A DNA stretch of 64,000 nucleotides from Devosia sp. GTDB taxonomy: Bacteria; Pseudomonadota; Alphaproteobacteria; Rhizobiales; Devosiaceae. The notes below the pieces were generated by a model that had not been told where the DNA came from, searched no databases, and worked only from the letters and a program-made list of their open reading frames with translations. How positions within the stretch are numbered: the first letter of the stretch is position 1; each line of letters starts with the position of its first letter. Below, piece after piece: positions 1 to 64,000 of this stretch. Location of the stretch: contig NZ_OZ245853.1 of assembly GCF_965229025.1 (NCBI RefSeq), positions 3,172,277-3,236,276 of the forward strand, read 5' to 3'. Both the position numbers and the translations under genes were made by a program.

Positions 1-339
1 GACCACGGTCCGGGTCGACGGCCCGCCTGAGCCCATGATGATGCCGGTGCGCGGGTTCTTGATGTCTTTTTCTTCGAGCCCGGCCATGGCGATCGCCTGC
101 TGCATGGCGATGTAGTTCCAGGCCGCGCCCTTGCCCATGAAGCGGGTGGTGCGCCGGTCGAGTACTTCGAACGGATCGAGGTTGGGGGCGCCATGCACCT
201 GGCAGCGGAAGTTGAGGTCGGCATAGTCCTTGGCAAAGACAATGCCCGGCCGCGCTTCGCGCAGGCTCAGCAGCACCTCGTCGAGGTTGTTTCCGATCGA
301 GGAGACGATCCCCATGCCCGTAATGACAACGCGCCGCAT
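1..339 (-). CDS. fabB: beta-ketoacyl-ACP synthase I, 5' part (runs off the window start)
   Basis: Reverse strand reads MRRVVITGMGIVSSIGNN from the ATG at 339; directly downstream of fabA. Confidence 0.92.
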   Translation of the reverse strand, partial: MRRVVITGMGIVSSIGNNLDEVLLSLREARPGIVFAKDYADLNFRCQVHGAPNLDPFEVLDRRTTRFMGKGAAWNYIAMQQAIAMAGLEEKDIKNPRTGIIMGSGGPSTRTVV

Positions 340-384
340 TTTGCCTCCCACCGCCCCTGAACCATGGTCCACGGGGCGTTCGAA

Positions 385-885
385 TTAGTTGAACAGGCCG
401 ACCTTGAGGTTGCTGGCCTCGTAGATCACCTTGCCGTCCGCCTTCACCCAGCCGTCGGCGACACCGAGGGCGAGCTTGGAGCGCATGACCTTGCGCAGGT
501 CGATACCGTATTCCACAAGCTTGACGTCATCGGTCACCTGGCCGGTGAACTTGACTTCCCCGCCCAGCGCCCGGCCACGGCCTGGCGAGCCACTCCAGCA
601 GAGATAAAAGCCCAGCATCTGCCACAGCGCATCGAGACCAAGGCAACCCGGCATCACCGGATCACCGATGAAGTGGCACTTGAAGAACCACAGGTCCGGG
701 TTGACGTCGAGTTCGGCGCGCACCTGACCCTTGCCGTGCGATCCGCCATCGGCATCGACATGCGTGATGCGGTCAAACATCAGCATCGGCGGAGCAGGCA
801 ACTGGGCATAGCCGGGCCCGAACAGCTCACCTTTGCCGCTGAGGATCAGGTCGTCGTAGCCATACGCGCTTTTGCGGTCCGCCAT
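385..885 (-). CDS. fabA: 3-hydroxyacyl-ACP dehydratase/isomerase
   Basis: [36 protein letters not shown] motifs; start taken at MADRKS. Confidence 0.95.
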
Positions 886-1056
886 GGGGCAGGCTTTCTC
901 CAATCAGATGGTCCAGCCGTTACTAGTGATGGGGAGGAGGAGGGTCAAGCTTACTCGGCTTGACCCCACAGACGGCTGCTGGCCGCGGCGCTTGTATCAA
1001 GGCGCTGCGAAAGTTATATGTGCACCTACAGAAGCCCAAGGTTTCAACAGGATACG

Positions 1057-1500
1057 ATGACAGACCGCAGCCTGATCTCCCGGCCAGTTCCTTCGCGCCG
1101 CCCGTGCCTTACGGCCGTGCTGCGTATGGCGGGGCTGCGGCCCACCCGGCAGCGCGTGGCGCTCGCCGAGTTGCTGTTTGCCGGTCCGCACCGCCATGTG
1201 AGTGCTGAACAGCTGCATGACGAGGCGAGTTCGGCCCGGGTCAATGTGTCGCTCGCCACCATCTACAACAGCCTGCACCAGTTCCGCGAAGCGGGGCTCT
1301 TGCGCGAAGTGGCCGTCGACGCGTCGCGCTCCTATTTCGATACCGACACCTCGGACCACCACCATTTCTATCTCGAGGACGAGCAGCGGGTCGTCGATAT
1401 TCCGGCGTCGGCCATCGTCATCAAAAACCTCCCCGAGCCCCCCGAAGGCATGGGCATCACTCACGTTGATGTCGTGGTGCGGGTCAGAAAGCTGCGCTGA
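1057..1500 (+). CDS. irr: iron response regulator (Fur family, Irr)
   Basis: GLRPTRQR, SLATIYNSLHQF, DTDTSDHHHFY (HHH heme motif); divergent from fabA as is usual in rhizobia. Confidence 0.9.
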   Translation: MTDRSLISRPVPSRRPCLTAVLRMAGLRPTRQRVALAELLFAGPHRHVSAEQLHDEASSARVNVSLATIYNSLHQFREAGLLREVAVDASRSYFDTDTSDHHHFYLEDEQRVVDIPASAIVIKNLPEPPEGMGITHVDVVVRVRKLR

Positions 1501-1508
1501 AGCGCGGC

Positions 1509-2030
1509 TCAGACGTTCAACGCCTTCTTGGCAGCATCGATAAATCCCTGTTTCAGTTCGTTGTAGCGCGGCCGGTTTTCCGGCGCGCCCGCCATAGCGT
1601 TCTGCTTTGCTGCGAGATATGCCGCGCGCAGCTCCGGCTGCGTCCTGAGCGCATCGCGGAACGCCAGGTTCGAAACCCAGGACGGCCCGCAGAACTCGAC
1701 CACGTGCACGAGGTGCGTCCGCTCGCTGCGGTCCTTGCCGTGCCCGAAGATGTGGTGGCCCGGAACTCCTGCGTGAGCCGCGTAGTCGTAGCCAAGCGCC
1801 AGCAGCGGATCGTGACACTCCTGCCACCGTTGAAGCGGCGCAACGCCAATCAAGATATCGAGGATGGGCTTGGCCGTCAGGCCGGGTACCGCTGTTGAGC
1901 CGTAGTGCTCTATCGCTTCAAACACGCCATCCAGGGCCAACTCCAGCCGGAGACGTTCTTCTTCGAAGAGTAGCGGCCAGGTGGGGTCGTAGGGCACGAG
2001 GCGATTCTGGCCATGGGTGAGACCCAGCAT
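1509..2030 (-). CDS. GrpB/UPF0157 family nucleotidyltransferase-fold protein
   Basis: PYDPTWP, IEHYGSTAVPGLTAKPILDI, FRDALR, Y..K..FI motifs. Confidence 0.85.
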   Translation of the reverse strand: MLGLTHGQNRLVPYDPTWPLLFEEERLRLELALDGVFEAIEHYGSTAVPGLTAKPILDILIGVAPLQRWQECHDPLLALGYDYAAHAGVPGHHIFGHGKDRSERTHLVHVVEFCGPSWVSNLAFRDALRTQPELRAAYLAAKQNAMAGAPENRPRYNELKQGFIDAAKKALNV

Positions 2031-2067
2031 TCCGTCCCCTTCGATGGCCGGGCACAAGGCCCGCGGC

Positions 2068-2652
2068 TCAGTCGAACACTTCGTCCTTGTAGACGCCCCA
2101 CAGGTCGCCCTGTTTCAAATAGCCGTCAAAGCTCTGGGCGCTGCCGCCTGCGGGGTGCGAGGTGGCGATCACTTCGCACCAGGTGCCGTCGCATTCCTTC
2201 AGATCGACGCGGAAGTTAGGCTCAAGCCAGGCCCGCACTCCGCTATCTGCATCCTTGGATTTGAGCAGCGGCACGTCCTTGCCGTCGCCGCTTGCTGACA
2301 CCACGAGACCGGCGCGCTTCCCCTGCAAGAGGTTCTGGTGCAGCCAGCCTTCTGAGCCATCCACATCACGGATCTTCCGCCAGGTATCGAATTCCTGGAT
2401 AATCTCCACCGGGGTGCCGGACTTGAGATAGACCCAGGCCACGCCATACTTGGTACCTGGCCCGACCCGTACATTGATCGGGTTGGAGCGGGTGGTGACA
2501 AAGCGCGGGAGCGGCAGGCCGCTGGGATTGTCGGCGGCAATCGCCAGCGTTGCAACAAACATGCCGAGGCCTGCCAGAAGCGCTATGCTGGCGGCGCGGA
2601 CGGGAGCAAATGAGCGGATGAAATGAAGCACGGGAGCGACTTGGCCAAACAT
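2068..2652 (-). CDS. SH3-domain (bacterial SH3_4) secreted protein; start uncertain
   Basis: Signal-like N-terminus, SGLPLPRFV, NVRVGPG, WRKIRDVDGSEGW motifs. Confidence 0.85.
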   Translation of the reverse strand: MFGQVAPVLHFIRSFAPVRAASIALLAGLGMFVATLAIAADNPSGLPLPRFVTTRSNPINVRVGPGTKYGVAWVYLKSGTPVEIIQEFDTWRKIRDVDGSEGWLHQNLLQGKRAGLVVSASGDGKDVPLLKSKDADSGVRAWLEPNFRVDLKECDGTWCEVIATSHPAGGSAQSFDGYLKQGDLWGVYKDEVFD

Positions 2653-2723
2653 GACTTTGCAGGGAAGTGCTTTTTTCCTATCACTAGGCAAAAGACCTTA
2701 ATGGTCGCTAAAAGGCGCGCCGC

Positions 2724-3737
2724 TTGACCCTCAGCCGACCCAGGATATTCGTGACCCGCCGCTTGCCCGAGCAGATCGAGGAGCGGATGGCGACGCTGTT
2801 CGAGACGCGCGGCAATATGACCGATTCGCCCCTCTCTACAGAAGCACTGCTTGATGGGGTGTCCGGGGCCGAGGTGCTGGTCTCCTCGATCAATGACCGG
2901 ATCGATGCCGATTTCATCGCCAGCATGCCCAAATCCGTCCGGCTGATCGCCCAGTTCGGCAACGGCTTTGACAATATCGACGTCGAGGCCGCCTACGCCG
3001 CCGGGCTGACAGTCACCAATACGCCGAGCGTCCTGACCGAAGATACCGCCGATATGGCGGTGATGCTGATGCTGGCACTGCCGCGCCGGCTGGTCGAAGG
3101 CGCAGGCGTGTTGCCACGGGATGGCGCGTGGGCCGGCTGGTCGCCGACCTGGATGCTGGGACGGCGCCTCCGCGGCAAAGCGCTCGGCATTGTCGGCATG
3201 GGCCGGATCGGCACCGCCGTCGCCGCCCGCGCCCGCAGCTTCGGGCTCAATATCCACTATTTTTCCCGCAACCGCCGGCCGCCCCAGGTCGAGGAGGCAC
3301 TTGCAGCGACCTTCTGGGACGATCTCGACGCGATGATTGCGACGGTCGATATCGTCTCGCTCCACACCCCGCTGACCCGCTCGACCCACCATATCCTAAA
3401 CGCCCAGCGCCTCGCGGCGATGCGGCAAGATGCGTTCGTGGTCAACGTCTCGCGTCCCGAACTGCTGGATGAAGAGGCGCTGATCGGTGAAATCGAGCGC
3501 GGACACCTCTCAGGCGCGGCGCTCGACGTGTTCGAGAACCGCAACGGGCTCAACCCGCGGCTCCTCAAGCTCGCCCGCGAGCATCGCGTGGTGCTCACCG
3601 CCCACATGGCCTCGGCAACGCTCGAGGCGCGGCTCGAGATGGGCGAGACGGTGATCGTCAATATCCGGGCCTTCATTGACGGCGCGCAGCCACCTCACCG
3701 CGTCCTGCCCGAGAGCAAGGGCAAGCTCAGGAGCTGA
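2724..3737 (+). CDS. D-2-hydroxyacid dehydrogenase (glyoxylate/hydroxypyruvate reductase family)
   Basis: TNTPSVLTEDTAD, LGIVGMGRIG (NAD-binding), ALDVFE, H(M)ASAT motifs; TTG start. Confidence 0.9.
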   Translation: MTLSRPRIFVTRRLPEQIEERMATLFETRGNMTDSPLSTEALLDGVSGAEVLVSSINDRIDADFIASMPKSVRLIAQFGNGFDNIDVEAAYAAGLTVTNTPSVLTEDTADMAVMLMLALPRRLVEGAGVLPRDGAWAGWSPTWMLGRRLRGKALGIVGMGRIGTAVAARARSFGLNIHYFSRNRRPPQVEEALAATFWDDLDAMIATVDIVSLHTPLTRSTHHILNAQRLAAMRQDAFVVNVSRPELLDEEALIGEIERGHLSGAALDVFENRNGLNPRLLKLAREHRVVLTAHMASATLEARLEMGETVIVNIRAFIDGAQPPHRVLPESKGKLRS

Positions 3738-4953
3738 GCTCCTCTATCCGGCTGGCAAGGAATTGCCGCTCGATCGCCTGTTCGGTACGCTGCAGCGCCG
3801 CCTCGTAGGCAAGGCGCGCTTCGCTTTTCCGACCCAGCCGCCGCAACAGGTCGGCCCGCGCGGCGTGGAGATAGCGGAAACTCGCGAGTTCCCCCGCCGC
3901 CAGACTATCGATCAGCGCCAGTCCCGCCTCGGGGCCATCCCGCATCGCAACAGCCACAGCGCGGTTGAGGGCGACGATCGGCGAGGAGTCGGCCCGGAGC
4001 AGCACGTCGTAGAGCGCGACAATGCGCGACCAGTCGGTCTCTTCCGCCCGAGGTGCCAGCGCGTGCTCGGCCGCAATCGCGGCTTCAATCGTGTAGGCAG
4101 CAAGCGGCGGTTGGGCGAAGGCCCGCCGCAGCAATGCCGCTGCTTCGGTTATCGCGTCTTTGTCCCACAGCGTCCGGTCCTGATCCGCGATCAGTACCAG
4201 CGTCCCATCCGCGCCAACCCGCGCTGCCCGGCGAGAATCCTGCAGCAGCAGCAGTGCCAGCAGCCCGGCCACATCGGCTTCCGGCTGCAATTGCAGCAGC
4301 AGCCGGGCCAGCCGGATGGCTTCGGCCGACAGGTCCGCGCGCAACATCGCGTCCCCGCGCGATGCCGCATAGCCCTCGTTGAAGATCAGGTAGATGACAT
4401 GCAGCACCTGGTCGAGCCGCGCTGCCAGCGCGTCGCCCTCAGGCACCTCATAGGGCAACCCCATTTCCCGGATGCGGGTCTTGGCGCGCACGATGCGCTG
4501 CGCGATGGCAGAAGGCTTAGCGAGAAACGCCGCGGCGATCTCCTCGGTGGTCAGCCCGCAGGCCTCCCGCAGGGTCAGCGCGATCTGCGCGTCGGGGGCA
4601 ATCGCCGGGTGGCAGCACACAAAGATCAGCCGCAACTGGTCGTCGGCAATCGGCTCGGCTTCGGGTGGCATCTGGGCCTCCTCGGCCAGCGACAGCTCGG
4701 CAGCAATCGTTTGAAACCGCGCCTTGCGGCGGATCCGGTCGATGGACTTGAAGCGCCCGGCCGACACCAGCCAGGCGCGCGGGTTGGCGGGCACGCCCTG
4801 GGTTGGCCATTGCTCGGCCGCCGCCAGAAACGCGTCATGCAGCGCTTCCTCGGCGCGGTCGAAATCGCGCAACAGACGGATCAGCGTCGCCAGCACCCGC
4901 CGCGACTCGGTGCGCCAGATGGCCTCGATCTCACGCGGGGTTACTGGCGTCAT
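3727..4953 (-). CDS. ECF sigma factor with C-terminal TPR-like extension (ECF42 type)
   Basis: 408 aa; RRVLATLIRLLRDFDRAEEA, DDQLRLIFVCCHP, YLIFNEGY, DQDRTLWD; preceded by a DGPF/YciI gene. Confidence 0.88.
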   Translation of the reverse strand: MTPVTPREIEAIWRTESRRVLATLIRLLRDFDRAEEALHDAFLAAAEQWPTQGVPANPRAWLVSAGRFKSIDRIRRKARFQTIAAELSLAEEAQMPPEAEPIADDQLRLIFVCCHPAIAPDAQIALTLREACGLTTEEIAAAFLAKPSAIAQRIVRAKTRIREMGLPYEVPEGDALAARLDQVLHVIYLIFNEGYAASRGDAMLRADLSAEAIRLARLLLQLQPEADVAGLLALLLLQDSRRAARVGADGTLVLIADQDRTLWDKDAITEAAALLRRAFAQPPLAAYTIEAAIAAEHALAPRAEETDWSRIVALYDVLLRADSSPIVALNRAVAVAMRDGPEAGLALIDSLAAGELASFRYLHAARADLLRRLGRKSEARLAYEAALQRTEQAIERQFLASRIEELSS

Positions 4954-4958
4954 GGGCC

Positions 4959-5327
4959 TCAGCTCACTTCAGGTAGAACCGGGATTTCGTAGATCGGCCG
5001 CACCTCAATAGTCCCATACTTCGCGATCGGGATCCCCGCCGCCAGCCGCACCGCTTCATTGAGATCGCGCGCCTCAATGAGGATGAACCCGCCCAACTGC
5101 TCCTTAGTTTCTGTGAACGGCCCATCGGTGGTCGAAACGCCACTCTCGCGCACCCGCACCAGCACCGCCGTATCGGCCGCCTGCAGCGCCGCCGCTGCCA
5201 CGAGATGCCCCGCCTCGGCCAGCGTCCGATCATAGCCGAGCGAGGCGCGATCGAGCTCCTGGCTCGCCTTGGCGTCGAAGTTCGCAAACGCCTCGGGCGC
5301 CAGATGCACCAGGCAGAGATACTTCAT
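4959..5327 (-). CDS. YciI/DGPF-domain protein
   Basis: TDGPFTETKEQLGGFILIEARDLNEA ... IEVRPI; RBS GAGGAG upstream. Confidence 0.9.
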   Translation of the reverse strand: MKYLCLVHLAPEAFANFDAKASQELDRASLGYDRTLAEAGHLVAAAALQAADTAVLVRVRESGVSTTDGPFTETKEQLGGFILIEARDLNEAVRLAAGIPIAKYGTIEVRPIYEIPVLPEVS

Positions 5328-5358
5328 GGTCCGTCTCCTCAAATGGGTCTGCCATCTG

Positions 5359-5385
5359 GTCGATGGGCACGGCGCGGTTTCGACA
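5359..5385 (-). promoter_or_regulatory. candidate ECF42-dependent promoter (TGTCGA-N16-TCGAC)
   Basis: Minus strand TGTCGA AACCGCGCCGTGCCCA TCGAC about 30 nt upstream of the DGPF start; matches the ECF42 -35 TGTCGA / -10 CG(A/T)C consensus as I recall it. Confidence 0.65.
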
Positions 5386-5454
5386 CGCGGCATGCAGCAA
5401 ACTTTATCAACTGTGTCAGCCCGCCATTCACCAGCCGCTTTCACCCCTCGCTAA

Positions 5455-7278
5455 GTGCACAAAGCGATGGCACGGGGCAAGCGCGCGCAGATGAGGCAAT
5501 ATCGGCTATTCGACGTTCCAGAGGAGGGGGCGAGCACCGTGAAGCTTTCTGGCCTTGCCCCGCCGACTGAGCCGCTGATAGCGCCAATGCCGGTGCGCTC
5601 GCGCATGCTGTCGATCGCGACGGTGCTGCTGGTCGCTGCCGTGATCGCCGCCGCGATCTTCGGCTTCGTCAATGTCAGCAGCCAGCAACAGGCGCTGACG
5701 GCGTTGCGCGAACAGGGCCAGGAACTCAGCACGGTCAACCAGGCGCTGGTCGAAGCCGATGCCAACGTCCTTCACTACCTCGCGGGCGAGCCCGGCGCAC
5801 TGCCCGGTTTTTACGCCAATCTCGAATTGCTGCGCAAAGGCCGCGCCGGCTTGATCGGCACGCTCGAAGCGCCTGCAAGCGCCGCCGGCAGCGGTGTGCA
5901 ATCGGTCGGCGCCATCATCGATGGGCTCGATGGCGTCTGGTCCGAAGCGATCCGCCTGACCACGGCCGGCAACAGCGAAGCGGGCCGCGTCCTGCTCTCG
6001 ACCCAGAAGACCGGTGAAGCGGTCTCGGTGGTCGGCGACGCGGTGCAGCGGGTGCTCAACAATGCCGACATCGCGTTCCGCGGCCATGACGAGCGCATCT
6101 GGGTCGGCACGCTGTTTGTCCTGATGCTGCAGGTGATTGGCGGCGGGCTCGCGATCCTCGGGCTCGTCTATGCCTTCCGCTCCAGCGTCTCCGAGGCCGA
6201 TGGCCGCGCTGCAGCTGTCGCCTCCGCCGACGCCTCGCGCGAGCAGGTGGCGCGACTGTTCGAAATGGCGGACGTATTGCAAAGCGCCACCGACCATGCC
6301 GATGCCAATGCGGTACTGAAAGCCACCGCCGCCGAACTCGTCCCCGGCTTTTCCGGCGCGCTCTACGTGTTCAACAATTCGCGCGACCGGCTTGTGCTCT
6401 CGACAGACTGGGAGCGACCGGCCGGTGAGCGCCTGCCCGAAACCATCAGCCCGGCCGATTGCTGGGCGCTGAAGCGCGGCAAGCCGCATCTCAACCAGTC
6501 CGACAGCGGGCGGCTCTGCTGCGCCCACCACGCGCCGGGCGAGACGCTGCTCGAAATCCCGATGATCGCGCGCGGCGAAATCGTCGGGCTGCTGCAATTG
6601 TTTGCCTCGGGCGCCGATGCGGAAGCGCGGCTCGAGGCGGTGACCAATCTCGGCTCTGCGCTCGCCGACGGCATGAGCCTGGCGCTCGCCAACATGGCGC
6701 TGAGGGAAAAGCTCCGCAATCAGGCGCTGCGCGATCCGCTCACCGGCCTCTACAACCGCCGCTACATGGAAGACAGCCTGCAGCGCTTCGTGCGCCTTGC
6801 GGAGCGCGAGAACCGCGAAGTCTCGCTGGTGATGGTCGATCTCGACCACTTCAAGCGCCTCAACGACGAGCACGGCCACGCCTTTGGCGACCAGGTGCTG
6901 CGCGAAAGCGCCCTGGCGCTGGTTTCGGCCCTGCGCGAAACCGATATCGTCTGCCGTTACGGCGGCGAAGAGCTTGTGGTGATCCTCCCCGATTGCCCGA
7001 TCGAACGCGCCGCCGAAAAGGCCGAGGCGCTGCGGCTTCGCATCGAAAGCCTCAGCAGCGCGCATGGTGCCGAGATCACCGCCTCGTTCGGTGTCGCCTC
7101 GATCCCGCACACCTCGAACAACATCACCGACCTCCTCGCCTCCGCAGACGCGGCGCTCTACAAGGCCAAGGAATCCGGCCGCAACTGCGTCGTCACCGCG
7201 CCGCTGAAGCCGTTCCGGCTGGATCGGCCCGCCGAGGACTCAGGGGCAGAAAGCTACCCCCGGGTCGCGGCCGAGTAG
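5455..7278 (+). CDS. membrane-anchored diguanylate cyclase (periplasmic sensor + GAF + GGDEF); start uncertain
   Basis: Two hydrophobic segments, GAF-like region, DPLTGLYNRRY, DLDHFKRLND, RETD I-site and GGEEL. Confidence 0.9.
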   Translation: MHKAMARGKRAQMRQYRLFDVPEEGASTVKLSGLAPPTEPLIAPMPVRSRMLSIATVLLVAAVIAAAIFGFVNVSSQQQALTALREQGQELSTVNQALVEADANVLHYLAGEPGALPGFYANLELLRKGRAGLIGTLEAPASAAGSGVQSVGAIIDGLDGVWSEAIRLTTAGNSEAGRVLLSTQKTGEAVSVVGDAVQRVLNNADIAFRGHDERIWVGTLFVLMLQVIGGGLAILGLVYAFRSSVSEADGRAAAVASADASREQVARLFEMADVLQSATDHADANAVLKATAAELVPGFSGALYVFNNSRDRLVLSTDWERPAGERLPETISPADCWALKRGKPHLNQSDSGRLCCAHHAPGETLLEIPMIARGEIVGLLQLFASGADAEARLEAVTNLGSALADGMSLALANMALREKLRNQALRDPLTGLYNRRYMEDSLQRFVRLAERENREVSLVMVDLDHFKRLNDEHGHAFGDQVLRESALALVSALRETDIVCRYGGEELVVILPDCPIERAAEKAEALRLRIESLSSAHGAEITASFGVASIPHTSNNITDLLASADAALYKAKESGRNCVVTAPLKPFRLDRPAEDSGAESYPRVAAE

Positions 7279-7920
7279 GCCCTCTCCGTCGCCTCCAAGC
7301 TGCCCCATGGCGCGGGCAAGCAGTTCCGCGGCTAGTCGGTGCGTGCGGGCGGCATCGCCCCAACTGATGGGCAGACGCCCACCGATCAGCAGATCTGCCG
7401 CGCCATGGACCAGCGACCAAGCAGTACTGACCACCAGCAGTCCGTCTTCGCTCAGCATCGGGTCCCTGCCGAGCACCGCGCCCACATCGGCCACCAGCTG
7501 GTTGAAGGCATCCCGCCCCGCCGCAGAGAGCTCAGGGTCAGTATGTTTTGGCCGGGCCGATGAAAAGATCAGCCGGAACATTTCGGGATTATCGCGCGCA
7601 AAATCGATGTAGCCGAGCCCTGCCGCAACCAGTTGGGCACGCGGATCGGCCTCTGCCTCATCCTTGCGGCGCTGCTGGGTGGCGAGGAAGCGGCGATAGC
7701 CGACGGCGGCAAGGGCCGTCAGCAGCGCATCCGAGTCTGCAAAATGATGCGCCGGGGCTCCATGCGAAACCCCCGCACGTTTCGCGCAGCCACGCAGGGT
7801 AAAGCCCTCAATGCCCTTGTCACGCAGTTCCGCTTCGCCGGCTGTGAGCAAAGCATCGCGCAGGTCACCATGGTGATAGCTGCGGCGCGACGGCGTTGGG
7901 ATTTCTGGCATCTGAACCAT
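7240..7920 (-). CDS. TetR/AcrR family regulator; start uncertain (7920 or 7911)
   Basis: YHHGDLRDALL, FTLRGCAKRAGVSHGAPAHHF, AWSLVHG motifs. Confidence 0.9.
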   Translation of the reverse strand: MVQMPEIPTPSRRSYHHGDLRDALLTAGEAELRDKGIEGFTLRGCAKRAGVSHGAPAHHFADSDALLTALAAVGYRRFLATQQRRKDEAEADPRAQLVAAGLGYIDFARDNPEMFRLIFSSARPKHTDPELSAAGRDAFNQLVADVGAVLGRDPMLSEDGLLVVSTAWSLVHGAADLLIGGRLPISWGDAARTHRLAAELLARAMGQLGGDGEGLLGRDPGVAFCP

Positions 7921-7976
7921 AACTTCCGGCCGGGAAACAAGCCGACCAATCCCCAAAACCCTAGGCTCTCGCCGCC

Positions 7977-8027
7977 ATCTTGACAACGTCTATTTTAGTC
8001 GGCTATTAATCTGGACACTGTCAGGAT
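7977..8027. promoter_or_regulatory. two related palindromes, candidate TetR operators
   Basis: ATCTGGACACTGTCAGGAT (8009-8027, imperfect palindrome) and ATCTTGACAACGTCTATTT (7977-7995) between the divergent tetR and DUF4281 genes. Confidence 0.6.
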
Positions 8028-8037
8028 GGGATGTTCA

Positions 8038-8496
8038 ATGAGTAGCGATCGTCTGTTCGAGCTTGCCAACATGGCGGCGCTGGCCGGCTGGCTCGGCTTG
8101 CTGATGAGCCCGCTGCTGCCGCGACTCAGCCAAATCATCGCCGGTCTGGTTGTGCCAGCGCTGCTCGGAACGCTCTATGCCGGCCTAGCCCTCGCCTTTT
8201 GGAGCAGCACCAAAGGCGGCTTTGGCAGCCTTGATCAGGTCGCTGCGCTGTTCGAGACGCGAGAGCTGCTGCTCGCCGGCTGGGTGCACTATCTCGCCTT
8301 CGACCTGTTGGTCGGCGCCTGGGAAGTGCGGCGCGCCCGGGCAGAGGGCATTGCCTTCGTCCTCGTCATTCCGTGCCTCGTCCTGACATTCCTCTTTGGC
8401 CCTGCCGGGCTCGTCCTCTTCCTCTGCCTGCGGCTCGCCTCGCGTCTCTCGCGCGGCCAGACCCCTACCGCGCACCTGGAGCCTTCCCATGTCTGA
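8038..8496 (+). CDS. ABA4-like/DUF4281 membrane protein
   Basis: LAGWVHYLAFDLLVG and PCLVLTFLFGPAG motifs. Confidence 0.85.
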   Translation: MSSDRLFELANMAALAGWLGLLMSPLLPRLSQIIAGLVVPALLGTLYAGLALAFWSSTKGGFGSLDQVAALFETRELLLAGWVHYLAFDLLVGAWEVRRARAEGIAFVLVIPCLVLTFLFGPAGLVLFLCLRLASRLSRGQTPTAHLEPSHV

Positions 8497-9325
8497 GACC
8501 TTTGCCACGGCCATGCCGATCCATAGGGCCACGCTGCCCCGCCTGCTACGCAGCGAACCCGCCCTTGCTGCGACCGGGCTGTTCCTCTTGTTCCTGATGC
8601 TGCCGACAGGCATTGCGGCGCTGCTCGACAGCCGGACGATGGAGGGTGTCGATATCTGGGACAAGCCGCTGAAGTTCCAGTTCGCGCTCAGCGTCTACAC
8701 GTTGACGCTGTCGCTCTTTGCGCACTGGCTTCCCGTCGGCTTTACCAACTCGCGTGGCTACCGCCTCTACCGCGCCAGCGTCATTGCCGCGATCCTGGGC
8801 GAAATGGCGTGGCTGATGGGCGCAGCGGCGCTCGGGGTCGCCTCGCATTTCAACACCACCGAGCTCGGCACGCTGATCTACCGCACCATGGGCGGCCTCG
8901 CGGTCTGGCTCACCTCAATCACCATGGTCTACGCAGTGGTCATCGCCCGGCGTGGTGCGGATTTCGGCAATCCGGCGCTGAAGCACGGCATCGTCCTTGG
9001 CCTCGGCCTGGTGCTGCCGCTGACGCTGATCACGGCCGGGTTCATGAGCGGCTGGGGCAGCCACCACATGAGCGGCAGTGCGTCCGACGCGGGCGGGCTC
9101 TGGCTGATGGGCTGGTCGCGCGATGGCGGCGACCTGCGCGTTGCGCACTTTTTTGCCACGCACGCGCTGCATGTCGTCCCCGCGCTGGCGCTGGTCTCAA
9201 GCACTGTGTTTGGCCGGACCGCACTCTGGCCCGTCCGCGCCGGAGCGATGCTGTTTGTCGCGTTCGTCGCCTATTGCTTCGTCGAAGCGCTCCTGGGCCA
9301 ACCCTTCCTCGGCTTCATCGGCTAG
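8489..9325 (+). CDS. multi-pass membrane protein, partner of DUF4281
   Basis: Overlaps the upstream stop; WDKPLKF, GDLRVAHFFATHALH motifs; about 6-7 hydrophobic segments. Confidence 0.75.
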   Translation: MSETFATAMPIHRATLPRLLRSEPALAATGLFLLFLMLPTGIAALLDSRTMEGVDIWDKPLKFQFALSVYTLTLSLFAHWLPVGFTNSRGYRLYRASVIAAILGEMAWLMGAAALGVASHFNTTELGTLIYRTMGGLAVWLTSITMVYAVVIARRGADFGNPALKHGIVLGLGLVLPLTLITAGFMSGWGSHHMSGSASDAGGLWLMGWSRDGGDLRVAHFFATHALHVVPALALVSSTVFGRTALWPVRAGAMLFVAFVAYCFVEALLGQPFLGFIG

Positions 9326-9621
9326 CGGTCGTCTTGAGCCTCGGGTTCGGCCCCGAGGACAAAGGCGGTGACCTTGTCGATGGGCATCTCACAGGGGCGC
9401 AGCGCCAACTCGCCCGAAGGCGGCGCATAGATATTGAGGCTGATCCGGTCCGGGCCGCCAAGCTCTTCGGCAAAAAGCTTGAAGCTCCGTCCATTCGCAT
9501 GTGCCACATTACTCACCCCATACCGCCGCCCAAGATAGCGCGCCACAAACCACCCCTGCGGCCAGGCCACAAGCCTCGCCCAAACGGCGGCAGGTGAGGT
9601 TTCGAGTAGCTCTTCTTCCAT
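9322..9621 (-). CDS. small conserved hypothetical protein (ELGG...ISLN.Y...L.PCEM motif)
   Basis: GRRYGVS, KLFAEELGGPDRISLNIY, LRPCEMP; resembles a short uncharacterised family I recall. Confidence 0.6.
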   Translation of the reverse strand: MEEELLETSPAAVWARLVAWPQGWFVARYLGRRYGVSNVAHANGRSFKLFAEELGGPDRISLNIYAPPSGELALRPCEMPIDKVTAFVLGAEPEAQDDR

Positions 9622-9726
9622 TCCGAGAAGATGGGGTCGGTCGCCGGTTTGAGCAATGGCGACATGGCTCTCGACCGGTCGGATTGCCTGCAACCCCGTT
9701 GCGCGTCTACCCGTTTGCCTCCAGAC

Positions 9727-10500
9727 CTACACTTTGAAACCGTTTAGAAATCCTGGTCGGAACGCATTCTGAGTGTCCTCCAGATCGACTTCTGGCCCAT
9801 CGGCTGTGCGTATGATGGTCAGCGTTCCAAACGATTCCCGAAAGGCGGCAAAACTAACAAACTGACTTGAGTCATCCGTCGCTGCTCCGCCCCAGTACCT
9901 GAACTGCTCCAAGACGTTTTTGCGACCCATTGCCAGCGTCCGAGGCGCACCCAGCGAATGAAGCAGACTTTCGATAGTGCTCTCGTTTTCCAACTCAAAA
10001 TTTGAGTACCAGCGAGCAATAGCTACCGAGTCGCGTGGGACTGCGCCGCCCGTCAGTTCTCGAAATAGCGCCAGTCCTATTCGCGCAGAAAATGCATTCA
10101 GCGCTCTGTGAAGTCGCGGTTGGGAGTGTACATCTATCGGATAGGCCTGCCTGCCCTGCCAGTCGAGAGCCGGTTCATCGCCCGTTATGAACATGGCGGC
10201 CAGATCTGGGTGGTTGTTTACAAAGCCGTGAATGTGCTTACGCACATCAGCCTTGCCGATGTCCGTTGTTGGGTCCGGGAAAATCCTACTAGCCATCGCC
10301 GCGATGAGGTCGAGCTCTCTGGTCCCCTGGTGACAGTCGTAGCACGCGCCAAACTCAAGCCCTCTTGGCCGATCGGCCCCCTCAAATATGCTGACTGGAG
10401 GACAATGATCGCACGACGTTGTCGGAACGATTCCTCCGCAATAGATGCAGTGGGGCTGCGTCTTCTGAAGCTTCAACAGACGCGACTTTGCTGCACCCAT
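9727..10500 (-). CDS. HNH/His-Me-finger-like hypothetical protein, lower GC than its flanks
   Basis: N-terminal CIYCG...DHCPP...ACYDCH pattern; visibly more A/T-rich codons. Confidence 0.6.
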   Translation of the reverse strand: MGAAKSRLLKLQKTQPHCIYCGGIVPTTSCDHCPPVSIFEGADRPRGLEFGACYDCHQGTRELDLIAAMASRIFPDPTTDIGKADVRKHIHGFVNNHPDLAAMFITGDEPALDWQGRQAYPIDVHSQPRLHRALNAFSARIGLALFRELTGGAVPRDSVAIARWYSNFELENESTIESLLHSLGAPRTLAMGRKNVLEQFRYWGGAATDDSSQFVSFAAFRESFGTLTIIRTADGPEVDLEDTQNAFRPGFLNGFKV

Positions 10501-10894
10501 CTTCTCTACACTCTGCAGAGGCAGTTCGACGCAACGTTCGTCTTGAACACACTAGGCCGTTGGGAAGTGTTCGTGTCAACCGACCAGAATCGCATCCAGG
10601 CTTGATCCGGCCGGAGCCGCGACAGCGCTGAGCCCTTCAACTCCTCCGCTTTTTCGCAGGGTAGGACCTATCAAGTCCAACTCTTGCAACACCACCTGCT
10701 CCCTCGGCTAGAAATGACAACGTTGCCAATTGGCCAGGCTTGGCCCTCTTGTATTGCTGCGTGAACGTGCCCGCCGAACTCGGCCCCGCCCTGCCCTCGG
10801 CGTCATACGGCCAAGGTAAAGTTGCGAGATGACAACGTTCTCATCGGCCTCCAAGGCTATTGAGGGCGATGATCGGCTTCGCCCCATCAACAGC

Positions 10895-10921
10895 AAAGGC
10901 CCAGGATTGCTCCCGGGCCTT
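10895..10921 (-). terminator. terminator-like hairpin downstream of pnp
   Basis: Minus strand AAGGCCCGGGA GCAA TCCTGGGCCTTT. Confidence 0.6.
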
Positions 10922-10980
10922 CACAATGCTCAGAACTGTGACCTTCCTCAGCTTTCCGGCCGAGGCGAAAGGTCCGCCGA

Positions 10981-13116
10981 TTACTCGGCGGCGGCTTCCT
11001 GCTTGATTTCCTTGCCGGTGGCCTGGTCGACGACCTTCATCGAGAGCCGGACCTTGCCGCGCTCGTCAAAGCCCAGAAGCTTGACCCAGACCTTGTCGCC
11101 TTCCTTGACCACATCGGTGGTCTTGGCGACGCGGGCTTCGGCCAGCTGGCTGATGTGGACGAGGCCGTCCTTGGCGCCGAAGAAGTTCACGAACGCGCCG
11201 AAATCGGCGGTCTTGACCACGGTGCCCTGGTAGACGGCGCCGACTTCGGCTTCGTCGGTGATCGACTTGATCCACTTGATGGCCGCATCGATCGAGGCGC
11301 CGTCCGAGGACGAGACCTTCACGGTGCCGTCGTCGTTGATGTCGATCTTGGCGCCGGTCTTTTCGACGATCTCGCGGATCACCTTGCCGCCGGTGCCGAT
11401 CACTTCGCGGATCTTGTCGGTCGGGATGGTGATGGTCTCGATGCGCGGGGCGAACTCGCCAACGCTGGAGCGTGAGGTATCGAGAGCCTTGGCCATTTCG
11501 CCGAGGATGTGCTCGCGGCCGTCCTTGGCCTGGGCAAGCGCGACCTTCATGATCTCTTCGGTGATGCCGGCGATCTTGATGTCCATCTGCAGCGAGGTGA
11601 CGCCGTCAGCGGTACCGGCAACCTTGAAGTCCATGTCGCCGAGGTGATCTTCATCACCGAGGATGTCGGAGAGCACGGCAAAGCGCTCGCCTTCGAGGAT
11701 CAGGCCCATGGCGATACCGGCGACCGGCTTCTTCATCGGGACACCCGCATCCATCAGCGCCAGCGAGGTGCCGCAGACGGTCGCCATCGAGGACGAGCCG
11801 TTCGACTCGGTGATCTCGGAGACAACGCGGATGGTGTAGGGGAAGTCTTCGGCCTTGGGGCGCATCGGGTTGATGGCGCGCCAGGCGAGCTTGCCGTGGC
11901 CGATTTCACGGCGGCCGGGCGAACCCATGCGGCCGGCTTCACCCACCGAGTAGGGAGGGAAGTTGTAGTGCAGCATGAAGTTCACCTTCTGGGTGCCTTC
12001 AAGGCTGTCGACATACTGCTCGTCATCGCCGGTGCCGAGGGTCGCGACCACGAGGGCCTGCGTCTCGCCGCGGGTGAAGATGGCCGAGCCATGGGTGCGC
12101 GGCAGGACGCCGACTTCAGCCACGATCGGGCGGACCGTCTTCAGGTCGCGGCCGTCGATGCGGTAGCCGGTATCGAGCACGTTCCAGCGCACGATCTTGG
12201 CCTGGAGATTGTGAACCACTTCGCCAAGCGCTTCACCCGAAACGGTGCCGGCTTCGATGGCGGAAGCAAAGTGCTCCTTGACCTTCTTTTTGGCAGCGTC
12301 GACGGCAGCGTAGCGCTCGTCCTTCTTGGTGATCTTGTAGGCGGCGCGGAGGTCCTTTTCAGCGACCTTGAGCACGTCCTTTTCGAGATCGGAATAGTCC
12401 GGTGCATTGAACTCGCGCGGCTCCTTGGCAGCCATTTCAGCGAGCTTGATGATCGCGTCGATGACTTTGCGCGAGGCTTCGTGGCCGAACATGACGGCGC
12501 CGAGCATGACTTCTTCGGAGAGCTCCTGGGCTTCCGATTCCACCATCAGCACGGCGTCCTGGGTGCCGGCCATGACGAGGTCGAGCTTGGATTCCGCGCG
12601 GCGGTCAACGGCGAGGTTCAGCACATATTCGCCATCGATCAGGCCGACACGCGCTGCACCGATCGGGCCCATGAAGGGCACGCCGGAGATGGTGAGGGCA
12701 GCCGAAGCCGCGACCATCGCGAGGACGTCCGGGTTGTTTTCCATGTCGTGCTGCAGAACGGTGATGACCACCTGGGTCTCGTTCTTGTAGCCATCGGGGA
12801 ACAGCGGACGGATCGGACGGTCGATCAGGCGCGAGGTCAGCGTCTCGTTTTCAGTCGGGCGACCTTCGCGCTTGAAGTAGCCGCCCGGGATCTTGCCGGC
12901 GGCGAAGTATTTTTCCTGGTAGTTGACGGTCAGCGGGAAGAAGTCCTGGCCGGGCTTGGCGGTTTTCGCCGAAACAACGGTCGCGAGCAGCACGGTCTCG
13001 CCGAGGGTGGCGAGCACGGCGCCGTCGGCCTGACGGGCGATCTTGCCGGTCTCGAGGGTGAGCGGCTGGCCGCCCCAGTTCAGTTCCACCTTATGGTGAT
13101 CGAACTTGATGGTCAT
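10981..13116 (-). CDS. pnp: polyribonucleotide nucleotidyltransferase (PNPase)
   Basis: [44 protein letters not shown] and S1 domains. Confidence 0.98.
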
Positions 13117-13282
13117 TGTCTTGTCTTTCCATTCTGCCGGAATGAGCGGGAACGCGGGGGCGTAGCCACCCCGCGAACTCATCCGGTGTGCCAGCCCCTC
13201 CAGCACCCCATGTGCTCGGACGGGCCCAAAATGGGCACGGTTTCCGCGCTGACGATCCGATTTTCAATCGGTACGGAACATG

Positions 13283-13376
13283 GACAAGACGATGAGCCGC
13301 TCATTTTCCTCGGGGGAAGCGCTGTCAGAGCGCAATGAGCGGCCGATGATCTCGCCATGCTCCGCGTAGTCTTGTC
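13283..13376 (-). promoter_or_regulatory. long stem-loop in the pnp leader
   Basis: GACAAGAC (13283-13290) pairs with GTCTTGTC (13369-13376); inner GCCGCTCATT pairs with AATGAGCGGC. Confidence 0.55.
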
Positions 13377-13385
13377 AGCCTACGC

Positions 13386-13484
13386 GAGCGCAGGATCGTT
13401 TCATGCTGAACCGATCCCGGCGCCTTTTCTCTCTGGTCGCGCTCTCGAACCGCAAAAGTCTAGCAACTTTTGCTGATCACGCTC
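13386..13484. repeat. degenerate rhizobial RIME/Bru-RS-like palindromic element
   Basis: About 100 bp with two hairpins, including GCAAAAGT-CTAGCA-ACTTTTGC; GAGCG ends. Confidence 0.45.
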
Positions 13485-13553
13485 CCGGGCCCTTTTGACC
13501 GGGCCGGACGGCGAGGCGTGCCTCGCAATCCAGTTCGTAACCTTGCCGCTGGA

Positions 13554-13823
13554 TCAGCGACGGAGGCCGAGGCGCTCGATGAGCGTCTTGTAGCGCGCTT
13601 CGTCGGACTTCTTGACATAGTCAAGCAGGCTGCGACGGGTCGACACCATCTTCAGCAGGCCGCGGCGGGAATGGTTATCCTTGCCATGCAGCTTGAAGTG
13701 TTCGGTGAGGTTGGCGATGCGCTCAGAGAGGATCGCAACCTGGACTTCCGGCGAACCGGTATCATCCTTGTTGGTGGCGTAGTCCTTGATGAGTGCCGCT
13801 TTGCGCTCTGCAGTAATCGACAT
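13554..13823 (-). CDS. rpsO: 30S ribosomal protein S15
   Basis: MSITAERK...[12 protein letters not shown]...[22 protein letters not shown]. Confidence 0.98.
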
Positions 13824-13905
13824 CGGACAAGTCCTTTCAAATAGAGGGCTAAGGGTCGCTGCCGCCCGGGATGTCGTCCAGACGGAGCCATGAAACGAGC
13901 CAGGC
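13824..13905 (-). promoter_or_regulatory. candidate alphaproteobacterial S15 autoregulatory leader
   Basis: Minus strand CTGGACGACATCCCGG upstream of RBS GAAAGGA; resembles the rpsO leaders of rhizobia. Confidence 0.5.
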
Positions 13906-13968
13906 TGCCGCAAAGAACGGCGTCCTGAACTCGCGGGTGCTATAGGCGATCAGCCCAAAAAGAGCCAG

Positions 13969-15702
13969 CTATTTCTGGACAGCCGCCATGGCGTGGTCTG
14001 TCTCTGGGACAGCCGAACCGTTGAGGCTGTTGTCGGGGTCGAGCGAGGCGAGCGGAATCGTCATCCGCCATTCGATCCCGTCGGCCAGCATTTCGCGCAC
14101 CACGTCGGAGCCCAGTGCACGGCCGACCATGTTTTCCATCACCGTGGTCCCAAAGCCGCGGCGGTGGATATCCTCTGGCGGCGTAAACCCGGTCTCGGTC
14201 CAGACGATCGCCACCGCGTCGCCCACCCGGCTCCAGGTCAGCTTCAGCTTGCCGTTCTCGGTGGCAAAGGCGCCGTGTTTGACCGCGTTGGTCGCCAGTT
14301 CATGCACCGCCATTCCGACAATCTGGGCCGCCTGCGCGTTGATGCGCAGTGATGGGCCCTCGATATAGGTGCGCTCGTCCTCGACCGGGCAGATCGGATC
14401 GATCTGGCTGGTCAGCAGTTCGCGTAGATCGACACCCGCAACGCCATGGGCCAGCAGCAAATCGGTCGAACGCGCAAGACCCATGATCCGGCGCTCGAAG
14501 CTCGTGACGAAATCAGGCACGGAATCGGCGCCGCGCGCGGTCTGCTTGGCCATCGCGGCAATCACGGTCATCTGGTTCTTGGATCGATGCGCCAGTTCCC
14601 GCATCAGGAACCGCACCTCGGTTTCCGCCGCCTGCCGCCGCCGCGAGGCCTCGCCCAGTGCGGTGGAGACAGTCTCGATTTCGGCGATCGGGAACGGCCG
14701 CGCCTCGACCGGCTGACCCGAACCCAGCCGTTTGGCATCCGCTTCGAGCCCGCGCACCGAGCGGTTGATGCTGATGCTGACCCGGTAGACGACGAACACC
14801 ACCAGCGCCGCCAGCAGGATGCCGCCGCCCAGCAGCGACCAGAAGGTATCGGAGAGCGGCTTGGTCACCAGCGCATAAGGCGCCCAGGCGACCAGCGTCC
14901 AGCCGGTCAGCTGCGACTGCTGCGTCACCACCGTGAGCCGGTTGTCACCTTCGCCCACCTGGTGCCAGCCAGCTTCCGACGGGTCTGTGCCGAAATCAAA
15001 GCCCAGCGTCTTGCCGGCCTCGGGGCTGCTCCCCGAACCCGCAATGACGATCCTCTGGCGGTCGACGAGGGCCACGCTCCAGCCGTCGGGCATCTTGTTG
15101 GCGAGCATGGTGTTGGAGAGCTGTGAAACATCGCGGCTGAACCCCAGCAGCAAAGGCGGCCGGTCGGGCGGGAACATCGGCAAGAGGATATTGACCACCC
15201 AGCGCTGCGCCAGCTTGCCGAACACCGCATCGGACACTGCGACATCGCGCGTCGTCAGGGCTCGCTTTGCCGTCGCGACGTCGGACATCGGCAGTTTTTG
15301 CTGCTCATCGAACGGCACGCGTGTGCTGAGAATGGAATTGAAGTCGCTGTCGACGACGTAGACATACGACCCCGTGCCCGCGAGGGCCTCGCTGACCCGG
15401 GCATGAAACCCGGCAAGGTCCCCATCCAGCAGTTCCGGCATGGTCGCCAGCACGCGCAGCGTATTGATATTGGCGACGATCTCGCGATCCACCGCCTGCA
15501 CGATCGAGCGGGCATTGCCGGTGGTCAGCGTTTCGACGACCCGCTCCTGCGCCTCGTTGTTGCGCTGGATCAGCAACGCGGAAAATACGAAAGCGGGAAC
15601 CAGCGCCACCAGGGCGAGAATAGCGAGATAAACGGAAATAGGGCGCGCACCCTGCCGGGGCCGCCGTGGTTCAGATACGGCCGCGCCTACGCCCTCAGCC
15701 AT
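13969..15702 (-). CDS. membrane sensor histidine kinase, HWE family
   Basis: Two TM segments with a Cache-like periplasmic region; ELAHRSKN, ELATNAVKHGA, WTETG. Confidence 0.9.
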   Translation of the reverse strand: MAEGVGAAVSEPRRPRQGARPISVYLAILALVALVPAFVFSALLIQRNNEAQERVVETLTTGNARSIVQAVDREIVANINTLRVLATMPELLDGDLAGFHARVSEALAGTGSYVYVVDSDFNSILSTRVPFDEQQKLPMSDVATAKRALTTRDVAVSDAVFGKLAQRWVVNILLPMFPPDRPPLLLGFSRDVSQLSNTMLANKMPDGWSVALVDRQRIVIAGSGSSPEAGKTLGFDFGTDPSEAGWHQVGEGDNRLTVVTQQSQLTGWTLVAWAPYALVTKPLSDTFWSLLGGGILLAALVVFVVYRVSISINRSVRGLEADAKRLGSGQPVEARPFPIAEIETVSTALGEASRRRQAAETEVRFLMRELAHRSKNQMTVIAAMAKQTARGADSVPDFVTSFERRIMGLARSTDLLLAHGVAGVDLRELLTSQIDPICPVEDERTYIEGPSLRINAQAAQIVGMAVHELATNAVKHGAFATENGKLKLTWSRVGDAVAIVWTETGFTPPEDIHRRGFGTTVMENMVGRALGSDVVREMLADGIEWRMTIPLASLDPDNSLNGSAVPETDHAMAAVQK

Positions 15703-15754
15703 ATCGCGTCCTTGCAAGCCATAACACCGTCAATACACCCGCCCAATCCACCAA

Positions 15755-15779
15755 AATGCGCGGTTTCGGCATTAGTTCC
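15755..15779 (-). promoter_or_regulatory. candidate EcfG (general stress sigma) promoter GGAAC-N16-CATT
   Basis: Minus strand GGAAC TAATGCCGAAACCGCG CATT about 50 nt upstream of the HWE kinase. Confidence 0.55.
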
Positions 15780-15807
15780 ATCGAACTCAGGATATTTTTC
15801 AGAATGT

Positions 15808-16704
15808 CTAGACAAATACCCGCTGCGGCTTGAACTGGCCGAATTCCACTCGCCCCATGGCCACCGGTACACCCGCGAGGCTGGCCCAGGCGAGGTCGAT
15901 GGCAATCGGGGCGTTAGCGCCGACGAGCAGCACCGGATTGCCATGCCGGATCGCGGCCGCTTGATCCGCGCTCATCCGCAATTCGGGAAACTCGCCCAGC
16001 CCGGCCGCGATCGGCAGCAGCAGCGCGTCGCGATCGGCTGCCGCCTCGAGCTCCTCAATGGTGATGGCCTTGAGATCGGTGAAGGGGCCAACGGCGGCAC
16101 GGTGGAGTTCCACCACATGCCCGCGTGTTCCGAGCGCCCGTGCCAGGTCGCGCGCCAGCGCCCGCACATAGGTGCCCTTCTCACACGTCATCTCGAGCCG
16201 GCTGATATCGCCTGAATGCTCGAGCAACGTCAGCGACGCGATATAGACCGGCCGGGCCGCGAGGATCACTTCTTCCCCCGCGCGTGCCAGGTCGTAAGCG
16301 CGCTCGCCATCCACCTTGATGGCCGAAAACGCGGGCGGGGTCTGCATCACTTCCCCGGTAAAGGCCGGCAGCATGGCCCGGATCGCCTCGGCATCCGGGC
16401 GCATGTTGGAGCGCTCGACGACCTCGCCTTCGGTGTCGTCGGTGGTGGTCTCTTCGCCCCACTTGATGGCAAAGCGATAGAGCTTTTCGCCATCCTGGAT
16501 CGCCGAAACGGTCTTGGTGGCTTCGCCCAGCGCAATCGGGAGAATCCCTGTCGCCAGCGGATCGAGCGTTCCCGCATGCCCGGCTTTCTTGGCGCCAAAC
16601 AGCCAGCGGACCTTGCCAACCGCCTGGGTGGAGGTCATGTCATAGGGCTTGTTGAGGATCAGCCAGCCAGAGACGTCGCGCTTATTGGATTTGGACTGGG
16701 CCAA
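15808..16704 (-). CDS. truB: tRNA pseudouridine(55) synthase
   Basis: KKAGHAGTLDPLATG, PPAFSAIKVDG, KGTYVRALARD. Confidence 0.97.
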   Translation of the reverse strand: MAQSKSNKRDVSGWLILNKPYDMTSTQAVGKVRWLFGAKKAGHAGTLDPLATGILPIALGEATKTVSAIQDGEKLYRFAIKWGEETTTDDTEGEVVERSNMRPDAEAIRAMLPAFTGEVMQTPPAFSAIKVDGERAYDLARAGEEVILAARPVYIASLTLLEHSGDISRLEMTCEKGTYVRALARDLARALGTRGHVVELHRAAVGPFTDLKAITIEELEAAADRDALLLPIAAGLGEFPELRMSADQAAAIRHGNPVLLVGANAPIAIDLAWASLAGVPVAMGRVEFGQFKPQRVFV

Positions 16705-17127
16705 CTAGTCGCTACCCTGCTCGTCCTCGTCACCATCCTTGGCGAGGTCGCGCTGCACCTTGTCGGAGCGGAGGATGGCGTCGATCCGGCCGTATTGCTC
16801 AAACGTCTCGTCGACAAAGAAGCGGAAGTCCGGCGCGAACTTCAGTTCGAGGTCGGGCGCGATGCGGCCGCGGATGAACTTGTGGTGGCGGTTCAGCGCT
16901 GCCGCCACCTCTTCGGCGCCCTCGCCACCAAGCGGCATGATATAGCAGTTGGCGAGCTTGAGGTCCGGCGCCATGCGGACTTCGGGCACGGTGATGATCT
17001 TGCCTTCGAGCAGCGGATCGTCGATCTCGCCGCGGGCAAACAGCGCCGACAGCGCATGACGGACCAGTTCGCCGACACGCAGCATGCGCTGGTTGGGGCC
17101 TTGGGGCTTGTTGGGTTCGCGTTTCAT
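16705..17127 (-). CDS. rbfA: 30S ribosome-binding factor A
   Basis: QRMLRVGELVRHAL, EVRMAPDLK, APDFRF..DETF. Confidence 0.96.
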   Translation of the reverse strand: MKREPNKPQGPNQRMLRVGELVRHALSALFARGEIDDPLLEGKIITVPEVRMAPDLKLANCYIMPLGGEGAEEVAAALNRHHKFIRGRIAPDLELKFAPDFRFFVDETFEQYGRIDAILRSDKVQRDLAKDGDEDEQGSD

Positions 17128-17133
17128 TTGCCG

Positions 17134-17162
17134 GAATTAGGCGCTCAGCGCGGGCGCGTCAA
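17134..17162 (-). promoter_or_regulatory. sigma70-type promoter 6 nt before the rbfA ATG (leaderless architecture)
   Basis: TTGACG-N17-TAATTC-CGGCAA-ATG; no Shine-Dalgarno sequence. Confidence 0.55.
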
Positions 17163-17185
17163 CTCTTGCAGGCCAAACCGGGCGC

Positions 17186-17698
17186 TCACAACTCGCCAAG
17201 GCCCTTGGCCCGCAGCACCAGTCGCTTGGCAAACGGCTCATAGCGCCCCTTTTCGAACGCGCTGCGGGGCATGATCACCTGATCGTCGACCGTCACGATG
17301 ATCATGTGCTCTTTCTCGCGCATGACATTGGCAATTGCTTCCGGGGCGATGAAGCGTTTGCGACCTCCCTCGGCGATCGCAAGATGATTTACCCAATCCT
17401 CGACCACCACTTCGGTCGGCGCCGGATAGCGCTTCCGGGCGCGACGGCGGGCCAGAAAGTTGAAGCCGAGCGTCCAACTGCCATAGACGAGGACAACAAA
17501 GACCGCCCCAACCGCTAGGAACCGCCATCCCTCGGTCCATTCAGGCGGCATCAGCCCGATACCAAAACCACCCAGCACCACCGGCAGCAGATAGGTGAGC
17601 TTGGCAAGGTTACCCAACTCGCGCGGCCGCGCCTCCCACACGAGAGCATCTGCGGCAGTGAGAGTGAAACGGTAGGTCTGGAGCGGGGTATCAGTCAC
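17186..17698 (-). CDS. YcxB-like two-TM membrane protein
   Basis: Short N-terminal strand, 2 TM helices, C-terminal soluble domain ending IMPRSAF. Confidence 0.6.
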   Translation of the reverse strand: MTDTPLQTYRFTLTAADALVWEARPRELGNLAKLTYLLPVVLGGFGIGLMPPEWTEGWRFLAVGAVFVVLVYGSWTLGFNFLARRRARKRYPAPTEVVVEDWVNHLAIAEGGRKRFIAPEAIANVMREKEHMIIVTVDDQVIMPRSAFEKGRYEPFAKRLVLRAKGLGEL

Positions 17699-17738
17699 AC
17701 GCGCACCCTCGCTGCGTTGCCCCAGTTGGGCACTGGTC

Positions 17739-17831
17739 TTCCTCCCCCCCTTGAGGGGGAAGGTGCCCGAAGGGCGGATGAGGGGTGCCGCATCGCCTGC
17801 GATGCGCGTTCCGAGCGACAGCGAGGAGCGA
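17739..17831. repeat. palindromic repeat unit plus 34-bp accessory module
   Basis: CTTCCTCCCCCCCTTGAGGGGGAAGGTGCCCGAAGGGCGGATGAGGGG, then TGCGATGCGCGTTCCGAGCGACAGCGAGGAGCGA. Confidence 0.8.
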
Positions 17832-17857
17832 TGTTGTCCAGACCATCGTCGACCACC

Positions 17858-19762
17858 CTACCGATACCCCGCCGCCTGCAACTCAAACAGCTCCGCATAG
17901 CGCCCACCGAGCGCAATCAGCTCCTCGTGCGTCCCCGCTTCAACCACCCCGCCATTGGCGAGCACCACGATCCGGTCCGCCATCCGCACGGTCGAGAACC
18001 GGTGCGAGATCAGCACCGCGGTCGTGCCCTCAGCCAGCGCCTTGAAGCGGGTGAAGACCTCCGCCTCGGCGCGTGCGTCGAGCGCGGCGGTCGGCTCGTC
18101 GAGCACAATGATCTCGGCGTTGCGCATATAGGCGCGGGCGATGGCGAGCTTCTGCCACTCGCCACCCGACAGGTCCTGCCCCTTGAGGAAGGTGCGCCCG
18201 AGCATCTGGTCGTAGCCGCCAGGTAATTTGCGGATCACCGGATCGGCGAGGCTCTGTTCGGCCGCCGCGATCACCCGATCTCGATCCTCCGCCGCCTCGA
18301 TCCGCCCCACCCCGATATTGTCCGACGCCGAAAAGCTGTAGCGCAGGAAATCCTGGAAGATGACCCCGATATGGCGGCGAAGGTCGGTGGTGGCAAAGCG
18401 CTTGAGATCGACGCCATCGACAACAATGCGGCCCTCGTCGGGGTCGTAGAGCCTGGTCATCAGCTTGACGATAGTGGTCTTGCCCGCCCCGTTCTCCCCC
18501 ACCAGCGCCAAGGTTTCCCCCGCTGGCACGACAAAGCTCAAATTGCGCACGGCCCAGCGTTCGGAGCCTGGGTATTTGAAGCCGACATTTTCAAAGACGA
18601 TCCCCTCTTTGAGCGGCACCGGGAACGGCGCCGGGTCAGCCGGTTCGAGAATCGTCGGCTCAATCTCAAAGAAACTGAACAGGTCGTCGAGATAAAGGCT
18701 CTGCCCGGCGATCTGGGTAAAGCCGATCAGGATCTGCTGCAGATAGCCGTTGAGCTGGTTGAACGAGGACGCCAAAAACACCAGCTCGCCGATGCTGAAC
18801 TCCCCATGCAACGTCCGCCACACGATATAGGCGTAGGCGGCGTAATAGGTGAGCGTCGAGATCGCCGCGAGCGCACCGGTCTGCCAGGCGCGCTTGATCG
18901 AGAGCGCGGTGTTTTCCTCAAGGATCTGCCGGCTCAGCGTCTTGAAGCGGGTCGAGAGGAACTCACCCAGCCCGAAGAGTTTCACCTCCTTGGCGCTGTC
19001 GGCGCTGGCGCCGATCTCGCGCAGATACTGCAGCTGCCGGCGCTCAGGCGAGCGGTTGTGCGAAATCCAGTAAGCCAGCCGGTTGAAGCGGAACTCGCCC
19101 CACACCGCCGGCGCCACCGAAATCGCCAGCAAGGCGATCAGCAGTGGCGCGTACACAAACAGGCCCGCCGCCAGCGCCATTGCCGTAATGATCGACTGGC
19201 CCTGCCCGAAGACCTGCGAGATCACGGTCGAGCGGCTCGCCGCCTGCCGCCGCGCCCGCTCCAGCCGGTCCTGATATTCGGATTGCTCGAAATGCTTCAG
19301 GTCGAGCTTGGCCGCATGCTGCATCAGGTCGAGGCTGACGGCATTGGAATGGCTCTCCCCCAGGATGGTATCGACGACATTGACCGCGCGGTTGAAGCCG
19401 TCACGGGCCAGCACCAGCACCAGTTCGATCGCCAGCAGCCAGATCAGCGGTGTCAGCCGCCCGCTCGCCAGCCAATCGGACAGTTGCGGGCCGGGCGCAC
19501 CCTGCCCGGTCTGCCGCAGCACTTCGTCGATGATCAGCTTGGTCAGCAGCAGCACCAGCGGCGGCTGCACGGCAACGAGTACGCGGAGCCCGATGCTTAG
19601 CGACATCAGCCCGGGGCTGGTGCGCCACATCTGCGCAAACAGCCGCCCCAGATGCTTAAAGGTCTTCAGCCGCGCGCCCTTGGCAAACGGCAGGACCTCG
19701 GGGATATCGGCCCCGCCGCCCCGTCCCATTCCGCCACCGCCGCCCATCGGCCCACGCGCCAT
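17858..19762 (-). CDS. ABC transporter, fused permease/ATPase (MdlB-like exporter)
   Basis: TM domain, GENGAGKTT, LSGGEWQK, VLDEPTA, ISHRFSTVR. Confidence 0.93.
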   Translation of the reverse strand: MARGPMGGGGGMGRGGGADIPEVLPFAKGARLKTFKHLGRLFAQMWRTSPGLMSLSIGLRVLVAVQPPLVLLLTKLIIDEVLRQTGQGAPGPQLSDWLASGRLTPLIWLLAIELVLVLARDGFNRAVNVVDTILGESHSNAVSLDLMQHAAKLDLKHFEQSEYQDRLERARRQAASRSTVISQVFGQGQSIITAMALAAGLFVYAPLLIALLAISVAPAVWGEFRFNRLAYWISHNRSPERRQLQYLREIGASADSAKEVKLFGLGEFLSTRFKTLSRQILEENTALSIKRAWQTGALAAISTLTYYAAYAYIVWRTLHGEFSIGELVFLASSFNQLNGYLQQILIGFTQIAGQSLYLDDLFSFFEIEPTILEPADPAPFPVPLKEGIVFENVGFKYPGSERWAVRNLSFVVPAGETLALVGENGAGKTTIVKLMTRLYDPDEGRIVVDGVDLKRFATTDLRRHIGVIFQDFLRYSFSASDNIGVGRIEAAEDRDRVIAAAEQSLADPVIRKLPGGYDQMLGRTFLKGQDLSGGEWQKLAIARAYMRNAEIIVLDEPTAALDARAEAEVFTRFKALAEGTTAVLISHRFSTVRMADRIVVLANGGVVEAGTHEELIALGGRYAELFELQAAGYR

Positions 19763-19879
19763 CTCAATACTCCTGGCGCAACCGCCGAACCGCAATCAGT
19801 ATCACACCTAGTATGGCGCCAAAGCCCCCGCCAGTCCCACCTGCCTATTTGGGGGATGGCAATCGCATATCAAGACGAA

Positions 19880-20007
19880 GGCCCCCTCACCCTGTTCTTC
19901 GGACCGACCTCTCCCCCCAGAGAGAGGTGGCGAGGTGGCGTGATCGTGCCGTAGCTTACCTCTCCCTTCGGGGGAGAGGTCGGCGCGCAGCGCCGGGTGA
20001 GGGGGCC
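19880..20007. repeat. two inverted repeat units (composite palindrome)
   Basis: GGCCCCCTCACCC...GACCTCTCCC at the left, CCTCTCCCTTCGGGGGAGAGGTCGGCGCGCAGCGCCGGGTGAGGGGGCC at the right. Confidence 0.85.
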
Positions 20008-20103
20008 TTTCTTTCGAGCGGCCGTCCCATCCGTCTAGACTCGCCTATCCAGGAAGGCGAGATTTGTGGTGCTCCCGTGTCCGGCGCCAGCTATGAGGGC
20101 GAG

Positions 20104-21219
20104 GTGAACGCCAACAACACCTTCGATATCTTTCTGGTTGCCGCCCCCGGGTTGGAATCTGCGCTTTGTAATGAAGCGCAGCGCGCCGGCTTTGCCGATG
20201 CCCGCCTCGTCGAGGGAGGCGTCGAGCTCAAAGGTGGCTGGCCCGAGATCTGGCGCGCCAATCTCAGCTTGCGCGGTGCTACCCGCGTCCTGGTGCGGAT
20301 CGCCCAGTTCCGCGCCATGCACCTCGCGCAGCTCGATAAACGCGCCCGCAAGGTCGCGTGGGGCGAGTTCCTCAAGCCCGACCAGCCTGTCGCTATCGAA
20401 GCCAGCTGCCGCAAATCCAAGATCTATCACGCCGGTGCCGTGACCCAGCGTGTCGCCACCGCGATCAAGGAAGAACTCGGCGCGCCCATCGCCGAAAAGG
20501 CCGATGTCACGGTGATGGCGCGGATCGAGGACGATCTCGTCACCATCAGCATCGACACCTCCGGCGAGGCCCTCTACCGCCGCGGCCACAAGCTCGAGGT
20601 CAACCGCGCCCCGATGCGCGAGACCATGGCCGCGCTGTTCTTGTATCAGTGCGGCTATCGCGGCACCGAACCAGTGCTCGACCCGATGTGCGGCTCGGGC
20701 ACTTTCGTCATCGAGGCCGCCGAAATCGCTTCAGCCCTCTTCCCTGGTCGCGACCGGGGATTCGGCTTCGAGCATCTCGCAGGTTTCGCACCCGGCCAAT
20801 GGCAGGCGATGCGGACGCCTCTACCGCCAGCAACCACCGATCTCCGCTTTTCCGGCAGCGACACCGATGCCGACGCCATCGCCATGAGCCGCACCAACGC
20901 GGAGCGCGCCGGGGTGGCCAACGTCACGCAGTTCGACGTGCGCGATGCAGGCGACCTTATCCGCCCGGACGGCCCGCCCGGCCTCGTCATCTGCAACCCG
21001 CCCTATGGCGCGCGGCTGGGCGACAAGAGCGACCTCCGCTCCGTCCACGCCCGCCTCGGCGCCGCGTTGAAAGCCCGCCTTTCCGGCTGGCGCGTCGGCC
21101 TCATCACCACCGACCGCACCCTCGCCGAAGCCACCCACCTGCCATTCCGCGCGCCCAGCGAGCCCGTGCTCCACGGCGGGCTGCGGGTCAGGCTTTGGCA
21201 GACTGAGGCGCTGCGGTAG
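20104..21219 (+). CDS. THUMP-domain class I SAM-dependent RNA methyltransferase (RlmL-like); GTG start inferred
   Basis: SIDTSGEALYRRG, APMRETMAA, DPMCGSGT, CNPPYG.R. Confidence 0.88.
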   Translation: MNANNTFDIFLVAAPGLESALCNEAQRAGFADARLVEGGVELKGGWPEIWRANLSLRGATRVLVRIAQFRAMHLAQLDKRARKVAWGEFLKPDQPVAIEASCRKSKIYHAGAVTQRVATAIKEELGAPIAEKADVTVMARIEDDLVTISIDTSGEALYRRGHKLEVNRAPMRETMAALFLYQCGYRGTEPVLDPMCGSGTFVIEAAEIASALFPGRDRGFGFEHLAGFAPGQWQAMRTPLPPATTDLRFSGSDTDADAIAMSRTNAERAGVANVTQFDVRDAGDLIRPDGPPGLVICNPPYGARLGDKSDLRSVHARLGAALKARLSGWRVGLITTDRTLAEATHLPFRAPSEPVLHGGLRVRLWQTEALR

Positions 21220-21235
21220 CGCTTATGCAGTCGGC

Positions 21236-21769
21236 CTAAGCCAAAGGCCCTGCCGACCGCCGATTGACCAGCTCGATGAAAGCATCGCGCTCTGAGGTAT
21301 CGCTGAAGGCACTGGATGGCACGAAGAGCGCACCATACCCCACCATGATCGCCACACCCTCCCGGGTTGCCGCGGCGCCATGGACATAGCTCCACTCATA
21401 CCGGCTGAAGGAGTGGTCGTCCGTCAGCTGAAAGCCAGTCTCATCGGCCTGCAGCCGCGTCGGGACGGGCGGGAGCAGTTGGTCAAACCGGCGTGCCATG
21501 CGGGATCTGGCCCAAGGGGCCACGCCCAAAAGCAGCACCAGGGCGAAAAGCACGATGGCGACGACAGACCCCGTATGAGGCGGTACATTCAGGTGCAGGC
21601 GGTTGCGCAAGAACGTCTCGATCAGTGTGGTCAGCAACCCCACCCCAACGCCCGCCGCCAAAAGCGCCGGACGAAGAGCGCCCTGCAACTTCAGCCTCCT
21701 CCGGATAACCGGCATGGCATTGATCAGCCCCTTGTCGGAGGGGACATATTGGGCGGCAAAACGATTCAT
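21236..21769 (-). CDS. YcxB-like two-TM membrane protein
   Basis: 2 TM helices, then YEWSYV...ALFVPSSAF...ERDAF. Confidence 0.65.
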   Translation of the reverse strand: MNRFAAQYVPSDKGLINAMPVIRRRLKLQGALRPALLAAGVGVGLLTTLIETFLRNRLHLNVPPHTGSVVAIVLFALVLLLGVAPWARSRMARRFDQLLPPVPTRLQADETGFQLTDDHSFSRYEWSYVHGAAATREGVAIMVGYGALFVPSSAFSDTSERDAFIELVNRRSAGPLA

Positions 21770-21848
21770 GATCTCATCACCAAAAAAGATCATCACTAAG
21801 CGAGAGTAGTGCTAGATCGCATTGTGAGTGCAAGACTCCGACCAGACC

Positions 21849-22382
21849 CTATCCACGATCGAGCCGTGCGCTGGTAAACGCGACGAAATGGCTAACCTCA
21901 TTCTCGCCGCCGAAGCTTGAGATGGGCACGTGATAGACGGCCAAACCGGCCAGAATCGCTACACCGTGCGGCAATTCTACAACTCGTTTGATGTGGGTCC
22001 AGCTCTGGAACAGAGAATAGCCGGTACCTTCAATCCGGATACCTTCATCATCAGCGACCAGAGTAAATTCTCTCGGCGCTTCAAGTTCGTACCACGCCCG
22101 CGCAATTTCCTTCTGCGCCCATGGAAATACGAACTTGCTATAAGCAAAGAGCGAAGTCGCCCATATGACACCGAAGCCGACTACCGCGGGAATCGCGCCA
22201 TTGCTTGCTGATGCTATGTACCCCGAAAGAAGGAACGACCCTAGCATCATCCCAACCCAAACCAGATAACGCGCGCGAGCAATCCATCGGCGACGAGGCT
22301 TTGGATACAGCTTCCTAATCCAGCTCCGATCCCGGAGTTGCGCCAGCACGTTTGGGGTGAACGTCAGCGTATACTGGCCCAT
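21849..22382 (-). CDS. YcxB-like two-TM membrane protein, low GC
   Basis: 2 TM helices, DDEGIRI...QSWTHIKRV...YHVPISSFGGENE..F; AT-richer DNA. Confidence 0.6.
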   Translation of the reverse strand: MGQYTLTFTPNVLAQLRDRSWIRKLYPKPRRRWIARARYLVWVGMMLGSFLLSGYIASASNGAIPAVVGFGVIWATSLFAYSKFVFPWAQKEIARAWYELEAPREFTLVADDEGIRIEGTGYSLFQSWTHIKRVVELPHGVAILAGLAVYHVPISSFGGENEVSHFVAFTSARLDRG

Positions 22383-22659
22383 ACTTCAATCCAAACACTA
22401 TAAAATGCACCTTGATGCCCCGCCCAATGCCGAATTCAAAGCACTTTCTGAAGCGGGAGAAACATTCTGTCGCCCCCGTGTCGCACTATCGGTGTGGGGA
22501 GACCAATGCTCACGAAGGCGGATGATGCATGGGACAAAGTTGTCCTGAACAGCGGGTCCGGACATTCGGCCGCATCACGGGCCAAGATGTTGTGGGTGGC
22601 GCGAACAGCGGCGAGCTGAGTGCATTCCTGACGTCTGCCTGGGACATTTCTGCAAGTGA

Positions 22660-22834
22660 CATCGTTGTCGCTCTTATTTCCCTGATCCTCGAGACCGGCA
22701 AGCTGGCGCGGGCCAATATCTCGCTCGACACCGGATTGGTCGCCGATATCGATGAAGCTGCAGCCCGCCGGGGCGTCACCCGCTCCGCCTTCCTCGCCAC
22801 AGCGGCACGGGACAGGATCCGGGCAGGTGCGTGA
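22660..22834 (+). pseudogene. HicB-type antitoxin remnant (C-terminal ribbon-helix-helix only)
   Basis: RANISLDTGLVADIDEAAARRGVTRSAFLATAARDRI; upstream sequence lacks the HicB N-terminal domain and no hicA is nearby. Confidence 0.6.
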
Positions 22835-22837
22835 GCA

Positions 22838-22874
22838 ACAAAAAATCGGGCACCAAGTTACCTTGATGCCCGAT
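22838..22874 (-). terminator. intrinsic terminator after infB
   Basis: Minus strand ATCGGGCATCAAG-GTAA-CTTGGTGCCCGAT-TTTTTGTT. Confidence 0.85.
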
Positions 22875-22897
22875 CATGACTGGTTGTGCAAAGGCGC

Positions 22898-25816
22898 TTA
22901 AAGCGACCGGATGACGCTCTCGACGCGGAAGCATTCGATGACGTCGCCGGCGCGGATGTCTTCGTAGTTCTCGAAGGCCATGCCGCATTCCTGGCCCATC
23001 GGAACTTCCTTGACTTCGTCCTTGAAGCGCTTGAGCGTCTTGAGCTTGCCTTCGTGGATCACGACGTTGTCGCGGAGCAGGCGCACACCGGCGCCGCGTT
23101 CCACGATGCCTTCGGTGACCTGGCAGCCGGCGACCTTGCCCACCTTGGTGATCTGGAACACTTCCTTGATCGAGGCGTAGCCGATGAAGGTCTCGCGACG
23201 CTCCGGCTTGAGGAGACCCGACATCGCCGCCTTCACGTCATCCACGAGGTCGTAGATGATGTTGTAGTAGCGGATTTCGATGCCTTCGCGGGCCGCCAGT
23301 TCCGTCGCCTGCTTGTTGGCGCGGACGTTGAAGCCGATGAGGATCGCGGAGGAAGCCGAGGCCAGCTGCACGTCCGACTCGGTGATCCCGCCCACACCCG
23401 AATAGAGGATCTGCGCGGAAACTTCGTCGGTCGAGATCTTGTTGATCGAGGCGTTGATCGCTTCGACCGAGCCCTGCACGTCGCCCTTGATGACCATCGG
23501 AAACTTGGCAATGCCGGAGGACTTGAGCTGATTCATCATCTGCTCGAGGCTCGTTGCACCACCGCCGGCGGTCTTTTCGCGCAACAGGCGCTGGCGATAT
23601 TCGGTGACTTCGCGGGCTCTTGCTTCGCTCTCGACCACCGAGAAGCGGTCGCCTGCACTGGGGACGCCCGTAAAGCCCAGCACTTCCACCGGAATGGAGG
23701 GGCCGGCGTCCTTCACATGGTCGCCCTTGTCGTTGATCAGCGCACGAACACGCGCAAACTCGGTGCCAGCAACCACGATGTCGCCGATCGCGAGCGTGCC
23801 GCGCTGCACCAGCACCGTCGCCACCGCACCGCGGCCGCGATCGAGCTTGGCTTCGATGACGAGGCCCTCGGCGCGCCCGTCACGGGCCACCTTGAGTTCC
23901 AGCACTTCGGCCTGCAGCAGGATGGTTTCGAGCAGCTTGTCGAGGCCGGTTTTCTTGATCGCCGACACTTCCACGTCGAGCGTGTCGCCGCCCATCGATT
24001 CAACGAACACTTCGTGCTGCAACAGCTCGGTGCGCACCCGCATGGGGTCGGCATCGTGCTTGTCCATCTTGTTGATGGCCACGATGATCGGCACACCGGC
24101 GGCCTTCGCGTGCTTGATGGATTCGATCGTCTGCGGCATCACACCGTCATCGGCCGCCACCACCAGCACCGCGATATCGGTCGCCTGGGCACCACGAGCA
24201 CGCATGGCGGTGAACGCCTCGTGGCCCGGTGTGTCGAGGAAGGTGATCTTCTGGCCGTTCTTTTCGACCTGATAGGCACCGATATGCTGGGTGATGCCAC
24301 CGGCTTCACCCGACACCACGTTGGTCTCGCGGATCGCGTCGAGCAGCGAGGTCTTGCCGTGGTCGACATGACCCATGATGGTCACCACCGGCGCGCGGTT
24401 GGTCAGGTCCTCGGCCTTGTCGTCGGCGGGGATATCATAGAGCCCCTCTTCGACGTCGGCATCCGAAACGCGGCGCACCGTGTGGCCCAGTTCGGTCGCG
24501 ATCAGTTCGGCAGTATCGGAGTCGATGGTGTCGGTGATCTTCACCATCTGGCCCTGCGCCATCAGGATCTTGATGATGTCGACAGCGCGCTCGGCCATGC
24601 GGTTGGCGAGTTCCTGGACCGTGATGGCCTCGGGGATCACCACTTCACGGCTGATCTTGACCGCCTGCTGCTGGTTGCGGCCCATCTTCTTGTCGCGGCG
24701 GCGGCGCATGGCGGCGAGGGACGGGCCCTTGTCGCGATCGCTCTCGGCGCCGGCATTGGTGACGGTGAGGCGGGCACGGGCGAAGGCTTCTTCACCAGCG
24801 CGGCGCGTCGGCCGTTCCGGTGTCGCACGGGCGACGCCACCACGGCGGGCATTTTCCAGTTCGGTCGCATTGACGAGGCCGGACGGACGCGCAGCCGGAA
24901 TGGTGCGGGTCTTGCGGCCATCGGCTTCCGACGGCGGGGCCGGCGGCAGGTCGGCGATCGGGGTGACGGTGCGGTTGCCCGGTGTTGCGGCGGCGCGGCG
25001 AGCCGGCGAGACGCGCGGTTCACGCGACACAGCCAGTTCGGCAACAGCTTCAAGCGCACGTTCGCCATCGGCGGCGCGCTGCTTGGCTTCCTCGGCCTTC
25101 TGCGCATCTTCGCGCAGGGCACGACGACGCGCATCTTCTTCGTTGCGGCGTGCTTCTTCGGAGGCGGCACGAGCCTGCTCTTCGACCTGACGGCCGGCAG
25201 CTTCGCGAAGGGCGCGGGCGCGGGCATCGGCCTCAGTGGCGCTGAGGCCACCGGCAGGACGCGGACCCGAGGACGAACGGAACGGCGGGCGTGAATTGTT
25301 CTGGCCGGGGCGGCCCTGCTGCGAATAGCCGGGACGGCCCTGCGGCGCACCCGAGGACGGGCGCGAGGATGGCACTGACGACGGGGCCGTCCGCACCGGC
25401 GGTGCGCTCGACTGCGGCGGGCGCACGGGGGCGGGCGCGGGTGTGGCGGCAGGCGTCGCTGCGACAGTCGGGGTGACTACTGCAGCGGCCGGCGCGGCAG
25501 GCGCTGCCGATGGGGCAGCCGCTGGCGCAGGCTCAGTAGCTGGCGCGGGCGCCGGCGTCGGGGCTGGTGTCGGTGCCACAGTCTGCGGACGCGCCTGCTG
25601 CGGCGCGGGTGCGGCAACCGGAGTTACGGTCGGCAGTACGGGTGGGCGGTGCGGAATGGTGGGCGGCACGAAGCGTGTGCGCTTCTCCACGACCACGGTG
25701 TTCCGCGACGAACGTGCCACATTGGGGCGCACTCCCATACCGGGGGTACCCTTGAGGGACAGCGTCTTCTTGCCGCCAGCACCAGTCTCGTCGCGCTTGT
25801 CGTCGTTATCAGCCAT
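22898..25816 (-). CDS. infB: translation initiation factor IF-2
   Basis: [28 protein letters not shown]; long Pro/Ala-rich N-terminus. Confidence 0.98.
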
Positions 25817-26017
25817 GTAACTCGCGTCTTCCTTGCGAAACTCGCATGCGAAGCCCCGGGGGCTTCAAGTATCAGTCCTGGTCGGGCAACCGGGGAGGCC
25901 GCGCGATACCGCGCTGCTCAATAGCCCATTCGGAGCCGGATCGCTTCACAAAAGAATCGATCCGTCTCTTGGTCGCGCGGTCGAGAGCAGGAATGGTAAA
26001 ATTCCTGCTGGTCCCGC

Positions 26018-26653
26018 TCAGTTGGCGATGTAACGTGCCAGTCGATCTGCACGTTTTGCCGCCGCCTGGGCCGCGCCCCCTTTGGTGAGCGCAGCATGTA
26101 TCACATTTTCCATGCCGAGTGCCAAACCCATTTGGTCTGAATTCAGCAATTCGAAATGGGCGGTTTCCGAAGGGTTCATCCCCGCTTCCGCCGCCGCCAT
26201 CGTGAACCCCTTGATGGAGCCCAACAGCTTGTTTCGGCCATCTTCGGCCGCATCTGTCGCCGTCAGCAGCGCGGAAATCTGTCCCGCCTCGATCGACGAC
26301 TTCACCTTGGTTGCCCCTGATATAAGCTGCCCGGACTTGCGGGCAATGCTCAGGGCATTCAGAAACCGCTCTTCAAGCCGGCGGCGGGTCAACTCAGCGA
26401 GATCGCCGGCAACCTTCACGTCAGCCTTGAGGCTCTTGGCAAACGCCTTGCGGCGCACCGCCTCGGCCACCGCCTTTTGCCCCAGTGTAATCCAGACACC
26501 ACGGCCTTCGGCCTTGGCATCGGTATCGGGCACCACTTCGCCGTCGGGTGAGACGACGAAGCGGATCAGGTCGGCAATCGGCTTGACCTCGCGGGTCAAT
26601 GCACATTGCCGTTTGGTCTCATCGCTGCTGGCCAATGTCTTTTCGTCCAGCAA
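26018..26653 (-). CDS. YlxR/DUF448 RNA-binding protein fused to an L7Ae-like domain; frame stays open to 26689
   Basis: RQCALTR, LIRFVVSPDG.VVPD, GRGVW; usual position between nusA and infB. Confidence 0.88.
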   Translation of the reverse strand: MLDEKTLASSDETKRQCALTREVKPIADLIRFVVSPDGEVVPDTDAKAEGRGVWITLGQKAVAEAVRRKAFAKSLKADVKVAGDLAELTRRRLEERFLNALSIARKSGQLISGATKVKSSIEAGQISALLTATDAAEDGRNKLLGSIKGFTMAAAEAGMNPSETAHFELLNSDQMGLALGMENVIHAALTKGGAAQAAAKRADRLARYIAN

Positions 26654-26689
26654 CGGTGTGTCGAGCAGAGCGTCCTCGGGATCGTCCAG

Positions 26690-28285
26690 TTACGCGGGCT
26701 CCCCTTCGGCCGACGCGCCATCGGCACCGGCGAGATCGGCTTCGGTGATCCAGCCGGCCCTCAGTCGCGCCTGGAGAATCATTTCTTCGGCTTCTTCGCG
26801 CGAAATGGGGAAGTCCTTGAAGGTCCCCTCGTAGCGCTTGGTCTCGCCGTCCTTGCGTTCGGTCCAGCCCGTCAGGTCGTCCGACGCGCAGCCGGCAAAG
26901 TCCTCGACGTTCTTGACCCCGTCCTTGCCCAACGCCACCAGCATGGCGGCATTGAGGCCCGGGATCTCGTAAAGCTCGTCTTCGACGCCAAGCGCGATGC
27001 GCTCGTCATCATTGGCCTTCTCGATGGCGGCAAGATATTCAGCGGCGCGGCTCTGGATTTCGCCAGCGGTCTCTTCGTCAAAGCCCTGGATCGAGGAGAT
27101 TTCACCGGCATCGATATAGGCCAGTTCCTCAACCGAGGAGAAACCTTCCGAGGCCAGCAGCTGGGCCACCATCTCGTCGACGTCCAGCGCATTCATGAAT
27201 AGCGCGGAGCGTTCGGTGAATTCCTTCTGGCGGCGTTCCGATTCCTCGGCTTCGGTCAGGATGTCGATATCCCAGCCGATCAGCTGCGACGCAAGCCGCA
27301 CGTTCTGGCCACGGCGGCCGATGGCGAGCGACAGCTGCTCGTCGGGCACCACGACTTCAATGCGCTCGGCCTGCTCGTCAAGCACGACCTTGGCCACATC
27401 AGCCGGCTGCAGCGCCGAAACGACCAGGTCGGCGATCGATTCGGTCCACGGGATGATGTCGATCTTTTCGCCCTGCAGTTCTGCCACGACGGCCTGCACA
27501 CGGCTGCCGCGCATACCGACGCAGGCGCCGACCGGGTCGATCGAAGAATCCGACGAGGTCACGGCGATCTTGGCGCGGCTGCCCGGGTCACGGGCAATCG
27601 AGCGGATGGTGATGATGCCATCGTAGATTTCCGGCACTTCCTGCATGAACAGCTTGGCCATGAACTGCGGATGGGTGCGGGAGAGGAAAATCTGCGGGCC
27701 GCGCTGCTCGCGGCGCACATCATAGATATAGGCACGCACGCGGTCGCCGTAGCGATAGAGCTCGCGGGGGATCAGTTCGTCGCGGCGGATGATGGCTTCG
27801 CCACGCCCGAGGTCGACAATCACGTTGCCATATTCGACGCGCTTGACGGTGCCGTTGACGATCTCGCCGACGCGGTTGATGTACTCTTCGTGCATCCGGT
27901 CGCGCTCGGCATCGCGCACCTTCTGGACGATCACCTGCTTGGCCGACTGGGCGGCGATGCGGCCGAATTCGATTGGCGGCAGCGGCTCGGTCACATAGTC
28001 GCCGAGCTTGGCCGCATCGTTGCGCGCCTTGGCATCCTTCAGCCCGATCTGGCGGCCGTATTCCTCAACCGTCTCCACCACCTCGAGCAGGCGCCACATG
28101 CGCGTCTCGCCGGTCTTGGGGTTGATCTCGACCCGGATATTGGTCTCGGCGCCGTACTTGGACTTGGCGGCCTTTTCCATCGCGTCCTGCATCGACTCGA
28201 TGACGATCATGCGATCGATCGACTTTTCGCGGGCGACAGCATCGGCGATCTGCAGCAGTTCCAGTCGGTTCGCGCTAACGGCCAT
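26690..28285 (-). CDS. nusA: transcription termination factor NusA
   Basis: [39 protein letters not shown]. Confidence 0.98.
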
Positions 28286-28918
28286 TTAGTGGATCTCCTC
28301 GGAGGTAGAGTCGGTAGAGTCTTCTGTGTCGGTAAGTTCGACGGTCTCGATTTCTTCGTCGTCGTCGATCGGGAACTCGGCCTGGTCGAGCTGCGCCATA
28401 TTCATCAGCGCATCGGTCATCACCAGCTTGGCCTCAGCCAGCAACGCCAGCGGCAGGCGGTGGTTGGGGTCGGTCCCCTTGGGCACGTCGGGCAGCGTCA
28501 CGGTGACGAATTCATCGTCGACGGCCGCGATGATGCCGCGGAAGCGCTTCCGGCCGTCGAGCAGATCAGAAAGCTCGATCTTGGCCTCATGGCCCAGATG
28601 GGTGCGGAAGTCGCGCGCCCTGACCAGCGGCCGATCAATACCGGGCGAGGAGACCTCGAGATGATACTCGCGGTCGATCGGGTCCTCGACATCGAGCACC
28701 GGCGACAGATCCTTGCTCAGCCGCTCGCAATCGGTGATGGCGAAGCGGCCATTGCCGTCCTCGGCCATGATCTGCAGCGTCATGCCGTTTTCCGGCGTGA
28801 TCTTGATGCGCACCAGCGCATAGCCGAGGTCATTGGCCACCGGCTCGACGATCCGCGCGATCCGCGCTTCGAGGCCGGTTTCCTTGATGTAGCGTTTTTC
28901 TGTCAGGTCGAAGGTCAA
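28286..28918 (-). CDS. rimP: ribosome maturation factor RimP
   Basis: LDVEDPI...YHLEVSSPGIDRPL; TTG start; stop abuts the nusA ATG. Confidence 0.95.
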   Translation of the reverse strand: MTFDLTEKRYIKETGLEARIARIVEPVANDLGYALVRIKITPENGMTLQIMAEDGNGRFAITDCERLSKDLSPVLDVEDPIDREYHLEVSSPGIDRPLVRARDFRTHLGHEAKIELSDLLDGRKRFRGIIAAVDDEFVTVTLPDVPKGTDPNHRLPLALLAEAKLVMTDALMNMAQLDQAEFPIDDDEEIETVELTDTEDSTDSTSEEIH

Positions 28919-28974
28919 TTGCGCAATCTTGCTGGGCGGAAGCTGCGCCGGGTGGCGTGCAACGCCCCTTGGAT

Positions 28975-29010
28975 AACAAAAAGAGCGGGGGCCGGTTCAG
29001 GCACCCACTC
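28975..29010 (-). terminator. leader hairpin with U-tract (attenuator-like rimP leader)
   Basis: Minus strand GAGTGGGTGCC-TGAACC-GGCCCCCGCTC-TTTTTGTT between the promoter and rimP. Confidence 0.7.
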
Positions 29011-29038
29011 TCGCTTTAGAGCCAGAGATGTTGGCAGC

Positions 29039-29067
29039 TATATAGCCGGAGACGGAGTCTGGTGCAA
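29039..29067 (-). promoter_or_regulatory. sigma70 promoter of the rimP-nusA-infB operon
   Basis: (C)TTGCAC-N17-TATATA. Confidence 0.65.
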
Positions 29068-29084
29068 GGGGAGCCTCAGACAGG

Positions 29085-30062
29085 CTATGCGGCAAGGCCA
29101 AGGCGCTGCTTCAGGCTTATAAGAGTGTAGCTCCCCGGTTTGGCTCCATTGGCGATCAACTCCTGGCCGAGCGCGACAAGCCCGTCGTTAAGCGGCGTTG
29201 CTACGCCATGCAGCCGCCCAAGCAGGACGATCTCCCCATTGAGATAGTCGGTCTCGATACTACCGGCCCCGCGGCGGAGGCTCTGCGTCGACGATCCGCC
29301 ATCCCGCACGGCACCTGCGACCTCGCCGGCACGCGACAGGTCGGCCTGCCGTCCCTCGCCACGGCTGATGACGAGCCAGTCGGTGATGCCCGCCGCCCGG
29401 TATGCGGCCTCTGCTTCGGCCCGGACCAGCGCAGCCACCTCGCCGCTGCGCATGGCCGGCCCCAGCGCCGCTTCGAGCACGTTGCCGATGTTTTCAAGTA
29501 ATTTGCCGTATTTGGAACGCATCACATCGTCCATCGTGGTGACGGCAAAATTGGCGGCGTCGAAGGCTTCGGCAATGGCATCGACGGTTCCGTCGGTTCC
29601 TTTGGGATAGCGGCCAATGTCGAGGAGGCCATGGCGCGGCTCGCCGTAGCAGATGACCTCCCCCGGCCTGGTGTATTCGCCAGGAACCATCACCGTCATG
29701 GCATAGACATTGGGGAAGAACCGCAGCGCCAGCCGCTCGTTGGCGACCCCGTTCTGGGCGCAGACGATTGCTTGCGTGGTCACGCCGGCCTCGCGCAAAG
29801 CCAAAAGCGCCGCGCCGCTATCCTGCGATTTCATCGCAAGCACGATGACGTCGTCCGGTCTGAACGCGATAGCGGACGGTGAGCCGTGGCAGGGGAAACT
29901 GACCTGCGAGTCGCCGGCCGGCGTCCGGAACCTCAGGCCATCCCGTTCGATCGCCTCCAGCATGGAACCGCGTGCTACTCCCAGAACCTCACGCCCGGCC
30001 TTTACCAAGGCGGCCGCAAACGTACCGCCGATAGCGCCGACGCCATAGATAATGAACCGCAT
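29085..30062 (-). CDS. ketopantoate reductase (PanE/ApbA) family oxidoreductase
   Basis: IYGVGAIGG, QNGVANE, KYGKL..N, SIETDYLNGEIV. Confidence 0.85.
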   Translation of the reverse strand: MRFIIYGVGAIGGTFAAALVKAGREVLGVARGSMLEAIERDGLRFRTPAGDSQVSFPCHGSPSAIAFRPDDVIVLAMKSQDSGAALLALREAGVTTQAIVCAQNGVANERLALRFFPNVYAMTVMVPGEYTRPGEVICYGEPRHGLLDIGRYPKGTDGTVDAIAEAFDAANFAVTTMDDVMRSKYGKLLENIGNVLEAALGPAMRSGEVAALVRAEAEAAYRAAGITDWLVISRGEGRQADLSRAGEVAGAVRDGGSSTQSLRRGAGSIETDYLNGEIVLLGRLHGVATPLNDGLVALGQELIANGAKPGSYTLISLKQRLGLAA

Positions 30063-30235
30063 GGCCTGTCTCCCTATTTGGGCGGCAGATTGGCCCAGTA
30101 GCGCCGGGTCCGGCAAGGCGCCCACTAAGGATTCGCTCCGGGGGCTCGGCCAAAGAGTACCGTTCGGGTTGTTTTCATCGGCATCTGCCGATACGTTGGG
30201 CTTCTTCCGACTACCCCAATCATGGACATTGAAAA

Positions 30236-31225
30236 ATGGAATATCGCCGCCTCGGCAAGGCTGGCCTGAAGGTCAGCGAATTTTCTTTTGGCGCCTGGGT
30301 CACGTTCGGCAAACAAGTCGGCGAAGACGATGCCGCTTCGATCATGGGCTATGCCTATGACAACGGCATCAACTTCTTCGACAACGCCGAGGGCTATGAA
30401 GCCGGCAATGCCGAAATCGTCATGGGCGAAGCGCTGAAGGCGCTGAAGTGGAGCCGCGACAGCTATGCGGTGTCCTCGAAAGTGTTCTGGGGCGGTTCCA
30501 AGCCGACTCAGAAGGGCCTTTCCGCCAAGCACATCACCGACGCCGCCCACGCGGCGCTGAAGCGCCTCCAGGTCGACTATCTCGATCTCTATTTCTGCCA
30601 CCGCCCGGACGTCGACACCCCGATCGAAGAGACAGTGCGCGCCATGCACAATCTCGTCACGCAGGGGAAGGTCCTCTACTGGGGCACGTCGGAATGGAGC
30701 GCGCAGCAGCTGACTGAGGCTTATGCCATCGCCCGCCAGGAGCACCTGACGCCCCCGACCATGGAGCAGCCCGAATACAACCTGTTCCGCCGCGAAAAGG
30801 TCGAAGCTGAGTTCTCGCCTCTCTATTCTCTGTTCGGCCTTGGCACCACGATCTGGTCGCCCCTCGCCTCGGGCATTCTCACCGGCAAGTATAATGACGG
30901 CGTCCCTGCCGACAGCCGCATGAACCTCCCCGGCTACGAATGGCTCAAGGCCCGCCTCGATAGCGAAAAGGGCAAGGACGAACTTGCCAAGGTCAAAAAG
31001 CTCGCGAAGCTCGCTGACGAGGTCGGCATGCCGATCCACTACCTCGCGCTGCTCTGGTGCAATGCCAACCCGAACGTCTCGACGGTTATCCTCGGCGCCT
31101 CCAAGCTCAGCCAGCTCAAGGACAACCTCAAGGCGCTCGACCACAAGTCGAAGATGACCCCTGAGGTACTCGCCAAGATCGAAGAGATCATGGGCAACAA
31201 GCCGGCCGCACCGCAGCGCTTCTGA
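30236..31225 (+). CDS. aldo/keto reductase (Kv-beta-like)
   Basis: FFDNAEGY, LKRLQVDYLDLYFCHRPD, EQPEYNL, WSPLASG. Confidence 0.93.
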   Translation: MEYRRLGKAGLKVSEFSFGAWVTFGKQVGEDDAASIMGYAYDNGINFFDNAEGYEAGNAEIVMGEALKALKWSRDSYAVSSKVFWGGSKPTQKGLSAKHITDAAHAALKRLQVDYLDLYFCHRPDVDTPIEETVRAMHNLVTQGKVLYWGTSEWSAQQLTEAYAIARQEHLTPPTMEQPEYNLFRREKVEAEFSPLYSLFGLGTTIWSPLASGILTGKYNDGVPADSRMNLPGYEWLKARLDSEKGKDELAKVKKLAKLADEVGMPIHYLALLWCNANPNVSTVILGASKLSQLKDNLKALDHKSKMTPEVLAKIEEIMGNKPAAPQRF

Positions 31226-31251
31226 CCGCTGCTGCATTCACGCGCTCGACG

Positions 31252-31285
31252 AAGGGTCCCCGGAAGCTCCGGGGGCCCTTTTTTT
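31252..31285 (+). terminator. intrinsic terminator
   Basis: AAGGGTCCCCGG-AAGCT-CCGGGGGCCCTT-TTTTT. Confidence 0.85.
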
Positions 31286-31765
31286 GTCTCTCGGGCGCTC
31301 AGCGGGTGCCCGGGAACAGCTCCAGCACAGCTTTTCAGCAGAAGTCTGTGACTTTTCGCCAGTCGAAAGCAGTTATTGCGCGTCCGATGGCGCAATCGGG
31401 ACCGTTTTTAAGGCCTTGGAAACCATAATTCGGGGCCTTTCCATTTTTTAATGCTGATCACAGCCGAGTGTTTTCGCTCCGTTGCAAGCGTCGACTGCAG
31501 CTCTCCCGTGTGACGCTTTCGTGTCGGTTTGCCCCCGAAGCGGGGTCTGGAATCGCCGTCAAAGCCCCGGCTGCCGTACCGTATCCAAAACGAAACCTAC
31601 CCCCTTTTGGGCTACCGACTGGCAGCAAGGCAACCAGCATCCCCCCGCGTAACCCTCTGCATTGATTATATCTTTTCAAGGGCTGGCCGCAAAAATTCAC
31701 CCCCTTGCGGATCGAACCGATCAGTACGATTTCCCTGTTGTCCAACCAACGAAAGGGACTTGGAA

Positions 31766-32113
31766 ATGAAGATCTCAGTTATCGCACTCGCCGCCGTTCT
31801 GCTTGCCGGCCTTGCTGCTCCGACGCTTGCCAATGACGATTCCTCGTTCGACGGCGCCTCGCTCGCAACCGCTCTGCAGCACAAGGGCATCAATGCCGTC
31901 GCCGTCTACGAGAACTCGGACAACATCGTCCGCGCCGTGATCCAGCAGGCCGATGGCACCGACAAGTTTGCCTATTTCTACCAGGACACGCTGCAGCCCG
32001 TGAAGTCCGGCACCGATGCCGCTCAGACGCGCGTTCTCAGCAAGGTCGACAACGGCATCCGTACCCAGCCCGTCGCTGACCAGTATCCCAACGCAGACTT
32101 CTTTTTCGACTGA
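31766..32113 (+). CDS. secreted hypothetical protein, copy 1 (possible PepSY-like fold)
   Basis: Signal peptide ending A-P-T-L-A, RBS GAAAGGGA, 115 aa, ends YPNADFFFD. Confidence 0.85.
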   Translation: MKISVIALAAVLLAGLAAPTLANDDSSFDGASLATALQHKGINAVAVYENSDNIVRAVIQQADGTDKFAYFYQDTLQPVKSGTDAAQTRVLSKVDNGIRTQPVADQYPNADFFFD

Positions 32114-32155
32114 ACCTGACTGACGTCCACTCTGTCCATGAAAGGGACCTCTAAA

Positions 32156-32506
32156 ATGAAACTCTCAGCTTTTGCTCTTGCCGCCGTTCTGCTCGCTGGC
32201 GTGGCCGCCCCGGCTCTCGCCTCCTCGGATGATCCGAAGTTCGACAGCAGCTTCCTGACCACTGCTCTGCAGCAGAAGGGCGTCAACGCCGTCGCCGTCT
32301 ACGAGAACTCGGACAACATCATTCGCGCCGTGATCCAGCAGGCTGATGGCAGCGAAAAGTTCGCCTACTTCTACCAGGACACGCTGCAGCCGGTGAAGTC
32401 CGGTGCTGACGCTGCCCAGACCCGCGTTCTCAGCAAGGTCGACAACGGCATCCGTCACCAGCCGGTCGTCGATCAGTACCCCAACGCCGACTACTTCTTC
32501 GACTGA
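32156..32506 (+). CDS. secreted hypothetical protein, copy 2
   Basis: Paralog of copy 1; RBS GAAAGGGA; 116 aa; ends YPNADYFFD. Confidence 0.85.
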   Translation: MKLSAFALAAVLLAGVAAPALASSDDPKFDSSFLTTALQQKGVNAVAVYENSDNIIRAVIQQADGSEKFAYFYQDTLQPVKSGADAAQTRVLSKVDNGIRHQPVVDQYPNADYFFD

Positions 32507-32547
32507 ACCTGACTGACTTCAACTCTGTCCATGAAAGGGACATCAAA

Positions 32548-32898
32548 ATGAAAATCTCAGCTTTTGCTCTCGCTGGCGTTCTGCTTGCAGGCCTCGCCGT
32601 TCCCGCTCTCGCATCTTCGGATGACCCGAAGTTCGACGGCAACTTCCTGACCACTGCTCTGCAGCACAAGGGCGTCAACGCTGTCGCCGTGTACGAGAAC
32701 TCGGACAATATCGTCCGCGCCGTGATCCAGCAGGCCGATGGCAGCCAGAAGTTCGCTTACTTCTACGAAGATACGCTGCAGCCGGTGAAGTCCGGTGCTG
32801 ACGCTGCCCAGACCCGCGTTCTCAGCAAGGTCGACAACGGCATCCGTCACCAGCCGGTCGTCGATCAGTACCCCAACGCCGACTACTTCTTCGACTAA
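32548..32898 (+). CDS. secreted hypothetical protein, copy 3
   Basis: Paralog; 116 aa; last 41 codons identical to copy 2 at DNA level. Confidence 0.85.
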   Translation: MKISAFALAGVLLAGLAVPALASSDDPKFDGNFLTTALQHKGVNAVAVYENSDNIVRAVIQQADGSQKFAYFYEDTLQPVKSGADAAQTRVLSKVDNGIRHQPVVDQYPNADYFFD

Positions 32899-33037
32899 GC
32901 CAAGCTCCGAACCGGCCGGGTCATCCCCGCCGGTCCGCTAAGAGGCCGAGCCATCCGGCTCGTCCTGTATGGATCGTGGCAGAGAGGCCAGGGCCCTAGT
33001 GGGTCCGACCTCTCCCCGATCAGGCGGGAGTGGCAGT

Positions 33038-33430
33038 TTACTGGCCGCTCGCGCGCAGCAGGACCACCGTCTGCTGCTCATCGAACTGGCGCCGCGCTTC
33101 GATAACACGCGCCCAGTTGCGATCTGCAAACGACTCAAGACCTTCCAGCAGCGTCAGCATTTCGCCGCCGATCTCGGTGAGCTCATAATCCACCCTTGGT
33201 GGAATTGTGGGGAAGCTGGTACGGGTGACGAACCCATCGCGTTCGAGGGCACGCAGAGTGGCGCTCAGCGCCTTCTGCGAGATCGTGCCGATATCGCGCT
33301 GCAATTCGGTGAACCGCATCGTCTCACCACCCAGATGCAGCACTACCGAGGCGGTCCACTTGCTGTTGCGATGCGAAAACAGCTCTTCAATGGCCGCATA
33401 GTTGGGCGGCGTGGCGCGCGCTTTTGGCAT
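33038..33430 (-). CDS. HxlR-family winged-helix regulator
   Basis: KW...V...L, RFTELQR, ISQKALSATLRALERDG, PPRVDYELT..G. Confidence 0.9.
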   Translation of the reverse strand: MPKARATPPNYAAIEELFSHRNSKWTASVVLHLGGETMRFTELQRDIGTISQKALSATLRALERDGFVTRTSFPTIPPRVDYELTEIGGEMLTLLEGLESFADRNWARVIEARRQFDEQQTVVLLRASGQ

Positions 33431-33578
33431 GTCAGTCTCCGAATGGCACCGGCAGGGGGAAGCGGGTGCAGATTCTGCTTTGTCCCGATGTGGGTCAGCC
33501 CTCCCGTTTTTCTAGAGGGCACGCACAATTTCAATAGGCTGTTGCCTAAACGTTCCATTAACTTGCAGTAGGGTTCGG

Positions 33579-34289
33579 TCAAACCCTTGTGAAGCTCATG
33601 TAAAAGCTGCGCAGCCGGCCCTCGACACGGGCCTTTTCTTCATAGCGCGTCGGCTCCCAGCCCTCGAAAGGCGTGTGCCAGCCGCCCGGCTGCTCCGGCG
33701 CAAAGCGGAAGGCCGGCGCGCGGAGAATGTGCGCCAGCGTCCAGTCGGCATAGTCCTCGATATCGGTTGCGACCTGAAACACCGCTCCCGGCTTCAGAAC
33801 TCGCGCCAACTCACCCAGCGTTACCGGCGAGATAAACCGGCGTTTGTGGTGACGGGTCTTCGGCCAGGGGTCGGGATAGAGCAGAAACGCACCATCGAGC
33901 GAACCGTCGGGGAGTTTCGCCAGCAGCTTCAGCGCGTCATCGGTAAAGAGCCGGATGTTTTCGAGCTCGTCCTCCTCGATCTGCTGCAGCAGCTTGGCGA
34001 TGCCGCCCGAAAACACCTCGCACCCGATATATCCGGTCGCGGGGTTCCGCCCCGCCTCGAGCGACAGGTGCTCACCGCCGCCATAGCCGATCTCGATGAC
34101 ATAGGCCGATTTGCCGACGAACAGCGCCGCCGGATCCAGTTGCCTGTCGCCAAGCTCGATCGCCAGTTCGGGCAAGAGGTCCTTGAACAGCCGGTCCTGG
34201 CCCTTGTGCAAACGCTTGCCTGAGCGGCGGCCAAAAAACGCGCGCTGCTCGCCGTCGATATTGAGCGGGTGGTGGGGTTTGTCGGTCAT
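33579..34289 (-). CDS. trmB: tRNA (guanine-N7)-methyltransferase
   Basis: EIGYGGGEH, YPDPWPKTRHHKRRFI, ATDIEDY, TRYEEKA. Confidence 0.95.
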   Translation of the reverse strand: MTDKPHHPLNIDGEQRAFFGRRSGKRLHKGQDRLFKDLLPELAIELGDRQLDPAALFVGKSAYVIEIGYGGGEHLSLEAGRNPATGYIGCEVFSGGIAKLLQQIEEDELENIRLFTDDALKLLAKLPDGSLDGAFLLYPDPWPKTRHHKRRFISPVTLGELARVLKPGAVFQVATDIEDYADWTLAHILRAPAFRFAPEQPGGWHTPFEGWEPTRYEEKARVEGRLRSFYMSFTRV

Positions 34290-34301
34290 CGGCACTCCGT
34301 T

Positions 34302-34413
34302 TTCCCTCTCCCCTTGAGGGAGAGGGTGGCGCGCAAGCGCCGGGTGAGCGGACGTATCTCACTGCCCCTCACCCCGCCCTTCGGGCACCCCTCTCCCTCA
34401 AGGGGAGAGGGAA
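34302..34413. repeat. composite palindrome with perfect 25-bp terminal inverted repeats
   Basis: TTCCCTCTCCCCTTGAGGGAGAGGG ... CCCTCTCCCTCAAGGGGAGAGGGAA. Confidence 0.9.
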
Positions 34414-34422
34414 CAAAAAAGA

Positions 34423-35688
34423 TCAGGCTGCAGCCTTCACCGCGGCTTTCAGCGCCGGGACCAGGTCGATCTTTTCCCAGCTGAACGAGCCATCGCGACC
34501 CGGCTTCCGGCCGAAGTGACCATAGGCTGAGGTCTTGGCGTAGATCGGCTTGTTGAGATCGAGGTGGGTGCGGATGCCGCGGGGCGAGAGGTCGAACACT
34601 TCGCCGAGGATGGTTTCGAGCTTGCCCTCGTCGACCTTGCCCGTGCCGTGCAAGTCGACATAGATCGACAGCGGCTTCGCCACGCCTATGGCATAACTGA
34701 GCTGGATGGTCGCGCGATCGGCGAGTCCTGCGGCGACAACATTCTTCGCCAGATAGCGCGCAGCGTACGCCGCCGAGCGGTCCACCTTGGTGGGATCCTT
34801 GCCCGAAAACGCGCCGCCACCATGCGGGGCCGCGCCGCCGTACGTATCCACAATGATCTTGCGCCCCGTGAGGCCCGCATCGCCGTCGGGGCCGCCCACC
34901 ACGAACTTACCGGTCGGGTTGACGTGCCAAACCGTGTCCTTGGTGATCCAGCCGTCGGGGAACGAGGCGCGGACATAGGGCTCGACAATCTTGCGCACAT
35001 CGTCCGACGAGAGCGACGCATCGACATGTTGGGTGGAGACAACGATCTGCGTCACGCCCACCGGCTTGCCGTTTTCGTAGCGGATCGTCACCTGGCTCTT
35101 GGCATCGGGCCCAAGCTTGATCGCAGCGCCCTCGCCGGCCTTCCGAGCGATGGTCAGCGCCTCGAGGATCTTGTGGGCGTAGTAAATCGGCGCGGGCAGC
35201 AGTTCGGGCGTTTCGCGCGTGGCATAGCCGAACATGATGCCCTGGTCGCCGGCGCCCACGTCCTTGTTGCCGCTTTCGTCGACACCGGCGGCGATATCGG
35301 CCGACTGGCCGTGCAGCAGCACATCGATCTTGGCGGTCTTCCAGTGAAAGCCCGACTGCTCGTAGCCTATGGCACGGATGGCCTTGCGAGCCGTTGACTT
35401 GAACTTGGCCGGATTGACCACCGGATGCCCGGCCGCATCGAGCAGAACCTTGCCGTCCTTGCCATGCTTCAGCAGCGTTTCGGGCACGCGCACTTCACCC
35501 GCGATCACCACGCGATTAGTGGTCGCCAGCGTTTCGCAGGCAATGCGGACCCGCGCCGGGTCCATGCCGGCCTTTTTGGCTTCCCGGAACACCAGATCGA
35601 CGATCTCGTCGGAGATCCGGTCGCAGACTTTGTCCGGATGCCCTTCAGAAACCGATTCCGATGTGAAGAGATAGGAAGACCGTGCCAC
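34423..35688 (-). CDS. metK: S-adenosylmethionine synthetase
   Basis: [48 protein letters not shown]. Confidence 0.98.
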
Positions 35689-35776
35689 GGTGAAACCCCC
35701 AGAAATGGCCAAAAAAGGCGAGAAATCGCCCTGTTGACAGAATCTTTGCCACCGGGGAGGGGCAGGGTCAAGGCTT

Positions 35777-35796
35777 ATATAAAGAAAGCTTTATAT
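35777..35796. promoter_or_regulatory. 20-bp palindrome upstream of metK, SahR-type operator
   Basis: ATATAAAG-AAAG-CTTTATAT (perfect 8-bp arms), next to a minus-strand TTGACC -35 (35766-35771). Confidence 0.7.
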
Positions 35797-35818
35797 CCCA
35801 GCGGCGATGGTTGAGAAA

Positions 35819-37432
35819 TCATGCAACGTGCTTTGGCCGCCGCGACGAAATATATGCCAACAGCAGCCCCAACCCGACAGCAACCCAGAGCGGCAGGTCG
35901 CCAACGCGGTTGAAAATCGTGCCGCCCGGCACCGGTTCATCGGGGGTGACATCGAGCACTCCCTGCTCTCCGGCAGCCAGTTGCGCCGTGATGCGGCCAA
36001 GCGGATCGACCGCCAGCGTCATCCCGCTATTGGCGGCGCGCAGCATGGGCAACCCGGTTTCGACCGCGCGCATCGCTGCATGGTGGGCGTGCTGAGCCGG
36101 GCCGATCGAGCCATCGAACCAGGCGTCGTTGGTGACGTTGAGGATGTACTGGGCCTGTTTCGGATCGCCGATGTCACCCGGAAACACCGCCTCGTAGCAG
36201 ACCAGGGCAAGGAACGGCGGCGAGCCGGGAGGGCTCATCAGCCGCTTGCCGTCCCCTGGCGCCCAGCCGTTGGTGCCAGGCACGAATTGGTTGATGCCGA
36301 ACAGACGGAAGAAATCCTGAAACGGCAGGTACTCGCCGAATGGCACCAGATGCGATTTGTCGTAGCTCGCCACCACCTCGCCCTTGGTGTTTATGGCAAG
36401 GATCGAATTGTATCCGGGGTTGTCCGCGATCGGCAGGCCGTCCTCATCGAGTGCCTCGCGCGGCGCCCCTGTCAGCAACAAGGTCTTGTCGGGCAGCATG
36501 CGCGCAATCCGCGCGATGGCATCGGGGTAATTGTTGAGAAAGAACGGAAAGACCGATTCCGGCCACACCAACTGGGTGATGCCATCGAGGCCGGGATCGG
36601 ACAGGGTGAGCTTGCTCTGGGACAGTGTGATCAGCGTCGTCACGATGTCGTCGGGGTTGGCCGAGGCCCAGTCGGCATGGGCGAGGATCATCGGCTGCAC
36701 CATGCGCACCTTCATGTCTGTGCGCGGCGTGAGCACCGTCGATTGCAGCCGCCAGTTGCCCCAGCCGACCTGCCCCGCGATCACAGCGACCGCGAGAAAG
36801 AATGGCACCAGCCGGCGCACCAGACCGCGCTGGTCGGCTGGCCAGATCAGCGCCGGGGTGGCGGCGATCAGTGCCACCATAAAGGTCAGCCCATAGCTGC
36901 CGATCACTGAGGCGAGTTGCAGCATCTGGTCGTTGGCGGTGAGCGCATAACCCAAAAGATCGAACGGAAAGCCCGTGAACAGATGGCCACGCGCATATTC
37001 TGAAAGCGCAAGGAACGTTGCGAAGGTCAGGATCCGGAGCGCGCCGTGCGACCAGAAGATATGCGCCAGGGCGCTGCCCAGCCCCCAGAACAGTGCCAGC
37101 ACAGCGGCCAGGGCGACGATCGCCACGGGCATCAGCAGCAGGAACAGCCCGCCTTCCTGGAGAAATGCCGCTCCCAGCCAATGAAGCGCGACGGTGAAAT
37201 AGCCGAGTCCGAAGGCAAACCCGATGGTGAAGGCCGGCCCGACCAGCCGCCGCCAGCCAAGGCGCCGCTCGGCCCCATCAAGCGCCCACACCCAGATCGG
37301 CAGCGTCACAAAGAGCGCTGGCAGGAAGAAGAACGGCGCAATTGACGACGCGGCCACCGCTCCCGCCGCAACGAGGATCAAGAAGCGGCGCCAGCCATGG
37401 CTTAGCATCACGGTCTCGGCGAGCCAGGTCAT
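35819..37432 (-). CDS. lnt: apolipoprotein N-acyltransferase
   Basis: WPES, YDKSHLVPFGEY, VCYEAVF, NVTNDAWF, RAANSG. Confidence 0.96.
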   Translation of the reverse strand: MTWLAETVMLSHGWRRFLILVAAGAVAASSIAPFFFLPALFVTLPIWVWALDGAERRLGWRRLVGPAFTIGFAFGLGYFTVALHWLGAAFLQEGGLFLLLMPVAIVALAAVLALFWGLGSALAHIFWSHGALRILTFATFLALSEYARGHLFTGFPFDLLGYALTANDQMLQLASVIGSYGLTFMVALIAATPALIWPADQRGLVRRLVPFFLAVAVIAGQVGWGNWRLQSTVLTPRTDMKVRMVQPMILAHADWASANPDDIVTTLITLSQSKLTLSDPGLDGITQLVWPESVFPFFLNNYPDAIARIARMLPDKTLLLTGAPREALDEDGLPIADNPGYNSILAINTKGEVVASYDKSHLVPFGEYLPFQDFFRLFGINQFVPGTNGWAPGDGKRLMSPPGSPPFLALVCYEAVFPGDIGDPKQAQYILNVTNDAWFDGSIGPAQHAHHAAMRAVETGLPMLRAANSGMTLAVDPLGRITAQLAAGEQGVLDVTPDEPVPGGTIFNRVGDLPLWVAVGLGLLLAYISSRRPKHVA

Positions 37433-37560
37433 GAAGTGCTCGAATCAAGGGGCATGGGGCAACCTCGCGGGGCAACCGGGCGGGGTCAAGGCCGGATCAC
37501 CCGGGCTCGCATTTAACAGGCGGTTTGGGCAGAGTAGGCCCATAGAGATTGGAAATTACC

Positions 37561-38610
37561 ATGGCGCATCTTACGTCGCAGGACGCCGCCGAGACGGCCG
37601 GGTTCACACCGGGCCTTAGCCGGAAGCTCGCCGCTGGAGTGGAATCGGGCTTGCTGCCCTACCTCCACGCCGTGATCGTCAGCCGCGAGGGCGGCGTGGT
37701 GCTGGAGCAGTACTATTCCGGCGCGGACGAGGATTGGGGCATGCCCCTTGGTGAGGTCACCTTCGGCCCCGATGTGCTGCACGATCTGCGCAGTGTCACT
37801 AAAAGCATCGTCTGCCTGCTCTACGGCATCGCGCTTGACCGTGGGCTGGTGCCAGCGCTGGACAGTCCAATCGTGCTGCAGTTCCCCGAATATGCAGACC
37901 TTGCCGATGACGCAGACCGGCAGAAGATCAGCGTCGAACACGCCATGACGATGTCGATGGGGCTCGAGTGGGATGAGGACCTTCCCTACACAAATCCCGA
38001 AAACAGCGAAATCGCCATGGAGCGGGCCGCTGACCGCTACCGGTATATCCTCGAACGTCCGATCGTTGCTGCGCCGGGGACGCGTTGGATCTACTCAGGC
38101 GGCGCCGTCGCCCTGATCGGCGCGCTGATTGCCCGCGGCACTGGGATGCCGCTGCAGCGCTTTGCGGAAGAGGCGCTGTTTGGCCCGCTTGGCATTACGC
38201 ATTTCAGCTGGGCGCAAGGCGCGGACGGCGTTGCCTCGGCCGCCTCGGGCTTGCGCCTCAGCGCGCGGGATCTGCTGAAGATCGGCGAACTCCTTGTGGC
38301 AGGAGGACGTCTCGGCGAGCGCCAGATCGTTCCCGAGGCCTGGATCGAGGCGTCGTTCACCTCGGCCATCAATGCGGATGGGCTCGGCTATGGGCGCCTG
38401 TGGTTCATCGGCGAAACGCCGGTACCCGCCCTTGACGGGCCAGGTAGATGGGTCGCCGGCTTCGGCAATGGTGGCCAGCGCCTGTGGCTATGCCCGGCTG
38501 CCAACACTGCCGCGGTCGTTTTCGCCGGCCATTACAACAAGCCGGACGCGTGGGTCACCCCCACGCGCATCTGGCGCGAAATCGTCCTCGCCAACCTGCA
38601 GCGGCCCTAG
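37561..38610 (+). CDS. serine hydrolase, beta-lactamase class C family
   Basis: SVTK (SxxK), WIYSGG (Y-x-S), GFGNGGQ; opposite strand to the surrounding operon. Confidence 0.88.
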   Translation: MAHLTSQDAAETAGFTPGLSRKLAAGVESGLLPYLHAVIVSREGGVVLEQYYSGADEDWGMPLGEVTFGPDVLHDLRSVTKSIVCLLYGIALDRGLVPALDSPIVLQFPEYADLADDADRQKISVEHAMTMSMGLEWDEDLPYTNPENSEIAMERAADRYRYILERPIVAAPGTRWIYSGGAVALIGALIARGTGMPLQRFAEEALFGPLGITHFSWAQGADGVASAASGLRLSARDLLKIGELLVAGGRLGERQIVPEAWIEASFTSAINADGLGYGRLWFIGETPVPALDGPGRWVAGFGNGGQRLWLCPAANTAAVVFAGHYNKPDAWVTPTRIWREIVLANLQRP

Positions 38611-38643
38611 TTAGCCAGGCGGGCCATCGATGCCAGTGTCTGA

Positions 38644-39687
38644 CTATTCCGCCGCGGTCGCTGACTCGTCAGCGTCCTTCGACTGCGGCGCCTTGGGTGG
38701 GCGGGGCACGCGCTGTTTCAGGCGCTTTATCCTGACGCGTTTGACCTGGCGGCTGTCGGACTGCAGGATTTCGAACTCGAACCCCTTGATGCCGCTGACG
38801 ATTTCGCCCTTGGCCGGAACGTGCCCAGCCAGTTCGAACACCAGGCCGCCGAGCGTGTCGACTTCCTCGGCGTGGGCGCCGGGGTCGAAATCTGCGCCGA
38901 TCACCTCGCGCACCTCTTCGAGTTCGGCGCGGGCCGAAGCGATGAAGACGTTGGAATTGACCTTGCGCACCAGCGCGACATCATCATCGTGCTCGTCCTC
39001 GATCTCGCCGACCACGGCTTCGAGCAGATCCTCGATGGTCACGAGGCCGTCGGTGCCACCATACTCATCGATGACCACAGCCATATGGACGCGCTTGACC
39101 TGCATCTGCTGCAAGAGGTCACCCACCGGCATCAGCGGCGGCACGAACAGCACCTGGCGCACGATTTCGAGACGGTCGAGTTTCTGGCGGAGCGGCGGCG
39201 AAACCAGCTTGACCGGCACCGGCGCGTCCGGCGTGTTTACCGGTTCGGTGATGCGACGCAGCGCATCCTTGACGTGGATGAAGCCGGTGATGTTGTCGAG
39301 GCTGTCGGTATAGACCGGCATGCGCGAGTGCCCGACCTGCCGGAAGCGCGCCACCAGTTCGCCGAGCGAGGCGGTGGTTTCGATCGCTTCGATATCGGCG
39401 CGCGGGATCATCACGTCCTCGACTCGCTTGTCGGCGAGGTCGAGCACGTTCTTCAGGATCGTGCGTTCGGATTGGGTGAAGTCGGCGGTTTCGCCGCTGC
39501 TTTCCGACTCGAGCGCCACTTCAAGGTCGTCGCGCAGCGATACCGTGCGGAGGGCCAACAGGCCCCTCAGGCGCGTCCACCAGCTTTGCCCCCGCGGGGC
39601 CGCGGAGGCGGGACTAGAAGGAGGTTCGGTGGTCGGTTTGGGCGCAGACTTCCGCTGCGGCGCGGTCGGACTATCAGTGTCGCTCAT
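38644..39687 (-). CDS. CBS-domain hemolysin family / CorC-like protein
   Basis: DVMIPRADI, HSRMPVY, IDEYGGTDGLVTIEDLLE.VVGEIEDEHD, CorC_HlyC C-terminus. Confidence 0.92.
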   Translation of the reverse strand: MSDTDSPTAPQRKSAPKPTTEPPSSPASAAPRGQSWWTRLRGLLALRTVSLRDDLEVALESESSGETADFTQSERTILKNVLDLADKRVEDVMIPRADIEAIETTASLGELVARFRQVGHSRMPVYTDSLDNITGFIHVKDALRRITEPVNTPDAPVPVKLVSPPLRQKLDRLEIVRQVLFVPPLMPVGDLLQQMQVKRVHMAVVIDEYGGTDGLVTIEDLLEAVVGEIEDEHDDDVALVRKVNSNVFIASARAELEEVREVIGADFDPGAHAEEVDTLGGLVFELAGHVPAKGEIVSGIKGFEFEILQSDSRQVKRVRIKRLKQRVPRPPKAPQSKDADESATAAE

Positions 39688-39735
39688 CGTTCCTGGCCGC
39701 AAGGCGGCCGTTCCATTCCTGCTAAAGCGCGGAGT

Positions 39736-40209
39736 TTACTCATCCGCATAGGGATCGGCAATGCCGAGGGTGGCAAGGATTTGGGTTTCGAGCCCTTCCA
39801 TGACAAGGGCCTCGTCATCCTCGATATGGTCGTAACCCAGAAGATGAAGGAAGCCGTGCACCACGAGGTGGGTGAAATGGGCTTCGAGAGTGATCCCCAT
39901 CTCTTGGGCTTCTTGGCCCACCGTTTCACGGGCGAAGGTGATATCGCCAAGCAAGCCCATCACCGGACCGAACGGCTCGATCTGCGGGAAGCTCAGCACA
40001 TTGGTCGATTTGTCGACACCGCGCCATTGGCGGTTCAACTCGTGCTGTTCCTCGTCGTCGGTCAAAACGACCGAAACTTCGGCGACGCCTTTGACCTTGG
40101 CTTTCGATTGCTTCAGCGCCTCAAGAATGGCGGTGTTGGCAATCGGTTCGAGCCCATCGGGCCAGTCCCCGGCATTGACCGAGAACGCAATCTCCAGCGG
40201 CGACGACAT
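39736..40209 (-). CDS. ybeY: rRNA maturation RNase YbeY
   Basis: [22 protein letters not shown]. Confidence 0.96.
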
Positions 40210-41246
40210 CAGGCTTTCGGCGCCGCCTGTTCGCTCAGCCGCCTGGCGGTATCGGCTTCGTAGGCGCGAACGATGCGGCCGACCAGCGCGTGGCGCACCA
40301 CGTCCTTGTCGTTGAAGCGCGAGATGTGCACGCCTTCGACGCCGTCAAGCAGGCCAATCGCTTCGACCAGACCTGACTTTTCACCACGCGGCAGGTCGAC
40401 CTGGGTCGGGTCGCCGGTGACGATCATCTTGGAGTTCTCACCCAGGCGGGTCAGAAACATCTTCATCTGCATTGAGGTGGTGTTCTGCGCCTCGTCGAGG
40501 ATCACCACGGCATTGGCAAGTGTGCGGCCGCGCATGAAGGCGAGCGGAGCGACTTCGATCATGCCCGAGGTGATGCAGCGTTCCACATGCTCGGGACGCA
40601 TCATGTCGTAGAGCGCGTCATAGAGCGGGCGGAGATAGGGGTCGACCTTGTCCTTCATGTCGCCGGGGAGGAAGCCCAGGCGCTCACCGGCTTCAACAGC
40701 CGGACGGGAGAGGATGATGCGATTGATGTCGCCGCGTTCCAGCAGGGTCGCGGCATGGGCGACCGCCAGATAAGTCTTGCCGGTACCGGCGGGGCCCACG
40801 CCGAACACCAACTCGGCCCGGTCCATGGCGCGCATATAGGCGTCCTGGGCGGGCGTGCGGGCAACAATCGTCGCCTTGCGGGTTGCGATCTGCGCCATGC
40901 GCACCTTGCCCTTCTTTTCGAGCGTCGGCAGCACCAGTTGGCTGTCCTCGGTCTCGATCATGCGGATCATGGTGTCGACATTGGCGATGTCGATCGGTTG
41001 ACCCTCCTCGAGCAGCCCGTACAGCGATTCGAGGACGCGCCGGCCCTGGTCGACCGCTGAGGCCGAGCCACGGAGCATGACGTGGTTGCCGCGGGGCGTC
41101 GCCTGGACGCTGAGCCGCTGTTCGATCAGAGCGAGGTTCTGGTCGAAATCGCCGTAGAGTTGCGCGGCGAGCTTGTTGTCTTCGAAAGCGAGTTCTAGCT
41201 GGGAGGAATGGGCGTTATCGGACGTCGGGGACACGTACCTGCTCAA
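40209..41246 (-). CDS. phoH: PhoH family ATPase (YbeZ); TTG start inferred
   Basis: [38 protein letters not shown]. Confidence 0.94.
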
Positions 41247-41275
41247 ATCTCTGGGGCTCCTTATAGCGGACCCCT

Positions 41276-42694
41276 TCAAATATGGGCCGCCTGTGCGCGA
41301 GACTCAACAACGCTAGCAGAATTCGGTTCCCCGACTGTGACAATCTTACCAACCAGTGAATTATTTCGCGCCTCGATGATTTCGACCGGCACGATCTGGC
41401 CGATCAGCCGCGCCGGGCCATCCATGTGCACGGCCTGAAGGTAGGGCGAGCGGCCGCCGATCTGGCCTGCCTGCCGCCCGACCTTCTCGATCAGCACCGG
41501 CAGGGTCTTGCCGACCACGGAACGATGGAAGGCGTGCATCTGAAGGTTGATCTGGTCATTGAGCCGGGTGAGCCGCTCGGTCTTGACCGCTTCGGGGACT
41601 TGATCCTGCATCGTCGCGCCGGGCGTGCCGGGGCGGGAGGAGTATTTGAAGGTATAAGCCGAGGCGTAGCCGACCTCTTTGACGATCGACAGCGTCTCTT
41701 CGAATTCAGCATCGGTCTCGCCGGGAAAGCCGACGATGAAGTCGCCCGACAGCGCCATGTCCGGTTTGGCGGCCATGATCCGTTGGATCGTGTTCATGTA
41801 GATGGCGCGGGTGTGGCGGCGGTTCATCGCCTTGAGCACCCGGTCAGATCCCGACTGCACCGGCAGGTGCAGATAGGGCATCAGCGCAGCGAGATCACGA
41901 TGCGCCTCGATCAGCTCATCGGTCATGTCGAGCGGGTGGCTGGTGGTATAGCGGATGCGGGCAATGCCGGGGATTTCGGCCAACCGATAGCAGAGTTCGC
42001 CGAGCGCAACGCTCCGCCCTTTGGCATCCAACCCATGGTAAGCATTGACGTTTTGGCCGAGCAGTGTCAGCTCACGCACTCCTGCCTCTGCCAAGTTCGC
42101 TGCCTCGCGCAGCACCTGCTCCAGCGGCCGGCTGACCTCGGTGCCGCGCGTATAGGGGACAACGCAGAAAGAGCAGAACTTGTCGCAACCCTCCTGCACT
42201 GTCAAAAACGCCGTAAGTCCCCGTGCCAGCGTCACTTCTTTCTTCGCTGGCGGCAGGTGCTCAAACTTGTCTTCCGTTGGAAACTCGGTTTCAACCACGC
42301 GCGCGCCGTTGTGCGCACGGGCAATCAGCTCCGGAAGCCGGTGATAGCTCTGGGGCCCGAACACCAGGTCCACCGATGGCGCGCGCCGGACGATCTCCTC
42401 GCCCTCGGCCTGCGCCACACAACCGGCCACCCCGATCATCAGATCCTGCCCGTTGGCCCGCCGCTCCTCGCGCAGATCGCGCAGGCGGCCGAGTTCTGAG
42501 AACACCTTCTCTGAGGCTTTTTCCCGGATGTGACAGGTGTTTAGAACAACGAGATCGGCATCTTCCATGACCTGCACCGGCTCATAGCCGTGCGGCGCCA
42601 GCGCGTCCGCCATGCGGTCGCTGTCATAGACGTTCATCTGGCACCCGTAGGTCTTGATGAACAGCTTCTTGGTTGGGATCAGGGTCTCGGTCAT
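41276..42694 (-). CDS. miaB: tRNA-2-methylthio-N6-isopentenyladenosine synthase
   Basis: [19 protein letters not shown] (radical SAM), TRAM domain. Confidence 0.97.
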
Positions 42695-42747
42695 GGCGGG
42701 GTCAATACACCCAACCAGAGGCCCTGTGAAGGAAGGCGCGTTATCGC

Positions 42748-43557
42748 CTATTCGGCGGGGGTCGTCGCCGTAGGCAGCGCCGTGCCGCGATTGAGCGCGA
42801 CCAGCATCCGGCGGACTTCGGTTTCCATCTGCCTGGCCACAAGCTTGCGGTCAGACCCTGCGCTCAGCACCTGTGGCGTGCCGAATGCCAGGGTCACATC
42901 GCGGGTGCCGCCGGTGAGGATTTCGGTCAAATTCTGCTTTATTGACTTGGACTTGATCCAGGCGATGAAGGAGCGATCCGTGCGGCCGACCGGCAGGCCC
43001 TGCAGCCTGGTATAGGCGATGGTGAGGGGCTGGATCATTACTTCACCGGCACCGGCGTCCTGCATGGCGTGTTGCGCGGCGCCGATCAGGGCCGAGCGGA
43101 ACGGCAGCACGTGAGTGCCAATATCCGACTGTCCCTCGGCAAACAGCAGCACGGCGCCGCCCGAAGCCATGCGTTTGCCCATCTCACGTGAGGCGCGGTG
43201 GGCGTCTGAGCGCTTCTTGCGGTCGACATAGAGGGTGCGCTGCAGGGTGGCCATGAAGCTCACGAAGAACCACTTTTTCACCTCGGATTTGGCAACGAAC
43301 GTCACATCAGCCTTCGATCCCACGGCGATGATGTCGGTCCACGAGATGTGGTTGGAGACCAACAGGGTGGCGCGATTGGTAGAGGGCGTGCCGATGACGG
43401 TGACGTTCATGCCCAGGAATTTGCAGCCGAACCAGTGGAACCAGCGTGGGATGAAATTCCAGCTCAGGCCCAGCCGCGTGATGATGAACTGGCCAGGAAC
43501 GAACACAATCATGAACGGTAAATAACCGAAGACGAAGAACAGGATCCGGAAGATCAT
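42748..43557 (-). CDS. lysophospholipid acyltransferase (PlsC/OlsA family)
   Basis: NHISWTD, FAEG motifs. Confidence 0.9.
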
Positions 43558-43991
43558 TTCTGCTTGTCCTCGGGGGTGATGGAGACGGCATAAAGTTCGA
43601 GCCGGTGATCGACCAGTTTGTAGCCGAGCCGCTTGGCGATGATCTCCTGGATGGCTTCGATTTCCTCGTTGCGGAACTCGATGACCTTGCCGGTGCGGAT
43701 ATCGATCAGGTGGTCGTGGTGCTCGTCGGGGATGGGTTCGAACCGGGCACGGCCGTCGCGGAAGTCGTGCTTGGTGACGAGCCCGGCTTCTTCGAAGAGG
43801 CTCAGGGTGCGGTAGACGGTCGAGAGCGAGATGCGGCCGTCGATGGCGCTGGCGCGGCGATAGAGTTCTTCGACATCGGGATGGTCTGAGGCTTGCTCAA
43901 TGACCTGCGCGATGACGCGACGCTGGTCGGTCATGCGCATGCCTTTTTCAGCACACTGCTCTTCGAGCGTCAGGATGCCGGTCTTGCTCAT
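43554..43991 (-). CDS. fur: Fur family regulator (rhizobial Fur/Mur type)
   Basis: GMRMTDQRR, DHPDVEELY, TVYRTL, HHDHLID, HRLELY. Confidence 0.9.
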   Translation of the reverse strand: MSKTGILTLEEQCAEKGMRMTDQRRVIAQVIEQASDHPDVEELYRRASAIDGRISLSTVYRTLSLFEEAGLVTKHDFRDGRARFEPIPDEHHDHLIDIRTGKVIEFRNEEIEAIQEIIAKRLGYKLVDHRLELYAVSITPEDKQK

Positions 43992-44021
43992 CGGCGGTCC
44001 CCGTTTCTCACCTGATCCGGG

Positions 44022-44498
44022 TTACCCAAGATCGCGCGCCATGACAATAGCGGTCGCCGGGGTGCCGTCAGGCCGGGGGTAGTAGCCCTTGCGTTCCGAG
44101 ACCTTCTGGAACCCGAATTTGGCGTAGAGGCGGAGGGCGGCGACGTTGTCGGCCGCCACCTCGAGGAACAGCCGCTTGGCGGTGGACATCAGGAGGTCAT
44201 CGAGCATTGCTCTGAGGAGGGCCACGCCGACGCCGCGCTTCCGCCACTTCGGATCGACCGCAATGGTCATGAGTTCCGCCTCGTCGCCGACGATGCGAAG
44301 CATGGAAAAGCCGGCGATCTTGCGCTTGGCGTCACAGGCGACAAAGAGCGGCGTGCCCTCGCCCGCGATGTAGGAGACGAAGTCCTCGCGCGGCCAGCCG
44401 CGGTAAAAGCCCATGGTGTGGAGCTTGGCGATGGTGTCGGCGTCCCGGGTCTGGGCGGGCTCGATATGGAGGCCGGCGGGGCCCATCCAGAGTTTCAT
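44022..44498 (-). CDS. rimI: RimI-like GNAT acetyltransferase
   Basis: EAELMTIAVDP, FLEVAADN, RKGYY; follows tsaB. Confidence 0.85.
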   Translation of the reverse strand: MKLWMGPAGLHIEPAQTRDADTIAKLHTMGFYRGWPREDFVSYIAGEGTPLFVACDAKRKIAGFSMLRIVGDEAELMTIAVDPKWRKRGVGVALLRAMLDDLLMSTAKRLFLEVAADNVAALRLYAKFGFQKVSERKGYYPRPDGTPATAIVMARDLG

Positions 44499-45103
44499 GA
44501 CGGGGTCACCCGGGCGACGCGGAACTTTTCCTGCGCCTTGGCATCGGCGTCGCGAATATAGGCTGCGTCCGGCGGATAGGCAGCAGGATCGAGGGTTGCT
44601 GCAAAGCGGGTGAGCGCGGCGATATCGACAAAGGCGGAGGTGATGAGGTCGGCGCCCACAGGGACCTGACGACGCGCCTCGGCAATTGGCAGCAGTTCGG
44701 GATGTCCGACGGGAATGCCTGGACCCGAAAAGACCTGGAAATAGGCCTCGTCCCGACGCGCATCGAGGAGGACCGCCAGCTGGGTGCACTGGGTCGCCAG
44801 CGAGAGCGCGAGGAGCGAGGGGACGCCAACCACCGGGATATCGAGCGCCAGACCGAAGCCACGGGCGGCGCTGAGCCCGATGCGGAGGCCGGTGAAGGAG
44901 CCAGGGCCGGTGGTGACGGCGATGCGGCGGAGGTCCGCATAGGTGATGGAATTGCGCGCCAGCAACTCATCGATGGCCGGGATCAGCCGCTCCGCCTGGC
45001 CCTGGGCCATGTCCTCGACCAGCGTGTCGGCGCGGTCACCGATCAGCAGCGCCAGTTGCAGGCGAGGCGCGGCAGTATCGATGGCGAGGAGGGGCGTGTG
45101 CAT
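44495..45103 (-). CDS. tsaB: t6A biosynthesis protein TsaB
   Basis: LAIDTA, GPGSFTGLRIG, DARRDE. Confidence 0.93.
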   Translation of the reverse strand: MHTPLLAIDTAAPRLQLALLIGDRADTLVEDMAQGQAERLIPAIDELLARNSITYADLRRIAVTTGPGSFTGLRIGLSAARGFGLALDIPVVGVPSLLALSLATQCTQLAVLLDARRDEAYFQVFSGPGIPVGHPELLPIAEARRQVPVGADLITSAFVDIAALTRFAATLDPAAYPPDAAYIRDADAKAQEKFRVARVTPS

Positions 45104-45147
45104 GGTCAGACAGATAGGCGCAGCGATGGCCGGCGTCGAGAGGCTAC

Positions 45148-45197
45148 TTCCCCTCACCCGCCCTTCGGGCACCCTCTCCCTCAAGGGGAGAGGGAAG
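45148..45197. repeat. single palindromic repeat unit
   Basis: CTTCCCCTCACCCGCCCTTCGGGCACCCTCTCCCTCAAGGGGAGAGGGAAG. Confidence 0.88.
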
Positions 45198-45225
45198 ATC
45201 TCGAAGCTGCGTATGCTTTAGGCAG

Positions 45226-45783
45226 TCAGACCTGCTGCACGGCCTCGACGCCAGGCACAAAGTGGCGGAGAAGGTTTTCGATGCCGGATTTGAGCGTCGC
45301 CGTCGATGACGGGCAGCCCGAGCAGGCGCCCTGCATGTGGAGGAACACGGTGCCCTCCTTGAAGCCCTTGAAGGTGATATCGCCGCCATCCATGGCGACC
45401 GCTGGACGCACGCGGGTGGCGAGCAGTTCCTTGATCACTTCGACGGTCTCGGAATCGGACTCTTCAAAGAACTCGTCGCCTGTTTCCTGCTCAGCAGTGC
45501 CATCGGCGATGACGGGCTTGCCGGAGAGGAAATGCTCCATGATGACGCCGAGGATGGCCGGCTTGATATGGCTCCACTCGGCGCTATCCTTGGTTACGGA
45601 GATGAAATCGGACCCGAGGAAGACACCTTCCACACCCGGAACTTCGAAGAGTGCGGTGGCGAGTGGTGAAATGCCGGCCGACTCGGACGTGCGGAAATCG
45701 CGCGGCTCACCCACGACGACGTCGCGACCGGGCAGGAACTTCAGGGTTGCCGGATTGGGTGTCGATTCGGTCTGGATGAACAT
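45226..45783 (-). CDS. nfuA: NfuA/NifU-like Fe-S cluster carrier
   Basis: MFIQTESTPNPATLKFLPG, VRPAVAMDGGDI, GACSGCPSS. Confidence 0.93.
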   Translation of the reverse strand: MFIQTESTPNPATLKFLPGRDVVVGEPRDFRTSESAGISPLATALFEVPGVEGVFLGSDFISVTKDSAEWSHIKPAILGVIMEHFLSGKPVIADGTAEQETGDEFFEESDSETVEVIKELLATRVRPAVAMDGGDITFKGFKEGTVFLHMQGACSGCPSSTATLKSGIENLLRHFVPGVEAVQQV

Positions 45784-45803
45784 GTTGGGATCCGCAAGTT
45801 CGC

Positions 45804-45820
45804 GTTAGAATGGTTCTAAA
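45804..45820. promoter_or_regulatory. Irr iron control element (ICE)
   Basis: GTTAGAATGGTTCTAAA, 16/17 match to TTTRGAAYNRTTCYAAA. Confidence 0.75.
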
Positions 45821-45847
45821 ATAGGATTTTGAACCACAGATTGCAAG
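45819..45847 (-). promoter_or_regulatory. RpoH-type promoter of nfuA
   Basis: CTTGCA-N16-CCTATTT versus the rhizobial RpoH consensus CTTGAA-N15/16-CCTATAT. Confidence 0.6.
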
Positions 45848-45859
45848 GCATCACATCCA

Positions 45860-46360
45860 TCACGTTGCCGCAATGATCTCGTCGTCACTCATGGTGCCGG
45901 GGATGATGGTGACGATCACCGGCAGGGCACTCGTGGCGGCGCGGGTGGCGAAATCGGTGATGAGCTGGCCGGGGCCTTCCTTGGCGCTCGAGGCGGCGAG
46001 GACGAGGATACCGATGCCCGAGTCCGCAGCGACGACCTTTTCGATCTCCTCACGGAGGTCGCCTTCGCGGATCACCGTTTCGGTCCGGATATCGCCGATG
46101 GCTGAAATGCGTGCCAGGCGCGCATCAAGCAGGCGCTCAGCGTTTTCCCGGGCCTCGGCGCGCATGACTTCCTCGACACCGAGGAACTGCGCAAAATCCT
46201 GGGTTTCGATGACCGCCAGCAATACTACAGTGCCGCCAACCCGGTGCACCCGGTTGGCCGCAAAGGTGATGGCCCGGTCGGACTCGGGCGTGTCGTCGAT
46301 GACGACAAGAAACTTCCGCTTCGAACTCTGTTCGCTCTCAGCCAAGGCGCCGCACCCCAT
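45860..46360 (-). CDS. universal stress protein; start uncertain
   Basis: KFLVVIDDTPES, ILVLAA...GPG.L, PVIVTIIPG. Confidence 0.85.
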   Translation of the reverse strand: MGCGALAESEQSSKRKFLVVIDDTPESDRAITFAANRVHRVGGTVVLLAVIETQDFAQFLGVEEVMRAEARENAERLLDARLARISAIGDIRTETVIREGDLREEIEKVVAADSGIGILVLAASSAKEGPGQLITDFATRAATSALPVIVTIIPGTMSDDEIIAAT

Positions 46361-46404
46361 CTGACATTGGTATCATTGTCCCAGAACGAGGCCCTGCCAG
46401 CAAG

Positions 46405-47448
46405 TCAGCGGACAAAGCCGACGATCTGTCGGATTTCATCCATGTGCGGGATGGCGATGGCGCGGGCGCGGTCAGCGCCGTCGCGGAGGATCTTATCCAT
46501 CTCGGCCCGGTCGCCCACCAGCCGGCGCATCTCGCCGGCAATGGGGGAGAGGACGGAAACGGCGAGATCGGCTAGGGCCGGCTTGAACTTGCCCCAACCG
46601 GAGCCGCCGAACTCGGCCAGCACCTGATCGACGCTCTGATCGGCCAGCGAGGCATAGATGGCGACGAGATTGGCGGCCTCGGCGCGGCCTTCGAGGCCGG
46701 CAGCCTCGGTTGGCAGGGACTCGGGGTCGGTGGTGGCGCGCTTGATCTTTTTCGAGATCGTGTCGGCATCGTCCATCATGTAGATGGTCGACATGTCCGA
46801 TGCGTCGGACTTTGACATCTTCTTCTTGCCGTCCTTGAGACTCATGACGCGCGTGGCGGGACCTGTGACCAGAGTATCGGTCAGCGGGAAATAGTCCTCG
46901 TCAAAGCCCAGCCCTTTGATCTGCTTGCGGAAATCGTGGTTGAACTTCTTGGCGATATCGCGCGTCAGCTCGAGGTGCTGCTTCTGATCGTCACCGACCG
47001 GCACGCCCGTAGCTTTGTAGAGCAGGATATCGGCCGCCATCAGCGAAGGATAGGCAAAAAGGCCCAGTGACACGGCTTCTGAGTTTTCGCCGCCTTCGCC
47101 GCCCGCCTTGTCCTTGAACTGAGTCATGCGCATCATCCAGCCGACGCGCGCCACGCAGTTGAAGATCCAACCGAGTTCGGCGTGCTCGACGACCTGTGAC
47201 TGGTTGAAGATGATCGACTTTTTGGGATCGAGCCCGGACGCGATATAGGCGGCGGCGATCTCATAGGTCCAGCGGCGCAGGTCTTCGGGCTCCTGCCAGA
47301 CGGTGATGGCGTGCATATCGACGACGCAATAGATCGTCTCGTGGGTCTGCTGCAGCGGCACGAAGCGGCGGATAGCGCCAAGATAGTTGCCAAGGTGCAG
47401 ATCGCCGGAGGGCTTGATGCCGGAAAAGACGCGAGGGATGAAGGCCAT
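46405..47448 (-). CDS. trpS: tryptophanyl-tRNA synthetase
   Basis: [22 protein letters not shown]. Confidence 0.97.
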
Positions 47449-47478
47449 GATGATCCCGAAAGCTGAACGGGGAAGGCT

Positions 47479-49047
47479 TTACCCTTTCGAGCCCCGGCGC
47501 CGCAAGCGATTGAGCACGAGATCGAGCCGCTGGGCGCCCGAAACATGGGCAAGGCCGAAATAGACCGCGAGCCCAAGGGTGACGAGACCGCCGAGCGCCA
47601 GCAGTTGTACGATGAGCGGCGCATCGACGGCAAAGAACGGCGCGAGCGGAATGGCCAGCCCCCACAGCATTGCGGCCATGGCGACCGAAATGGCAATGAT
47701 CAGGAAGTGCCGGCGCCATTCGCTGGAAGCGAGGCGGAAATGGCCACGACGACCGAGCCAGATGGCGAGGAGCGCGGCGTTCGCCCAAGCCGCAACGGAG
47801 GTCGCTATGGCGATGCCGACATGGGCGAGAAACGGGAACAGGGCGAGCGAGAAGACGATGTTGATGACCACAGATATGCCGGCGAAAGCGGTCGGGGTGC
47901 GGGTGTCTTCGCGGGCGAAAAAGCCCGGCTGCAGCACGCGGATCAAGACATAGGCGGGAAGGCCCGCCGAGAACCAGATCAGGGTGTTGGCGGTTTCGAG
48001 CGTATCGATGCCGCTGAAGGCGCCGCGCTGGAACAGCACGCGGACGATGGGCACCGAGAGTGCGATCAACGCGGTGGCGGCGGGCATCGACAGGAACATC
48101 GAGAGCAGCAGCGACTGGTTCTGCGCCGCGTCGGCTTCCTTGGCGCGCCCACCCTTCAAATGCCGTGAGAGTTCGGGCAGCAGCACAGTGCCGATGGCGA
48201 TGCCGATGATGCCGAGCGGCAACTGGTAGAGCCGATCTGCATAATAGAGATAGGCGATGGCGCTGTCGGCGGATGAGGCGATGATGGTGCCAACGAAGAT
48301 GTTAACCTGGGTGATGCCGCCGGCGATCACGGCCGGGATGGCGAGAATCCAGAAGCGCTTCACATCGGCATCGAACTTGGGCCAGTGCAGGCGGGGCACG
48401 AAGCCGGCGCGCCGGATGGCGGCATAGACCAGCGCCAGCTGTGCGATGCCGCCCGCGATCGTGCCGATGGCGATCCAGATGGCGGTTTGCACATCGGTGT
48501 TTGGCCAGAGCACCAGCGGCGCCATGAAGGCGATCATGACAATGTTGAGCAGGATCGGCGCGAAGGCCGCGGCCGAAAACTTCCCCAGCCCGTTGAGGAT
48601 CGCCGCATAGGCGGCCATCAACGACATACACATGAGGTAAGGAAAGCAGATCCGGGTGAGGAGAACCGTCAGCTCGTATTTGGCCGGATCGTTGAGGAAG
48701 CCCGGAACGAACGGCGCCAGCACCCACGGCATGGCGATTTCGGCAAAGACGGTGACGACCAGCACCACCGCGACCAGCCAGCTCATGATACGCGCAGCCC
48801 AGAGCCGGGCGGGTTCCATCCCTTCCTGCTCGATGGCCTTGGCAAAGAGCGGGATAAACGCGGTGTTGAAGGCCCCTTCGGCGAAGAGGCGCCGGAAGAG
48901 ATTGGGGAAACGGAAGGCGGCCAGGTAGGCGTCGGCGGCGGGGCCAGTGCCGAGCACTGCCGCGACCAGCGCATCACGCACAAAGCCGAGGACCCGGCTG
49001 CCGGTGGTCAGCAGCCCGACATTGATGAAGTTACGGAAGAGGCTCAC
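47479..49047 (-). CDS. murJ: lipid II flippase
   Basis: SRVLGFVRD, AFRFPNLFRRLFAEGAF, RLYQLPLG. Confidence 0.96.
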   Translation of the reverse strand: MSLFRNFINVGLLTTGSRVLGFVRDALVAAVLGTGPAADAYLAAFRFPNLFRRLFAEGAFNTAFIPLFAKAIEQEGMEPARLWAARIMSWLVAVVLVVTVFAEIAMPWVLAPFVPGFLNDPAKYELTVLLTRICFPYLMCMSLMAAYAAILNGLGKFSAAAFAPILLNIVMIAFMAPLVLWPNTDVQTAIWIAIGTIAGGIAQLALVYAAIRRAGFVPRLHWPKFDADVKRFWILAIPAVIAGGITQVNIFVGTIIASSADSAIAYLYYADRLYQLPLGIIGIAIGTVLLPELSRHLKGGRAKEADAAQNQSLLLSMFLSMPAATALIALSVPIVRVLFQRGAFSGIDTLETANTLIWFSAGLPAYVLIRVLQPGFFAREDTRTPTAFAGISVVINIVFSLALFPFLAHVGIAIATSVAAWANAALLAIWLGRRGHFRLASSEWRRHFLIIAISVAMAAMLWGLAIPLAPFFAVDAPLIVQLLALGGLVTLGLAVYFGLAHVSGAQRLDLVLNRLRRRGSKG

Positions 49048-49074
49048 GGACGTAGTCCGGCGGGATCCAGAAAG

Positions 49075-49207
49075 TAAGGCCCCCTCACCCGGCCTTCAGC
49101 CGACCTCTCTCCCAAAGGGAGAGGCAAGCTGAGGCACGATCGCGCCACCTCGACACCTCTCCCTTGGGGGAGAGGTCGGCGCGTAGCGCCGGGTGAGGGG
49201 GCCTTAC
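49075..49207. repeat. composite palindrome of two inverted units
   Basis: GTAAGGCCCCCTCACCC ... GGGTGAGGGGGCCTTAC (17-bp perfect outer arms). Confidence 0.88.
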
Positions 49208-49237
49208 TGTTCATAAGCGATAGCCGCAGCCAGTTGC

Positions 49238-52042
49238 CTACCCATGCGCCACCTTGGGCACGGGCTCTTCGTGGACGGCGTTGAAGACGCCGAGGAGGGC
49301 GTCGTGGATCTTCTTCTGGCGGGCTTTGGACTCGATCTTATGGCCGGTCAAATCGGTCACATAGAAAACGTCGACCGCCTTTTCGCCATATGTGCCGATA
49401 TGGGCCGAGCCGATGGTGAGGTTGAGGTCGGAAATCTCGCGGGTGAGCTGGTGAAGAAGCCCGGTCCGGTCGAGGCCCATGACCTCGATGACGGTGAACT
49501 TTTCCGAAATCGTGTTGCTGACAACCACCTGGGCGGGAAGGCTGAAGGGTTTGAGGCGGCGGTTGTGGCGGCTTTCCTTGCCGAGATCGATCAGCACCTG
49601 GCGCTTGCCTTGGAGGAGTTGCTTGACCGTATCGATGATGCGGGTAGCGCGGACTTTTTCGTCTTCGTCGGAGGTGAAGCTCCGGCGCAGCCGGAAGGTG
49701 TCGATGGCGCGGCCATCGCGGGTGCCGAAGATCTGGGCGCCGATGATCGAGGCATCGCACATGGTGCAGGCGCCGGCGATGATCGACAGCAGGCGCGGAT
49801 GGTCCGGGGTGTAAAAGCTGACCTCGGTGATGCCCTCGAAGGCCTTTATGCGGATGGAGCCGGCAAACATGTGCTCGGCGTGATCGGCAGCGCGGATCAT
49901 GCGTGCATGCTCGATCTGCAGTTCGGGCTCGGCGCGCAGCCAGTAGTGGTCGTACTGGCGGCCGAGATAGGTTTCGACGTCCGCTTGCGGCCAGGCATTG
50001 AGCGCGCCGCGCAGCACCGATTTGGCGGCCTCGATGCGATCGCGCTGGGTGACGTGGGAATGGCCGCCGGACAGCAGTGGCTCGGTGGCGTAGTAGAGCG
50101 AGCGGAGCAGCGAGCCCTTCCAGCCGGTCCACACGCCCGGGCCAACTGCACGAATATCGCAGGCGGTGAGGATCATCAGCAGCGACAAACGCTGCGGGGA
50201 TTGGACGATGTCGGCAAAGGCCTTGGCGGTATCGGGGTCCTGGATGTCGCGGGACTGCGCGATCTCGCTCATCAAGAGGTGATATTCGATCAACCAGGCG
50301 ACGGTATCGGTCTCGGCGGCATCGAGCCCGAGGCGGGGGCAGAATTTGCGCGCGATGCGCGCACCGGCGATCGAGTGATCTTCGGGGCGGCCCTTGGCGA
50401 TATCGTGGAGGAACAGCGCGACATAGAGCAGCCGCGTGTCGTTGAGGTGGGGCAGCAGTTCGTGGGTCAGCGGCAGCTGGTCGCGCAGCCCGCCATTGGC
50501 GATTTCGGCCATGACGCCGACGGCGCGGATCAGGTGCTCATCCACGGTGTAGTGGTGGTACATGTTGAACTGCATGAGCGCGACGATCTTGCCGAATTCC
50601 GGCACGAAGCGCCCAAGCACGCCGCTCTCGTTCATCTGCCGAAGGATGCGTTCGACATAGGTGGGGGCGGTGAGGATCTGGAGGAACCAGGCATTGGCCT
50701 GCTTGTCGTTCCTCAGGTCATGGCCGATGAGCCGGAACGAGCGGCGGATCGCCTTGATGGCATCGGGGTGGAGATGCAGGTCGCGCTGGCCCGCGAGCAT
50801 AAAGCCCTTGATCAGGTTTCGCGGGTCTTTTTCGAACACGGCAGGATTGGCGATGTTGAGCCGGCCGGAATCGATGACGAAATCGGTTTCGCCCTTGATC
50901 GCCACCTTGCCGCGGCGGAACGGGGCGAGGACGCGCCCGACCATATCGAGCGGCTTGGCGTGATCGAATTCGAGTGAGGCGCAAAAGATGCGGGTCAGGT
51001 CGCCGACATCCTTGGCGACGAGGAAATAGCGCTTCATGAAGCGCTCGACCGCCAGCATGCCGGCACGCTCGGAATAGCCGAGGCGGGCGGCGAGATCGGG
51101 CTGGACGTCGAAGGTCAGCTTTTCCTCGGCGCGGCCGGTGACATAGTGGAGGTGGCAGCGGATGGCCCAGAGGAAATCCTCGGCGCGGATGAAGAGCCGG
51201 TACTCCTCGGCGCTGAGCACGCCCTTCCCCACCAGCTCGGCGCTGGTCTTGACGCGGTAGAAGTACTTGCCGATCCAGAACAGGGTGTGGAGGTCGCGCA
51301 GGCCTCCCTTGCCGTCCTTGATGTTGGGCTCGACGACGTAGCGGGTATTGCCCATCTGGCGGTGGCGCTCGTCGCGCTCGGCCATCTTGGCGGCGATGAA
51401 CTCCGGGCCGGTACGCGGCATGATCTCGTTTTCGAACCGCTGCTGCAGCTCGGCAAACAGCGCCCTGTCGCCGGTGAGGTAGCGCGCCTCGAGGGTGGCG
51501 GTGCGCACGGTCATGTCGGAGCGGGCCATGCGGATGCAGTCATCGACCGAGCGCACGGCGTGGCCGACCTTCTGGCCGAGGTCCCACAGCATATAGAGGA
51601 TGTATTCGGTGATCTGCTCGCCCCAGGGGGTCTGCTTATAGGGCAGGATAAACAGCAGATCGATGTCGGAGCCGGGGGCGAGCGTGCCGCGGCCATAACC
51701 GCCGACGGCTGCGATCGATACCATTTCGGCACCGGAGGGGTTGTCGACCGGATAGACTTCGCGCGTGGCGAAGAGGTGAATGGCGCGGATGATTTCGTCT
51801 TCCGCCGCCGACAGGTTCATGGCGCAGCGGGTGCCCTTGCCGTTGGCCATCAGCTCCATTTCGGCGCTCTTGCGCGCGTCCGCGAGGACACCGCGCAGGT
51901 GCTGCAGTACCAGGGCGCGCGCGGGCGCGGCCTTGGGGGACTGGTCGCCGATCTGCGCCTTGATAGCAGCAAGGATCGTCTCGGCGTGGACGAGATGAAA
52001 TGTCGGTTTTCGCGGACGGCTATCAGTTTCGGCGAGTTGCAT
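49238..52042 (-). CDS. glnD: [protein-PII] uridylyltransferase
   Basis: AVGGYGRG...[35 protein letters not shown], two ACT domains. Confidence 0.97.
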
Positions 52043-54728
52043 CGCGGATTTTCTTGAGCTCGTAAATCAGGTCAATCGCTTCGCGGGGGGTCAAATCGTC
52101 GGCCCGGACCTGGTCGAGCTTGTCATAGAGGGGATTAACAGTCGCCTTAGGTGGCGGCGGTTGGTGGGCAAAGAGCGGTAAATCGTCTAGCACGCCAACA
52201 ATGTGTCCGGAAGACCTTTGGCCAGCGGCGGCGCGCTGCTCAAGAACACCCAAGACCTGACGCGCACGGGCCAAGACTTTTTCCGGCAGGCCGGCGAGTT
52301 TGGCCACCTGGATACCGTAGCTGCGGTCGGCCGCGCCTTCGGCGACTTCGTGGAGGAAGACCACCTCACCCTCCCACTCACGCACTTTCATGGTGTGGTT
52401 GGTGACGCGGGCGAGGGTCTTGGCCAGCGCGGTCATCTCGTGGAAATGCGTCGCAAAGAGCGCACGGCAGCGGGTTTCGTCGTGCAGTGCTTCGACAGCG
52501 GCCCAGGCGATCGAGAGGCCATCAAAGGTGGCCGTGCCGCGGCCGATTTCATCCAGGATGACCAAGGACCGCGAGGTGGCGCGGTTGAGGATGGCGGCGG
52601 TTTCGACCATTTCGACCATGAAGGTCGAGCGCCCGCCGCCGATATCGTCAGATGCGCCGACACGAGAAAAGACGCGGTCGACGACCCCGATATGGGCGGA
52701 AGTCGCCGGAACGAAACTCCCCATCTGGGCGAGGATGGCGATCAGCGCATTCTGGCGGAGGAAGGTGGATTTGCCGCCCATGTTGGGGCCGGTGATCAGC
52801 CACAGCGCGCCGCCGGAGAGCTCGGCGCCGTTTTCGACGAAGACGCCATTTTGGCGTCGGACATTGGACTCAACCACCGGGTGACGGCCGCCTGCGATGC
52901 TGAAGGCGAGGCTGTCATCGACCACGGGCCGGCAGAAACTGCGCGTCATGGCGAGTTGCGCCAGACCCGCGGCGACATCGAGTTGGGCCAGCGCATCGGC
53001 GACGGCGCGGAGGCCGCTGGTTTCGGCGCCGATTGCGGCCTGCAGGCGGGTGAATACCGCTGCTTCAAGCGCCAGCGCGGCGTCATGGGCCTTGGCGATG
53101 CGGCCTTCGAGTTCGGCGAGCTCGGCGGTGGTGAACCGCATTGCATTTGCGAGCGTCTGGCGATGGATGAAGGTGTCGCGGTGCGGTGGCTCCAGCAGCC
53201 TGGTGCCGTGGTTGGCCGGAACTTCGACGAAGTAGCCCAAAACGCCGTTGTGCCGGATCTTCAAGGACCGGACGTCGGTCTCGTCCATCAGCCGGGCCTG
53301 GAGCGCGGCGACGACACCCCGGGTTTCGGTGGCGAGCGCCCGCTCGTCATCGAGGGTCGCATCGTATCCCTTGCGCACAAAGTCGCCGTCGCGGGCCAAG
53401 AGAGGCGGCTCGTCGTCGATGGCAGCCAGCAGTTCTGCGGCAAGGGCAGATGGCGCATTGGCGAGCGTTGCCGCGATGGCGGAAAGCTCGGATGGGGCAT
53501 CGGTGAGGGTTGCGAGCCGACTGGCGAGGGCCATGGCGCCTTCAACCGCCAAAGCCACGGCACGAAGATCGCGCGGCCCGCCGCGATCCAGCATCAGGCG
53601 GGTCAACGAGCGGGTGAGGTCGGGGATGGTCTTGAGGTCTTGTCGCAACCGCTGGGTCAGGAGGCCATCACCCACCAGTGCCGCCACGGCATCGAGCCGG
53701 GAGTTAATTGGCGCCGAACCGGCAAGCGGGGCGGCGAGGCGCTGGGCGAGGAGGCGTGAGCCTGCCGGGGTCACGCAGAGATCGATCTCGGAACGCAGAG
53801 CGCCCTTTTCCTCGCCGCGCTGGGTGACCAGCAGTTCGAGCGAGGCGCGGGTCGCGGCATCGATCGCCATGAATTCCGAGATGGTCTCGGTGGTCGGCGC
53901 GCTGAGGGCGACCGGGACGCCCTTCTGGCTCTCGCGCACATATTCACAGAGCGCGCCGAAGGCCGCGCGGCCGGCGCGCGAGAAGGCGGTGGGGTCGACT
54001 TCGCTATTGGGAAAGGCCGTGGCAATCCGGTCGCTGGCAGCGGCGCTGTCGAAAAGCTGTGACGGCATCTGCACAAGTGCTGCTTCCGGCAAGCCGACTT
54101 TGTGGGCGCGGAGCGCATCGAGGGTCAGGTCGCTGACCAGCAGCTCGGCAGGCTCAAGGCGAGCGAGTTCGTCGGTGATGGCGTCGGCGGCGATATCGAG
54201 GACCGCCGTCTGGCCGGTCGAGACGTCAGCCCAGGCCAGCGCATAATCGGTCTCTCCATGGCGGACCATGGCGAGCGCCGCGAGATAGTTGGCGGCGCGG
54301 GCGGGCAAGAGGTCGTCTTCGGTGAGCGTGCCGCGGGTGATGAGGCGGACGACGTCGCGCTTCACCGGTGATTTCGAGCCGCGCTTTTTGGCTTCAGCGG
54401 GATCCTCCATCTGCTCGCAGATGGCGACGCGATGGCCGAGGCTGATGAGCTTTTTGAGATAGTCCTGCGCGGCGTGGATGGGGACGCCGCACATCGGGAT
54501 ATCGGCGCCCTGGTGTTTGCCGCGCTTGGTCAGGACGATACCGAGCGCCTGGCTGGCGATCTCGGCATCCTCAAAGAACATCTCGTAGAAATCGCCCATC
54601 CGGTAGAACAGCAAATAACCGGGATTGACCGCCTTGATCTCAAGGAACTGCGCCATCATCGGGGTGATGACCGACAGGTCTGCAGCCGTTTGGGCGGCGT
54701 CGGGCGCTTCGAAAGGGGTTTGGTCCAT
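52023..54728 (-). CDS. mutS: DNA mismatch repair protein MutS
   Basis: [47 protein letters not shown]. Confidence 0.98.
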
Positions 54729-54824
54729 CAGGCCATTTCAGTAAAATGAAAGGCGCGACGTTAGGAGCTTTGGCCTGCCCTGCCAACTCCCCCTGCCGCG
54801 CCTCAACACCTCAAATGGCCAAAG

Positions 54825-56453
54825 TCAGTATCGGTCGGATGCGTCGTGCACCGGCCGATAGACAAAGTCGGTGAAGGTCGCTTCTTTGGCTGTGCCGTTG
54901 AGGTCTGAGCAGGCCATGCCAACGAACGCACCGGTAAAGCTGCCATGCTCGGCGTGACCACCGCACTCGTCCGAGAGGAGCGATGCATCGAGAGCCGCGC
55001 CCACCGGCTGCCAGTTGCCGCCCGCCTTGGCGTCGCCTGCTGCATAGAAGAACTGCAGTTTTGGGCCGCGGATTTCGATCTTCAGCCGGACCGGCCCCTC
55101 CTGCGGCAACGGCACCGGGTCGGAGGGGAAGCTGAGCTTGCCATCGGGGTGGCTCGCAAGCGAGCTCATGATCAGCAGCTCGCGCTTGCCATCGGAATGG
55201 GCGGTGACCGTGAGGTAATGGAAGTTGTAGCGGCCATAGTAGCCGGTGATGCCGGCGAACTGGCGCTCATCGACCGGCGAGAAGTCGAGCGTCACTTCGG
55301 CATCATAGGAAAAGTGCGTCTGGCGGCGGGCGACGAGCGCCTGCTCGAACCACGAGCCGATCGCCTCGCGGCCGATCAGCTTCAGTGCGCCGCCTTCGAG
55401 CCTGAAGATGCGCTCGGTCTCAGGGGTGCGGAGCCACTGGAAGTCCTGGTGCAGGGTCTCAAAGCTGTAGCGCTGCTCGGCCCAGTATTCGGTTTCGTCC
55501 CGAGTGCCGGGAACCTCGACTTCGAGCGACGGCACCGGGCCGTTCTTGACCCAGAGCCAGTCATCGGCGCCCCAATAGGCTTCCTGGATGCCGGTTTCGC
55601 GGCCAAGGACGCAGCGGCGTTTTTGCGTCGTCGGCCGGCCCATCAGGTGAACAAGGAAGGTCTTGCCGTCGGGCGTTTCGACCAGATCGCCATGGCCCGA
55701 GCGCTGCACAGCATTAAGCGGCGAATCCTTGGCGGTGAGGATGTGCTGGATGGGGTGGGTTTCGTAGGGCCCATCGATGTTGCGCGAGCGGGCGAAGGTG
55801 ACGGCGTGTTCGTAGCCCGTGCCGCCCTCGGCGGTCAGCAGATAGTACCAGGGCCGGCCGTCCTTGCCGTCGCGCTTATAAAGATGCGGGCCTTCGACGA
55901 GCTTGAGGTCTGTGCCCTGGTAGATGTTCTTGATCGGGCCGACGAGCTTTCTGGCCTTGTGGTCATATTCCTGGAGCGCGATGCCGGCAAACAGCAGCGG
56001 GCGCACACGATGGTCCCACAGCATGTTGACGAACCACTTTTTGCCGTCGTCGTCATGAAACAGCGACGGGTCGAAGCCCGATGAGTTCATGTAGACCGGA
56101 TCGGACCATGGACCTTCGATCGAGGGCGCGGTGACGAGGTAGTTGTGCGCGTCCTTGAACGAGCCATCCTTGCGCTTGACGTCGGTATAGATGAGGAAAA
56201 ACTGCTCGCCATCATGGCTGAGGCAGGGCGCCCACACCCCGCACGAATCCGGATCGCCACGCATATCGAGCTGGGAGGCGCGGGTCAGCGGGCGGGTGAC
56301 CAAATCCCAGTTGGCGAGATCCTTCGAGTGATGGATCTGCACGCCCGGATACCATTCGAAGGTCGAGGTGGCGATGTAATAGTCATCACCCACGCGCAGG
56401 ATCGAGGGGTCGGGATTGAATCCGGGGAGGATGGGGTTACGGATGGTGGGCAT
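54825..56453 (-). CDS. GH43 beta-xylosidase/arabinofuranosidase
   Basis: NPILPGFNPDPS, STFEWYPGV, WAPCL, GFDPSLF, EGPHL. Confidence 0.92.
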   Translation of the reverse strand: MPTIRNPILPGFNPDPSILRVGDDYYIATSTFEWYPGVQIHHSKDLANWDLVTRPLTRASQLDMRGDPDSCGVWAPCLSHDGEQFFLIYTDVKRKDGSFKDAHNYLVTAPSIEGPWSDPVYMNSSGFDPSLFHDDDGKKWFVNMLWDHRVRPLLFAGIALQEYDHKARKLVGPIKNIYQGTDLKLVEGPHLYKRDGKDGRPWYYLLTAEGGTGYEHAVTFARSRNIDGPYETHPIQHILTAKDSPLNAVQRSGHGDLVETPDGKTFLVHLMGRPTTQKRRCVLGRETGIQEAYWGADDWLWVKNGPVPSLEVEVPGTRDETEYWAEQRYSFETLHQDFQWLRTPETERIFRLEGGALKLIGREAIGSWFEQALVARRQTHFSYDAEVTLDFSPVDERQFAGITGYYGRYNFHYLTVTAHSDGKRELLIMSSLASHPDGKLSFPSDPVPLPQEGPVRLKIEIRGPKLQFFYAAGDAKAGGNWQPVGAALDASLLSDECGGHAEHGSFTGAFVGMACSDLNGTAKEATFTDFVYRPVHDASDRY

Positions 56454-56467
56454 GTGAGTCTCGGTTG

Positions 56468-56627
56468 CCTCCCTCTCCCCTTGAGGGAGAGGGTGCCCGC
56501 AAGGCGGGCGGGTGAGGGGAAGTTGGAGGAGTTCGCTCCTCGCTTACGCTCGGAACGCGCATCGCAATCGATACGGGACCCCTCAACCGGCGCTTCGCGC
56601 CACCTTCTCCCTCAAGGGGAGAAGGAA
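56468..56627. repeat. composite palindrome carrying the 34-bp internal module
   Basis: CCCTCTCCCCTTGAGGGAGAGGG at the left, CCTTCTCCCTCAAGGGGAGAAGG at the right, TCGCTCCTCGCTTACGCTCGGAACGCGCATCGCA in the middle. Confidence 0.88.
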
Positions 56628-56649
56628 GCCTGTGCGTGGGACAGTTCGA

Positions 56650-57960
56650 TCACACGAACTGGTTGACCAGGTTCTCGAGATATTCCTGCTGGCCGGATTT
56701 GGGCTGCGGGTTGATGTTGTCGGCTTCGACCCACTGAGCGATCTGCTCAAGCGTACGCTCGCCTTTCAGCATGGCAGCGGCGCCCTTCTCGTTCCAGCCA
56801 GCGTAGCGGGTATCGAGCGCCTTGTCGAAGGTGCCGTCTTCGATCATCGCTACGGCGCCCTTGAGGCCGCGGGCGAGGATATCGAGACCGCCGATGTGGC
56901 CATAAAGGAGGTCTGCCGGGTCGATCGACTGGCGGCGGACCTTGGCGTCGAAATTGAAGCCGCCAGTGCCGAGGCCGCCGTTCTTCAGGATCTGGTAGAA
57001 GGCCAGCGCCATTTCGCCCGGGTTGTTGGGGAACTGGTCGGTGTCCCAGCCAGACTGCAGGTCGTTGCGGTTGGCATCGACCGAACCGAGAATGCCGAGC
57101 GCGCGGGCCAGCGCCAGCTCATGCTCGAAGGAGTGCCCGGCGAGGAAGGCATGGCCCACCTCGATGTTGCACTTGACGATCTTTTCGAGGCCGAATTCCT
57201 TGAGGAAGCCGTAAACCGTCGCGACGTCGTAGTCGTACTGGTGCTTGGTGGGCTCCTGCGGCTTTGGTTCGATCAGCAGCGTGCCCTTGTAGCCGATCTT
57301 GTTGGCGTGCTCGACGACGAGGCTAAGGAAGCGACCGGCCTGATCGCGTTCCTTCTTCATGTCGGTATTGAGCAGGGTTTCGTAGCCTTCGCGGCCGCCC
57401 CAGAGCACGTAGTTCGCACCACCCAACTCGTGGGTGATTTCCAGCATGGTCTTCACCTGACCTGCGGCATAGGCGAATACATATGGGTCCGGATTGGTCG
57501 CAGCGCCGCCCATGTAGCGGCGGTTGGAGAAGAGGTTCGCCGTGCCCCAGAGGAGCTTGGTGCGCGAAGACTGCATCTTCTTTGCGAAGATGTCGGTGAT
57601 GGTGCGGAGGTTCTTGTTGCTTTCGGCGAGCGTTGCGCCTTCCGGAGCGACGTCGGCATCGTGGAAGCAGAAGAACGGCGCATCGAGGAGATCGAAGAGC
57701 TCGAATGCGACATCTGCCTTGACCTTGGCGCCTTCCATCGGGCTGCCGGCATACCACGGGCGATCAAAAGTGCGGCCACCGAACGGGTCGCCGCCTTCCC
57801 AGGCAAAGGTGTGCCAGTAGGCGATGGCGGGACGGATATGGTCTTCCATCCGCTTGCCAAGGACCATCTCGTCCTTGTTGTAGTGGTGATAGGCGAGCGG
57901 ATTACGGGAACTGGGTCCCTCGAACTTGACGGGCGAAATACCCTTGAAGAAATCAGTCAT
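56650..57960 (-). CDS. xylA: xylose isomerase (class II)
   Basis: [34 protein letters not shown]. Confidence 0.97.
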
Positions 57961-59420
57961 TTACGGGCCTCCTCGATGGCGGGGTAGAGCGCGCGATAAC
58001 GCGCATATTGGTCGGAATAGGCTTGTGAAAGGCTGCGATCGGGGCTCACCACCCGCTTGATCCCAGGCATGGTCATGATCTCGGTGGGATCGGCGCCTTC
58101 GGCAGCGCAGAGCGCGAGCCGGGCAGCGCCAAGCGCACCGCCGAAATCGCCATCCTCAGGGATGGCGATTTCGGTATCTAGATTGGTGGCAATGAGCTTC
58201 AGCCACAGATCGGAACGCGACCCGCCGCCAACGGCGAGGAGGCGCCCCATTTCGGTGCCGGCATCTTTCAGCACGCGTTGGCAATCGCGAAAGGCAAAGG
58301 CGACGCCTTCCATCACGGCCTGGGCCATGAGGCCGGGATCGGTCGAGTGGCTGAGGCCGACAAAGCTACCGCGCGCGCCGGCATTGTTGTGCGGGGTGCG
58401 CTCGCCGGAAAGGTAGGGGAGGAAGATTTCCTCGCCCGGTCCCTTGTAGCCGGTCTCTGCGGCGCCGGAGAGTTTTGCGGGATCCTGGCTGGTGATCTTG
58501 CTCAACCAGTTGAGGCTGTCGGTGGCCGAGAGGATGACGCCCATCTGGTGCCAGGTATCGGGGATGGCGTGGCAGAAGGCGTGAACGGCGCCCTTGGTGT
58601 TGGGGCGGAAGCGGTCGTTGGAGACAAATAGCACGCCCGAGGTGCCGAGCGAGACAAAGCCCTCGCCGGGCTTGATCGCGCCGATGCCGCAGGCGGCGGC
58701 GGCATTGTCACCGGCGCCGCCTGCGACGACGACGCTGCCACTCATGCCCCAGCGGCGGGCAAGTTCGGGTTTCAGAATACCCGAAGAGGCCGAGCCTTCG
58801 ACGAGGCGCGGCATGTGGGAGCGGTTGAGGCCGGTGACAGCCAGCAGTTCATCGGACCAGTCGCGCTTGCCGACATCGAGCCAGAGCGTGCCCGAGGCAT
58901 CGGACATTTCCTCGACATGTTCGCTGGTCAGCAGCAGGCGCACATAGGCCTTGGGCAGCAGCACCTTGGCGATCTTGGCGTAAATCTCCGGCTCGTGCTT
59001 TCTCACCCAGGCGATCTTGGGCGCCGTGAAGCCGGGCATGGCGATGTTGCCGGCGATGGCACGGAGGCTTGGCAGTGCGGCTTCCATTTCGGCGCATTCG
59101 GCAGCCGAGCGTCCGTCGTTCCAAAGGATGCAGGGGCGAAGGACTTCGTCGTTCTTACCCAGAAGCGTTGCGCCATGCATGTGGCCGGAAAGGCCGATAC
59201 CCTTGACCGCGGCCATCTCGGATGGATGGGCCTTGGCGAGCTTGTCTGCCGCTTCGAGCATGGCGTTCCACCAGTCGGCCGGGTTCTGTTCGGACCAGCC
59301 GGGATGGGGACGAACGGGTTCGACCGACTTGGCGGTTGCCTCGCCCAGCGCCTTGCCGGCGCGGTCGATGAGGATGACCTTGACCCCGGAGGTGCCGATA
59401 TCGACGCCAAGATAGGTCAT
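57957..59420 (-). CDS. xylB: xylulokinase
   Basis: [32 protein letters not shown]. Confidence 0.96.
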
Positions 59421-59435
59421 GAGGCACGTACCTCA
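59420..59435. promoter_or_regulatory. candidate LacI-family operator overlapping the xylB RBS
   Basis: TGAGGCACGTACCTCA, a 16-bp palindrome with one mismatched pair. Confidence 0.65.
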
Positions 59436-59512
59436 AGACGGCGTAAATGCAGATGGCGTAAACGCATGTTTGGCACTCCTCCCGCGGGCATCGCTTTTGT
59501 GGTGATTTACCC

Positions 59513-60547
59513 TCAGCGCAGATTGTCGCGCAGAAACAGCCCGATTTCAATGGGCTCGGCATGCCGATCCGCATCCTGTCCCAGCGCGACGGCGCGCGCC
59601 ATGGCGAGGGCGGCGGCGATTTCGCCATCCGGGTTCTGGTCGAGGACCACATCGATCGCCCCGCTGCGCAGCCCCTCGCGGGTCGGTTCTGTCAATTCGT
59701 GGGCGATGACGCGGACCGCGCCGGCTTTGCCGGTCGTTGCAAGCGCGGCAAGGAGACCGGCATTGCCGGCGCCGAGATTGTAGATCCCGGCGATGGGGCC
59801 GTGGCGGGTCAGGAGTTCCGTGGCGGCGGCTTCGGTCCTCTTGTCATCGTCGAGGCCTTCGAGCGGCCCGATGAGTTCGTGGTTGGGGAACTCGGCGCGA
59901 ATCACCGCTTCAAAGCCCTCGCGGCGCTCATGGTGGTCGGCGAGGCTGAGGGAGCCCGCGATCAGGCCGATGCGCCCGCTGGCGCAGAAGCGGCCCATCA
60001 GCGAGGCAGCGGTGCGGCCGGCGGCGACATTATCGATGCCGACAAAGGCGCGGCGGAGGGAATTAGGAAGGTCCGAGACGAGAGTGACAACGGCGATGCC
60101 GCGCCGGGTGGCCTGATCGATGGCGTGGCGCACTTCGGGGTCCTCGCTGGCGACGACGATGGCGCAGTCGCAGGCCTTGGGCTGGAGCGCGTTAATTGCT
60201 GCGCTGAGGGCGGCGGGGTCGAAGGCATGGACGAGGCGCGTGGTGATACTGACGCGCTCGCCCTTCAGCGCCCGGGTGCGCCGCTCGATGGCTTCGGCGA
60301 GGCTCTGCATGAACTCGTTGCGGCCATCGGGGAGGAGGAAGGTGACGCTGAGGTCGCGCGCCCTTGCCAGAAGCGAAGCGGAAATATCGCGTTGAAAATC
60401 CAGTACTCGGATGGCCTCGGCGACCTTTTCAGCGGTTTCGGCGCGGACGCCGGGGCGGCCATTGAGGACACGATCGACGGTGGCGAGCGAGACGCCCGCC
60501 TCGCGCGCCACATCATGGACCGTCGTCCGCCGTTTGAAATCGTCCAT
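59513..60547 (-). CDS. LacI family regulator (probable xylose regulator)
   Basis: TVHDVAREAGVSLATVDRVLN HTH plus periplasmic-binding-protein-like domain; upstream of xylB. Confidence 0.92.
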   Translation of the reverse strand: MDDFKRRTTVHDVAREAGVSLATVDRVLNGRPGVRAETAEKVAEAIRVLDFQRDISASLLARARDLSVTFLLPDGRNEFMQSLAEAIERRTRALKGERVSITTRLVHAFDPAALSAAINALQPKACDCAIVVASEDPEVRHAIDQATRRGIAVVTLVSDLPNSLRRAFVGIDNVAAGRTAASLMGRFCASGRIGLIAGSLSLADHHERREGFEAVIRAEFPNHELIGPLEGLDDDKRTEAAATELLTRHGPIAGIYNLGAGNAGLLAALATTGKAGAVRVIAHELTEPTREGLRSGAIDVVLDQNPDGEIAAALAMARAVALGQDADRHAEPIEIGLFLRDNLR

Positions 60548-60714
60548 GACGTCCCCGGTGAGCAACGGAACTGGGATCCGTTGGTTGAGCGGCAAAGCCT
60601 TGTCGGCTTCGCACACAATCGTCAAGCACTCCGCCCAAAAGGGGGGTGAGCCGAAGCTTTCGCCCTGCCCGAATCCGGGCTATCACCGCTCCCATAGCAA
60701 AGAGGGAAAAGACC

Positions 60715-61719
60715 ATGACGATCGGTGTGGAAGAGTTCGGCGCCTTTGAAGGCAAGCGCGTCGACCAGTTCAAGCTCAGGAGCAGCACCGGGGTCGAGGT
60801 CGACCTGATCAGCTGGGGTGTGGCGGTTCGCGACTGGCGCGTGCCGGTTGCGGACGGCCTGCGCTCGGTGGTGCTGGGGTTCGAGCACTTTGACGCCTAC
60901 CCCGCCCACTCGCCGCATTTCGGTTCGCTCGCCGGCCGGGTCGCTAATCGCATTGGCGGTGCGAGCTTCGGTCTCGACGGCAAGCACTATCCGACGCCGG
61001 CCAATTTCGCGGACCGGCATACCCTGCATGGCGGGCCGGAAGGGCTGGGCCGGGTGGTGTGGGATGGCGAGGTGGACACAGCGCGCAATGCGGTGCGTTT
61101 CACGCATTTCTCGCCCGACGGGCACATGGGGTTTCCGGGCAATGTGACGTTCAGCGCGCTTTACACGCTTGAGGGTAGCAAGCTGAAGCTTGAGCTGCGC
61201 GCGACGACCGATCAGCGCACGCCGATCAACCTGGTGCAGCACCAGTATTTCAACCTTGGAACCGGGCCGGACGTGCTCGACCATCGCTACCAGGTGAATT
61301 CGGGCGCTTACACCGAGGTCGATAGCGACCTCATTCCAACCGGCGGCATCCTGCCCTCCAAGGGGACCATTTGGGATCTCCGTGCCGGCCGCACGATGCG
61401 GGACGCGGCAGGCAAGCCCGTCGACTATGACGGCAACGTGGTGCTCGACCAGGGCCGCGATCTTGACGTTCCGGTGGCCACAGTGAACGGGCCTGACGGG
61501 GCACTGACGCTGAAGCTCTGGACCGACCGGCCGGGGCTGCAGGTTTACAACAGCGTCTGGAGTGACGTGCGCGCTGACGGCAAGGTCTACGGCAAATACT
61601 CGGGCTTCTGCCTCGAGGACCAGAGCTTCCCCGACGCGCTGCATAACTCGCACTTCCCCTCGATCATCTATGAGCCGGGCAAGGACTACCTCCATCACTG
61701 CGATATCGAGATCGCTTGA
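60715..61719 (+). CDS. galM: aldose 1-epimerase (mutarotase)
   Basis: GRVANRI, HTLHGG, HQYFNL, PGLQVY, GFCLEDQ. Confidence 0.92.
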   Translation: MTIGVEEFGAFEGKRVDQFKLRSSTGVEVDLISWGVAVRDWRVPVADGLRSVVLGFEHFDAYPAHSPHFGSLAGRVANRIGGASFGLDGKHYPTPANFADRHTLHGGPEGLGRVVWDGEVDTARNAVRFTHFSPDGHMGFPGNVTFSALYTLEGSKLKLELRATTDQRTPINLVQHQYFNLGTGPDVLDHRYQVNSGAYTEVDSDLIPTGGILPSKGTIWDLRAGRTMRDAAGKPVDYDGNVVLDQGRDLDVPVATVNGPDGALTLKLWTDRPGLQVYNSVWSDVRADGKVYGKYSGFCLEDQSFPDALHNSHFPSIIYEPGKDYLHHCDIEIA

Positions 61720-61721
61720 GG

Positions 61722-62194
61722 CTAGAGGGCTAGCCGCCAGTCGTTGACCTCCATCATGGTACCGGGCGGATATTCGAACGCCCGGACACCAAGAAGTTCA
61801 AAGCCGGCACGGCGGCAGATGGCATTGGACGGCGCATTGTGGGGTGACGGGTAGGCATGAAGATATGCATGCCGCCCGTTGTGCCGCAGTTGTTCGAGCA
61901 GCAGGCGCGTCGCTGAACCGGCAAGTCCCCTGCCCTGAAACTCTGGCAGGATTTCCCAGCCCGTTTCGTAGACGGTGTTCGCTCCCAATATCCGATGGCA
62001 CCAGCAGGCTGGCCATCGGCCAGGATCAGGAACATTTCGGTCACGCCGGGCTCAGCGAGGATGTAACGCTGGTGGCGACGCAGCACCTGCTCGTCGATTT
62101 CTGGTCCGCCGATATGCTGCTTCTGCGCGGCGGTATTGCCACGGCGCAGGACATCGAGGCCAGCATCTCCCCAGTCGGCGAGGATGATATTCAT
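61722..62194 (-). pseudogene. GNAT (RimJ/RimL-like) acetyltransferase split by a frameshift near 61980
   Basis: N-terminal frame ends GAIGYWER; C-terminal part TVYETGWEILPEFQGRG...SNAICRRAGF is in another frame. Confidence 0.75.
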
Positions 62195-62478
62195 TTCCTG
62201 ACCTCTGCGAGCAGGTTGAGTGCGGCGATCGCCGCAGCAAGGACCGCCGGGCTGGACGAGTAGAACCAGAATTTACCGCGCTTTTCGAGCGTCAGCAGAC
62301 CCGACTTGCGCAGGACCTTCAGATGCTCGGAGACCGTAGCGAGTGAGAGGTCGGAGAGTTGCGCCAGCTCACCGGCGGATTTCGCGCCATCCCGGCAGGC
62401 CGCGACAAAGGCCCGCCGGTCCGGGTGGGACAGCGCGCGGAGCACCTCGTCGAGATCGAAGGTGTCGATGGCGATCAG
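62191..62478 (-). CDS. ArsR/SmtB family regulator (start GTG 62445 or coupled CTG 62478)
   Basis: RALSHPDRR, SAGELA, TVSEHLKVLRKSGL. Confidence 0.88.
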   Translation of the reverse strand: MIAIDTFDLDEVLRALSHPDRRAFVAACRDGAKSAGELAQLSDLSLATVSEHLKVLRKSGLLTLEKRGKFWFYSSSPAVLAAAIAALNLLAEVRK

Positions 62479-62825
62479 CCCTGGATGAGGGTGAGGAGGT
62501 TGCCCGCCGGGTCGCGGATCTGGGCCTTTTTGACCCAGCCATTGTCGAGCACCGGCATGGCCACCGCGCCGCCTTCTGCTTCAGCGGTTCGCAAGGCGCC
62601 ATCGAGATCGGGCACGACGACGCCAAGGGTGAGTGAGGCGGCTTCAGCTTCGACCAGCGCACCGTTCGGACCACCTTCTGGGGTGGTGACCATGCCATAG
62701 CCCGGACCACGTGGCGTCACCTGCCAGCCCAACACGTCGGCGTAGAACCGGCTCAGCGCCGCGAAGTCGGGGCCGGCGATGTCGAAATGGCCGATGCCGT
62801 TCATGGTGTGGGATTTGGCGGTCAT
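62475..62825 (-). CDS. VOC/glyoxalase family protein
   Basis: IGHFDI, FYADVLGW, VPDLD, IRDPAGNLLTL. Confidence 0.88.
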   Translation of the reverse strand: MTAKSHTMNGIGHFDIAGPDFAALSRFYADVLGWQVTPRGPGYGMVTTPEGGPNGALVEAEAASLTLGVVVPDLDGALRTAEAEGGAVAMPVLDNGWVKKAQIRDPAGNLLTLIQG

Positions 62826-62884
62826 GCTGGTCTCCTGTTCGGTTTGGCCATCATTTCGCAATTTGACGAAATGTCAAGTGGAGC

Positions 62885-62907
62885 CTCCTGACCGGACCTG
62901 GCAGCAG
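62885..62907. promoter_or_regulatory. candidate WYL-regulator operator, copy 1
   Basis: CTCCTGACC-GGACC-TGGCAGCAG. Confidence 0.55.
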
Positions 62908-62961
62908 GCCTCTGACAGAGGAGGCAAAGCTGGCTATCGTGTGGGCCACGGAGGATGTGCC

Positions 62962-63669
62962 TTGGACAAAACCGAGCGACTGTTTTCGATCATGGACGCG
63001 TTGCGCCGGCATAGGCGGCCGGTCACGGCTGCGGCCTTGGCCGACGAACAGGGCGTTTCCGTCCGCACGCTCTACCGGGACGTGCAGACGCTAATCGGGC
63101 TCGGGGCGCCGATCGAGGGCGAGGCGGGCATCGGCTATATGCTGAAGCCAGGGTTCTTCCTGCCGCCGCTGATGTTCAGCGCCGAGGAGCTGGAAGCGCT
63201 GGTGCTCGGCGCCCGCTGGGTGCAGGCACAGCCCGATGCGGGGCTGGCTGGGGCGGCGAAGAACGCAATCGGCAAGATCGCCACCGCATCCCCCGAGGAT
63301 CTGCGCGACCGGATGGCCGATAGCGGGCTCTGGCCCGTGCTGATCCGCGGCCCGGCAGCGCCGGTCGCGGTACTCGGCCTCGTGCGGTCTGCGATGCGCG
63401 ACGAGACGGCGCTGCACATTGGCTATGCTGATGAAGCGGGGCGAACCAGCGAGCGCGACATCTGGCCGATCCAGCTGGCCTATTATGAAGGCAAGCAGAT
63501 CGTCGTCGCCTGGTGCTGCTTGCGGGAGGCGATGCGGCACTTCCGCACCGACCGGATCGTTTTGGCAGATGCGACCTCGCAGCGGTATGGCCGCCGCCGA
63601 TCGGTACTGGCCAAGGAGTGGCGCGCCGAATGGGCAAGGCTGCATCCGGACTGGGCAACAGGGGCCTGA
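62962..63669 (+). CDS. YafY-family HTH-WYL transcriptional regulator
   Basis: ERLF.I...LR, VSVRTLYRD, GEAGIGY, LPPLMF, VAWCCLR, RHFRTDRI; RBS GGAGG with TTG start. Confidence 0.92.
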   Translation: MDKTERLFSIMDALRRHRRPVTAAALADEQGVSVRTLYRDVQTLIGLGAPIEGEAGIGYMLKPGFFLPPLMFSAEELEALVLGARWVQAQPDAGLAGAAKNAIGKIATASPEDLRDRMADSGLWPVLIRGPAAPVAVLGLVRSAMRDETALHIGYADEAGRTSERDIWPIQLAYYEGKQIVVAWCCLREAMRHFRTDRIVLADATSQRYGRRRSVLAKEWRAEWARLHPDWATGA

Positions 63670-63672
63670 ACA

Positions 63673-63695
63673 CTCCTGCCACGACCTGTCAGGAG
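63673..63695. promoter_or_regulatory. candidate WYL-regulator operator, copy 2
   Basis: CTCCTGCCA-CGACC-TGTCAGGAG (9-bp arms, one mismatch) upstream of the epoxide hydrolase. Confidence 0.7.
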
Positions 63696-63758
63696 GGGTA
63701 GTGCAGGGTCTTTTCAGCGGCGGCGCGGTTCCGCCAAGACACTGAAAGGACGACACAA

Positions 63759-64000
63759 ATGACCATCACCCCGTTCACGCTTGCCATCGCCGACAAGGAT
63801 ATCGACGACCTCAAGGTGAGGCTCGAGGGCACACGCTGGCCGCACCCGACGACCGATGACTGGAGCCATGGGCAACCGCTGCATTTCATCCGAGAACTCG
63901 CTGACAAGTGGCTGCTGGATTTCGACTGGCGGCAGCATGAAGCGGCGCTGAATGCCTATCCGCAGTTCCTCACCACGATCGAGGGGCAGACCATCCATTT
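63759..64000 (+). CDS. epoxide hydrolase, N-terminal part (runs off the window end)
   Basis: PFTLAI...DDLK.RL..TRWP, DWSHG.P, FDWRQHE..LN.YPQF.T.IEG..IHF; RBS GAAAGGA. Confidence 0.88.
   Translation, partial: MTITPFTLAIADKDIDDLKVRLEGTRWPHPTTDDWSHGQPLHFIRELADKWLLDFDWRQHEAALNAYPQFLTTIEGQTIH

Follow-up and report, generated by a model that had tools for sequence, protein, structure and literature searches.

A tandem array of three PepSY_2-like genes in Devosia sp.: lineage-specific amplification of a small, predicted secreted protein

The gene array and its sequence features

The analysed stretch of DNA (64 kb, hereafter the window) contains three related genes arranged head-to-tail on the plus strand. 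Copy 1 (gene position 31766-32113) encodes a protein of 115 aa, in which a predicted signal peptide (residues 1-22), a PepSY_2-like core (approximately residues 29-82) and a C-terminal tail (residues 83-115) can be distinguished. Copy 2 (32156-32506) and copy 3 (32548-32898) each encode a protein of 116 aa. The genes are separated by two spacers of near-identical sequence, namely spacer 1 (32114-32155, 42 nt) between copies 1 and 2 and spacer 2 (32507-32547, 41 nt) between copies 2 and 3; inspection by eye did not reveal a hairpin in spacer 1. The same ribosome-binding site (RBS), GAAAGGGA, precedes copy 1 (31751-31758), where it is kept in orthologues, copy 2 (32140-32147, inside spacer 1) and copy 3 (32533-32540, inside spacer 2). 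The window contains just three instances of this sequence (at 31751, 32140 and 32533), each of them 7-8 nt 5' of a start codon. Note that copy 2 has an in-frame ATG at position 32138, which sits within the RBS and is probably not the real start; its counterpart in copy 3 is out of frame.

A Sec signal peptide was predicted in all three proteins. It consists of M-K-x-S, a 15-residue hydrophobic core (mean Kyte-Doolittle value 2.25-2.51) and T/A-L-A before the predicted cleavage site, and these features bear out the proposal that the array encodes a secreted protein family. The possibility of a lipoprotein was ruled out by the absence of cysteine residues from copies 1-3, and Tat export was ruled out by the absence of RR from their signal peptides. 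The proteins are small (about 10 kDa), contain no cysteine and only one or two histidine residues and are acidic in their mature form, with 13 Asp and Glu residues versus 7-8 Lys and Arg residues and a pI of 4.4-4.7.

The DNA identity among the copies (82.3% between copies 1 and 2, 81.2% between copies 1 and 3 and 91.7% between copies 2 and 3) is far above chance. Ten residues distinguish the proteins encoded by copies 2 and 3, four of which are located in the signal peptide and six in the mature protein (positions 31, 32, 40, 56, 67 and 74). The protein of copy 1 ends in YPNADFFFD, and those of the other two copies end in YPNADYFFD. Re-inspection of the sequence verified everything that the original prediction had stated about it, namely the three ORFs, the signal peptides, the RBS, the spacers, a 124-nt tract common to copies 2 and 3 and the six differences between their mature proteins.

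Short-read unitigs of the dataset X1 span both junctions of the array (32033-32317 and 32475-32739) with 0 mismatches, and X1 holds 95-100% of the 31-mers of the region. The unitig depth in X1 is about 7-9 in the copy-specific parts versus 18-28 in the parts common to two or three copies, i.e., it rises 1x, 2x, 3x with sharing. The junctions are also spanned in two unrelated metagenomes, X2 and X3, and spacer 2 is covered from end to end by DNA unitigs of all three datasets. In addition, an independent JGI metagenome contig (L013, 115 kb) carries the same 115/116/116 aa array with the same neighbours. Thus, the triplication is real and is not an assembly artefact, and the amplification that had been proposed is upheld by the unitigs of three independent datasets and by the L013 contig.

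Short-read assemblies do break or gap at such repeats, as in a different Devosia metagenome-assembled genome (L005) with a 100-N gap inside a tandem copy, and frameshifted variants exist in the databases (P0006 and P0011). Nevertheless, misassembly, or a recent neutral duplication heading for decay, is an extremely improbable explanation of the array. Besides the spanned junctions, the graded depth and the identical array in L013, the dS between paralogues is 0.28-0.79, yet their dN/dS is only about 0.1-0.16, and no copy has lost its reading frame, signal peptide or RBS. The high paralogue dS, the low dN/dS and the intact frames and signals together indicate that the copies are old and maintained.

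Family assignment and predicted structure

Direct searches of the three proteins in Pfam, NCBIfam and PDB sequences returned noise only. In the Pfam search, copies 1-3 gave no match to PF13670 (PepSY_2) even at E <= 10 and no match to PF03413. All three proteins thus miss the PF13670 gathering threshold (24.3 bits), and their closer long-form relatives also fail PF13670 or score below the threshold. A first, word-indexed homology search found just 15 relatives, all of them unnamed. An exhaustive HMMER search using a profile of 15 sequences retrieved 142 representative proteins (E <= 1e-3) among 1.84 billion; many of these are 79-95 aa in length and align only to profile positions 2-80. A match to PF13670 was recorded for 27 of the 102 scanned relatives (best E 7e-8), and five of the scanned relatives pass its gathering score, the cluster that they form being named "PepSY domain-containing protein" by NCBI. 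Among the proteins that the family profile retrieved in the exhaustive search are P0078 (E 4e-9) and P0091 (E 7e-8), both of which pass PF13670.

A comparison of the window family (A3) with the PF13670-positive proteins (A5) using hhalign gave a probability of 99.5% and an E value of 1.2e-22 over residues 1-82. In the relatives, the PF13670 model aligns from the signal peptide through the last strand, and the 35-residue tail falls outside the family model. The array proteins have the small secreted architecture of PF13670 proteins, i.e., a predicted signal peptide followed by a single domain. When the profile of 102 relatives was compared with the PDB, it matched signal peptides only. The profile comparisons place the family within PepSY_2 (PF13670) as a divergent branch.

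Copy 3 was used as the query for structure models. AlphaFold 2 (AF2) modelling based on the 102-sequence alignment led to a model with pLDDT of about 95 for residues ~30-80, comprising a helix (residues 31-40) and three strands (residues 45-50, 55-61 and 67-73). The predicted core (residues ~29-82) is thus one alpha helix packed on a three-stranded beta-meander. Outside the core, the mean pLDDT is about 68 for residues 21-30 and 60-72 per ten-residue block for the tail (residues 81-116), and the confidence of the tail is low to moderate in both models. The original prediction had guessed a PepSY-like fold with a short helix and a beta-meander, and both the AF2 core and the hhalign result agree with this guess.

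A Foldseek search with both models did not reveal a significant match (best E 0.07-0.5), which is to be expected for a domain of just ~50 residues. The best geometric matches in the PDB were the PepSY proteins YpmB and UipA (Foldseek, E >= 0.07). YpmB (PDB 2gu3) was superimposed with an rmsd of 2.9-3.0 Å over 57-58 columns (Foldseek probability 0.87-0.98, E 0.18-0.48, identity 10-12%), and the match to UipA was likewise non-significant (E 0.2-0.8).

Orthologous loci and evolution of the copies

The neighbours of the array in the window encode NusA, RimP, an ApbA-type reductase, an aldo/keto reductase, HxlR, TrmB, MetK, Lnt and a beta-lactamase-family protein. In Devosia and other Devosiaceae, the slot of the ancestral gene is located between the rimP-nusA-infB operon and the convergent hxlR-trmB-metK block. 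Only one copy of the gene is present at each of 11 other Devosiaceae loci and on the contig L014, and most single-copy loci lie downstream of the aldo/keto reductase gene or of rimP-nusA and are convergent with hxlR-trmB-metK-lnt. A functional link to the convergent HxlR gene was considered and rejected: the pairing is genus-wide but indistinguishable from plain synteny, since hxlR ends the metK-trmB block.

In other Devosia species, the slot holds one gene of 79-88 aa, and these short genes are positional orthologues of the array genes. The 88-aa form (WP_157955791.1, "PepSY domain-containing protein") is PF13670-positive and has the same slot, the same type of signal peptide and the same core as the array proteins. 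The 79-aa form (WP_286721560.1, "hypothetical protein") occupies the same slot, likewise has this type of signal peptide and this core, and has no PF13670 match on record; the Pfam cut-off is reached by the 88-aa cluster but not by the 79-aa protein or the window proteins. The array and the Devosia short forms have in common the core FD...L..kGvnA..V.....RA.V...dG......TL.PV and a similar promoter/RBS architecture. However, the short forms are single copy and do not carry the TRVLSKxDxG tail, whereas the array genes are of the long form and triplicated.

The array had been put forward as uncharacterised and as the best candidate for an undescribed system in the window. This proposal did not hold, since the genes are positional orthologues of single-copy PepSY_2-type genes and no multi-component system is present. 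The locus is a lineage-specific gene amplification and not a new system; its new elements are only the conserved C-terminal tail of the long forms and the recurrent amplification. A search of the literature on the long-form PepSY_2 subfamily found nothing.

The short forms stop directly after the last beta strand. The long forms continue for approximately 35 residues, among which T-R-V-L-S/T-x-x-D-x-G is nearly invariant, and in most cases they have an acidic end; most Devosia carry SLLxDxFFD there, and the window clade carries DQYPNAD(F/Y)FFD. The motif TRVLSKxDxG is kept across 34 distinct sequences, and the long-form tail (residues 83-116) is confined to one subclade. A tail-only profile did not match the PDB; the tail is the sole part of the protein without a known counterpart. 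It had been described as a homogenised targeting tail. This description is not supported: purifying selection conserves the tail across the subfamily, and the tails of copies 2 and 3 in the sister strain (L013) differ by 14 nt.

In a neighbour-joining tree, the six copies of the window (W1-3) and the sister strain (J1-3) form a group whose sister is the P0003/P0004 clade of single-copy genes. Within this group, copy 1 is the first to diverge, and each of the copies 2 and 3 clusters with its positional counterpart in the other strain rather than with the other copy of its own genome. The nucleotide identity between orthologues of the window and the sister strain is 94.2% for copy 1, 94.0% for copy 2 and 89.7% for copy 3. 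The grouping by position and these identities indicate that both duplications are older than the strain split. The two duplications took place after the split from a 71%-identical single-copy relative and before the split of the sister strains; the first set copy 1 apart from the common precursor of the other two copies, which the second then divided into copy 2 and copy 3. The dN/dS values between the orthologues of the window and L013 are 0.10-0.14 (0.10 for copy 1 versus J1), which argues that all three copies are maintained and evolve under purifying selection.

Copies 2 and 3 contain an identical tract of 124 nt (plus strand, 32381-32504 in copy 2 and 32773-32896 in copy 3), and the bases flanking it differ on both sides. 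Within this segment, the number of differences is 0 for W2-W3, 7 for W2-J2, 10 for W3-J3 and 14 for J2-J3, and a permutation over 99 variable sites gave P = 0.00085. This result backs the gene conversion suspected between the 3' parts of these two copies and points to a single recent event. The tract also accounts for the one exception to positional orthology, namely that copy 3 is closer to copy 2 (91.7%) than to J3 (89.7%). Copy 1 is not homogenised (~82% identity to the other copies). The concerted evolution claimed for the array therefore applies to one recent tract in copies 2 and 3; as an ongoing process in all three copies it was excluded, because positional orthology is preserved and the copies are nearest to their positional orthologues. 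Lineage-specific amplification with one conversion tract is ordinary evolutionary behaviour.

The variable patch that follows the cleavage site (residues 23-35) is modelled with moderate confidence. It had been interpreted as a variable N-terminal face of the protein, which the data do not bear out: the mean pLDDT is about 68 for residues 21-30, the variable sites are few and there is no sign of positive selection. Positive selection on the patch was considered and set aside, with too few sites and a dN/dS of at most 0.89 on 4 changes.

In L005, a distant paralogue at another locus is present in two or more tandem copies, with the assembly gap inside the repeat, which indicates that amplification recurs in the family. 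One chromosomal position offers a natural series of a short form, a tailed long form and a triplicated long form, and the locus, with its signs of very high expression, is a handy starting point for work on the role of an orphan PepSY_2 protein and on the target recognised by the tail.

Expression and possible function of the array

The codon bias of the array is the most extreme in the window. GCT accounts for 26-53% of the Ala codons in the array versus 22% or less in each of the 42 other window genes. The codons GCG, CGG and GGG are all at 0% (33%, 22% and 16%, respectively, in the background), TAC reaches 86% (47% in the background) and CAA codons are missing. The bias has the same direction as in pnp and infB and goes further, so that the codon usage typical of high expression, as originally proposed, is borne out in comparison with the 42 other genes.

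Array 31-mers were found in at least 21 RNA runs, versus 10 for the aldo/keto reductase control and 3 for metK with queries of equal length (1133 nt); these counts are semi-quantitative, and the internal repeat raises the apparent sharing of array 31-mers over that of the controls. Four metatranscriptomes, two from freshwater and one each from permafrost and wood decay, contain contigs that match copies 1 and 2 and spacer 1 over their full length with 0-5 mismatches, although such contigs are a poor measure of expression and may include DNA. The 12-kb flanks yielded hardly any full-length matches of this kind and are represented in the metatranscriptomes mostly by short fragments of universally conserved genes. 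The contigs X18 (32109-32259) and X25 (31987-32137) lie on the spacer 1 region, and the spanning of spacer 1 by RNA-derived contigs suggests that copies 1 and 2 are co-transcribed; spacer 2 is spanned by DNA unitigs only. According to the contig matches, the array is transcribed in several metatranscriptomes, and the codon usage together with these matches indicates that it is highly expressed.

The 160-nt upstream regions of 15 orthologous genes were aligned, which revealed the conserved blocks GTAACCCTCTGCA ... TTTTCAAGG (31646-31700, plus strand). In single-copy orthologues, the blocks form the inverted repeat TCTGCAy-N29-rTGCAGA, the promoter-proximal arm of which is degenerate in the window array. 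Similar blocks also precede the short-form orthologues, and upstream conservation detected by blastn extends back to 31562-31637. Downstream of the blocks, a putative sigma-70-type promoter (31704-31732, plus strand) consists of CTTGCG (31704-31709), a 17-nt spacer and CGATTT (31727-31732). The pattern CTTG(C/T)G-N16-17-C(G/A)AT(C/T)T is kept in nearly all orthologous loci. The promoter consensus of alphaproteobacteria is CTTGAC-N17-CTATAT, which CTTGCG-N17-CGATTT resembles. The element is marked as a candidate promoter by its conservation across species; a generic scan for E. coli-type promoters found nothing. A leader hairpin sequestering the SD sequence was also considered and dropped, being no more stable than shuffles (z = +1.2). 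An Rfam search of 31000-33300 gave sub-threshold matches only, all of which fall on the hairpin that terminates the reductase gene upstream.

The interval that separates the array from the convergent HxlR gene contains three GC-rich hairpins (32911-32934, 32943-32966 and 32972-33021). The fold of 32890-33040 has an energy of -77.8 kcal/mol (z = -4.0), and none of 200 shuffles was as stable. The hairpin region 32911-33021 is a probable bidirectional terminator region, which a simple terminator scan missed because there is no U-tract.

The reading that we favour, and hold to be probable, is that these tandem PepSY_2-like paralogues encode an abundant periplasmic binding protein amplified for dosage. 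The product, periplasmic or released, would be abundant and would act in a stoichiometric manner. Its PepSY-like core would serve as a binding module, the tail could be a short linear motif docking on an envelope partner or on another subunit, and tandem amplification would raise the dosage; no catalytic role would be expected. High abundance and extra copies fit a stoichiometric role better than a regulatory one, and this role could consist of envelope-partner binding, self-assembly or ion buffering. Docking by the tail is conjecture, since the tail is modelled at low to moderate confidence. The two elements on which the stoichiometric-binder reading is built are the abundance signals and the copy number.

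To our knowledge, PepSY-domain proteins of the small secreted type occur widely, and nearly all of them are without a known function. The few small PepSY proteins that have been studied are regulators of sensor kinases or metal binders. DbfQ of Vibrio cholerae is a small Sec-exported single-PepSY protein that binds the sensor kinase DbfS directly; small PepSY proteins modulate DbfS in V. cholerae and probably BqsS in Pseudomonas aeruginosa, PepSY-TCS neighbourhoods are more than 60-fold enriched, and PA2658/PA2659 of P. aeruginosa are two adjacent small PepSY paralogues (PMC12714742). The array proteins are likewise small, Sec-exported by prediction and equipped with one PepSY-type domain, a likeness of architecture. 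By analogy with DbfQ, they might bind the sensor domain of a kinase encoded elsewhere and set its kinase/phosphatase balance. We consider this unlikely. The genes of DbfQ and PA2658/PA2659 share an operon with a two-component system or adjoin one, and their products act on its sensor kinase, whereas the array loci have neither: no kinase, response regulator, peptidase or metal-homeostasis gene was found within four genes of the array in the window or in the annotated orthologous loci. In addition, a regulator has no obvious need for three copies with extreme high-expression codons.

The absence of a kinase, regulator or peptidase nearby weakens both the DbfQ-type model and the propeptide-type model, according to which the array proteins would inhibit a peptidase or cell-wall hydrolase that is secreted or periplasmic, or act as its chaperone. 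A PepSY role of this inhibitor/chaperone type has been proposed for M4 propeptides and, reportedly in a preprint, for YpeB-SleB. An inhibitor/propeptide role was the original functional proposal for PepSY domains, attributed in PMC12714742 to Yeats et al. 2004. YpmB of B. subtilis, the best geometric match of the models, might be taken to favour such a role, but it differs from the array proteins in having two PepSY-like repeats, a membrane anchor, a Gram-positive host and MreC as a partner (entry 9a5z). With no adjacent peptidase or hydrolase gene in the window or in the annotated orthologous loci and no match to PF03413, we regard this classical role as highly unlikely.

Another possibility is a periplasmic metal binder or buffer like UipA (uranyl/iron) and lanpepsy (LanP; lanthanides), in which the acidic core and tail would chelate the metal and amplification would add capacity. 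PepSY precedents are documented (PMC9988556 and, for UipA, PMC12714742 and PDB 7ath), and these proteins resemble the array proteins in being extracytoplasmic, acidic and PepSY-containing. A buffer role would suit the high abundance and the excess of acidic residues described above, and UipA is among the top structural matches, albeit a non-significant one. However, UipA carries a membrane anchor and lanpepsy a second PepSY domain, and both are demonstrated metal binders, whereas the array proteins have one domain, a cleavable predicted signal peptide and no anchor. They contain no His/Cys cluster or recognisable metal-binding loop, the nearby genes do not include any for metal homeostasis and inspection by eye did not reveal recognisable metal-regulator boxes. 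This explanation therefore seems to us quite unlikely.

Beyond the periplasmic binding protein that we favour, a broader and tentative reading, which we rate as rather doubtful, is that the long-form proteins constitute a hitherto undescribed class in the periplasm of Devosiaceae, very abundant, docked by their tail and repeatedly raised in dosage by tandem amplification. The tail may then dock on an envelope machine or mediate self-assembly, and the amplified lineages may be those of the window and L013 and, independently, that of L005. The amplification could also go together with a host-associated or cobiont lifestyle and with the loss of the upstream operator arm.

Short and long forms of the PepSY_2-type gene in Devosia

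At loci L019–L024, the chromosomal slot equivalent to positions 31,766–32,898 of the window is occupied by a short gene (6001–6267 or 6001–6240). Its product, found in several Devosia species, is a small secreted PepSY_2-type protein of 79–88 aa that lacks the C-terminal tail, while the same slot in other Devosia encodes the long form (114–121 aa), which carries the tail. The presence of both forms at one slot indicates that the 35-residue tail was gained or lost within the genus. Translation of the sequence downstream of the short genes in all three frames did not reveal any tail remnant.

The upstream neighbour of the PepSY_2 gene is variable, since the window carries an aldo/keto reductase gene at the position held in several relatives by a ferredoxin-reductase-like gene (PF00175, NAD_binding_1). 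The latter is transcribed divergently from the PepSY_2 gene (L014, 3819–5519; L019 and L020, 5092–5757), and in some cases a GAF-GGDEF protein or a MerR regulator is encoded next to it. On the other side of the slot, a PIN_10/DUF5615 and DUF433 gene pair, which is a toxin–antitoxin-like module, is inserted between trmB and metK in some Devosia (L019–L021, 7495–8057), whereas the window lacks this pair.

In a different Devosia MAG (L005, 756–1353), a distant paralogue with 46% identity is present in tandem, in at least two copies. This locus is non-syntenic and adjoins a gene for a ROK-family regulator. The first tandem copy contains a 100-N gap, and the sequence on either side of the gap matches the second copy exactly. 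The amplification at this locus is independent and was collapsed by the assembler.

Sequences upstream of the array

In the single-copy orthologues (L001–L003, L006 and L010), an inverted repeat, TCTGCA(C/T)-N29-(G/A)TGCAGA, was found upstream of the gene. Its centre, AATTTCAAG, is located immediately upstream of the -35 box, and its arms show one compensatory change, namely C:G in L001–L003 versus T:A in L006 and L010. In both triplicated strains, namely the window (31,646–31,700) and the sister-strain contig L013, the arm nearer to the promoter is degenerate (GCAAAAATTC). This could represent a lost operator.

Two terminator-like hairpins (31,383–31,400 and 31,410–31,439) are located in the 485 nt that separate copy 1 from the reductase terminator. 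In the region 31,383–31,460, the window has a 28-nt stretch, GGCCTTTCCrTTTTTTAATGCTGrTCA, in common with the non-syntenic locus L005 (415–442), and in both cases it is located approximately 310 nt upstream of the gene. No RNA contigs were mapped to positions 31,383–31,460 and no Rfam match was obtained for them; this region may encode a small RNA or act as a remote regulatory element.

Start codon of copy 2 and aberrant database relatives

Copy 2 contains an in-frame ATG 18 nt upstream of position 32,156, within the ribosome-binding site (CATGAAAGGGAC; 32,138–32,158). Gene callers took this codon as the start, and the database protein P0005 accordingly begins with MKGTSKMKLS. Because the equivalent ATG is out of frame in copy 3 and absent from copy 1, the true start of copy 2 is likely to be 32,156. 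Some metagenome-derived relatives (P0006 and P0011) have a copy-2-like start followed by unrelated sequence (MKGHQNETLSFSPQF... in P0011). Rather than real variants, these appear to be frameshifts or chimeric assemblies spanning the repeat.

Sequencing runs containing the window

Among runs X1, X22 and X23, X1 contained 95–100% of the 31-mers of the region. The study to which it belongs, on a coded "organism A", comprises a 210-Gb Hi-C library as well. Of the RNA runs sharing words with the window, several come from other coded organisms (D–G). Taken together, these data suggest that the Devosia genome is a cobiont or contaminant recovered from a large eukaryote sequencing project.
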